IMG/VR virus record: IMGVR_UViG_3300048606_000101
Coordinates: 1 to 39,983 of that record
DNA from: a virus
Lineage: Duplodnaviria; Caudoviricetes
Length of the DNA stretch: 39,983 bases
Reading direction: 5' to 3' (one strand)
Within the stretch, counting starts at the first letter, position 1, and each line of letters opens with the position of its first letter. A program made the position numbers and the translations under genes. A model generated the notes under the pieces. It searched no databases. It had not been told where the DNA came from and was given only the letters and a program-made list of their open reading frames with translations. Shown here one piece after another: positions 1 to 39,983 of the stretch.

Positions 1-127
1 GAGAGACGGCGCCGACACCAGCCACGCCGCCGGTCGTGCCGCTCGGAGCTCCGCCGGCCGCTCCGCCAATGGGGGTCGTCTCCGCGCCCACACCCGTGCC
101 GAGGTTCATGATCGTGATGCGCCCGCT
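1..127 (+). repeat. Terminal direct repeat, copy 1 (assembly circularisation overlap)
   Basis: Identical to 39857-39983; 127 nt equals a common assembler k-mer size. Confidence 0.95.
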
Positions 128-1330
128 GTTGGCGCCGCCTCCGCCGGTGCCGCCGCCGCCGCCCGTGTTGCCAGCGCCACCGACGCCGCCGTTGCCACCC
201 GAGCACTCGAGCGCATTCGTGGCCGGTGTGCCCGCTAGCGCCGCGTAGGCGAGATAGAGCCACCCTCCTGCTCCGCCGCCGCCTGCCCCGCCTCCGCCCG
301 CTCCAGCGCCGCCTGCGGCCGCGCCAGCCCCGCCGGCGCCGCCGATCACGCGAATGGCGCCCGCCGCCGTCGAGCCGCCGCGGTCAATGATCCGGGCGCT
401 GATGTAGAGAACTGCCGCCCCGTTGCCGCCTGCCCCGCCTCCGCCGGAGTTGACTGCCGAGCTCGAGCCCTCCCCGCCGCCGCCACCGGCCCCGCCGGCC
501 CCGCCGCCGATGACTGCCGCGCCACGCACCAGGCTGTCAGTCCACATGCGCAGCGGCGTCGGGTTAGAGGCAGTGCCGCCGCCTCGCAACGCACCGGCGG
601 CTCCAGAGCCTGTGCCGGTGCCTCCAGCAGCCCCGCCGCCGCCCTGGCCACCATTCGCCGGGTCCAGGGTCGCTGGCGCCGTCGCTTGCGCACCGCTGCC
701 ATTGGCCGCCGCGGTGCCTGCGCCGCCCGCGCTGCCGACTCCGCCGGTGCCGAGAGTGTTCTGTCCGGTATTCGAAGCCGACCCACCTCCGGATGTTCCC
801 GAGCCGGCGCCGCCCGCGCCGCCATCGCAATGGATCGCGCCAGCCGGCGCAGCGGTCAGGTCGAGCCGCTCCTGGACGTAGACGCGGTACGCATTCGTCT
901 TCAGAACCGCCGTTCCAGAAAGTGTCAGGTTCCGATAGAACATGTCCCGCACGAGCGTCGTCGTCGGCGTGGAGATGGTCACGTCGCCGTCGGAGCCGTC
1001 GCCGTAAAGCATGAGGGCGATGGCGTTATTGTCGGCGGCCGCCGCCGTCAGAAAGATGTCCTTGGTACCGGCCGCGAAACTGACCGGGCCGCCGGCGTTG
1101 CTCGACGCGAGCACCCTCGTGCGCACGAGCGTCGTGCCCGCCGTAAGCTGCCCGATGCCCACCTCCCACTCCGCCGCCGTCTGGTGCGCGATGGCGTAGT
1201 AGAACCGGTCATTCGTCGACATGGCCGACGCGAAGGTGCGGAAGTTGGAGACGGCACCGGCCAGGGTGATGTTCCCTGTCCCCGTCGTCGTCGTCGTCTC
1301 CCGTACTCTATCGGCGCTGATCCACGACAC
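1..1330 (-). CDS. Glycine-rich tail fibre protein, about 447 aa; continues across the junction to a stop at 39843
   Basis: Absent from the ORF track. GTG at 1330 gives VSWISADRVRETTTTTGTGNITLAGAVSNFRTF...EWEVGIG, a common phage fibre N-terminus, then YGDGSDGDVTIS and GGAGG repeats. No in-frame stop to base 1; ends ...GAVSRVTL* at 39843, overlapping the next ATG. Confidence 0.85.
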   Translation of the reverse strand, partial: MSWISADRVRETTTTTGTGNITLAGAVSNFRTFASAMSTNDRFYYAIAHQTAAEWEVGIGQLTAGTTLVRTRVLASSNAGGPVSFAAGTKDIFLTAAAADNNAIALMLYGDGSDGDVTISTPTTTLVRDMFYRNLTLSGTAVLKTNAYRVYVQERLDLTAAPAGAIHCDGGAGGAGSGTSGGGSASNTGQNTLGTGGVGSAGGAGTAAANGSGAQATAPATLDPANGGQGGGGAAGGTGTGSGAAGALRGGGTASNPTPLRMWTDSLVRGAAVIGGGAGGAGGGGGEGSSSAVNSGGGGAGGNGAAVLYISARIIDRGGSTAAGAIRVIGGAGGAGAAAGGAGAGGGGAGGGGAGGWLYLAYAALAGTPATNALECSGGNGGVGGAGNTGGGGGTGGGGANSGRITIMNLGTGVGAETTPIGGAAGGAPSGTTGGVAGVGAVS

Positions 1331-1338
1331 GGGTCACC

Positions 1339-2034
1339 TCACTGAAACTTGATGGTCGTGCCGGTCTCGATGATCGGCGTGACGTTTTGGGTGACCGCGA
1401 TGGGCGTGATTTTCTGGCAGGTGCCCTGCCCGACCGCGGTGATGTCGACCGTCGTCCCGAGGTCCGTCGTCGATACCGTGAAGGTGTTGGCGTCCGGCGC
1501 AGTCCGCACGAAGTACACCGTCCCCTCGGTGAGCCCAGTCGGCAGAGAGCCCGGCTCGTACTGCCAGAAGACGACGCGGTCGGAGACGGCGAGCCCATGC
1601 GCGTAGCTCGTGATGGTGTCGCTCGTCGCCGCGGTGAAAGGCTGAGGGGCAGGCCCAATGCCGCCGCGAGCGTAGAGATTGCCGGCGCCAGACACGGCCG
1701 AGCCGAGCGAGAAGAACATGGCCGAAACGGAGGCGCCCGCGTCGGTGCGCTTGCCGAAAGACACCGTGACCGCTGGCGAGACGTTCTTGCTCGCCACCGT
1801 GAAGCCCGCCGCGCCAGCGCGAGACACCGCCGCCCGCGCGTAGCCTGTGTACGCAATCTCGCCCGTGGTCTGCGAGCCAGCGTCGCCGGGGTCGGTCGTG
1901 TGAAGGGCCCAGTAAATCGACCCGTCTGCCGTGCTGTTCTGGAGGCCAGTCGCGTCGCCTACGTTCGCGTGGTCGGCGTTCTGAAAGTAGTGCGCGAGAA
2001 GCGCCGTGACGAATGAAGTGGTGAGCATCGACAT
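1339..2034 (-). CDS. Virion structural / tail fibre-associated protein
   Basis: Likely start MSMLTTSF (2034); motif IYWALHTTDPGDAG...EIAYTGYARAAV is typical of phage tail-fibre-associated proteins. Confidence 0.75.
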   Translation of the reverse strand: MSMLTTSFVTALLAHYFQNADHANVGDATGLQNSTADGSIYWALHTTDPGDAGSQTTGEIAYTGYARAAVSRAGAAGFTVASKNVSPAVTVSFGKRTDAGASVSAMFFSLGSAVSGAGNLYARGGIGPAPQPFTAATSDTITSYAHGLAVSDRVVFWQYEPGSLPTGLTEGTVYFVRTAPDANTFTVSTTDLGTTVDITAVGQGTCQKITPIAVTQNVTPIIETGTTIKFQ

Positions 2035-2039
2035 GGGGG

Positions 2040-2222
2040 TTACTCCTTGAACCGAGCGTCGAGCTCGGCCTGCGCGGATTGCTCGACCCCGAGACGGAGG
2101 CTCGCGCGAAGCGCCTCGATGGTGTCGATGGGGCTCTCCCCCTTGCGAGCGGAGGCTTCGAGGATGTCGCCAGCCAAGCTCGAGAGGGCAGTTACGACCG
2201 CGGTCACGTCGGCGATGTTCAT
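2040..2222 (-). CDS. Small hypothetical protein (lysis cluster)
   Basis: MNIADVTAVVTALSSLAG...; ATGA-coupled to the upstream gene. Confidence 0.6.
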   Translation of the reverse strand: MNIADVTAVVTALSSLAGDILEASARKGESPIDTIEALRASLRLGVEQSAQAELDARFKE

Positions 2223-2494
2223 TTGCCGTCTCCACAGGTGAGCGCGATGCCTCGCCCACGGAATAGCTCCGCGCACGCTGGGTCGTTTTCCGACAGGTAA
2301 CGCATGTCGGCCGCCGCCTCGAGACAGGTGCGGGACGACTGGATGATTTGCGAAAGCCTCCCGCGGCAGGTCGCGGCGTCCACAGTTAGCGCGGCGGACT
2401 CGGCCTTCTTCTGCGGCGTGCACCCAGAGCCGAAGAGAATCCAGCCGACGAAGAGAGCCCAGCCGCTCGCGCGCTTCAGTCTCTTGCTGATCAT
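2219..2494 (-). CDS. Lipoprotein, possible o-spanin-like
   Basis: Basic N-terminus, hydrophobic stretch, lipobox FGSG|C, four further Cys; directly follows a holin candidate. Confidence 0.6.
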   Translation of the reverse strand: MISKRLKRASGWALFVGWILFGSGCTPQKKAESAALTVDAATCRGRLSQIIQSSRTCLEAAADMRYLSENDPACAELFRGRGIALTCGDGK

Positions 2495-2688
2495 GGCGTC
2501 TTCTCCGTGACGACGCCCTTGGCGCCGCTCTTTCCCTGCGCCCGGCGAATGGCCCCGACGATGTCGAGCGGGAGAATGGACAACATTGCCCTGGCCCACG
2601 GTTCGGCGGCCACGCCAAGCGCGTGCAGTGCCGTGGTCAACGCGGTGATTGCAACGATGAGCTCCACCAGGAGTTTAGCCGTGTCCAT
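2491..2688 (-). CDS. Putative holin
   Basis: 65 aa with two hydrophobic segments (LLVELIVAITALTTALHALGV; AMLSILPLDIVGAI) and a basic C-terminus. Confidence 0.5.
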   Translation of the reverse strand: MDTAKLLVELIVAITALTTALHALGVAAEPWARAMLSILPLDIVGAIRRAQGKSGAKGVVTEKTP

Positions 2689-2977
2689 TGTGCCCTTCTT
2701 CCTCTTCAACTTCTCCGTCGAGAATGGTCATGCGAGCGGCGAGCCTGTTGCCCCGCCGCGATACGCGCTGGATGTCGTCGTCGAACGACGCGACGCGATT
2801 GGTCAACGTCACCAGAATATTTTTCATCTCGCCGAGGAGCGCATTCACCTCGATGAACTTGTCCTTCAGCTCCTGTACGCTCTCTTCGGACGCGAACGGT
2901 GGGAGCGTCGAGTGATGCTTGAAGTCCTCCCCCGCTTCTGGCGGGACGGTGTCTCTCGGGGGCGGTATCTCGTTCAT
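2675..2977 (-). CDS. Hypothetical coiled-coil protein
   Basis: MNEIPPPRDTVPP...; translationally coupled to the upstream gene. Confidence 0.6.
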   Translation of the reverse strand: MNEIPPPRDTVPPEAGEDFKHHSTLPPFASEESVQELKDKFIEVNALLGEMKNILVTLTNRVASFDDDIQRVSRRGNRLAARMTILDGEVEEEEGHNGHG

Positions 2978-3297
2978 GGTCGGTCTTTCTTCTGCTGCGT
3001 CAATTGCGCGTAGAGGAGCGCGCTGTCGGCCCGCTGGCGGACTTCCTTCAGCTCTTTGCGGTCCTCTTTCTGCGCGTCCTGTAGCGACTCGACGTTCTTC
3101 GCCATCACCAGGAGCTCGCCGCGTAGTTTCTCGCCCTCGTGCTCGAGCCGGTCGATGTAGCCGCGCACCTGCCATGAGACGGTTGCCGTCGTCGAGAGCA
3201 CCGTGAACACCGCCGTGCCGAGCGCCCACACGACCTTCATGCGCTTCTCGTGCAGAGCCTTGCTCATCAGCTGCTCCATGTAGGAAAGCTCGCCCAT
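2974..3297 (-). CDS. Single-TM coiled-coil membrane protein (lysis accessory / i-spanin-like candidate)
   Basis: TM segment VVWALGTAVFTVLSTTATVSW followed by a heptad-rich region. Confidence 0.55.
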   Translation of the reverse strand: MGELSYMEQLMSKALHEKRMKVVWALGTAVFTVLSTTATVSWQVRGYIDRLEHEGEKLRGELLVMAKNVESLQDAQKEDRKELKEVRQRADSALLYAQLTQQKKDRP

Positions 3298-3605
3298 CAC
3301 ATCCGCTCCACTTCGCGGAAGTTGGACGTTGCATCCTTCCACGTCGCGTCCTGGTCGAGGTCCTGCCGCGTCGCCGTGCCGATGGGGACGCGGACCTCTT
3401 TGCCGACGATGACGGGGTCCTCGGGGTAGGCCCACTGGTTGCGGACGGGGTGCCGGAGTACCGCCGCGTAACGGACCGTCTGCCCACGGGGAGCGGCCGC
3501 ACCGCCCGGGGTGACGACGTTAGGCCGCGGGTAGCCGAACTCGGCGTCGATGCCGGCGGAGAAGGCGTCGGCGGAGGCCTGCGAAGTGAAGATGAGGTGA
3601 GGCAT
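3297..3605 (-). CDS. Hypothetical protein (possible fibre assembly chaperone)
   Basis: MPHLIFTSQASADAF...; coupled directly downstream of a LamG-type protein. Confidence 0.6.
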   Translation of the reverse strand: MPHLIFTSQASADAFSAGIDAEFGYPRPNVVTPGGAAAPRGQTVRYAAVLRHPVRNQWAYPEDPVIVGKEVRVPIGTATRQDLDQDATWKDATSNFREVERM

Positions 3606-4615
3606 TACATTGCCCATGGGGCGCGCGCGGCCATGCCGTTGTGCAGGGCGAGTACGACCTCCGGGGGTAGCGGCGAGGCCCATACCTGTTCCTCGCGAAT
3701 GACGCCGCGGAGCCCTTGTGTCCCGCCCTGTTGCGCGCCGATGTAGAGGGGCCCCGTCGCCGTGGCCAGTCCAGGGTCGGCCACGAAGACGTCCGTCGTG
3801 GTAACGGGGGCGCCGTTCTTGTAAAGAAGGTTGGTCGCGTGCGTGCCGTTGTACGTCATGGCCACTGTTCTCCGCACGGCGTCAGCTCCCCATCCGGAGG
3901 CAACGGCTTTGCCAGTCCTCACGCCGCCGCGAATGACACTGGTCGCGAGCGTCTCTCGCCAGATGTAGCCGCCGTTGGCGCCGGCATCGACGTTATGAAC
4001 GATCGGATGTCCTGATCCTGAGTCGCCACGGTAGGCTACGAGGAACGAAAACGCCTGGAGGTCTACGCTCGGCGTGTCCAGCTTTCTCCCGGCCGGGCCG
4101 TTGCCCCAGTCAACGCAGGAGTAACCGCCGAATCCTGCCAGGCTAAAGAGCGGCTGATTCGCCGCCGTGAGCTGCACGGCGTGGTTCCCAAGGCCGCTCT
4201 GATCGTTCCACTGCGCAACGGTGATCGCCCACGTATTGTTGATGTCGTAAGGGCCCGCTGCCATAGCGACCAAGAGCCCCGTGGTGCCGAGAGCAGTCGG
4301 CCCCGCCGCGGTGACAACGCCGCTCGTGTACGCCGCGTTCTCGTTTTCCCGCCACCTGTACGTCGCTTGTCCGAGCGCGGTGCCACCTGCCACCGAGTCG
4401 ATGTTCGCCTGGATGTTGACCTGCCGCGTCGCCGTGCCAGAGAGTGTCCAGGCCGGTGGAGCGGGCCCCCCGGCGCGCATCGTCGCGCCGTACTGGATGC
4501 CCATGTCGGCGCGCAGCCAGAGCAGGAGGCCGTACGTTTGCGCGTAGAGCATCGGATCGCCGAGACGGCGCCGGCCCTGGGCACCAGTGTTGCGGCTTCG
4601 CGACCTGACCAGCAT
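3605..4615 (-). CDS. LamG/concanavalin-A-like virion protein (candidate receptor-binding)
   Basis: LLLWLRAD, VAQWNDQSGLGNHAVQ..ANQP, LYKNG, LYIGA...G.I.E..VW motifs of LamG-like jelly-roll domains. Confidence 0.7.
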   Translation of the reverse strand: MLVRSRSRNTGAQGRRRLGDPMLYAQTYGLLLWLRADMGIQYGATMRAGGPAPPAWTLSGTATRQVNIQANIDSVAGGTALGQATYRWRENENAAYTSGVVTAAGPTALGTTGLLVAMAAGPYDINNTWAITVAQWNDQSGLGNHAVQLTAANQPLFSLAGFGGYSCVDWGNGPAGRKLDTPSVDLQAFSFLVAYRGDSGSGHPIVHNVDAGANGGYIWRETLATSVIRGGVRTGKAVASGWGADAVRRTVAMTYNGTHATNLLYKNGAPVTTTDVFVADPGLATATGPLYIGAQQGGTQGLRGVIREEQVWASPLPPEVVLALHNGMAARAPWAM

Positions 4616-4983
4616 CAGGTGGTGTACGGCTCGCTACCGACGTGCAGTCGGAGCTTGCAAGCAATGGGCGCCTTCACCACGATGCCGTTCGTTCCGGCCG
4701 GCGCGAGGTCATCGACCCGCTCGCCTGCCGAGATCCATCCGCACTGGTCGGCGGTCGTCGTGTCCGCTTCGTTGACAGTCTCTCCCGTCGTGAGAAGTGA
4801 CCAGCGATACCAGACGTCGCCCTCGGCTTTCATCGTGATCAGGCGCCGCTTGTCGAGGTCCGCCTTGATGGCCTTGCCGGTCAGGTCGACGTGCACGCTC
4901 GCCGTCGTAACGGCAATGACCGTTACCTTCCCCGTTGCCGGGCCGAGCGGCGACTGAAATTCTCTCTCTCTGCTTCCACTCAT
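4615..4983 (-). CDS. Hypothetical virion-region protein
   Basis: 122-aa ORF with GAGG RBS, in operon context. Confidence 0.65.
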   Translation of the reverse strand: MSGSREREFQSPLGPATGKVTVIAVTTASVHVDLTGKAIKADLDKRRLITMKAEGDVWYRWSLLTTGETVNEADTTTADQCGWISAGERVDDLAPAGTNGIVVKAPIACKLRLHVGSEPYTT

Positions 4984-5094
4984 GAGAGCCTCGAAGGGAC
5001 GCGTAGTCCCTGCGTTGAGCTCCCCGCAGCTGAGAAAGGGGGCCGCTTGCGCGGCGCTTCGGGCTCTCGCCCGAGTTACCGGTACCCTACCAAA
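4984..5094 (-). ncRNA. Candidate structured cis-regulatory RNA in the late operon
   Basis: Largest gap in a tightly coupled operon; GNRA-capped hairpins UCGGGC-GAGA-GCCCGA and GCCGC-GCAA-GCGGC, a GGGAC/GUCCC hairpin, and an alternative 12-bp stem covering the downstream RBS. Confidence 0.5.
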
Positions 5095-7533
5095 CTACTC
5101 GCCGAACTGCACCCTTTGGGCGGTTGTGAACATGCCCTTCGCCACGTTGCTGCTCCCTTTCTTGGGTCGATTTTGCGTCGGCGGGCCGGCCGGCTTCTTC
5201 GGCTGCCCGTTTGCCTGCGCGTACATCGCTTGGAGGTCCTGCACGAATGCCGGCGCAAGCGCCTGGTCGACCGGAGCATCGAACAGGTAGCCCAGCTGAA
5301 GCCTCGCCTGAAACGATAGCGGCGCCTTCGTCTTCGTGAGCTTCTCGACGACCTTCTCCTGAATCTCGCGGCGCATCTCGGGAAAGAGCCTCGCAAGCAC
5401 CTCGCCGTCCTCGGGCGTAATCTCGCTCTTGCCGAGACGGTCGAGAATCTCGCGCGGGCGCTCCGCCGCGTTCACCTTGCGAAGGAAGGCCGCCTGGTCG
5501 CCGGGGAGCGGCGCGCGCTTCTCGACGTGGGGCTGGAGCCCGAGAATGCCGCCGACGGGCGCCGCGATGGGAGGAAGGGATTCCTTTAGGTACTGGAGCT
5601 TCTTCGCCTGGAGCGCGCCGAGGCCCGCCGCGAGCTGAGGGGCGTGCTGCTCGACGGGGCCAATCTGCGCCGCGAGCCTGTTCGTGATGGCTTCTGGCGA
5701 CGCCGCCATCTGCTGAACCTGTTCGGCGTGCCGCTCGAATGCCGTCTGCTGCGCGGCGCGCGCGATGACCGTCTCCGCCTTGGGGGCAAGCGCGTGATCG
5801 AGCAGCCCGGCCACCCCGCGCTCGATGCCGCGGTCCACGGATACCGCCGCCGCCCGCGCCGCATTCAGCGAGGCGATGCGGTTGGCCATCCCGTCGGCCA
5901 TCGAGGCAAGCACCGCGCTGCCCCGCTCGCGCACCACGTTGTGCGCCGCGCTCGAAAGAAGACCCATCCCGAAGGAGGCGACCCCGCCGACGCCGGCCGC
6001 CGCCGCTGTGACCCCAGAGCCGATGCCCGTCAGGTAGTCCGTCGGCGAGACGGCGCGGTTGCCGAGGTCGCGCACGCTCCACCTGGACGCCAGCTTGTTC
6101 GCGTCCTTCATGTCGCCGAAGAGGCGCTTTGCCGTCTGGTACTCGGTGCCGAGCTCGCCGCCGACGCCCGCCACGGTGCGGTCAATCTCGTCCTGCAAGA
6201 GCCGCCGCGCCTGGACGAGCTGCTCAGCGTGCTCTGGCGCTGGCGCCGGCATACCCATCTGCGCAGGCTTCGGTGGCTGGATGACCTTCTGGATGTCCTG
6301 CCGAGCCTTCACCAGCCGCTCGAGAGTAACGCCTTCTCCCTCGGCTGCCGCGTTGCGCAGGCTCCCCGTCTCGTCGAGGATCTTGCTCGCCCGAGCCCGC
6401 ATCGCCGCCGAGTCGCTCTGAACCAGCGGCTTCAGCACTTCTTCGTCGAGCGCCTGGAAGAACCGATTGAGGTCCGGGGCCGCCGCCTCGCCCTTCGCGA
6501 TGGCCGCGTCGACCTGCTTGTAGATCCCGCCGATGCGCGCTCCCTCATCGGCCGCTGCCCGCGCCGTCAGATCGGCGAGGTCATTGGTCGAGCGCGACGC
6601 GCCGAAGAGCTTCTCGCCGTCCTTGAACTTGTAGGTGAGAACGGTGTCGGCCACCTCGGCCATCCGCTTCTCGACCTGCGCGGGCGTGTTGCCAAAGCGC
6701 TGGATGTCGCGCTGCGTCGCCCCGAGCGCCTTGATGGCCCGCTCGTTCGCGAAGCCTCGAAAGAAGTCCTCAACGCTCTCTTTGCCGACGAGCTTGAGCC
6801 CCGCTTCGGCCGCCCGCGACACCGCCGCCTCGCCCGCCCCGAGCACGGCCCCGGCGCCAGCGCCGAACATCGCCCCGTGCCGCGCGCCGGCAAGGACCTT
6901 CTCTGCGGTGAGCTCGGTATTGCCAAGCGCCGCCTCGCTCACCTCGTGACCTACACCGTAGGCCGCGCCCTCCACCGCCCCGCCGACGGCCATGGGGACG
7001 GCGCGCTGCGCCGCCTGCCCGAGGAGCCCCTTCGCCCCCGTCCCGACGAGCCCGCGCGTAGCGCCCGCTGCTGCCTCGCCAGCCGCCGCCACGCCGCGCG
7101 GGAGGATGCCAGCGCCTCGCAGTAGCCCCCCGGCCGAGAGCCCGCCACGGGCTGCTGCGGCGCCGCCGCCGCTGGCCAGTATGGGCGCCGCTGCGCCGGC
7201 CACCTCGCCCACGGTTGCCGCGATGGGGTGCGCCTCTTGGCGCTCGCGCATCGAATTGGCGTAGTCGTCGTCGAGCGCCCTCGCCGCTGCATCGGACAGC
7301 CCAAAGGAAAGGCCCCTCGCTGCCCCCTCCGCGCCAGCTTGTAGCGTGTTGCCGAGGCCCTTTTGGCGCTCCGTTACCTCCGCGGTGCGGTACGACGCGT
7401 CGTCGATCTGCTCCCACGACCCCGAGCCGATCGCCTGCTCCGCCTGCCAGTCGGGCAGCGTGCCAATCTCACCGGTGTCGAGGTTCTTGACCTTGACGCG
7501 GCGAGAAAGCGGGCGAGGAGCGGGGAGCGGCAT
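5095..7533 (-). CDS. Internal virion / DNA ejection protein (large, Ala/Gly-rich helical)
   Basis: 812 aa; GAEGAARGLSFGLSD...HPIAATVGEVAG glycine-zipper segments typical of podovirus ejection proteins; third of three large ORFs after the nozzle. Confidence 0.7.
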   Translation of the reverse strand: MPLPAPRPLSRRVKVKNLDTGEIGTLPDWQAEQAIGSGSWEQIDDASYRTAEVTERQKGLGNTLQAGAEGAARGLSFGLSDAAARALDDDYANSMRERQEAHPIAATVGEVAGAAAPILASGGGAAAARGGLSAGGLLRGAGILPRGVAAAGEAAAGATRGLVGTGAKGLLGQAAQRAVPMAVGGAVEGAAYGVGHEVSEAALGNTELTAEKVLAGARHGAMFGAGAGAVLGAGEAAVSRAAEAGLKLVGKESVEDFFRGFANERAIKALGATQRDIQRFGNTPAQVEKRMAEVADTVLTYKFKDGEKLFGASRSTNDLADLTARAAADEGARIGGIYKQVDAAIAKGEAAAPDLNRFFQALDEEVLKPLVQSDSAAMRARASKILDETGSLRNAAAEGEGVTLERLVKARQDIQKVIQPPKPAQMGMPAPAPEHAEQLVQARRLLQDEIDRTVAGVGGELGTEYQTAKRLFGDMKDANKLASRWSVRDLGNRAVSPTDYLTGIGSGVTAAAAGVGGVASFGMGLLSSAAHNVVRERGSAVLASMADGMANRIASLNAARAAAVSVDRGIERGVAGLLDHALAPKAETVIARAAQQTAFERHAEQVQQMAASPEAITNRLAAQIGPVEQHAPQLAAGLGALQAKKLQYLKESLPPIAAPVGGILGLQPHVEKRAPLPGDQAAFLRKVNAAERPREILDRLGKSEITPEDGEVLARLFPEMRREIQEKVVEKLTKTKAPLSFQARLQLGYLFDAPVDQALAPAFVQDLQAMYAQANGQPKKPAGPPTQNRPKKGSSNVAKGMFTTAQRVQFGE

Positions 7534-9267
7534 TCAACGCCCACCGGCCCGCTGGAAGTCGTAGTTTTGCTGAGGCGCCTGCGCGCCGTGCTGCCCGGTG
7601 AAAACACCGACCCGCTTGTGGCCGCCCTTGCCGTCGGGGACCACCACCACGTTGCCGGGGGTGATGCCGTAGGTGCTCTGGAGGTTGCGCCGGTCGGAGG
7701 CGATGCCGTTCATGACGCCACCGAGCACGCGATCGCGACCGATGCCGAGGAGCGCCTTCGGGTTGCCGATGATCGACTCGCCCACCTCCTGCGTCCCCTT
7801 GTCGAGCGCGCCCATGCCCTTCGCTTCTTTGTAGGCCACGATCCACTGCCCCGAGAGGCTCTCGAGCTCGGCCCTCGCCGCCGGGTCCGCGCGCTGGTCG
7901 ACCGTCTCGCCCTTCATCTTGAGCTGCTTGGTTAGCTGCTCGAGCTTGTTGAGGCCCAGAAACTGCTCGTTCATCTTGGGAGGCGCGTCCTTGCGAAGCG
8001 CGAAGCCGCCGGCCGATTGCACGTACATCTCCGGGTCAACGTCTCCCGCTCCGCCTCCCGCCACGGTCGGCCCGACGAGTCGCGATTGCGTCGTCACGTG
8101 GTCCGCCTCGGCCTGCGCAGCCTGAATGGCCCAATCGGCGGACTTCTGCTGCAAGTCGGCATCGAGCGCGGCCGCTTGCGCCTTCAGCTTCTCCGGCGCG
8201 TTCTCCCCGACGATGGCCCCGAGCTTCGCGCGGTACGCGTCGTAGGCCTGCGCCCGGAGCGCCGCGCTCTGCGCCGTCTCCGATTCGAAGTTCTGCCGCG
8301 TGTTGGCGACCGCCGTTTGCTGCCCCTGGATGGCCCCCGCACGCCGCTCCTTATTGTCGGCCACCCAGGAGTCGACCTGCTTGTCGATCATGCTCTTGGC
8401 GACGTTCTCCGTGCCCTGGCCGCCCATCCGCTGGGCAAGCTGCCCCATCGCCACCCAGATACCCGCCGCCATCTTCGCCCCGCGCCCCTGCTCTTGCCAG
8501 TAGGCGTCTTCGTTGATGGGTTTCGAGCGGTAGTCGGCCTGCATCGACTCGAGTTTCTGCTGCGCCGCGGCGAGCGTCTCGCGGTGCGTGACCTGACGTT
8601 GTTTCTCCTCGCCGAGTTGGCGCTGCTGCTCGTCGGCCTGCGCGCGCATCTCCACGGACATCTGCCGCTGCTCTTCGGACTGCGCCTCGTAGCCGGCCAT
8701 GTTCGCGGCGCGCGCCGATAGCGTCGCTCCCTCGCGCTGGTCGCGGAGCTCTTGCGGAATGGGGACGCCCATCTGCGTCGACTCGGCGACCTTCCTCATG
8801 CCGCCGGGGTCGATCACGCGAGGCCCGGCCATTGCCGGCATCGAAGGGCCCATCAGCCCATCGCCTCCGCGCGCGCGCGCCGTCGGGCCGCGCATCTCCG
8901 GGGGAGGGGCCGCCTCGGGCTCGCTCGGCATGGTCATCGGGGCCGAGCCAGACTTGCGCAGCCCATCGACGATGGCCGCGGTGCGTGGGTCCGTCGGAGG
9001 GGGAGGAGGCGGTGGGGCCCGGCCCGCGTCGAGCACGCTCTTTGGCTGGAAGGGTTTGCCGCCCGGCATGCTGAGGCCAGGCACTTCGAAGCTCGCCGAT
9101 TCAGCGCTGCGCATGTCTGGCCCGGGGGCCGCCGCGGCGGTGAGCTCAGGGCTCATGGGCGTCGGCGCCGGCGGAGCCATCTGATTCGGCTGCTTCATGC
9201 CGAACGGCTTCGCAATCTTGAAGCCGTTGACCGTGATAGTGCCGTCTCCGTTATCGACGTAGGCCAT
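7534..9267 (-). CDS. Internal virion / DNA ejection protein
   Basis: 577 aa, Pro-rich N-terminus, Gln/Ala coiled coil; position in the ejection cluster. Confidence 0.65.
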   Translation of the reverse strand: MAYVDNGDGTITVNGFKIAKPFGMKQPNQMAPPAPTPMSPELTAAAAPGPDMRSAESASFEVPGLSMPGGKPFQPKSVLDAGRAPPPPPPPTDPRTAAIVDGLRKSGSAPMTMPSEPEAAPPPEMRGPTARARGGDGLMGPSMPAMAGPRVIDPGGMRKVAESTQMGVPIPQELRDQREGATLSARAANMAGYEAQSEEQRQMSVEMRAQADEQQRQLGEEKQRQVTHRETLAAAQQKLESMQADYRSKPINEDAYWQEQGRGAKMAAGIWVAMGQLAQRMGGQGTENVAKSMIDKQVDSWVADNKERRAGAIQGQQTAVANTRQNFESETAQSAALRAQAYDAYRAKLGAIVGENAPEKLKAQAAALDADLQQKSADWAIQAAQAEADHVTTQSRLVGPTVAGGGAGDVDPEMYVQSAGGFALRKDAPPKMNEQFLGLNKLEQLTKQLKMKGETVDQRADPAARAELESLSGQWIVAYKEAKGMGALDKGTQEVGESIIGNPKALLGIGRDRVLGGVMNGIASDRRNLQSTYGITPGNVVVVPDGKGGHKRVGVFTGQHGAQAPQQNYDFQRAGGR

Positions 9268-9268
9268 G

Positions 9269-12200
9269 TCAGATTCCCCACTGGTCTTCCGCGACCATCG
9301 GCGCGGCGCCGCCGGTCTTTCCAGCCGTCATGTAAGCGCCAATGGTCGACCCAGCGGCGAGAATGTCGCCCGTCGTCGAGCGGTTTTGGTTGAACTGGTT
9401 CTGCTGTGCCTGGATGTTCGCATTCGTCTGGTTGTTGAAGACGCCCGCGTTGGTCGCGTTCGTAGAGAGCACGGCGTTCTGGTTGTTGTACTGATTCTGC
9501 GCCGCACGGTCGGCGTTCGCCTGCGCCACGCCAATCTGCTGCGTCTGCGCGTTTTGGTACATGTTGAGATACGAGTTCGTGGCCTGGTCGTTCAAGGCGC
9601 GCTGCTGCTGAGAGAGCGTCGCCTGCTGCGCCGCCTGCTGCGCGGAGAGGGACGTGTTGTATTGGTTCTGGCCCACGCTCGCGTTCAAGGCGTTCAAGTT
9701 CTGCTGGGCGCCAAACTGCGCATTGAACTGCCCTTGCTGCGCGGCCATCTGCTGCGCCGTCGCGTTCTGTGCAATGTTGCCCTGGTAGGCGGTCTGATTC
9801 TGCTGCGCGGCGAGGTTCGCTCCAAACTGCCCCTGGTTGATCTGCCCCTGGTAGGCCGTCTGGTTTTGCTGGGCAGCGAGGCTCGCGTTGTACTGCCCTT
9901 GCTGCATCGCCCCCTGGTACGCGGCGAGGTTCGCTTGCTGATTGAGGTTGGCGCCGAATTGGTTCTGGCCAATCTGCATGTTGCTCGTGTTCAAGGCCTG
10001 CTGCTCGTTGAAGTCGGCGTTGAATTGGCCTTGCTGCGCCGCGAGCTGCGCCCCCGAGAGGTTCTGCGTCGCCGCGAGGTTCGCGTTGAACTGCCCCTGC
10101 TGCGTCTGGCTCGCGAGCTGCGCGGCGTTTTGCTGCGCCTGGAGACCGGCCCCGAATTGCGCCTGCTGGATGCCGCCCTGGTACTGGGTCTGATTCTGCT
10201 GCATCTGGCCCTGGTATTGGGCCATGTTCTGCTGCGCTGTGAGGCCAGCGTTGTACTGCGATTGGTTCATGTACGCAGCGAGTGAGGCCTGCTGCTGCTG
10301 TTGCTGAAGCTGCGCGTTGAACTGCCCCGCCTGCTGCTGCCCCTGGTATTGGGCAAGGTTTTGCTGATTCGCCATGTTCGCGGCGAATTGGCCTTGGTTG
10401 ATATCGCCCTGGTACCCGGTGGCCGCCTGCTGCTGCGCCAAGCCGGCATTGTATTGCTGCTGCTGGACGAGCGATTGCTGATTGGCCTGCGCTTCGGTCG
10501 AGGTGAGCCCCATGCGAAACTGCTGCTGCTGCGCCTGGAGCTGCGCATCATTCAGGTTCTGCGCCGAGTAGAAGTCTGCGCCGCTCTTGTTTTGCTGAGC
10601 CTGCAAGCCAGCGTTGTACTGCTGTTGTTGCGCCTGAAACTGGGCGAGGCTCTGATTCTGCGAAGCGTCAAGGCTCGCTCCGAATTGCCCCTGGCCAATC
10701 TGCATCTCGGCCGCGGCTTTCGCCTGGTCTATGGCCGACGACGTGGAGAATTGAGCGTTCGACGTGTCCGCTGATTGCTGCGTGCCGACCAGCTGGCCGA
10801 GGAGCCCCTGCGCCTGCATCTGCTCTTGAGCCCGGAGCATCGCCGTACTCCGCAAGTTGTCCTGCTGCTGCGCCGAATTCTGCCGAAGCGCCTCGATCGC
10901 CGATAGCGCACCGGTGCCGCCCCTCGTGCTGTTCGCGATTGCGAGGTTCGACCGTAGGGCCTTCTCCTGACCCTCCTGCATCTGGAGCGCGGCGAGGCTC
11001 GGCCCCCCTCGGCCATAGGCGCGATCGCCCACGCTGCCGATGAGCTCCTGCATCTGCCCGCGCCCCTCCATGTACCGGGCGAGACCTTGCGAGCGCTCGT
11101 AGTCGACCTTGTCCATCCCGACCTGGTCGGGGGCTTTCACGCGGTCCATCCCGACCACGCCGGGCGCGTCCACGTAATCGTAGCTCTGCTGTTTCAGGCG
11201 GACGTCGTTCTCCGCTCTCGTGCCTGGCAGGCCGAGTAGCCCCGGGCCTTGCACCTGGTCTAGCTGCACCCTGTCCGGGGCACCCTCGCGCTGGAGCGCC
11301 ACGTCTTTCGGGTTGGCCACCGTGCCGAGCTCTCGGATTGCGGGGCCCTGCGTGCGCTCGAGCTGCGCCATCTGCAAGGCGCGCTCCGCTGGCGACGCCA
11401 CCATGTTGAGGTTCTGCTGCGCGACCGGCCCGACCTTCTCAAGCCCCACGGTCTCCGGCGCGTTGAACTGCTGGAGCCCCACGTTCGGGCCAGCCGATGC
11501 GCGCGCGAGCTCCTCCTTCGCTACGGGGCCGACCCGGTCGAGGTTCACGTTGTCCGGTGCGTTGACCCGGTCGAGCGCTGCGCGGTCGAGCCCGACGGTG
11601 CCGGGGGCCGCAATCTTCTCGAGCTCCTGGACGGGGAGGCCAGTGACCTTGTCGAGCTGCACGCCCTCGCGGTTCTGCGCGCTCTGCGATTGCTGGCGAA
11701 AGTAGTCCTGCGCGGTGACCGGCTTGTCCGACGCCTGAACCGCGGCGTTCATCTGGTCGAGGTTGCCCTGCATGGCATTGCCCCAAGCCGCGTACGCATC
11801 GGCGAGCCCGGTGTCGCCAGCGGCGCGCAATTCGTCGGCCTGGCGCATCATGTCGAGCTGCTGTTGCTGGTACGCGTCGCGCTCCTGGACCAGCTTCGGG
11901 TCCTGCCCCGACGAGCCGAAGTTGCCTTGCGCTACCGACGGGTCGAGCATGCCGGTGCCGGGGTTGACGAATGGAGCCGTCGCCGTGCCGTAGGAGGCGC
12001 CGCCGGCCCCCGTGGGTTGCCCGGTGTAGCTCTCGCCTCCAGCGTTCTGGAGTTTCGAGTCAATGGCCTCCATCCCACCGTACACGGCTGCGCCAACGCC
12101 GGGGTTCAGGGTGATGATTCCGGCCGCGACGCCAGCGGCGAGCGACATCCCCGGGGGCAAGCTCATTTCGTTGCCGAAGCTGCTTCCCCACTGGTCGCGC

Positions 12201-12328
12201 TGATTCTGACCGAAGGTGGTGTTGTTGCCGGCAATCGTGATGCCACCAGTATCGTAGGGGTTGTAATCGGTCGGGCGCGCGCGGCACGCACGGCGAAGCC
12301 ATTCAGGTTGCTTGCGTAGCCGGATCAT
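9269..12328 (-). CDS. Gln/Asn-rich repeat ejection (pilot-like) protein, about 1019 aa
   Basis: Start ATG 12328 overlaps the nozzle stop; 22-aa repeats QQGQF(N/G)AxLAAQQN...; hydrophobic Gly-rich segments near both ends. Confidence 0.7.
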   Translation of the reverse strand: MIRLRKQPEWLRRACRARPTDYNPYDTGGITIAGNNTTFGQNQRDQWGSSFGNEMSLPPGMSLAAGVAAGIITLNPGVGAAVYGGMEAIDSKLQNAGGESYTGQPTGAGGASYGTATAPFVNPGTGMLDPSVAQGNFGSSGQDPKLVQERDAYQQQQLDMMRQADELRAAGDTGLADAYAAWGNAMQGNLDQMNAAVQASDKPVTAQDYFRQQSQSAQNREGVQLDKVTGLPVQELEKIAAPGTVGLDRAALDRVNAPDNVNLDRVGPVAKEELARASAGPNVGLQQFNAPETVGLEKVGPVAQQNLNMVASPAERALQMAQLERTQGPAIRELGTVANPKDVALQREGAPDRVQLDQVQGPGLLGLPGTRAENDVRLKQQSYDYVDAPGVVGMDRVKAPDQVGMDKVDYERSQGLARYMEGRGQMQELIGSVGDRAYGRGGPSLAALQMQEGQEKALRSNLAIANSTRGGTGALSAIEALRQNSAQQQDNLRSTAMLRAQEQMQAQGLLGQLVGTQQSADTSNAQFSTSSAIDQAKAAAEMQIGQGQFGASLDASQNQSLAQFQAQQQQYNAGLQAQQNKSGADFYSAQNLNDAQLQAQQQQFRMGLTSTEAQANQQSLVQQQQYNAGLAQQQAATGYQGDINQGQFAANMANQQNLAQYQGQQQAGQFNAQLQQQQQQASLAAYMNQSQYNAGLTAQQNMAQYQGQMQQNQTQYQGGIQQAQFGAGLQAQQNAAQLASQTQQGQFNANLAATQNLSGAQLAAQQGQFNADFNEQQALNTSNMQIGQNQFGANLNQQANLAAYQGAMQQGQYNASLAAQQNQTAYQGQINQGQFGANLAAQQNQTAYQGNIAQNATAQQMAAQQGQFNAQFGAQQNLNALNASVGQNQYNTSLSAQQAAQQATLSQQQRALNDQATNSYLNMYQNAQTQQIGVAQANADRAAQNQYNNQNAVLSTNATNAGVFNNQTNANIQAQQNQFNQNRSTTGDILAAGSTIGAYMTAGKTGGAAPMVAEDQWGI

Positions 12329-15300
12329 TTCTTCGCCTCCATCGCCATCGCTCGCGCGAACGCGCGTTCCTTCACGCCAAGCTCCATCGCGAGTCCAGAG
12401 AGCCAGCAACCTTCGCCCGTGTCAGGCCCCGGGCCTGACGTGTCCTCCGCGTCGCGCAGCTCCACCTCGTACGACTGCGCCTTCTGCCTATCGACGAGCA
12501 TCGTCAGTTGCTCGCGCGGCAAGGCGGCAATCTCCGCATTCGACCACGCGCGCTGGGACACGATCGCGTCGTCGTAGTTGTAGCGAATGTAGAACGTGAG
12601 CTCGTGGGCACTCTTGCGCTCCGCAAGTACCGAGAGTCGACGAAGACGTACGAAGCCCTGTAGGCCAGCCGGCTTCAGCATCATCCGGACGGCCATCGGC
12701 ACGAATGCGCCATTGTCGGTGAAGACGGTTCGACTTTCCGCGAAGAGCCGCCCATCGCTGTAACCAAAGTGCATGAGGTCCGCCGACTGGGCGCCGGCCC
12801 GCGGCGCGCCCATACCCAGCAGCTCCGTTGTCCACGCCCCAAACGGCGCTTCCTGCGACTTGCGCTCGTAGTTGAGCCGCAAAATCTGATGAGTCTCAGA
12901 CACGCCGCCGACGGGGCTCGACATGCCGAAGCGGATCTCGCTCGTCTCCGCTGAAGCCCCGGCAAAGAAGCATTCGGCGTAATTGTCCGTCCAGTAGTCG
13001 ACATCGCCGCCTACAAGGATCACCTCGAGGCCGCGCGTCAGAAGCTCGATGCCGCGCTGGCTCAGGAAGTAGACCCCATCCTTGGCAACGACGACGCTGC
13101 GCGGGTCGACGCACCCGACCGGGCTCGAGAGCCGCTGCGCCGTGAAGCCGCCGCCGGAGCCATTGTCGTCGAGCGGCGTTCCCACGAGCATGTGGATCTC
13201 GTGCTCGGTGAAGATGATGCACTTGTCGTCCATCGACGCGCCCATCACCGGCATCTCTCGACTCGAGAGGCGGTACGTGAGCGCCGCGCTAAAGGCGAAG
13301 CCTTCCCCGACGACGAGAGGCTTACTCTGCCAGAGTGAGCCGTCTTCGCTGTTGTTCACGATGAGAACGTCGTTGTGGGAGACCACGAATGAGCATGGCG
13401 GCGCCGGGAAGTTGCCGAGCGCGCCGCCGCTCGTGTAGAGCGTCTCGTTCACCGTGACGGACGCGTCCGCGAGGGTGTCGATGAGTGACGCCGTTGGGGC
13501 CGCTTGCGGGTTATTCGACGTGCCTCCGACCAAATAGAACGGCCCGGATGAGCCCGCCGCGGTGCGCCAGAATTCAATTCTGACATTGCCAGCGCCGCCG
13601 CCTCCCGAAACCCGCGTGAATTGCAGCATCGGCACGGTCAAGCTGACGCGGTTGGTATTGGTCCCAGCCGGCACAGTGACCGTAATGGGCAGCGACGGGT
13701 TGCTTCTCCAAACGCGGCCTCGCGCGTCGTCGTACCGATAGGTGGCGACGTATTGGTAGATGCCCGGCGCGATGAAGCCAAGGGTCGCGAGGGGGGCGCC
13801 GGTGGTCGGCGTCTCTGGGAACTTCAGGAAACCGAGCTCAAAGACGGCTTCTCCGTCAAACACGCAAGGCGTGCCGCCTGCGATGGCCAGAAGCCGCCCG
13901 TGCTCCGTCGTCCGAAACCGCTTGGTCGACGTCATGTCCACTTCCACGTAGTCGACGCCAAGGTTGGCGTTCGCGTAGGCGAAGGTCCCGCCGCCGGATA
14001 GGTTTACCTTGGTTTTGATGGTCTGCGCGAAGATGAACGTCCCCTCGGCCGTGGTCACCACGCCTGAGACGGTGTCGCCGGGCGTCGTCGTCGGCAGAGC
14101 TCCAGAGACGAGCGGGGCCAAGCTCAGGCTAGAGATGCTCGATGTCGCCTGAAACGTGACGTCAATGAGGAAGGTGCCGCCCTGGATCGCGGACGGTGAC
14201 CCGACCGCAATGAAGCTGCTGCCGTCGACTTCGAAGAAGCCCGACTCGATGTGGTGCGCCACGTAGAACATCTCGGCCCCAGAGAGGGCGCCGGCCGTGG
14301 TGATCGCGCGGAACCGGCAATCTGTGCCGTTGTCCCAACCGAGCAGCACGCTCGTCGCCGTGCGCGCCCCCAATTGCAGGGTGAACGTCTGCGCCGACGC
14401 GGCGCTGACGGTGAACGGCGCGACGACGAGCGACATCGACGAGTCGTACGCAGCCGCCCTGACGTCGCCGCCCGCGCGCTGCCAAGCGACCCAAAGCAGG
14501 CTCCCGATGTAGCGGCATGCGACGGGGCCAGCGACCGTCTCCGCAATGACCGCCGACGCCACGGACACGCCCGTCAGGCTCCGCTTGGAAACGAAGATGC
14601 TAGTCCCCCGCGAGTAGGCGAGAAACCACTGCGTCGCGGAGAACGGTGAGACCCCGATGGCGCCCGTTGCGAAGTCGTAGTCTGTCGCTTGTGGACCGCC
14701 GTTAGGGTTAGTGTTCAGGTTGTTCGGCGCATTGCAGTCGAGTCGGTTGATGTTGATGTTTGCCGAATTGTCCGACGGCATCACGATGAAAATGTACTGC
14801 CCAACCGTTAGCGCCCGGAACCGTTGCACGTTAGTAGCGATGGAGTCGTGCCAGCGCCTTGTGCCGGTGCGCAGGTCGGTGACCGAGCCGACGAGCCTGG
14901 GCGAGGTGGGCGCGGGAGCAGTGAGAATGTAGATCCCCACGAGAATGCCGCTTGCGCTCTCGTAAGCGACGTCTGCGCGAGAGATTCCTGCTGTATCGGC
15001 ACTTCTGCCAACCGAGCCCCGGCCCACTTCCAGTGCGACGGGGGAGCGCCCCCTTTCGATCCACACGAGATCGTCACCCGCGGCCGTGCGCGCGTACGTG
15101 TGGGACTTGCAGAACGCGACCAGCCCGCCCTCGTAGGTAGCAAGCCCGTCGCACCGGTCGAACGTGAGGCCGCCGCGAGGGTTGGTCGTGGCCAGCGACA
15201 CGTACCCCTTGCGCTTGCGGATGACGCCCTCGGTGTCGAGCACCACGTTTTGGGCCCACGTGAGCGAGGGGGCTTCCACGGCGCGCTTGTCCGCTCGCGT

Positions 15301-15354
15301 GTTGACGCCGCGGGAGAATGGGACCTGGACGACTCGCGTTCCGATGTCGCCCAT
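12325..15354 (-). CDS. Tail nozzle / tail tubular protein B-like (P22 gp10 / T7 gp12 class)
   Basis: About 1009 aa, beta-rich; N-terminal PFSRGVNTR...AQNV...G.IRKRKG and later VGCVDPRSVV..DGVYFLSQRGI motifs of podoviral nozzle proteins. Confidence 0.75.
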   Translation of the reverse strand: MGDIGTRVVQVPFSRGVNTRADKRAVEAPSLTWAQNVVLDTEGVIRKRKGYVSLATTNPRGGLTFDRCDGLATYEGGLVAFCKSHTYARTAAGDDLVWIERGRSPVALEVGRGSVGRSADTAGISRADVAYESASGILVGIYILTAPAPTSPRLVGSVTDLRTGTRRWHDSIATNVQRFRALTVGQYIFIVMPSDNSANININRLDCNAPNNLNTNPNGGPQATDYDFATGAIGVSPFSATQWFLAYSRGTSIFVSKRSLTGVSVASAVIAETVAGPVACRYIGSLLWVAWQRAGGDVRAAAYDSSMSLVVAPFTVSAASAQTFTLQLGARTATSVLLGWDNGTDCRFRAITTAGALSGAEMFYVAHHIESGFFEVDGSSFIAVGSPSAIQGGTFLIDVTFQATSSISSLSLAPLVSGALPTTTPGDTVSGVVTTAEGTFIFAQTIKTKVNLSGGGTFAYANANLGVDYVEVDMTSTKRFRTTEHGRLLAIAGGTPCVFDGEAVFELGFLKFPETPTTGAPLATLGFIAPGIYQYVATYRYDDARGRVWRSNPSLPITVTVPAGTNTNRVSLTVPMLQFTRVSGGGGAGNVRIEFWRTAAGSSGPFYLVGGTSNNPQAAPTASLIDTLADASVTVNETLYTSGGALGNFPAPPCSFVVSHNDVLIVNNSEDGSLWQSKPLVVGEGFAFSAALTYRLSSREMPVMGASMDDKCIIFTEHEIHMLVGTPLDDNGSGGGFTAQRLSSPVGCVDPRSVVVAKDGVYFLSQRGIELLTRGLEVILVGGDVDYWTDNYAECFFAGASAETSEIRFGMSSPVGGVSETHQILRLNYERKSQEAPFGAWTTELLGMGAPRAGAQSADLMHFGYSDGRLFAESRTVFTDNGAFVPMAVRMMLKPAGLQGFVRLRRLSVLAERKSAHELTFYIRYNYDDAIVSQRAWSNAEIAALPREQLTMLVDRQKAQSYEVELRDAEDTSGPGPDTGEGCWLSGLAMELGVKERAFARAMAMEAKK

Positions 15355-15710
15355 CAGAAGACCCACAGAAAGACGCCGCAGTCGACGGCGGAGGCAAGGG
15401 CAATGAAGTTCGCGTCTGTCTGCCCAGCGTCCTCGAGGAGCTCGTGCGGGCTCGTCCCGAAGTCGCGGGCCACGATCCACCCGTTGGGGCGCCGGCCGAG
15501 CCGGTGGGGGACCTTCTTCGCCACGCCCGCCGTGAAGTAGATTCCCTCGGTGCGCCGCTGCGTCGTCGCGTCCACCTCGAAAGTGAGCAGGCTGCCGTGG
15601 ACGACGTCCGAGGCGAGCAGCGGCGCTACGGCGTTGCGCACATAGTCCTGCGCTCGCTGGAGGTCTGGCCCTGCGCCGCGGTGCTGAACGATGGGAGGTG
15701 TGGCTCTCAT
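15354..15710 (-). CDS. Small tail/virion protein
   Basis: VPHRLGRRPNGWIV (H.LGR.P motif common in phage tail proteins); coupled on both sides. Confidence 0.65.
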   Translation of the reverse strand: MRATPPIVQHRGAGPDLQRAQDYVRNAVAPLLASDVVHGSLLTFEVDATTQRRTEGIYFTAGVAKKVPHRLGRRPNGWIVARDFGTSPHELLEDAGQTDANFIALASAVDCGVFLWVF

Positions 15711-16408
15711 CGCCAGCCCGGCCGGTACCGGCGCCCGATAGGCCAACCCTTCAGATCCTGCGCGCGCTTAGGCTCGTTCTGGTCACGGCTCGCCGTCGCG
15801 CGAATGTCCGCCTCAATCTGCTTCATCCGGCCGAATGGGGTCGACGCGTCTTCGTCCCCCTTCTCCCGGAAGGTCGCGACCGCGTACCACACCGGGTATT
15901 CCTCGAAACCAGCGTACCCGTCCCACGTATCGAGGTCCCCCACGAGCCTCACCGGGGCCGCCGCGTACTCGCACTTCAGCGAGTGAATGCCCTGAGGCGT
16001 TGGAACGAACCGGAGCGACGCGCCGACGAGCGAATAGGAGACATCACCGAAGCAGGCCGCCCATCCCTCGCTCGTCCGCTGGTTCTCCGACTCGGACGAC
16101 ATGTAGCGCCGAATCGGCTGAAGCATGCCCGACCCGTCGTTCCACCACAGGCCAAGCAGCTTGTAGAAGTCCGCTGGCAACGACACCGTCTCGACGTTCA
16201 CCGCCGTGGCGAGCGTCGCCGCCGCGCGGAAGTACTCGTAGCCGTGCACCGACGCGAGAATGCGGTGCAGCGACGCAATGCCGGCGTTCAGCTCCTCGAG
16301 GATCTCCGCATCCTTGATGAAGTCTCCCGCCGTGCCCTGCGCGGACGGCCAATCCCCTTTCGAGCGCACCCAGCTAATCAGCTGGGCTGCGTTGACCGTC
16401 CGCGCCAT
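15707..16408 (-). CDS. Head-tail adaptor (tail tubular protein A-like)
   Basis: QLISWVR...D.EIL..LNAG, SLPADFYKL, LRFVPTP motifs of podoviral adaptors; lies between capsid and nozzle genes. Confidence 0.75.
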   Translation of the reverse strand: MARTVNAAQLISWVRSKGDWPSAQGTAGDFIKDAEILEELNAGIASLHRILASVHGYEYFRAAATLATAVNVETVSLPADFYKLLGLWWNDGSGMLQPIRRYMSSESENQRTSEGWAACFGDVSYSLVGASLRFVPTPQGIHSLKCEYAAAPVRLVGDLDTWDGYAGFEEYPVWYAVATFREKGDEDASTPFGRMKQIEADIRATASRDQNEPKRAQDLKGWPIGRRYRPGWR

Positions 16409-16411
16409 GGC

Positions 16412-16630
16412 TTAGACTCCCGTGCAGAGGTGAACGAACTTCTCCATGACCATCCCCGCCTTTTCGAAGTCCCCAGAGCTCGCAGCTTCGAAGAACTTCT
16501 GAGCGAGGTCAGTCTTTGCCGGCGTGTCGTATTCGGAATCCTCCGACTCCGACTCCATCGGCTCTTCCATGGCCTTTCCTTTGGGCTTCTCTCCAAGGCC
16601 GATGAGTAGCCCCATGTTGCCCTTGGCCAT
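16412..16630 (-). CDS. Small acidic hypothetical protein
   Basis: 72 aa, coupled, head module. Confidence 0.65.
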   Translation of the reverse strand: MAKGNMGLLIGLGEKPKGKAMEEPMESESEDSEYDTPAKTDLAQKFFEAASSGDFEKAGMVMEKFVHLCTGV

Positions 16631-17022
16631 TACAGGAGCTCCGAATTGCGCAGCAGCGCAACGAAGTGCACCCAGTTATTGGCGTTGGAAGCAATCTCCG
16701 CCGCGGCGAGCGCCCCCGCCGTCTCTTCCTGATACTGGATCACGAAGGTCTTGGCGGTGGTGACGTCGATCGCCCCGGTCAGCTGAACGCCCCCCTTGAG
16801 GAGCGCGTTCAGCTGGACCGATGGGACGATGGCGAGGATACCGACGTACCCGTCTTGCAAGGTGACCGTGTATGCCCCGACGCCCGTACGAGCGACGGAC
16901 CATCCAAGGCCCTTGTTCAACGTATTGTCGATAGCGCCGGCCGCGTTCGGCCGGAATGCCCCAGCAAGGACTTTGACGCCCTTGCTGAGGGTTTGGATGT
17001 CGCAGAATGCTCGGGCGGCCAT
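16630..17022 (-). CDS. Putative capsid decoration / minor head protein
   Basis: 130 aa beta-rich (SVARTGVGAYTVTL), immediately after MCP. Confidence 0.6.
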   Translation of the reverse strand: MAARAFCDIQTLSKGVKVLAGAFRPNAAGAIDNTLNKGLGWSVARTGVGAYTVTLQDGYVGILAIVPSVQLNALLKGGVQLTGAIDVTTAKTFVIQYQEETAGALAAAEIASNANNWVHFVALLRNSELL

Positions 17023-17025
17023 GGC

Positions 17026-18252
17026 TTACGCTCCGAAGTTCGTAACGACCATGTTCGACCCCGGCTCCTCGCAAGCGAGCTGCCAGAAGGTGACCATGCG
17101 GTACTCGTGCGAGTCGGCGTTGTAGTCCCGCACGAGCTGGCCCTGACCGTCGTCGTCGATGAAGCCCGGCGCGTCGCCTAGGGTGTGGATCTTCCAGGTG
17201 TCGAGCTGCAGGAGGTACAGCTTGTTCCTCGGGCAGTTCGGGTCCGGGACGAGCTTGATGTCCCCGTTGGGTCCGGGGACAACCACGGCCTTGAAGCCGA
17301 TGTCAGGAACGTCCGTCTCCACGTCCACGTAGACACGGGCCTGGATGGCCTTGACCACGTTGGCGAAGTCGCGGTTGTTCATGATGCCGTGCGTCGGCGA
17401 CCCGCCGTGAACGGCCAGTCGATGAGGGGCCTCGATGAGGGCCTCTTCGATCGGCACGCCCGCTGCGTTCCACCGAGCTCCACCGAGGCGCGTATCCGCA
17501 GTGCGGTCGACGCCGAAGAAGAGAGTCGCGGAGGGAGCAGCGTCGGGAATCCAAGCCGGGATGCCCTTGATCTTCGCGGCGTAGTCCCCCTTGCGGAAGA
17601 GGTAGTCGTTTGCCAGGACCGCGGCGATGCCGGCTGTCCAGTTGCCGGTGGCGGTGATGGTCCCAAGGTCGCGATCGACGCCCAGGATGGTGACCGTCGC
17701 GCCTGCCGACTTCAGGCCACCGGCCAGGGTGCCGTCGTCGACCGATGCCTGGAGCAGCATTCCCTTTTCGAAGTTGACGATCTGCGAGGGGTCCGAGAGC
17801 GTGATGGTCGCGGTGGCCGGGTTGGAGGTCGCCGAGATGCGCCCGATGGCGCCGCCGCCGTTGCCCCACAAGCCAGCCGCCATTGCGCGGCCAATCTTGT
17901 AGAGAGACGAGTCGATCTCGCTCTTGAGGGCCTTGACGAGCGCGCCCTTGTTGGAGCGCGACGCCCGCATGACCTCGGTGGTGAGGCCACCGACTGCGTA
18001 TTCACTCACGCGTGTCAGGGTGAACTTCGTGTAGAGCGAGCCGCTCTTGCCGGTCTGAGCGTTCGTGAAGTCGACAGCGTCACCCGTCGAGCCTCCGTAC
18101 TTCAGCGCAACGACGAGATTCTCGCCTTCGAAGTCGTCAGCCTTCTCCATGATGGCGAAGGTCGGGTTTTTTGGATAGAGAACTGCGGGCAACCCATTCG
18201 GATACAGAGTCTTGAGAACCGCCGCGTAGGCGGGGACGTTGAGAGCAGCCAT
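17026..18252 (-). CDS. Major capsid protein
   Basis: 408 aa after the scaffold gene; HK97-like features (LWGNGGG, IKGIPAWI, GDIKLVPDPNCP, YLLQLDTW). Confidence 0.85.
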   Translation of the reverse strand: MAALNVPAYAAVLKTLYPNGLPAVLYPKNPTFAIMEKADDFEGENLVVALKYGGSTGDAVDFTNAQTGKSGSLYTKFTLTRVSEYAVGGLTTEVMRASRSNKGALVKALKSEIDSSLYKIGRAMAAGLWGNGGGAIGRISATSNPATATITLSDPSQIVNFEKGMLLQASVDDGTLAGGLKSAGATVTILGVDRDLGTITATGNWTAGIAAVLANDYLFRKGDYAAKIKGIPAWIPDAAPSATLFFGVDRTADTRLGGARWNAAGVPIEEALIEAPHRLAVHGGSPTHGIMNNRDFANVVKAIQARVYVDVETDVPDIGFKAVVVPGPNGDIKLVPDPNCPRNKLYLLQLDTWKIHTLGDAPGFIDDDGQGQLVRDYNADSHEYRMVTFWQLACEEPGSNMVVTNFGA

Positions 18253-18291
18253 GTGCCAGGCTCCACGCCCGGACTTGAGTCACTCGCGAGT

Positions 18292-19407
18292 TTAGAAACT
18301 GCGCGGGCGAGGCATGTCGGGCATCAGCGCGGTAGCTGCTGCGATTCTTTGCGCCTCGGTGAGCTTTGCTCCCGAAGCGGTTCTCACAGCGGAGCCACCG
18401 TTCGTTAACGTGGTCGGCGCTTTCGGCGCGACAGCGTTCCCGGCTTCACGGTGCCCCGCTGTTGGGGCTACGCCTTGTGGGCGTTCCGAGTTTGCCGATT
18501 GCTCGGCGCCGCTCGGGGCGGCTGCTGGCTTTCGTCCAGCCTCGATTGCATCGTAATACGCGCCGTAGCGCGCGTCGAGCTCCTTTGCCACTTCGGGGTC
18601 AGTCGGCATTCTGCCGAGCTGCGCTTGGAGCGCAGTGCAGACCGCAACGGCGTCGTCCATGATCGTCTGCGGGCCGTTGTTCCGAAGGGTAAACTGTGTG
18701 TTTGTGTGCGCCTCGCCGGCAGCAATCGCGATGAAGCTTCGCGCGAGCTGAGAGCGCTGCGCTTCAACCTGCTGTTGCTTCGCCTGCTGCTCGCGCTGCT
18801 CCCATCGCTGCTCGAGCTCGGCAATCTTCTTGTTCGCGGCCGCCGCCTGCGATTCAGGCTTGCCCGTGTCGATGTAGGCGTTTGCAAACTTCTCGTATTC
18901 AGAGACGTAGTCGGAGCCGTTCTCTTTGGCGAGCAGCTCCCAGAAGGCGCGCGGGTCCTGCAGCAGGAGCTTCTCCCGCTGTTGGAATGCCGCGATGCGC
19001 TGATTCGCCTGCGCCACGGCCTGGTCGCGGAGCTTGTACTCCGTCTCGCGCGCGAGAATGGTCTCCTCGCGCTTCTCGAGCTTGCCCTTCAAGGCCTTGT
19101 ACTTGCGCCATTCGGCGACGGTGATGTCGCGGGGCTGGTCCTCGTCCTCGGGCTTTTCCTTGTCGGCCGGCTTCTCCTCGACCCCTTCCCCCGTGGGGGG
19201 GGTGTCCGCTGGCGCAGGAGCGCCCGATTGCTTGGCGCTGCCAGCCGCTGCGAGGATTCGCGCCGCCTCGGTGATGCGCTGATGCTCCGATTGCTTGCCG
19301 GTCTTCTGCGGGGCGCTGGGGGCCGGCGTTGCGACCGGTTCGGGCGTGGCAGCGACGGGCGCCGGGGTGGCGACGGGAGCGGCGGGGGCGGGTACTGCGT
19401 CGGGCAT
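18292..19407 (-). CDS. Capsid scaffolding protein
   Basis: Pro/Ala-rich ends, charged coiled-coil core, PTTLTN...LTEAQRIAAA C-terminus; between portal and MCP. Confidence 0.7.
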   Translation of the reverse strand: MPDAVPAPAAPVATPAPVAATPEPVATPAPSAPQKTGKQSEHQRITEAARILAAAGSAKQSGAPAPADTPPTGEGVEEKPADKEKPEDEDQPRDITVAEWRKYKALKGKLEKREETILARETEYKLRDQAVAQANQRIAAFQQREKLLLQDPRAFWELLAKENGSDYVSEYEKFANAYIDTGKPESQAAAANKKIAELEQRWEQREQQAKQQQVEAQRSQLARSFIAIAAGEAHTNTQFTLRNNGPQTIMDDAVAVCTALQAQLGRMPTDPEVAKELDARYGAYYDAIEAGRKPAAAPSGAEQSANSERPQGVAPTAGHREAGNAVAPKAPTTLTNGGSAVRTASGAKLTEAQRIAAATALMPDMPRPRSF

Positions 19408-19410
19408 GGG

Positions 19411-19713
19411 TTACTTCCCCTTCGCCTTGTGGCGGTGGTGCGTCTCGGCGGGCTCCTCGACGGAGACATCGACGTCTCTTACCGACTTGCGGAGCTCGGC
19501 ATTCAGGAGCGAAACGCCCATCGTGACGTGCTCCGACTCGAGCGACTCGACCTTGGCCGTGAGGGCCCGCAGGCGCTCGACGTCGTTGGTGATGTGGCGA
19601 AGCAGGTCGGGGCCGGAGACGCCGCGGCCGAGGTTCACTAGGTGCTCGGCGTCGAAGCGCTTCAGGACTTCGGCGAGCTCTTCGTGGATGCGCGGGACTC
19701 TATCGTCTAACAT
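19411..19713 (-). CDS. Hypothetical protein
   Basis: MLDDRVPRIHEELAEV..., with GAAAGGA RBS. Confidence 0.6.
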   Translation of the reverse strand: MLDDRVPRIHEELAEVLKRFDAEHLVNLGRGVSGPDLLRHITNDVERLRALTAKVESLESEHVTMGVSLLNAELRKSVRDVDVSVEEPAETHHRHKAKGK

Positions 19714-19726
19714 GGGGGGTTTCCTT

Positions 19727-21700
19727 TCAACCTGGAGGCGGTGGCGGGCCAGGCGGGGGCATTCCGGGCGGAGGGCCGCCGGGGGGCGGAGCGCCTGGAG
19801 GTGGAGGTCCAGGAGGGCCGGGGGGACCACCGGGGCCAGGAGGCGGGCCACCGGAAGCGGGCCCCCCCGGCCCAGCTGGAGCATTGGGATCAGCCGGCGG
19901 CGGCGGCGGCGACGACAAGAGCGAGACGCACCGGGCGACGTACTGCCGAAAGACGTCGAGCTTGTCCTCCTCGACCTTCTGATTCTTCGCCTCGATGTAA
20001 GCGAGGGTCATGCCCATCTTGAGAAGGTTCAGGTCGTCGAACGGCTCCGGCCAGTAGGCGGCCTTGCCGTGGTCGAGAATCGAGTCGATGTTGTTTTCGA
20101 GAAGCTCGCGGTTGACCGTCGTTCTCTTCATGAACGCCTCGAGGTCGGGGAATCCGATGAGCTCTTTGCCGTCCTCTGGCGAGAGCCAGCCGAGCTGAAT
20201 CCACTGCTCGATGGTCGCCGTCTTGCCCGCGGGCGTGCTCGGTAGGGCCGACGAGGGGTTGACCTTGAGGACCATCCACTTGTCCTCGATGTCGGCTTCC
20301 TTCAGCGAGACGGTTTTGACGAAGTGGTCGCCGACGTAGCGCGCAACGAAGGGGGTCTTCTTCCTCTCGGCAATCTTGCGCGCGAGGCGGAGGAGCTTCC
20401 GCGACACCTCCATGTGAAACTCGTCGTAGTCGTCGTGCACGGGGCCGAAGCGCTTGTTCTGCACGTCCTCATAGACGCGCTGCGCCTCGCCCGAGTTGAG
20501 TCCCGCCGGCTTTTGGCCAGTGGCCGATAGCGGCGAGACGCGCGCGAGCTCAAACGCCTTGTCGTAGAGCGTCCAGAGATACTGGTAGGTGTCGGCCGAG
20601 ACGACGACGGGGGCGACGAGTTGAGGCGGCTGCGGGCCGTCGAACTCGATGAGGCTCCCCGGCATGTTGTTGAACGCCGATTCGTTGATGGTCGCCGCTC
20701 GAGGGACGGCCCAGAAGGGAGAGCCGAGCAGGTGATGGGCCTCCTGGATGTTCATGGCGAGGCGGTTGATTTCGTACTGCACGCCCTGGAGCGCCTCGCA
20801 GATGCCCGAGCCCCAAAAGAACTGCGGGTCGTGGTCCCAGCGGAGGTGGCACGGTGGAAAGTCCTCTTCGGTGTGTTCTTCGTCGAAGAGCTCGGCCCCG
20901 TCGACCGCGATCGTGTGCCGCCCTGCCACGCCGGGGCCGTCGGGCAGACGCCACGCCTCGTGCACCATGACGAGGTCCGATTCCCGCCCGTCGAGCCCGA
21001 AGAGCTCGTCGTTCATCGGGGCGCCGGCCTTGTCGAGTGCCTCTCGGATTCGATGCTTGCGAAGAGTGCTCCGCTCGCCCGTCTCGGCAATCGACCACTG
21101 CTCCGCGAGCTCCTGGAGGTAGTAGCGGTCGTAGGGCTTTGAGCGGAACAGCTGCCGCGGCTTGCCGGTGTAGCTCTCGGCCTTGGGGATGAGGTACTCC
21201 CACGGCGGAACACGCTCGATGCAGACCTTGTCGAACGCCTCGTATGGCAGCTCGAAGCCGTTACCGAAGATGGCCGCGTGGTCAAACACCCGAGGAGAAA
21301 GCTGGTACTGCTTGGTCTCGTAGAAGAGCCCGTCCATGAACTGCTGGAGCTTCTGCGCGCGGCGACGAAGGCGGTAGTCGCCGTCCTCGGTGAGGAAGCG
21401 CGGGCGGGGCTTGCTCTGGGTAATCTCCGAGCGCGCGGTGTCGCACACGACGCGGACCACGTTGAGCGATAGCGGCGGGGCGCCGTGCCCGGTCGTGACC
21501 CACATGCCGATCGAGTTGCCGGAGAACTCCGAGGAGCCGTACATGTCGAGCCAGAAGGCGTAGTCAGCGCGCCGAGAGCCCTCCTTGGTGCGCAGTTCAG
21601 AGGTGAGGCCGCAGATGGCCTTGGCGCGCTCCTCTGGGGTGAGGTCGGCGCCCCACCATCGACGCTGGAGGCGAGCCTTGTCGACGCGGCTGCCCTTCAA
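19727..21700 (-). CDS. Portal (head-tail connector) protein
   Basis: 657 aa; LNVVRVVCDT...KPRPRFLT, AAIFGNGF, FWGSGICE.L..VQYEINR, SATGQKPAGLNSGEA motifs of P22-like portals; Pro/Gly tail. Confidence 0.9.
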   Translation of the reverse strand: MKGSRVDKARLQRRWWGADLTPEERAKAICGLTSELRTKEGSRRADYAFWLDMYGSSEFSGNSIGMWVTTGHGAPPLSLNVVRVVCDTARSEITQSKPRPRFLTEDGDYRLRRRAQKLQQFMDGLFYETKQYQLSPRVFDHAAIFGNGFELPYEAFDKVCIERVPPWEYLIPKAESYTGKPRQLFRSKPYDRYYLQELAEQWSIAETGERSTLRKHRIREALDKAGAPMNDELFGLDGRESDLVMVHEAWRLPDGPGVAGRHTIAVDGAELFDEEHTEEDFPPCHLRWDHDPQFFWGSGICEALQGVQYEINRLAMNIQEAHHLLGSPFWAVPRAATINESAFNNMPGSLIEFDGPQPPQLVAPVVVSADTYQYLWTLYDKAFELARVSPLSATGQKPAGLNSGEAQRVYEDVQNKRFGPVHDDYDEFHMEVSRKLLRLARKIAERKKTPFVARYVGDHFVKTVSLKEADIEDKWMVLKVNPSSALPSTPAGKTATIEQWIQLGWLSPEDGKELIGFPDLEAFMKRTTVNRELLENNIDSILDHGKAAYWPEPFDDLNLLKMGMTLAYIEAKNQKVEEDKLDVFRQYVARCVSLLSSPPPPPADPNAPAGPGGPASGGPPPGPGGPPGPPGPPPPGAPPPGGPPPGMPPPGPPPPPG

Positions 21701-21843
21701 GTGCCGCCCCTGCCAGCGAAGATGGGGCTGAGGCCGAGCAGCTCACGGATGCAGTTGACGAAGTAGATCTGCGGGATGCCGGCGCGCTTCCAATAGGCGA
21801 GGCCCCAATGCGACGGGGACCGCGGCGCCGCGCGCACGGTCAA
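21697..21843 (-). CDS. 48-aa hypothetical protein (not in ORF track)
   Basis: TTG start overlaps the upstream TGA and its TGA overlaps the portal TTG; MTVRAAPRSPSHWGLAYWKRAGIPQIYFVNCIRELLGLSPIFAGRGGT. Confidence 0.6.
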   Translation of the reverse strand: MTVRAAPRSPSHWGLAYWKRAGIPQIYFVNCIRELLGLSPIFAGRGGT

Positions 21844-22082
21844 CGGCCACTCCGCGAAGCCGGATTGTGCAGCGTAGCGACACGGCGGAACTCTTTCGTG
21901 CGGCGTGCGGCGCGCTCTGCGTCGGTGAGGACCTCTTCAGCCGGACGAAAGGTTGCGAGGTTGAGCGGTGCCGGGCCGAGCTGGAAGCTGAAGCCTGCGT
22001 CTGTCTCCGAATACGACAGGACGCCGAACTCGCGGCAAAGCTCGAGACGTTCCTTCAGCTCGGCAGTCGACTTACGGGGCAT
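21840..22082 (-). CDS. Hypothetical protein, first gene of the late operon
   Basis: MPRKSTAELKERLELCREFGVLSY...; GGAG RBS upstream. Confidence 0.65.
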   Translation of the reverse strand: MPRKSTAELKERLELCREFGVLSYSETDAGFSFQLGPAPLNLATFRPAEEVLTDAERAARRTKEFRRVATLHNPASRSGR

Positions 22083-22116
22083 CGCTCTCCGCAACGGACA
22101 AAGGCCCGTCCCGGCC

Positions 22117-22162
22117 ATTGTGCCAGAGTGTGCCACTGTGTCAACATGTGCCACGTGGCACA
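22117..22162 (-). promoter_or_regulatory. Late-operon sigma70-like promoter overlapped by TGTGCCA repeats
   Basis: Minus strand TTGACA(22144-22139)-N16-CACAAT(22122-22117) with TGn extension; TGTG(C/T)CA at 22119, 22129, 22137, 22147 and a perfect palindrome TGTGCCACGTGGCACA at 22147-22162. Confidence 0.55.
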
Positions 22163-23531
22163 GTCCTACGATGCCCTGGTCGAGCTCGCTCGGATGGCCC
22201 GCCCGGCGCTGCTCGATGGGCTCTTCCCGAAGCAGCGGGCGTTCATCGAGGACCCCTCACGGAGCAAGGCCGCGCTATGCACCCGGAGGGCCGGCAAGAC
22301 CTTCGCCGACGGGCGCTACCTGGCCAGGGAGGCAACGCGGCGCCCGAACATCCCATGCGCATACGTGAACCTCACCCGCTCGAATGCGAAGCGCCTGATG
22401 TGGCCCCAGCTCCACCGGATGAAGGCCACGTACTCCCTGCCGTGCGAGCCGAACGAGTCGGACCTGACGTTCCGCTTCTCCAACGGCTCGTCCATCTGGC
22501 TCGTGGGGGCCGACGATCAGCGCAAGGTCGAGCGCCTGCGCGGCGAAGGGTACGGCCTGGTCATCATCGACGAGCCCGGGAGCTTCCCCCAGCCGCTGCT
22601 CGGCTACCTGAAAGACGAGGTCATCGGCCCCGCGCTCATCGACCACCGTGGCACACTCGCGATGACTGGCACGCCTTCGCCCATCCCCGCTGGTACATTC
22701 TTCGATGCAACGACTAGCGAGACGACGGCCCACGGGGGGCGCTGGTCGCTGCACCAATGGTCGATGAGGGACAACCCCCACCTGCCCAACGTCGAGGAAG
22801 AGATTGCCAAGGTCCTTCGGGAGAACCACTGGACGATGGAGCATCCGAAGTTTCGCAGGGAGTACCTCGGTGAGTGGGTGAGGGACCTCGGGTCGCTCGT
22901 GTACCCCTACGACGCGGGGAAGAACTGGGTGGACAAGCTGCCCGACGACGGCGAGTGGATGTACACCCTCGGCATCGACTACGGCACCGTGGACGCGACG
23001 GCGTTCGCCATCCTGGCCTGGCGTCGCCGGGTGCCGCACGAGGTCTACCTCGTCGAATCGTGGGGCAGGTCTGGGCTCATCCCGAGCGAGGCGGCCGAGG
23101 AGGTGGCGAAGCTATGCCAGCGCTACCGGTTCGAGCGCATCGTCGGCGACGTGGGCGGTCTCGGCAAGGGCTACGTCGAGGAGGCTCGACGTCGTTGGAG
23201 CCTGCCCATCTCGCCGGCGCAGAAGCAGAACAAGCGCGGCTTCATCGAGCTCATGGCGGGGGACCTGAAAGCGGGGAACCTCCGCGTGGTCGGGCCGAAG
23301 TGCGGCGAGTGGATCGACGAAGCGGAGAAACTCCAGTGGGGAGACGACACGCACGAGGCGGAGGATGCCAGGTTCAGCAACCACCGCCTCGATGCTGCGC
23401 TCTACGCCTACCGCGAGGCCCGGCAGTGGAACGAGAAGCCGTTGGCGCCGGTACTCTCACCAGAGCAGCGCATCATTCGCGCGGCGGAGACTCGGTCGGC
23501 CCGGATGAAGAAGCCTTGGTACGCGCGGTGA
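22155..23531 (+). CDS. terL: Terminase large subunit (start uncertain: 22146/22155/22194)
   Basis: Q-motif FPKQRAF, Walker A CTRRAGKT, Walker B LVIIDE, motif III MTGTP, nuclease LGIDYG..D and NHRLDAALYA. Confidence 0.92.
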   Translation: MAQSYDALVELARMARPALLDGLFPKQRAFIEDPSRSKAALCTRRAGKTFADGRYLAREATRRPNIPCAYVNLTRSNAKRLMWPQLHRMKATYSLPCEPNESDLTFRFSNGSSIWLVGADDQRKVERLRGEGYGLVIIDEPGSFPQPLLGYLKDEVIGPALIDHRGTLAMTGTPSPIPAGTFFDATTSETTAHGGRWSLHQWSMRDNPHLPNVEEEIAKVLRENHWTMEHPKFRREYLGEWVRDLGSLVYPYDAGKNWVDKLPDDGEWMYTLGIDYGTVDATAFAILAWRRRVPHEVYLVESWGRSGLIPSEAAEEVAKLCQRYRFERIVGDVGGLGKGYVEEARRRWSLPISPAQKQNKRGFIELMAGDLKAGNLRVVGPKCGEWIDEAEKLQWGDDTHEAEDARFSNHRLDAALYAYREARQWNEKPLAPVLSPEQRIIRAAETRSARMKKPWYAR

Positions 23532-23811
23532 GCTTTTGCTTCGCCCACCAGACACGAAGCCGAGACCGCCACGGCAGTTTGCCGTAGCGCAGCGTCTCGA
23601 GCTCCGCGGCGAGCTCCTGTGTGCGTTGCGCGAGTCGCCGATTCTCCGCGCGCAACGCGACCGCAAACCTTGCCACTTCTCGGCAGAGCCACGGGTCAGG
23701 CTCGTCGGCGTCTTCGTGTGAGTATGCCATCAGCTGCTCGTCCGTGAATTGGTACGCGTCGACCACGGACACTCCAAGGCTTGGGAGCCAACGACGGCGT
23801 GGCTTGCTCAC
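23473..23811 (-). CDS. Hypothetical protein, last gene of the leftward early arm
   Basis: GTG start coupled to the upstream stop; overlaps the terL 3' end by 59 nt convergently. Confidence 0.5.
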   Translation of the reverse strand: MSKPRRRWLPSLGVSVVDAYQFTDEQLMAYSHEDADEPDPWLCREVARFAVALRAENRRLAQRTQELAAELETLRYGKLPWRSRLRVWWAKQKLTARTKASSSGPTESPPRE

Positions 23812-24086
23812 CGCTTCTTCCCCTTCGCCGACATCTGCCCTCTCTCCTGAGCAGCGGTCCACGGGAAACTCTGCCCGGGATCCTCCACCGCCGCCCGCAC
23901 CCAGTGCCGCGCGTGCTCCACGGGAAACTCTGCCCTCCAGGTTCCCTTGTGCTGCACGAGGATGAAGCGGTGGTCCTCGTCGAGGGCGAGGTCCCAGCCG
24001 TGCGCAGCGTCGAGCACGAGGTGATTGCGCTGGTCGTGGGTGTCGATGGCCTCTTTCAGCCGCACCGATTCGAGGGGGACGATCAT
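23808..24086 (-). CDS. Hypothetical protein
   Basis: MIVPLESVRLKEAID...; ATGA-coupled. Confidence 0.55.
   Translation of the reverse strand: MIVPLESVRLKEAIDTHDQRNHLVLDAAHGWDLALDEDHRFILVQHKGTWRAEFPVEHARHWVRAAVEDPGQSFPWTAAQERGQMSAKGKKR
23858..23935 (+). repeat. Perfect 19-bp direct repeat TCCACGGGAAACTCTGCCC x2
   Basis: Copies at 23858-23876 and 23917-23935, 59 nt apart. Confidence 0.85.
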
Positions 24087-24478
24087 GCCGTCACCAGCTG
24101 GACCTGGCTGCGCGGCAGGACGCGGCCGGCAATCTCGCAGTCGCGCACGCCGTAGATCTCCTTGCCGTCGACGACGGCGAGCCGACGGGGCGGAGCTGCA
24201 GGGTCGGTGAAGATTCGGTCGCCCGGCTTGAACTGCATCGGGTAGACCTCGCCGTTCTCTGCTCGGCGCCCCGGCCCCGACTTCGCGATGATGCATTCGT
24301 TCACGCGCAGGGTGTCCGGAATGACGATTCCCTTCGGGGTCGTTCCCTCGGACATCTCGACGGTGAGGATGTGCCAATCGAAGTCGGGCTCCACCTCGCG
24401 GGGCTCGCGGTCCATGATGGTGAGGTGCGCCACGGCGGCCTCCACCTGGTTGCGTACGGCTCTCAGCTTTCGTTTCAT
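24083..24478 (-). CDS. groES: GroES/Cpn10-like co-chaperonin
   Basis: EP..DW.I...EGTTPKGIVIPD (mobile loop)...IIAKSGPGRRAENGEVYPMQFKPGDRI...VDGKEIYGVRDCEIAG aligns by eye with GroES along its length. Confidence 0.85.
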   Translation of the reverse strand: MKRKLRAVRNQVEAAVAHLTIMDREPREVEPDFDWHILTVEMSEGTTPKGIVIPDTLRVNECIIAKSGPGRRAENGEVYPMQFKPGDRIFTDPAAPPRRLAVVDGKEIYGVRDCEIAGRVLPRSQVQLVTA

Positions 24479-24678
24479 GTTCTCTCCTGTTTGTATTCCA
24501 GCGCATCGCGCGCCGTCTGCGTAGCCGCCCCGTCGCTCGATACTTCAGCAATGTGCGCCAGAGCTTCGCGCAACCGCGCGTTCTCTGCGCGGAGCCTGTC
24601 CCGCTCTTTCTTCATCCTGACGGTGGAACCGCATTCCATGCACGGCTCGTCGTCGTCGTCTTCTTCTTGGCCCATCAA
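24475..24678 (-). CDS. Small CxxC + coiled-coil hypothetical protein
   Basis: CMECG then RLRAENARLRE. Confidence 0.55.
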   Translation of the reverse strand: MMGQEEDDDDEPCMECGSTVRMKKERDRLRAENARLREALAHIAEVSSDGAATQTARDALEYKQERT

Positions 24679-25166
24679 TGCATCTCCTTTGCTTTACCGG
24701 CCAGCATGGCCGTAACCTTTTCGCGTAGCGCGGGGTCCTCGAGGACGGAGCGGAGCAGCGCGTCGACGCCATCGGTGATGGGCTTACCCTCATCGAGGGT
24801 GCGCGCCTTGGTACCGACGCCGCGTATCTCGAGCTGCGTCTGCACGGCCTTGATTGCCGCCATGAAGTTCGGGTCCGCTACGTATTCGAGGTGCGAGCCG
24901 TCCTCGCCGTCGCTGACCTGGATGGCCCGCTTGTGCTCCATGGCCTGCCGCTGGATGTTCTCGAGCTCGGCGTACTTGGAGTCGATGAGCTCCTCGATGG
25001 GCTTTCCTCGGCGGGATAGCACGCCCGAGGCGACCACGGCATCGTCGCCCACGGTGCGCTCGTGAATGCTCCACTCCTTGGCGAGAGAGCGCCGAGAGCG
25101 TGCGCCCTTCCACTGGCCGGAGAGCATCATCCGGATAATATGGTCCTGCCGCTCTGCGGGGGTCAT
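24675..25166 (-). CDS. Putative terminase small subunit (HTH)
   Basis: 163 aa; HTH SRRSLAKEWSIHERTVGDD followed by helical oligomerisation-like segments (AAIKAVQTQLEIRG). Confidence 0.55.
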   Translation of the reverse strand: MTPAERQDHIIRMMLSGQWKGARSRRSLAKEWSIHERTVGDDAVVASGVLSRRGKPIEELIDSKYAELENIQRQAMEHKRAIQVSDGEDGSHLEYVADPNFMAAIKAVQTQLEIRGVGTKARTLDEGKPITDGVDALLRSVLEDPALREKVTAMLAGKAKEMH

Positions 25167-25363
25167 GGCCGCTCTCCGCATAAATGGCACGCCCTCTGAA
25201 ACTCCGCCTGTTCGATGAGGGCCGAGACGTCCTCGAGCCTGACGTACGGGACAGCCAGCACGTTGGTTCCGCAGCTGCACACGAAGATGCGCCCCTTGAC
25301 GACGGCGCCCTTCCCGCAGGGGCACTCAGCAACCAGGATGATTCTCGCGTTCTCCTCGCCCAT
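25163..25363 (-). CDS. Small Zn-ribbon protein
   Basis: CPCG...CSCG; coupled. Confidence 0.55.
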   Translation of the reverse strand: MGEENARIILVAECPCGKGAVVKGRIFVCSCGTNVLAVPYVRLEDVSALIEQAEFQRACHLCGERP

Positions 25364-25962
25364 CACAGCCCCCTCTTGCGCTTCGAGCGCTCGCGGTCGA
25401 GCTCTCGCTGGAGCCATCCGATCTGGTCGCAGTCATGCTGCTGCAACACCTTGTAGGTGTCGCGGTCCATCCGTAGGTCGCCGAGTTCGCTATCCGTGCT
25501 GCGCTTCAGGTTCTCCAGCTCGCGGCGGAGGGTGTCGCGCTCGGTGGTCACCGCGCCAAGCTGCGCAACATCCGTCGGCCTGTCCCGATCAGCCGCCAGC
25601 TCAGCCTTCAGCCGCTCGCACTCCTTCCGCGAGGAAGAGAGAGCCTTCATCGTGGACTCGTAGTGCGCCTGCCGTGTTCCTGTCTTGTCGAGGATGTAGC
25701 GACTCCCCCTACCGAAGCATTCATTCAAGTGCCCTCCGCCTTCCGCGGTGCCGCAGTCCACGCAGTAGAGCTGCGCCGGCTGGCTTATCGCCGACTGCGG
25801 ATACAGCTGCTTAGCCGGGTCTGCCTCGGCGCGCGCGCGTGGGGAGGGGGGGGGGGCCTCAAATGCTGGCCAACCTTGGCCGGTCGTCGAATCGTAATGC
25901 GACACGCAAGGCTCCACATTGGTGCAGGCGTGGCGCCCGTATCTTGCTCCGCATGTGCCCAT
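25363..25962 (-). CDS. Hypothetical Cys-motif / coiled-coil protein
   Basis: CVDCG motif, C-terminal coiled coil; contains a C11 run on the coding strand. Confidence 0.55.
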   Translation of the reverse strand: MGTCGARYGRHACTNVEPCVSHYDSTTGQGWPAFEAPPPSPRARAEADPAKQLYPQSAISQPAQLYCVDCGTAEGGGHLNECFGRGSRYILDKTGTRQAHYESTMKALSSSRKECERLKAELAADRDRPTDVAQLGAVTTERDTLRRELENLKRSTDSELGDLRMDRDTYKVLQQHDCDQIGWLQRELDRERSKRKRGL

Positions 25963-25965
25963 TCC

Positions 25966-26367
25966 CTACCTCCTGCTCGTGACACTACGCGATTTCTCTT
26001 GACATGTCCGCACTGGAGTCGCCTTCTGATCTCGCGCGTGCGGGTTGACGGCCGGAAGTGCTCTCGCTGCGGCTACCGCTTCCCTTGCCTCGGGAACGGA
26101 GTGGACGACGCAGTAACAGCCGTTGCCGACCAAGCGAACTCCATCACGCCAGACGCCCTGGTCAACACTCAGAACGCCATCGGCCACCTTGGCTTCGATG
26201 CCGAGGAACCTGCCGTAGGGTCCGACGCAGGCGATGATGTCGGCGCTGCCCTTGCCGAGCCCGAAGGAGACGCGCCCTCGCTTGCCGGAATTATTTCTCC
26301 ACGCGACGACGCCAGGCTCAAGCTCGAGCGCCGCGAGGATCGCTGACACCAGCTGCGTCTCGCTCAT
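25966..26367 (-). CDS. VRR-NUC domain nuclease (Holliday junction resolvase-like)
   Basis: MSETQL...WRNNSG...GSADII...FLGIEAK...S.DQ..W: PD-(D/E)xK VRR-NUC signature. Confidence 0.85.
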   Translation of the reverse strand: MSETQLVSAILAALELEPGVVAWRNNSGKRGRVSFGLGKGSADIIACVGPYGRFLGIEAKVADGVLSVDQGVWRDGVRLVGNGCYCVVHSVPEAREAVAAARALPAVNPHARDQKATPVRTCQEKSRSVTSRR

Positions 26368-26702
26368 GGCAGCTCCTGCTCTACCGGCATCAGAAACCCT
26401 CTCCCCGGCTTCTGAACAGGTTTGGGAAATCCCATGCGCTCACGATGAGCGGCTACGCCGAACATGATGGTTCGGTGGACGCGGCCGAAGACTTTGCCGA
26501 GGCGCGGGTAGCTCCAATGGCCAAGCTCGTACAACCGGCTCCAAAGCGCTTGGCGGGCGTGGGAGGCCCCTGGGTCCCGGGAGGTTCCCAAAAGCTCCAC
26601 CACGGTCACGTGGTGAGCCGCAGCGATGCGTTTCACGAGGGACAGTAGCTCCCCGTCGCCGTCCCGCTCGCGGAGTCGTGCCATGACCTGCTGTCCGGTC
26701 AC
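26364..26702 (-). CDS. DnaA C-terminal (domain IV) HTH protein
   Basis: IAAAHHVTVVELLGTSR...SHARQ...WSYPRLGKVFGRVHRTIMFGV mirrors Bac_DnaA_C (…LLSKSR…ARQ…SLPEIG..FGGRDHTTV). Confidence 0.8.
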   Translation of the reverse strand: MTGQQVMARLRERDGDGELLSLVKRIAAAHHVTVVELLGTSRDPGASHARQALWSRLYELGHWSYPRLGKVFGRVHRTIMFGVAAHRERMGFPKPVQKPGRGFLMPVEQELP

Positions 26703-27382
26703 GCTGCGGCCTCTTCGTCTTTCAGCTCGCACATGCGCTCTATGAGCTTCGCCGCTGCTTCGTAGCCAGAGCGACGGGCGGCACCGGCGGCGGCGTAGGC
26801 GGCGTCGGAGGCGGCGTCGGCGGCGGCGTCGGAGGCGGCGTCGGCGGCGTAGGCGGCGGAGGCGGCGGCGGCGTAGGCGGCGGAGGCGGCGGCGGCGGCG
26901 TAGGCGGCGGAGGCGGCGGCGGCGGCGTAGGCGGCGCGCACCTCTCGCGCGATGTCTCGCGCTTTCAGTGCGCTCTCGCGGTCCACAATCTCCGGCGCTT
27001 CCCGAAGGCGCTTCGCCAAGTCGGGCCGCTTCCTGGCTTCCAGCGCAGCCGGGGCGTACTCGTGAACTGCGGCGTTCGCTGCGAGATACGCCCGGCGGAC
27101 CATCAACTGGCGCGAACCGCGTGTGCCCAGCAGCTTCGGCAGGAGCGGTTTCAGAATCTCGTCGCGTAGCTTATCTCCGGCTTTGCCAGCGCCCATCCGG
27201 TCGTTCAGACCACGCACGAGCGACGCGATGACCGGGCACGTGCACCGCGGCGAGTCGGAGTGTTTCTCCCCGGCGAGCCAACTCACGATTTCCATCGCGC
27301 ACGCCCCGCTCTTGAAATCCTTGTGAGACCCGTGAAGAATCTTCATTCGGTCTAGTTTTGCTAAACGGTCCGGGTCGATCAT
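26699..27382 (-). CDS. Conserved phage hypothetical protein with Ala-rich repeat tract
   Basis: GSH...GACAME.VSWLAGE.HSD.P.C.CPVI...LND N-terminus seen in many phage proteins; AAYAAAAAS repeats. Confidence 0.7.
   Translation of the reverse strand: MIDPDRLAKLDRMKILHGSHKDFKSGACAMEIVSWLAGEKHSDSPRCTCPVIASLVRGLNDRMGAGKAGDKLRDEILKPLLPKLLGTRGSRQLMVRRAYLAANAAVHEYAPAALEARKRPDLAKRLREAPEIVDRESALKARDIAREVRAAYAAAAASAAYAAAAASAAYAAAASAAYAADAASDAAADAASDAAYAAAGAARRSGYEAAAKLIERMCELKDEEAAA
26786..26936 (-). repeat. Low-complexity tandem repeat of GCC/TCC/GAC/TAC codons
   Basis: 24-27-bp units such as GGCGGCGGAGGCGGCGGCGGCGGCGTA on the plus strand. Confidence 0.85.
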
Positions 27383-27906
27383 TGCGCACCTCCAAGGATC
27401 TTGCTGATGTGTCCCCTTGAGACTCCTACCTGCTCAGAAATCGCCAGCTGAGTGGCCCCGGCGGCGCGCAGCTCAAGCACTCGACGTGTCAGCGTTTCGT
27501 CGCATCGAAACGCGTGGTGTGCTGGACCGGCGCGACCTGCCCATCCTCGTGTTCGGCCTTTCGATTGCCGGTCCCTGTTATTGTCCGTGGCATTGCCAAG
27601 AAACAAATGAGAGGGCCGCACGCATACCGGTCGATCGCAACTATGTAGTACCCATTGCCCATCCGGGATTGCCCCAGACGTCAGCTCCCATGCAACGCGG
27701 TGAGCTCCCACGTTCTGGCGGCCGCCAAACCCAACGCGCCCGTAGCCGTCTTCGTTCGTCCTTCCGGTCCAGATCCAGCACTCGCCCGACTTGTCAACGC
27801 GGCACCAGAAGTCCGCCGGTGACTGCTCGCGCAGCATCCCGCGATCGTCGCGCCTTCGCTTCTTTGCCAACTTGACCAGCTTCTTCTGCGGAATCTCGAC
27901 GTTCAT
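27379..27906 (-). CDS. HNH endonuclease
   Basis: CWIWTG...GYG...AHRVAWEL..G.IP.G..VLHSCDRPVCVRPSHLFLG...DN..D, plus a C-terminal HTH. Confidence 0.92.
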   Translation of the reverse strand: MNVEIPQKKLVKLAKKRRRDDRGMLREQSPADFWCRVDKSGECWIWTGRTNEDGYGRVGFGGRQNVGAHRVAWELTSGAIPDGQWVLHSCDRPVCVRPSHLFLGNATDNNRDRQSKGRTRGWAGRAGPAHHAFRCDETLTRRVLELRAAGATQLAISEQVGVSRGHISKILGGAQ

Positions 27907-28850
27907 CGTGTGCCTCCAATTTCAATCTTGCCAATTGCTTTCATCGCCTGACTTGCTCTCGCCGCCTGCTCGGACATCGAGACGGGCGGAGGCTCCGGCG
28001 GGCTCGCGCGGGCTGGTTGCGCCGCGCGTTGCTGGCCCGTCGGCGGGTCGTCGAACTTGTGCATGTCGCGCGTGAGCGTCCGAGCCGGGTGCTCGTTCGC
28101 GTCGAGCCAGCCGCGGTCCCCGTGGTCGCGGAGGTAGGCCTTGACCCAATGCCGCGCGAACTCCTCGGCTCGCCCCCCGCCGCGATCGCGCGCCTCGCCG
28201 CCGAACGCCTGCAGGACTTTCTTTTCGCTCTTCGGCCCCGCGTCGAACGGGTCGAACTTGAACGGCCGCTTGTACTTCGCCGACCAGAGCTCGGCGAAGA
28301 CCCGTTTGGCCAGGTCGTACCCGGACTCCGGCCCAACCCCCCCCCGGGGGGCAGGGGGCCCCTGTACGTGTTTCAGTCGGGGCGCACTCGCGCGATGACT
28401 GTCACGATCTGGATCTGATTCCGGATCCGGATCAGATCTCTCTCCCGTGCCCGTTCCCGGCGTCTTAGTGAGACGCTCAGTAAGACGCTCGCGAGTGTCC
28501 AATAGAGTGTCCGAGTGAGACACCACATGAGACACCCTGCGCCTGTTATGCCCGCGGCGCTCGGCCCACTCCGCTCGCTGCGCGAGCAACTGAGCTTTGG
28601 AGGGATTGTACGCCAGGTAATCGTGAACCTGAAAGCCGTCATCAAGCTCGTGCAGGAGCTCGACTTTGACGAGCGTTGCCAGTTCTTCCGGAGAGGCCAT
28701 CAGAACAGCGGCTTCGAACGGGATTACTCCGTCCGTCTCGCGCTCCGCGCACCAGGCCCCGATACGGACCCATGCACCGAAGGCAGCATTCTTCGCCTTC
28801 AACACCTTCGCGTGGAAGGAAATCTTGTCATCGACTTTGAACCAGGTCAT
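27903..28850 (-). CDS. Replication initiator protein
   Basis: MTWFKVDD...H.KV...A.G.W...WC....TDG.IP...GFQVHDYL.YNPS N-terminus typical of phage initiators; internal repeats and a PPAPRGG linker. Confidence 0.75.
   Translation of the reverse strand: MTWFKVDDKISFHAKVLKAKNAAFGAWVRIGAWCAERETDGVIPFEAAVLMASPEELATLVKVELLHELDDGFQVHDYLAYNPSKAQLLAQRAEWAERRGHNRRRVSHVVSHSDTLLDTRERLTERLTKTPGTGTGERSDPDPESDPDRDSHRASAPRLKHVQGPPAPRGGVGPESGYDLAKRVFAELWSAKYKRPFKFDPFDAGPKSEKKVLQAFGGEARDRGGGRAEEFARHWVKAYLRDHGDRGWLDANEHPARTLTRDMHKFDDPPTGQQRAAQPARASPPEPPPVSMSEQAARASQAMKAIGKIEIGGTR
28337..28536. other. Putative replication origin inside the initiator gene
   Basis: Six 12-bp-period units at 28465-28536 (AGACGC x2, GAGTGTCC x2, TGAGACACC x2), five GATC in 28406-28438 within an inverted repeat, and a C9G6 tract at 28337-28351. 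Confidence 0.6.
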
Positions 28851-28948
28851 GCCCCTATCCCTTTCGGCCTATCGATTCTGTTTCGTCGGCTCGACTAAGG
28901 TCGCCGCGGGTCGGTGCGTGCTCGTTTTTGGCGTCGAGGAGAGCGAAG

Positions 28949-29794
28949 CTAGTCATGGCAAATGCAATCCCCGAGGTCGTCGATCTCGTCTGCCTCGACC
29001 ATCGGCAGAAGCGGCTGACCTCGCACTCGGCGCACCATCGCGGCGTAGCTGACCGCGTCGGCCCGGAACCTGGCTGGCCTACCTGACGAATCGGTGAGCC
29101 GGTTTTCCTGCTCAATCCACCACGTGGCCAACGACTCGTCGTCGCGGATGATTCGTTCCTTCTTGTCTCTGCCCTTCAGGAAGCAGAGGTCACAATTGCC
29201 CTCCCAAGGCATGAGGCGAAGGTCAAACGGCTGCTCGCTCCAGAACGCGGCAACGTCGGCTAGGAGAATGCCCGCCTCGGCCAGTGGCAACGCCACCTCG
29301 TACCGATTCGCCCCGGTCTCGTTCGCGCGGCCCATCTTGGCGACTCGGCGCGGCTCGTCGGCTCGGATGCCGACGACATTGGTCCAGTGGTCGAAGCCGT
29401 GCGTCATCGCCCACTTTTGCATCACGCGGATCTTGAGCTCCTGCGTGCAGAACCTAGTGACCGGATTGGGTAGGTAGGACCTCGCCTCGATGAGCGCCGC
29501 GAATGGCTCCCCGGCTCGGCTGGCGGCCTCGTGCGTGACCTCTGCGTACGTGTGAGCGAGGCCGTCGTCCTTCGGCTCCGCCCGGTATTCCAGCCAATGG
29601 ATCGGGACGCCCCACCGTGTCTCCACCGCGTGGATGAATTCGAGCGTCTCCGGCCGCTCTTTGCCGGTGTTGGCGAAGAGCACGTGAACGTCAGCGCGAA
29701 TGCCCTCGTCGAGAATCCGACGCAGCATGTAACCGCTGGTGCGGCCGCCGCTGAATGAGATGGTGGCCGGGCCATCGATCGCAAACGGGCTCAC
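28949..29794 (-). CDS. PAPS reductase family / NinC-like protein
   Basis: PP-loop ISFSGGRTSGYM, FANTGKE..ETLEF, RFCTQELK, GIRADE..R, GNCDLCFLK, C-terminal CICHD. Confidence 0.85.
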   Translation of the reverse strand: MSPFAIDGPATISFSGGRTSGYMLRRILDEGIRADVHVLFANTGKERPETLEFIHAVETRWGVPIHWLEYRAEPKDDGLAHTYAEVTHEAASRAGEPFAALIEARSYLPNPVTRFCTQELKIRVMQKWAMTHGFDHWTNVVGIRADEPRRVAKMGRANETGANRYEVALPLAEAGILLADVAAFWSEQPFDLRLMPWEGNCDLCFLKGRDKKERIIRDDESLATWWIEQENRLTDSSGRPARFRADAVSYAAMVRRVRGQPLLPMVEADEIDDLGDCICHD

Positions 29795-29964
29795 CACACG
29801 TCCCTCTCGTCCTCGTCCCACCTGGACGACTCGAGCGGGATGCCGAATCCATTGGCCTCCGATGCCTTGCCGATGGCGTAGAGGAAGGCCTTGCTGCCGA
29901 AGAAGCCGGCCCACACGAGCATGTCGGCCACGAAGACCCAGAAGCCGAGGCGGTGGGGGCTCAT
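29791..29964 (-). CDS. Small membrane protein
   Basis: MSPHRLGFWVFVADMLVWAGFF...; coupled. Confidence 0.5.
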   Translation of the reverse strand: MSPHRLGFWVFVADMLVWAGFFGSKAFLYAIGKASEANGFGIPLESSRWDEDERDVW

Positions 29965-30146
29965 CGGGCACCTTTCCGGTTGCGCTCGTAGAGCGCGATG
30001 AGCCGCTGACTCTGCGGGGAGCGACGCGGCGAAGCGTCGGCGGCGGCCCTGAACCAGTCGCGCGAGCATCGAGCGTCGGAGCAGAATCGCCCCATGTGCT
30101 TCAGCCTGACGCCGCACTGCTCGCAATGGCCTGGCAGGAGCCTCAT
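29961..30146 (-). CDS. Small Zn-finger-like protein
   Basis: CEQCG...RFCSDARC. Confidence 0.55.
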   Translation of the reverse strand: MRLLPGHCEQCGVRLKHMGRFCSDARCSRDWFRAAADASPRRSPQSQRLIALYERNRKGAR

Positions 30147-30313
30147 CGTGCCGCCCCCTTCGCCACGAAGAGCTGGCGCACGACGTCGACGAGCTCGAGC
30201 GGCGCGCACGCGGGGCACGCATGGGTCAGGGAGCCATCAGCGCCGACGACGTCGACCAGGAAGACAGCGGGCGCGTGCTTGACGCAGACGACCGTGGGGA
30301 GGGCGGCGGTCAT
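30143..30313 (-). CDS. Small Cys-containing hypothetical protein
   Basis: CVKH...ACPAC; coupled. Confidence 0.5.
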   Translation of the reverse strand: MTAALPTVVCVKHAPAVFLVDVVGADGSLTHACPACAPLELVDVVRQLFVAKGAAR

Positions 30314-30840
30314 AGGACGCCCCACTTCTCTACGAGCGAGAGAAGCTCTTCGGTGGGGGTGAACCACTCGCCATGTAGGCGAGACTTAGCGAAGTGGGCA
30401 TGGAGCGCGCGCTCGACAATCTTCGGCCCGCGGAAGCAACCGATGACGTGGAGCTTCACCGGCGAGCAGCGCTGGAGCTTGTCGAGCCGGAATCCCACGT
30501 CGCGCGCGTGGCCAATCTTGACTGGCCCGCCGTCCACGCACTGGATAAAGTAGACCCAGGTTCGGTCGTCCCGCCCCCACGAGGCCCGCTCGACAAGGTC
30601 GTCGATGGTCAGCCCGTAGGCGAGCAGCGCCGGGAAGAGCGCAGAGGCGATCGGTCCCCTGGCGGTCCCTGACTCTGCGGAACGAGACTCTACTGCAAGG
30701 GTTTCTGAGGCACGCTCCTTGCCGACGGCGAACGGTGCATGCTCCTGTGAATCTGTGGCCTTAGCTACGTTTTCAACAGTACGGTGTAACCGGGTTCGAT
30801 TCCCGGCGCCTCCACTACTATTCAGGCTTAATTGGCTCAT
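30310..30840 (-). CDS. T5orf172 / GIY-YIG-like domain protein spanning attP
   Basis: VYFIQ...PVKIGH...RL..LQ..SP..L......E..LH..F...RL.GEWF; ATG 30840 preceded by GAAAGG. Confidence 0.75.
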   Translation of the reverse strand: MSQLSLNSSGGAGNRTRLHRTVENVAKATDSQEHAPFAVGKERASETLAVESRSAESGTARGPIASALFPALLAYGLTIDDLVERASWGRDDRTWVYFIQCVDGGPVKIGHARDVGFRLDKLQRCSPVKLHVIGCFRGPKIVERALHAHFAKSRLHGEWFTPTEELLSLVEKWGVL

Positions 30841-30880
30841 TCTGCCGCCTTTCGGTCCGTAATCGGTCCCTGAGGTTCCA
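30650..30880 (+). other. attP: core matching a tmRNA (or tRNA-Ala) 3' end with flanking arm-type repeats
   Basis: Core CCGGG-TTCGATT-CCCGG-CGCCTCC-A at 30790-30814 (T-arm plus acceptor strand with U70 and A73); CGGTCC repeats at 11-bp spacing on both sides (30652, 30663; 30853, 30864); directly downstream of int. Confidence 0.85.
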
Positions 30881-31951
30881 CTATGTGGAGCGTCGTCCCG
30901 CTGGCCCCCGCCGGGCCGGCTTGTCGAGCTCCCTCACTGCATCAATCTTCACATCGGGGGAAAGGTGCGCGTAGCGCATGGTCATCCGAATGTCGGAGTG
31001 GCCGAGGAGCTCCTGCACCGTCTTGATGGGAACGCATCGCATGACCAGGTGCGACGCGAACGTGTGCCGCAGAACGTGCCAGCCGACGCGCCTGAGCCCG
31101 GCCCGCTTACACGCCGACCAGAGCGGTCGCTTGCATCCGCCGCGGGTGAGCTCGACGCCGGCGGGCCCGCGGAACAGTCGCTCGCTCGGCTCTGCCCCGA
31201 CCACGCGGAGCTCGCGCAGCGCCGCGCGCGCCCGATTATTGAGGGGTATCTCCCGCGGCTTGTGACTCTTCGGCGTGGTCACCTTCCCACGCACGATCGA
31301 CTGCCGCACCATGACCTTGTCGGCGAAGACGTCGGAGTGCCTCAACCCGAGGAGCTCGCCGACGCGCATGCCCGTGTTGAGAGCGACGACGATCATCTCC
31401 GACCATGCCCCGGCGTGCTGAGCGAGGCGCTCCGCTTCGGCGAAGCCGAAGAAGTCGAACCGCTGCTCGGGGAGCTTCAAGAGCTTGACCTTCGGGACGA
31501 AGCTCGTGCGCTTCCACTCGACGGCGATACGCAGCATCTTGCCGAGCACGGCCAGGTGGTTGTTGACCGTCTTTTCCGATAAGCCCAGCTTGCGCTTCGC
31601 AGCCTTGTACGCCTCGATGTCTTCGTCCCCAAGCTCATCGAGGCGGAGCTCAGAGAACCAAGGGGAAAGGTGCTGGTTCAGGATCTGTTCCTTCGATTCG
31701 AATTCGGACGGCTTGTTGTTGGCGCGCGCGTACGTCTCAAGAAAGTCAGTCGCGAACTCCCCGAACATTGGAGCCTTTGCAGAAGGGTTGGCGCGCGACT
31801 CGAGCTCGCGGCGGAGTTTGCGCTCCATCTCCATCGCCTCACCCTTGTTGCGAGCCCCCTTCGCGGCGCGCTTGATTCGCACCGTGTTTTTGCCGCGCCT
31901 GATGACGATGTCGATTCGCCAGCCGCCGTCCTTGCGCTTGAGAACGCTCAC
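30881..31951 (-). CDS. int: Tyrosine integrase
   Basis: TGMRVGE (R), TPKS (K), HVLRHTFAS (HxxR), LLGH, MRYAH (Y); N-terminal arm-binding beta domain. Confidence 0.95.
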   Translation of the reverse strand: MSVLKRKDGGWRIDIVIRRGKNTVRIKRAAKGARNKGEAMEMERKLRRELESRANPSAKAPMFGEFATDFLETYARANNKPSEFESKEQILNQHLSPWFSELRLDELGDEDIEAYKAAKRKLGLSEKTVNNHLAVLGKMLRIAVEWKRTSFVPKVKLLKLPEQRFDFFGFAEAERLAQHAGAWSEMIVVALNTGMRVGELLGLRHSDVFADKVMVRQSIVRGKVTTPKSHKPREIPLNNRARAALRELRVVGAEPSERLFRGPAGVELTRGGCKRPLWSACKRAGLRRVGWHVLRHTFASHLVMRCVPIKTVQELLGHSDIRMTMRYAHLSPDVKIDAVRELDKPARRGPAGRRST

Positions 31952-32145
31952 TTCGGCGCCCCGCCAAGCGCCATCCACGCGAGCAGCGTGGGCTTGTGAA
32001 TGCGGATAGTGCCGCGAAACCAGCGGGCGCCAGGTAGCTGTTTCCTTTCGACCATCTCGTAGACTGTTTTGATGTTGAGACGGAGCAGCAACGCCGCTTC
32101 CTTCGCGGTGATGATCTCCGGCTCGAGCTGTTCGGCGGCCCCCAT
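31948..32145 (-). CDS. xis: Excisionase (HTH_17 / MerR-like)
   Basis: IITAKEAALLLRLNIKTVYEMVERKQLPG.R...TIRI; coupled to int. Confidence 0.85.
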   Translation of the reverse strand: MGAAEQLEPEIITAKEAALLLRLNIKTVYEMVERKQLPGARWFRGTIRIHKPTLLAWMALGGAPK

Positions 32146-32175
32146 CACGCCCCCTGCACTGCGCAAACGCGCATC

Positions 32176-32204
32176 TTGACGTGGTCCTGCCAGGACAGAA
32201 TGCT
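32176..32204 (+). promoter_or_regulatory. Candidate promoter for a leaderless lipoprotein mRNA
   Basis: TTGACG-N17-AATGCT ending 6 nt before ATG 32211; GTCCTG-C-CAGGAC palindrome in the spacer. Confidence 0.4.
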
Positions 32205-32210
32205 GGCGTT

Positions 32211-32621
32211 ATGCGAATAACGATTCTGGCGATGGGCCTGGTTGCCGCGGTCGGATGCGGAGGCGCCGACGACGAGCCGTCCGGCCCGTGCGCGGCGGGA
32301 AGCGGCAGTTACCGGGTGAACTACACCGAGCGATCCGGCAATTGCGGACCGCTTCCCGAGCAAATCGTCGTCGTGCCAACGCTCGCGCTCAGCGAGATCG
32401 TGTGCACCGGCGGGCCGATGTCGTCGGCAGACCTCTGCACGGTGACCATGGATCAGACCTGCACCGACACCGTGAACGACGTATCGACGCGCCAGGAGGG
32501 CACGGTGCACTGGAACAAGTCCGCGTCGTCGGGCAGCGGCACCACGCAAATTACGCTCAGGCGCATCAACGGCGCCTTCGTGTGCTCCGGCACGTACGAC
32601 GTTAGCTACACGCGACTTTAG
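32211..32621 (+). CDS. Cys-rich lipoprotein (moron; superinfection-exclusion candidate)
   Basis: MRITILAMGLVAAVG|CGGADD lipobox, six further Cys, beta-rich; opposite strand to its neighbours. Confidence 0.75.
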   Translation: MRITILAMGLVAAVGCGGADDEPSGPCAAGSGSYRVNYTERSGNCGPLPEQIVVVPTLALSEIVCTGGPMSSADLCTVTMDQTCTDTVNDVSTRQEGTVHWNKSASSGSGTTQITLRRINGAFVCSGTYDVSYTRL

Positions 32622-32644
32622 GGGCGGAGAAACGCAGTAACGCA

Positions 32645-32917
32645 TCAAGCCGCCTCTCTTCGCAGCTGGAACGCCTTCACTGGCTTCTTCCCCCACGCGT
32701 TCGCCGGCACCGAGTACACATCCTCGATCCTCGTTGGCCACGGGGCCTGTGGCCGCCGGTCGCAATACACCCAGCGCGACACCATCCCGCCAGCGCAACC
32801 GAGCTCCTTCGAGACTCGGGCCTGGTCGTGGCCGCGGTGCCGCATGGCCTCCCAAAGCAACCTGGCCCCCTCGCTTCGGTGGGGGCCAAGGGTCGTCCTA
32901 CGTGGTCGTCCAGACAT
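32645..32917 (-). CDS. Cro-like XRE HTH protein
   Basis: DQARVSKELGCAGGMVSRWVYCDRRP; first gene after a leftward promoter, divergent from the repressor. Confidence 0.75.
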   Translation of the reverse strand: MSGRPRRTTLGPHRSEGARLLWEAMRHRGHDQARVSKELGCAGGMVSRWVYCDRRPQAPWPTRIEDVYSVPANAWGKKPVKAFQLRREAA

Positions 32918-32925
32918 GAGAAAAC

Positions 32926-32961
32926 ACAATAATGGCATCCAGCAACGTTGTCAAGCGCCAT
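32926..32961 (-). promoter_or_regulatory. Leftward early promoter/operator (copy 1 of 36-bp inverted repeat)
   Basis: TTGACA-N17-TATTGT on the minus strand; exact reverse complement of 33387-33422. Confidence 0.8.
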
Positions 32962-32985
32962 CGTTTGCGACCTTGAGTCGAGCCA

Positions 32986-32999
32986 AATTCGATCGAATT
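32986..32999. promoter_or_regulatory. Palindromic operator candidate AATTCGATCGAATT
   Basis: Perfect 14-bp AT-rich palindrome just upstream of the repressor ATG. Confidence 0.45.
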
Positions 33000-33021
33000 C
33001 TTGGCGAGCGGGGGGCCGCCG

Positions 33022-33336
33022 ATGCGCACGTTTGACCAGGAACTACGCCAAGCGATTGCGGCAGCCGGGTTTGACCTGAAGGGGGCAGGGCCGGCGACCG
33101 TCGGAAACGAGGGCAGAACGATGGCGGCGCTCGCGAAGAAGGCGAACGTCGAACCGACCTTTATTTCCCGCCTAAAAGACGGCAAGAAACCGCAGGTAGT
33201 GGAACAGGTCGCCGCGGTCGCGCGGCTCGCCGCGGCGTTGGGGACAACGGTCGAAAGGCTCGCCGCCGGCATCAACGCGGCCTACGAAGCCCCGGACAGC
33301 CAGGTAAGGCCGAGTAGTAAGCCTCACACCAAGTAA
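33022..33336 (+). CDS. CI-like XRE repressor (no peptidase domain)
   Basis: TMAALAKKANVEPTFISRLKDGK...VARLAAALGTTVERL; 104 aa. Confidence 0.8.
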   Translation: MRTFDQELRQAIAAAGFDLKGAGPATVGNEGRTMAALAKKANVEPTFISRLKDGKKPQVVEQVAAVARLAAALGTTVERLAAGINAAYEAPDSQVRPSSKPHTK

Positions 33337-33386
33337 GCGATCGGTCTTGAGCCGGGCCGAATCGCCGCGCATCACAATCGACAATC

Positions 33387-33422
33387 ATGGCGCTTGACAA
33401 CGTTGCTGGATGCCATTATTGT
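33387..33422 (+). promoter_or_regulatory. Rightward early promoter/operator (copy 2 of 36-bp inverted repeat)
   Basis: TTGACA(33394)-N17-TATTGT(33417-33422); ATG at 33430. Confidence 0.8.
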
Positions 33423-33429
33423 CTGACCC

Positions 33430-33615
33430 ATGCCGAACAACCCAACGGTTCTGTCTGTCGCCGAAGTGGAGGCCGCCGTCCGCAATGAGCGGCTGAAGCG
33501 CGAGCTCGAGGCGCGGTATCCGGCGCCGCCGACACACGACCACGGCCCCGGCTGCTGGATGTGCGGGTACGACGAGCACTGCCGGCTCATGCGCGCGCAG
33601 CGGGGGCAGTCGTGA
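33430..33615 (+). CDS. Small His/Cys protein
   Basis: HDHGPGCWMCG...HC; first gene after the promoter. Confidence 0.6.
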   Translation: MPNNPTVLSVAEVEAAVRNERLKRELEARYPAPPTHDHGPGCWMCGYDEHCRLMRAQRGQS

Positions 33616-33767
33616 GGCGCCTCGCCGTCGACAAGTGGACCTACGTGGGTATCCAGACGTTCCCGGGCTGCTGCGTGCTGCTCCTGGTCAACGGGCCGGA
33701 CAAGAGCACGAGGGCGCTCGTTGTCTACTCGATCGCGCAGCCGGTGCGGATCTCGGAGCTATCGTGA
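33612..33767 (+). CDS. Small hypothetical protein
   Basis: GTGA-coupled at both ends. Confidence 0.45.
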   Translation: MRRLAVDKWTYVGIQTFPGCCVLLLVNGPDKSTRALVVYSIAQPVRISELS

Positions 33768-34195
33768 CCGCCCTCGTCCTGGCCGCGATTCTAACGCTCG
33801 CCCCCGCTCTCCAGCGAGAGACGGCGGAGCGATACGCGGCAGACATCGCCCTGGCCGCCGACGGTGACATTGACCTGGCCTATGCCCTGGTTGCAACCCA
33901 GCACGTCGAGTCATCGTGGCGTCTCTCTGTAGAGACGTGTGCGGTAACCGGCGACGGCGGGCGAGCGGTGTCTGCCTTCCAGATGCATCGGCATTGGTGG
34001 GCGGGGTACTCGCGAGCCGAGGTGTGCGGCTCCAATGCGCTCGCGACGTCGCTCGCGGCATCGGCGCTCGTTGCCCTGGAGCATCGCACAGGCGGGATGG
34101 CTGGCGCTCTCCGCGCGTTCGTCGGCTGCAAACCAGGTGACCCCCGCTCGGTGAGGCGGATCAAGGCCTACCGACAGATTGGAGGCGCGTCGTGA
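33764..34195 (+). CDS. Secreted lysozyme-like / lytic transglycosylase-like protein
   Basis: Hydrophobic N-terminus TALVLAAILTLA; catalytic-like HVESSW and GDGGRAVSAFQMH (equivalent of G.MQ). Confidence 0.6.
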   Translation: MTALVLAAILTLAPALQRETAERYAADIALAADGDIDLAYALVATQHVESSWRLSVETCAVTGDGGRAVSAFQMHRHWWAGYSRAEVCGSNALATSLAASALVALEHRTGGMAGALRAFVGCKPGDPRSVRRIKAYRQIGGAS

Positions 34196-34527
34196 AACTG
34201 GAAACGCTGCTGCTCGTCGCCATGGCCTGCCTCTATCTCCTGATGGCCGTCGCGCTGGCGTGCGGCTGCTCTTTCCGCATCAGCGAGGAGCCGTGTCTCG
34301 CCTACGCCCGCGCCATCGAGAGCCGCATGACCGAATGCAAAATGCTCCCCGACGAGTGGTACCAGGGGCAGCTTCAGAAGATTTACGACCAGTGCGACGC
34401 GGGCCCGCTCGGCCTGACGTTCGTCGATGGCGAAGACGCCAACGAATGCACGAGCGAGGTGCGCGCCGAAACGTGTGAACGACTGAGGCGCGGCGCACCG
34501 TCGTGCCTCTGGCAGGTGCAGCTGTGA
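34192..34527 (+). CDS. Cys-rich secreted protein / lipoprotein
   Basis: Signal peptide ending ALACG|C, followed by six Cys. Confidence 0.65.
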   Translation: MKLETLLLVAMACLYLLMAVALACGCSFRISEEPCLAYARAIESRMTECKMLPDEWYQGQLQKIYDQCDAGPLGLTFVDGEDANECTSEVRAETCERLRRGAPSCLWQVQL

Positions 34528-34540
34528 AGAATGGGGAATC

Positions 34541-34885
34541 GTGATGGACTTCGCGAAGTACAACGGGACGGGCAAGCCGCGGATGATGCCGTCGACCGTG
34601 GAGCAGGACGAGGAAGCCGCGAAGCGCCGCAATCTCATCTGGGAGGCGCAGGACCTTCAGCGCGTAGCGTGGTCACTCGGTGGCAACTCAGCCGTCGACC
34701 ACGTGGAGGCCGATCTGCTCGAGGCGATTCGCCTCTACGAGCTCGCGAAGACCGTCTGGGAGCGGCTCGGGGACCGCGCGTACGAGGCCCGCTGCGCGCA
34801 ATACGCCATTGACGCCATCAGGCTCACCATCGCATCGAAGCGCGCGAGCGACGCGATTGCCGCTGCCACGGGGAGAGACCAATGA
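34541..34885 (+). CDS. Hypothetical helical protein
   Basis: 114 aa, coupled to the exonuclease gene. Confidence 0.6.
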   Translation: MMDFAKYNGTGKPRMMPSTVEQDEEAAKRRNLIWEAQDLQRVAWSLGGNSAVDHVEADLLEAIRLYELAKTVWERLGDRAYEARCAQYAIDAIRLTIASKRASDAIAAATGRDQ

Positions 34886-36363
34886 GAATCCTGCTCATCG
34901 ATATTAGCTCACTTTTCCGGCCAATTTGGGAGATGTCGGGGCAGGAGGCCGACCAGGACCACGCGTCGCGCGCGACCGTTGGCGCCGTGCACGCGATGGC
35001 GCAGAACTTCGACCACGTCGCCGTCTGTTGCGATAGCCGCAAGAGCTGGCGCAGGGAGATGGCTCCCACGTACAAGGCAAATCGCCCCCCGTCGCAAGAG
35101 CCGATGCTGCATCAGCTCCGCCTCGCGCAAGAGCAGCTCGCGAAGGACGGCTTCCCCGTCTGGCAGGTCGAGGGGATGGAAGCCGACGACATCATCGCGA
35201 GCGCCGTCGAGCAGGCCGAGAAGATTCAGACGCACCTGAACGTTACGATTGCCTCTTCGGATAAAGACTTGACCCAGCTCGTAAAGCCAGGCGTCTCGGT
35301 GAAGTCGCTACGCACAGGCGACGTCATGGGCCCAGCCGAGGTGAAGGCGAAGTTCGGCGTCCTTCCCGAGCAGATGAAGGACTGGCTTTGCCTCGTCGGC
35401 GACTCGTCGGACAACATTAAGGGGGTCCCGGGCGTCGGCCCAAAGCGAGCCACGGACCTGCTTGTGACGCACGGAACGTTGTTCGACTTGTACGGCAAAC
35501 TTGGTGAGAGCTGCACCGTGCTCGGTCTGACGCCGTCGGTGTTCTCTGCCCTGAAAGAGAACGTTCAGGCCGTCGAGCTCGCGCGCAAGCTCATCACGCT
35601 GCGCACAGACGTGGAGCTGCCCTTCGAAGAGATATTCAAGCCGCGAGCACCGCAAAACGCTGAAGAACTTGCACAGGAGGAAGACGACATGGGCGACGAA
35701 ACGGTAACGGAAGACGGGGAAGTGGTTGCAACGCCTGAAGTGAAGAGCGAGAGCGTGAAGGTCGAACCGCCGCCGGCTACGCCCGCCTCCAACGTCGTCC
35801 AGATGCGCCCAGCCGACGAGCCGAAGGCCCAGTCCGCGGCGCTCGCCACGGTCGAATGGGAGGCGGAGCTCGAGCCGCGGTCCCCGTCGCAAGTCGTCAC
35901 CTACGCGAACAAGCTTTTCAACGCTCGCCTATTCGACGGATACGGGACGCCGGAGGGGGTCATGACGACAATCCTGCTCGGCCGCGAGCTCGGCATCGGC
36001 ATGATGGGAAGCCTCCGCGGGATTCACCTGATGGACGTGCGCGGCAAAAAGAAGCACGCCCTTTCGGCCGACCTGATGGCCGCGCTCGTGCTCCAGAGCG
36101 GCAAAGCCAAGTTCTTCGAGCCGGTCGAGCTCACGCCAACGTCGGCGACTTACCGCACGCATCGCGTCGGGGCGGAGAAGCCGTTCACGATGACGTTCAA
36201 CATCTCCGAAGCGAAGCAAGCGGGGCTCATCAAGCCAGGCGGCGGATGGGAGATGTGGCCGCTCGACATGTGCAAAGCGCGCTGCGTAGCCAGGCTCGCG
36301 CGCACGATCTATCCGGACGTCTGCTTCGGGCTGTACGTCTCGGAGGAATTGGAGGCAGCATGA
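34882..36363 (+). CDS. 5'-3' exonuclease (PolI N-terminal/FEN family) fused to a RecT-like ssDNA annealing protein
   Basis: N-terminal: LLIDIS, VCCDS..SWRRE..PTYKANR, EADDIIAS, SSDKDLTQL, LVGDSSDNIKGVPGVGPKRA. C-terminal: ILLGRELGIG.M.SLRGIH, FNISEAKQAGL, W..WP..M..AR..ARLAR..YPD...GLY..EE. Confidence 0.85.
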   Translation: MRILLIDISSLFRPIWEMSGQEADQDHASRATVGAVHAMAQNFDHVAVCCDSRKSWRREMAPTYKANRPPSQEPMLHQLRLAQEQLAKDGFPVWQVEGMEADDIIASAVEQAEKIQTHLNVTIASSDKDLTQLVKPGVSVKSLRTGDVMGPAEVKAKFGVLPEQMKDWLCLVGDSSDNIKGVPGVGPKRATDLLVTHGTLFDLYGKLGESCTVLGLTPSVFSALKENVQAVELARKLITLRTDVELPFEEIFKPRAPQNAEELAQEEDDMGDETVTEDGEVVATPEVKSESVKVEPPPATPASNVVQMRPADEPKAQSAALATVEWEAELEPRSPSQVVTYANKLFNARLFDGYGTPEGVMTTILLGRELGIGMMGSLRGIHLMDVRGKKKHALSADLMAALVLQSGKAKFFEPVELTPTSATYRTHRVGAEKPFTMTFNISEAKQAGLIKPGGGWEMWPLDMCKARCVARLARTIYPDVCFGLYVSEELEAA

Positions 36364-36689
36364 GCGATCCCACCCTGGTTGAGTGGATTCTTGCCGAGGC
36401 GAACGGGGAGGACATCGAAGCCGTCGTGATCGGAAACGATCTGCGCAAACAGAAGTGGATGAAGCGCGACTGGGACCCCGCCCTGGAGGACTTCAACAAG
36501 GTTCTGCCATGGAAAGAGGCGCGCAAGTATCTCGACTACCAGTTTGACGACAGCTTCGGCGCCGCGGGATGCGACCCGATCACGGCGTGGACCAAGAGCA
36601 AAGTTATCTTCGTTTCGGAGTACGACGGCTCAACTCGCATTCGTTCCGTGCCGCGACACCCGACGGACCACGAACCGGAGTACGCCTGA
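36360..36689 (+). CDS. Conserved phage hypothetical protein
   Basis: LDYQFDDSFGA.GC.PITAWT..KVIF..EYDGST....VPRHP. Confidence 0.7.
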   Translation: MSDPTLVEWILAEANGEDIEAVVIGNDLRKQKWMKRDWDPALEDFNKVLPWKEARKYLDYQFDDSFGAAGCDPITAWTKSKVIFVSEYDGSTRIRSVPRHPTDHEPEYA

Positions 36690-36880
36690 TGCGCGAAGCT
36701 CACCAGAGGCTCAGGTCGAAGGGGTCCGGCTCCATCTTCCGCGCGCCGAACGGCAGGATGGGCTGGCTCGCGAAGGGGCCTCGAATCAACGGCAGGGTGG
36801 AGCGTCTCGGCCACTTCGCCACGTATCGCGAGGCTGAGATGGCGATTGCGGCGCTTACCGCAGCAAGGAAGGTGGCGTGA
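36689..36880 (+). CDS. Stand-alone AP2/integrase-arm-type DNA-binding domain protein
   Basis: RSKGSGSIFR.PNGR.GW.A....NG....LG.FATY.EA. Confidence 0.6.
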   Translation: MREAHQRLRSKGSGSIFRAPNGRMGWLAKGPRINGRVERLGHFATYREAEMAIAALTAARKVA

Positions 36881-37059
36881 TGTCGGCAATCAAGATCGTG
36901 GGGACTCTCGCGGCGGCCGGGTTCTTCGTCTGGCTGATTGGGCAGATCGAGATGCCGCCGACGTGGAAGAAGATTTTCTACGGTGTCGCCATCCTGCTCC
37001 TGGTGCTCTGGCTCCTCGACGCCATGAACATCTTTCACACTGGCGTGAAGCTATGGTGA
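36877..37059 (+). CDS. Two-TM small membrane protein (Thivi_2564-like)
   Basis: TM-IEMPPTWKKI-TM pattern. Confidence 0.6.
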   Translation: MMSAIKIVGTLAAAGFFVWLIGQIEMPPTWKKIFYGVAILLLVLWLLDAMNIFHTGVKLW

Positions 37060-37448
37060 GCGCATCGGGTGTGTGCGAGACGTGCGCCTGCGGCGAAGGC
37101 CGCCACGCCGATTGGTGCTGGCGAAAGCCTCGCCCTCGTGCGCTCATCGACCCGACGGTCAAGTTCGACTGTACGACGTGCAGGACCACGTTTTATTCCG
37201 TCGCGCGATGCATGAACGGCTGCGAGCCACCCGAGCCACCGCCCGGAGTGCGGGAGGTGAACGTGAGCACAGCAACACCGACCATTGATGAGACGATCGA
37301 AACTTACGAAACTGAGATCCTCAGGCTCCGCGCCGAGAACGCGCGACTCCGGGAGCTACTCCGTGAGTCGGCGAGGGTGCACGGAGACGATGGCAACCAA
37401 GCCATGGAGCAGCACTTGTGCGATGCGCTGGGAGGCAAGGGAACGTGA
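37053..37448 (+). CDS. Cys-rich / coiled-coil hypothetical protein
   Basis: CETCAC, CTTC, CMNGC, LRAENARLRE. Confidence 0.5.
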   Translation: MVSASGVCETCACGEGRHADWCWRKPRPRALIDPTVKFDCTTCRTTFYSVARCMNGCEPPEPPPGVREVNVSTATPTIDETIETYETEILRLRAENARLRELLRESARVHGDDGNQAMEQHLCDALGGKGT

Positions 37449-37645
37449 ACGCTCCGAAGTGCGACGCCTGTCGCTTACAGCTGGGAAAACTCTACCGGGC
37501 CGTCGGCCAGTATGGGTGGTCGAACGAAACTGGCGAGCTGATAAAGGCAGAGTTGTGTAGCGACCACGCATCGATGCTGCGACAGAAAGCAAAAGTAGTT
37601 GTTCTCGCGTCGTATCGAAAGAAGCTGAAAGGCAAGGAAACGTGA
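37445..37645 (+). CDS. Small Zn-binding hypothetical protein
   Basis: CDAC...LCSDH; GTGA-coupled. Confidence 0.5.
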   Translation: MNAPKCDACRLQLGKLYRAVGQYGWSNETGELIKAELCSDHASMLRQKAKVVVLASYRKKLKGKET

Positions 37646-38406
37646 GCAACGAGAAAGGTACAGAACGCTGCAAGCCACCCGAGCCACCGCCCGAAGTGCC
37701 GTGCAAACACTACGTCAAGACGACCACCGACGGGCACAGCTGGGCTTGCGCCGCGTGCGCCGCGCCGATGCCCGAAGTGCCGGCGCCGGTCGACTCGGCG
37801 GAGCTTGCGGCGATCGTCAGCCAGCTAGAAGAAGACGAAGCCTTGGAGAAGGAGCGCAACGGCATACCTGTTGGCATGACCCTACATACCGAGCACCGTC
37901 GAGCGCTCCTTCGCATGGTGGACGGGCTGCGCGCCGAACTTGTGCGGACCAGGGAGATAAGCCACCGCTCATTAGCGCAGGCGGTAGAGCTGCGCAGAGA
38001 GCTGTCTGAGAACGTTGACGCCGTCATCTCCGAGCGGGACCGTTGTGAGCGGGCGGAGGAAGAACGCGACGAGCTGCGCGCGAAGCTGGCCGAGGCGGAC
38101 CTGGACGTCCAGGTTCACCGCGTGAAGTTCGATACGGTCAACCAGTGCATTCTGTGGGACACGCCATACCCGCGCGAAGCTGAACTATTGACCGAGTGCC
38201 GGCGCCAGGAGGAGCGAGCCGAAGCCGCTGAGGCCCGCGTGAAAGAGCTAACCGCAGAGAACGAGCTGCTCTTGCGCCAGCTCGCGCAGATGCGCCGTGG
38301 CCGCGACGCTGCTCTTCGGATGCACGAGATGATCGAGACTCGGCTTTTGGACCTAGAAGCGCAGGTTCGCGCAGAGCGCGGCGATGTGATAATTGGGGGG
38401 GTATGA
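37642..38406 (+). CDS. Coiled-coil hypothetical protein (Ead/Ea22-like architecture)
   Basis: CAAC motif then a long charged coiled coil (RAEAAEARVKEL). Confidence 0.6.
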   Translation: MSNEKGTERCKPPEPPPEVPCKHYVKTTTDGHSWACAACAAPMPEVPAPVDSAELAAIVSQLEEDEALEKERNGIPVGMTLHTEHRRALLRMVDGLRAELVRTREISHRSLAQAVELRRELSENVDAVISERDRCERAEEERDELRAKLAEADLDVQVHRVKFDTVNQCILWDTPYPREAELLTECRRQEERAEAAEARVKELTAENELLLRQLAQMRRGRDAALRMHEMIETRLLDLEAQVRAERGDVIIGGV

Positions 38407-38651
38407 GCAAGAGGCTACCACCCGAGAGGCTGGCCTTTCTCCGTCGCTCCGAGATGCTGCTGGTCGAGGAGCAGGAGGAGCTTTTTGGTCACATCGAGGC
38501 CGTGGAGGCGGAGAACGTGCGGCTACACGTTCTTCTTCGTGACCGGGGCCAGCGTGTCACGCAGCGCGGCGTCGTCGGCGTCTCGAGCCACCTCGGTCAG
38601 GTCGAACAGCACCGTCGGCTCATCGGCCGATGTAGTGCCCCCAAGGTCTAA
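38403..38651 (+). CDS. Hypothetical protein, last of the rightward arm
   Basis: ATGA-coupled; 3' end overlaps the endolysin convergently. Confidence 0.45.
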   Translation: MSKRLPPERLAFLRRSEMLLVEEQEELFGHIEAVEAENVRLHVLLRDRGQRVTQRGVVGVSSHLGQVEQHRRLIGRCSAPKV

Positions 38652-39215
38652 GCGCGCCCCCGCGGCTGCGTCGCGCACCGCGCGAATCGTCGCGCATATC
38701 TCGCCGCGGGTGACGCGGTTGTCGTTGTTGCCGGCCTTGTCGAAGCCGGCGTTCTGCTCGTATACGCGGCCGAGAAAGCCCTCCGCCCCGCGAGCCCCAA
38801 CGACGTAGTCATCGGCCCTGCCCATCGCGGCAGGGTAGAAGACGGCCAGGTAGCAGTCCTCGAGGCTGTGAATGCGAGCGGCGTAGGTGGCCAGGTAGCG
38901 CCGCACGTACTCCAGCTGCCTCACGAATGACATCGCCTCGAGGCCCGCTGTCGACGTCCCCAGCGCCTTGGCCGTCGCCGGCATGAATTGGATGAGCCCC
39001 ATGGCTCCGCTGTAGGGGACGCCGCGCTTCTCGGCGTCCTTCGCGGCCCAGTGGTTTCGCTGGGCAGGGGAGAACGAGCCGCCCGTCTCGAAGGAGACGA
39101 CGCACGCGAGCCAATCGGGGTCGATGGCGAGAGCGTCTGCGCACGCCAGAAACGCGTGGAGCTCCTCGGACGTGAGCTTGTCGATGCCTCGGACCTTGAG
39201 GATGGAGCGGCTCAT
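38523..39215 (-). CDS. Lytic transglycosylase (endolysin candidate)
   Basis: IDPDWL..VVSFETGGSFSP...SGAMGLIQFMP.TAK.LGT...QL.YV..Y...D.YLAVFYP: SLT-type lysozyme fold. Confidence 0.85.
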   Translation of the reverse strand: MSRSILKVRGIDKLTSEELHAFLACADALAIDPDWLACVVSFETGGSFSPAQRNHWAAKDAEKRGVPYSGAMGLIQFMPATAKALGTSTAGLEAMSFVRQLEYVRRYLATYAARIHSLEDCYLAVFYPAAMGRADDYVVGARGAEGFLGRVYEQNAGFDKAGNNDNRVTRGEICATIRAVRDAAAGARLDLGGTTSADEPTVLFDLTEVARDADDAALRDTLAPVTKKNV

Positions 39216-39499
39216 CGGACGAGCATCTCGAAGCAGCGAGCCCCAATGCGCGGCGTGCCGGCCGCCGTCGTTACCGTGCAGCTCACCTGGTAGGTGGCCC
39301 CCGCCGTGCCGTTGCGCAGCCAGATGGTCGACGTGGTCGCGTCGAACGCCGTCAGAAACGCGACGAGCACAGCGTCTGGCCCCGTGACCACGATGATCTG
39401 CGAGGCGATCGAATCTCCCTCGGCGAGCCAGCCCGACCAGTCGATCACGTAATCGAGCTGCTCCGCGGCAATCTTGTCCTTTCGGCCGAGCGTCTTCAT
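39212..39499 (-). CDS. Fibre-tail adaptor-like protein
   Basis: KD....LDYVIDWSGWL..GDSI...WL..GTAG.TY.V.C.VTT motif of phage fibre adaptors. Confidence 0.7.
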   Translation of the reverse strand: MKTLGRKDKIAAEQLDYVIDWSGWLAEGDSIASQIIVVTGPDAVLVAFLTAFDATTSTIWLRNGTAGATYQVSCTVTTAAGTPRIGARCFEMLVR

Positions 39500-39846
39500 G
39501 CGACCATCCGTTCTCGCTGAGGCACATCGAAGTGCCGGTCGTCGTCTCCGACGGAGAACCGCCGCACGTCACCCTGGACACCGAAGAGCCGGCTCGGGTC
39601 GACGAAGACTCCGCGCGCGACCACCGAGGCGTGAGAGAAGGCGCCGCCGTTGCCGGTCGCCGCGGCGTCCGTGCGCCAGACGACGACGGCGCTCGTCTCG
39701 CCGACGCCTGCTCCAGGGTTGGAATTGCCGAGCGACGCGATAACGGTCGCGGACGTCGAGCCCACCCCCGCCGCCGGCTTGGAGACGGTGGCGTCTCCTA
39801 CGTCGTCGAGTGCGCCTTGCGATACGGCGCCGAAGCCGAGGCTCAT
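39496..39846 (-). CDS. Virion-associated hypothetical protein
   Basis: MSLGFGAVSQGAL...; coupled to the wrapped tail-fibre stop. Confidence 0.6.
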   Translation of the reverse strand: MSLGFGAVSQGALDDVGDATVSKPAAGVGSTSATVIASLGNSNPGAGVGETSAVVVWRTDAAATGNGGAFSHASVVARGVFVDPSRLFGVQGDVRRFSVGDDDRHFDVPQRERMVA

Positions 39847-39856
39847 AGGGTCACCC

Positions 39857-39983
39857 GAGAGACGGCGCCGACACCAGCCACGCCGCCGGTCGTGCCGCTC
39901 GGAGCTCCGCCGGCCGCTCCGCCAATGGGGGTCGTCTCCGCGCCCACACCCGTGCCGAGGTTCATGATCGTGATGCGCCCGCT
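39857..39983 (+). repeat. Terminal direct repeat, copy 2
   Basis: Identical to 1-127. Confidence 0.95.

Follow-up and report, generated by a model that had tools for sequence, protein, structure and literature searches.

Whether a single phage gene can supply both the nuclease and the annealase of a recombination system is the question raised by one open reading frame in the DNA studied here, which a sequence-only reading had interpreted as a FEN-type 5'-3' exonuclease fused to a RecT-like annealase. The window, meaning the whole stretch analysed, is a complete virus record of 39,983 bp with direct terminal repeats and a GC content of approximately 65%, and it is assigned to a temperate phage because the genome carries integrase, repressor-like, replication-initiator and major head genes. 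As listed in Table 1, the fusion gene lies in the early operon, beside the repressor and the integrase, and it overlaps the neighbouring gene at either end through an ATGA. In lambdoid phages, the recombination genes occupy a slot in the rightward early operon. A 45-nt inverted repeat (91%) has its arms at 32926-32970 and 33378-33422, each with an identical TTGACA-17-TATTGT and with the repressor-like gene between them, and the rightward operon that includes the fusion gene is likely driven by the promoter-like site in the second arm. The repeat and the repressor-like gene together resemble a compact lambdoid-style immunity switch (window 32926-33422). Elsewhere in the window, a PAPS-reductase-domain gene (28949-29971, minus strand; Pfam E 4.6e-7) adjoins the replication initiator and is possibly concerned with DNA modification, and an open frame of approximately 1000 aa among the virion genes (9269-12409, minus strand) contains long, imperfect Gln/Asn/Ala-rich repeats and gave no NCBIfam match.

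Table 1. Positions of the fusion gene, its parts and neighbouring features in the window.
Feature	Position	Strand	Basis
Fusion gene: FEN nuclease, linker and annealase, 493 aa (~54 kDa)	34882..36363	+	Single frame
FEN / PolI-N-type 5' nuclease domain, residues 1-250; D7, D51, E100, D102, D127, D129, D174, D177; arch Y64/K65/R68; H3TH	34882..35631	+	Pfam, Foldseek, conservation in 125 fusions
Acidic/Pro-rich linker, predicted disordered, residues 251-325	35632..35856	+	pLDDT <50 at 269-323; composition
Candidate internal RBS AGGAGG (35675-35680), 8-nt spacer, in-frame ATG 35689 (Met270)	35675..35691	+	Predicted
Red-beta/RecT-fold annealing domain, residues 326-493, without C-terminal domain; R474	35857..36360	+	Foldseek, PHROGs, profile, conservation
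Tyrosine integrase	30881..31978	-	Context: temperate phage
HTH repressor-like gene	33001..33336	+	Between two divergent promoter-like sites; context
Sigma70-like promoter TTGACA-17-TATTGT at 33394-33422, in arm of 45-nt inverted repeat	33378..33422	+	Function inferred

The frame proved to be uninterrupted over its 493 codons, with no stop in the linker. The ATG at 34882 is regarded as the right start because the catalytic D7 lies just after it and because of its SD energy of -8.1 kcal; the database copy of the protein begins at residue 18. An AlphaFold model of the whole fusion (mean pLDDT 85, pTM 0.55) contains two ordered domains with the disordered stretch between them. An assembly error or one-off read-through was rejected on account of the family of fusions and of contigs crossing both gene and linker: 0 differences were found in contigs of a possible source sample that cover the fusion gene, and the linker (35578-35915) is crossed without gaps, though with 26 substitutions, by a contig of a separate study.

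The fusion is real and widespread. Full-length homologues were recovered from IMG/VR, where 29 of the 39 loci in a first set were fused in one frame and 10 were unfused, and a second scan of 80 viral loci yielded 59 full fusions, 3 partial ones and 18 without exonuclease, 4 of the latter being cut by a contig end. When the C-terminal domain was used as query, both exonuclease Pfam domains were found in 38 of 39 proteins (lengths 271-863 only; one is the window's own protein). Among the best 150 of 31,317 profile matches, a full exonuclease is present in 95 and a partial one in 24, while 27 have none and a short tail, these being probably cut fragments, and another 4 lack the fusion and have a long tail. 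The architecture is common to three Atlas clusters (139, 66 and 59 members; 97-100% viral), with RecT flagged on 26-40% of members, and 125 full fusions have a median identity of 38% in pairwise comparison. In GenBank, none of 50,697 phage records reaches 80% coverage of the whole protein, and matches to the C-terminal domain, found in 217 phage and 8 plasmid records, are weak, the three inspected being unfused. A full-length query against 401 genomes of a Myxococcota-level sample, run without a positive control, gave 0 matches at E<=1e-45; among 401 genomes of the order around one Polyangiales genome, the annealase subfamily occurs in 14 and the fusion in 1. The family is apparently undescribed, perhaps because of its absence from the GenBank phage records. 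In agreement with the earlier impression that the architecture was uncharacterised, a natural FEN-annealase fusion was not found in the literature searched, although the supplements of SSAP surveys could list one (PMC8093625, PMC11611040, PMC12315714, PMC11783212, PMC12054835, bioRxiv 10.1101/598011, PMC2896510, PMC13454183 and PMC7824862 included).

With respect to the nuclease, PF02739 (E 2.7e-30, 105.7 bits against a cut-off of 34.3) and PF01367 (E 2e-20, 73.5 bits against 40) are both matched within residues 3-249, and Foldseek searches with the model retrieved ExoIX (E 3e-19, TM 0.88 by target), FenA, T5 FEN and PolI. These matches bear out the placement of residues ~1-250 in the PolI-N/T5-exonuclease family, and with it the claim of a nuclease family other than PD-(D/E)xK. 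The H3TH string GDSSDNIKGVPGVGPK corresponds to residues 173-188. Ten residues (E100, D102, D103, D127, D129, D174, D177, Y64, K65 and R68) are invariant in 125/125 fusions, D7 is present in 124 and D51 in 120, with Glu in the other 5, so that each of the eight metal-ligand carboxylates is kept in 120-125 of the 125. The ligands were mapped by motif and by Taq/PolI alignments against the FenA list in PMC5934675, according to which all eight carboxylates are required for flap and 5' exonuclease activity. The catalytic site is, to judge from this conservation, intact and looks functional. An ExoIX-type one-site FEN was rejected given D174/D177 in all 125 fusions, as was a split PolI of the phage, family-A polymerase having been found neither in 31 fused records nor in the window genome.

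The RecT-like domain claimed for the C-terminal part has likewise been substantiated. Its ~168 aa match RecT-like PHROGs (phrog_4171, E 2.7e-9); the Pfam RecT match (PF03837) is sub-threshold (E 0.038, 14 bits vs a cut-off of 24), a precomputed PF03837 match exists for 7 of 38 fused homologues, and the family profile finds lambda Red-beta by sequence (7UJL, E 0.0013). Modelled alone (pLDDT 95.6), the domain gave only two Foldseek matches at E<=0.001: 7UJL, which is lambda Red-beta (E 3.6e-5, TM 0.60), and 7UB2, the RecT of a Listeria phage (E 3.2e-4). An independent wide structure search (VIA) of 48,161 chains put 7UJL at the top (Z 9.3, rmsd 3.4, 137 residues aligned) and also matched 7UB2 (Z 7.4, rmsd 4.8, 139 aligned). 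Matches of VIA to dsRBD-like proteins (Z up to 7.6, 60-85 aligned) were set aside, since they span just the beta-beta-beta-alpha core. R474, invariant in 125/125 fusions, aligns with Red-beta R161, and the R161C change has been reported to abolish Red-beta activity (PMC2896510). Judged by fold and conservation, the annealase half looks functional.

Known annealing domains are N-terminal and followed by a partner-binding C-terminal region (PMC11783212), and the C-terminal tail of Red-beta binds Exo and host SSB (PMC11611040). The fusion differs from these annealases in architecture, not in fold: its annealing domain is C-terminal and tail-less, with a median of 2 aa and a maximum of 34 after the domain in 95 fusions, as against mostly 80-180 aa in unfused relatives. 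The loss of the tail would fit a covalent link standing in for the Exo contact. Red-beta without its C-terminal domain anneals yet does not recombine in vivo (PMC5052646), and the absence of this domain from the fusion therefore leaves its value as a recombineering tool in question. Four of the unfused relatives (L113, L116, L117 and L118), where exonuclease was not detected, lie in an operon that also encodes a MoxR-like AAA ATPase, a VWA protein and an IstB/DnaC-like loader.

The history of the two halves has been followed in trees. In a quick tree of RecT-like annealases, with contig-end fragments and duplicates left out, a branch with SH-aLRT 99 separates the fused domains (49 rows) from the unfused ones (26 rows). 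The FEN tree, also a quick one, without bootstrap and midpoint rooted, places a chosen subset of 43 fused nucleases (21 RecT-, 12 Rad52-like- and 10 Sak4-linked) in one clade apart from 19 other rows (SH-aLRT 99). Its nearest sampled outgroup is formed by Myxococcota PolI domains with moderate support (85-93). A GTDB pattern scan (2/64 parts) was dominated by PolI and supplied outgroups alone. Two viral loci within the fused clade that had counted as unfused turned out to be fusions to other annealases. One (L008:5932-8133, plus strand) joins a nuclease of the same clade to a Sak4-like AAA_24 domain of RecA fold (Pfam 2.6e-19, phrog_124 2.3e-19), and the other (L010:5989-7716, plus strand) joins it to a Rad52/Sak-like domain with a CxxC..H insert (2.8e-49 to phrog_3290, annotated 'single strand annealing protein'); the Atlas groups this domain with Rad52_Rad22 and SSAP_Sak. 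A profile search of PDB sequences with the Rad52-like domain (profile A5) gave no match, and this assignment therefore rests on PHROGs, weak Pfam matches (6/22, best E 0.024) and the Atlas. FEN was found fused in 11 of 21 Sak4-type matches (P0305-P0325) and in 46 of the 120 Rad52-like matches listed, of 645 (P0185-P0241). All 57 of these fusions retain the twelve catalytic and arch residues checked, and the Rad52-like ones are also tail-less (median 7 vs 172 aa). One locus (L280:1795-3522, plus strand) carries a RecT-type annealase on a nuclease of the Rad52-like tree branch, which points directly to modules having been exchanged at the linker. With regard to hosts, the name of one Sak4 fusion points to Sorangium sp. 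So ce131 and that of one Rad52-like fusion to a Thermomicrobiales MAG.

Partner labels change 6 times on the FEN tree, the minimum being 3, and as far as these trees and domain assignments indicate, the coupling of nuclease to annealase has outlived partner swaps among three annealase families. That annealases with two unrelated folds have been exchanged repeatedly is the strongest indication that selection has acted on nuclease plus annealing. It is probable that the fusion serves as an exonuclease-annealase recombinase encoded by one gene. At DNA ends, nicks or flaps its nuclease would degrade the 5' strand, while the 3' strand would be coated by the attached annealase and paired with a complementary sequence, the covalent linker taking the place of the Exo-Beta contact. 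A monomeric FEN threading 5' ends should leave the 3' tail intact, and might further cut back residual 5' flaps so that a ligatable nick results. By analogy, the fusion likely plays the role of lambda Red in RecA-independent repair, circularisation or concatemer formation and mosaic exchange during early lytic growth. Gene content has been compared in the same light. Whole-record searches for YqaJ, PDDEXK_1, DUF3799, phrog_434 and PolA each gave 0/31 in the fused records, 16 of which are at least 90% complete, and the complete window genome has no match to YqaJ, PDDEXK_1, phrog_434, SSB or PolA; tyrosine integrase occurs in 14 of 32 fused records, window genome included. As no lambda-Exo/RecE-type gene was found in the 31 records, the fusion appears to sit in the resection slot. 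YqaJ is present in 3 of 11 unfused records and was not detected in 8, one of which carries a gene annotated as a Cas4-family exonuclease at a distance of two genes. The resulting anti-correlation of exonuclease with fusion has the expected direction but is weak, the records being non-independent.

Certain points speak against the recombinase reading. Nothing visible in the fusion replaces SSB binding, with an SSB gene present in 7/31 fused records and none in the window genome. In addition, long-range resection is not assured, because in sequence the fused FEN comes closest, among solved structures, to ExoIX and the N-terminal domains of PolI (E ~1e-24; T5 FEN only 1e-8), and the PolI nuclease of B. 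subtilis is feeble and inactive on blunt ends (PMC10191290). An order of events in which annealing precedes trimming would accommodate this: the annealase would pair ssDNA supplied by host enzymes or replication gaps, and the FEN would act at the joint by clipping a 5' flap or primer, without resecting double-strand ends, as might be expected of an enzyme class known as structure-specific flap cutters (PMC5934675). This order is nonetheless judged unlikely, given that bacterial FENs that stand alone and have this set of sites act as 5' exonucleases on blunt and 3'-overhang DNA, the B. subtilis FEN digesting blunt DNA exonucleolytically (PMC10191290), and given the position of the fusion in the resection slot. 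A role as replication helper is more doubtful still and is held to be very improbable. The FEN would here remove Okazaki primers and the annealase would serve as an ssDNA anchor or fork-restart factor, recombination being incidental. Helicase, primase and SSB genes are indeed common neighbours of the family loci, phage FENs are usually interpreted as primer-removal enzymes (PMC7824862), and Sak and Sak4 are required for staphylococcal phage replication (PMC5499656). Against such a role, family-A polymerase is missing from all 31 fused records and from the window genome, and the partner has been swapped among the three annealase families, whereas neither SSB nor a polymerase occurs as partner of this FEN clade in the matches examined.

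The linker, which is 45-209 aa long in the family (median 85), has the acidic and Pro-rich composition first ascribed to it, with 17 D/E, 6 K/R and 9 P in the window protein. The description of the locus as a one-gene system holds for the single frame, but one gene may here encode two proteins, as an internal start at Met270, which is considered fairly likely, would yield extra nuclease-free annealase subunits of 224 aa and 24 kDa. The site has an SD energy of -10.3 kcal and weakly folded RNA around it. In the 125 proteins, Met makes up 6.5% of linker positions 10-19 vs ~1.3% further along, and it occurs at positions 9-25 in 79 of them, shuffles giving 40 with a maximum of 58. Internal-start statistics were obtained for 49 genes of <70% identity drawn from 95 fused frames, a strong site being defined as an ATG or GTG with an SD of -7 kcal or lower, at codons +8 to +30 after the nuclease. 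Such a site is present in 19 of these 49 diverse members, as compared with 7.4 when codon order is shuffled within the stretch (maximum 15; 0/300 as high) and with 2.6% of 831 core windows of the same size. An SD 4-mer at a spacer of 4-11 lies ahead of 46% of linker ATGs and 51% of true starts, and of 6% of ATGs in the core. In the Sak4 fusion L008, a comparable SD and ATG (-9.3) are located 21 codons upstream of the Sak4 domain.

It is also conceivable, with a somewhat lower probability, that the acidic run and its Met form a short peptide motif or a relic of a gene junction, and that only the full-length protein is made. E and D codons by themselves create GGAG, and synonymous recoding yields most of the SD signal (mean 14.6 vs 19 observed; 14/300 recodings as high; per-ATG Z 0.3); acidic codons also account for the low folding and high A content at the site. 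The linker Met is followed mainly by D/E, which sets it apart from true N-termini, and Phe shows a 5.4-fold enrichment nearby. A strong site is absent in 30 of the 49 members, and no clear site was seen in the Polyangiales copy L294 or in three Rad52-like loci. A D-x-x-T-G-E motif occurs in only 21 of 125 linkers. Other features of the same stretch argue for initiation. SD 4-mers at this spacing favour ATG/GTG over other hydrophobic codons of the same window (35/83 vs 25/143, p 8e-5) and GTG over other Val codons (9/26 vs 2/22), while a spacer of 0-3 is avoided before linker ATG/GTG (2/83). ATG and GTG exchange at the site among related phages, the partner codons in 38 close pairs being noisy (47/64 ATG, 2 GTG). 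SD-like codons are avoided in the rest of the gene (Z ~6), an avoidance absent before linker ATGs, and the signal is spread over several deep branches of one single-origin clade. If the internal start is used, short subunits beginning at Met270 might extend the filament, with few nucleases and many annealases, a step considered less certain than those above.

Taken together, these data permit the tentative proposal of a modular class of one gene and two proteins, in which a PolI-derived flap nuclease captured by temperate phages would serve as a universal resection and trimming module, joined in turn to RecT-like, Rad52-like and Sak4 annealases, with a linker RBS setting the ratio of nuclease-bearing to nuclease-free subunits and the Exo- and SSB-binding tail being dispensable. 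Such a protein would work like lambda Red (Exo and Beta) and Rac RecE/RecT, with which it shares the annealase fold (7UJL, 7UB2), the R161 equivalent, a 5'-3' nuclease partner and a temperate-phage early operon, yet it is not a member of these systems by architecture or nuclease family. They consist of separate exonuclease and annealase genes and employ a YqaJ/RecE-type PD-(D/E)xK ring exonuclease, in contrast to a single polypeptide with a FEN nuclease, a C-terminal annealing domain lacking the Exo/SSB-binding tail and a likely second start. The bacterial FENs (PolI N-terminal domain, M. smegmatis FenA, B. subtilis FEN YpcP, E. coli ExoIX and T5 D15) have the same fold, H3TH and full metal-site carboxylates, ExoIX lacking the last pair, but they are stand-alone or fused to a polymerase, whereas the phage FEN is fused to an annealase and forms its own phage clade. 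Sak (Rad52-like) and Sak4 (RecA-fold) are fused to this FEN clade in other phages and are not the partner in the window; the literature consulted describes them as encoded apart. In T7, the FEN-family exonuclease gp6 works with the annealer gp2.5 in phage recombination, a comparable pairing that differs in its separate genes, its OB-fold annealer and its lytic phage with its own polymerase. T7 gp4A/4B, a nested dual-start gene, resembles the fusion gene in having an in-frame internal start that gives long and short subunits of one oligomer, but it is a primase-helicase, and the start in the fusion gene is only predicted.

The fusion adds a nuclease family and an architecture to phage single-strand-annealing recombination, and annotation as '5'-3' exonuclease' hides the family. 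Its single polypeptide makes two questions testable, namely the handover from resection to annealing with its stoichiometry, and what the Red-beta tail is for. If recombination works without the SSB-binding tail, a 1.5-kb and possibly less host-restricted recombineering or DNA-assembly enzyme could result; native hosts are likely to be found among myxobacteria, where tools are scarce. Two other arrangements were observed among annealase matches. A protein of 455 aa (P0251), seen once, combines a YqaJ/RecE-like exonuclease with a Rad52-like annealase at the N-terminus, which is the classical pair in the opposite order. Six Rad52-like phage annealases (P0264, P0265, P0271, P0279, P0284 and P0287) have matches to PF13403/PF14890, which we take to be Hint/intein families, suggesting the presence of inteins.
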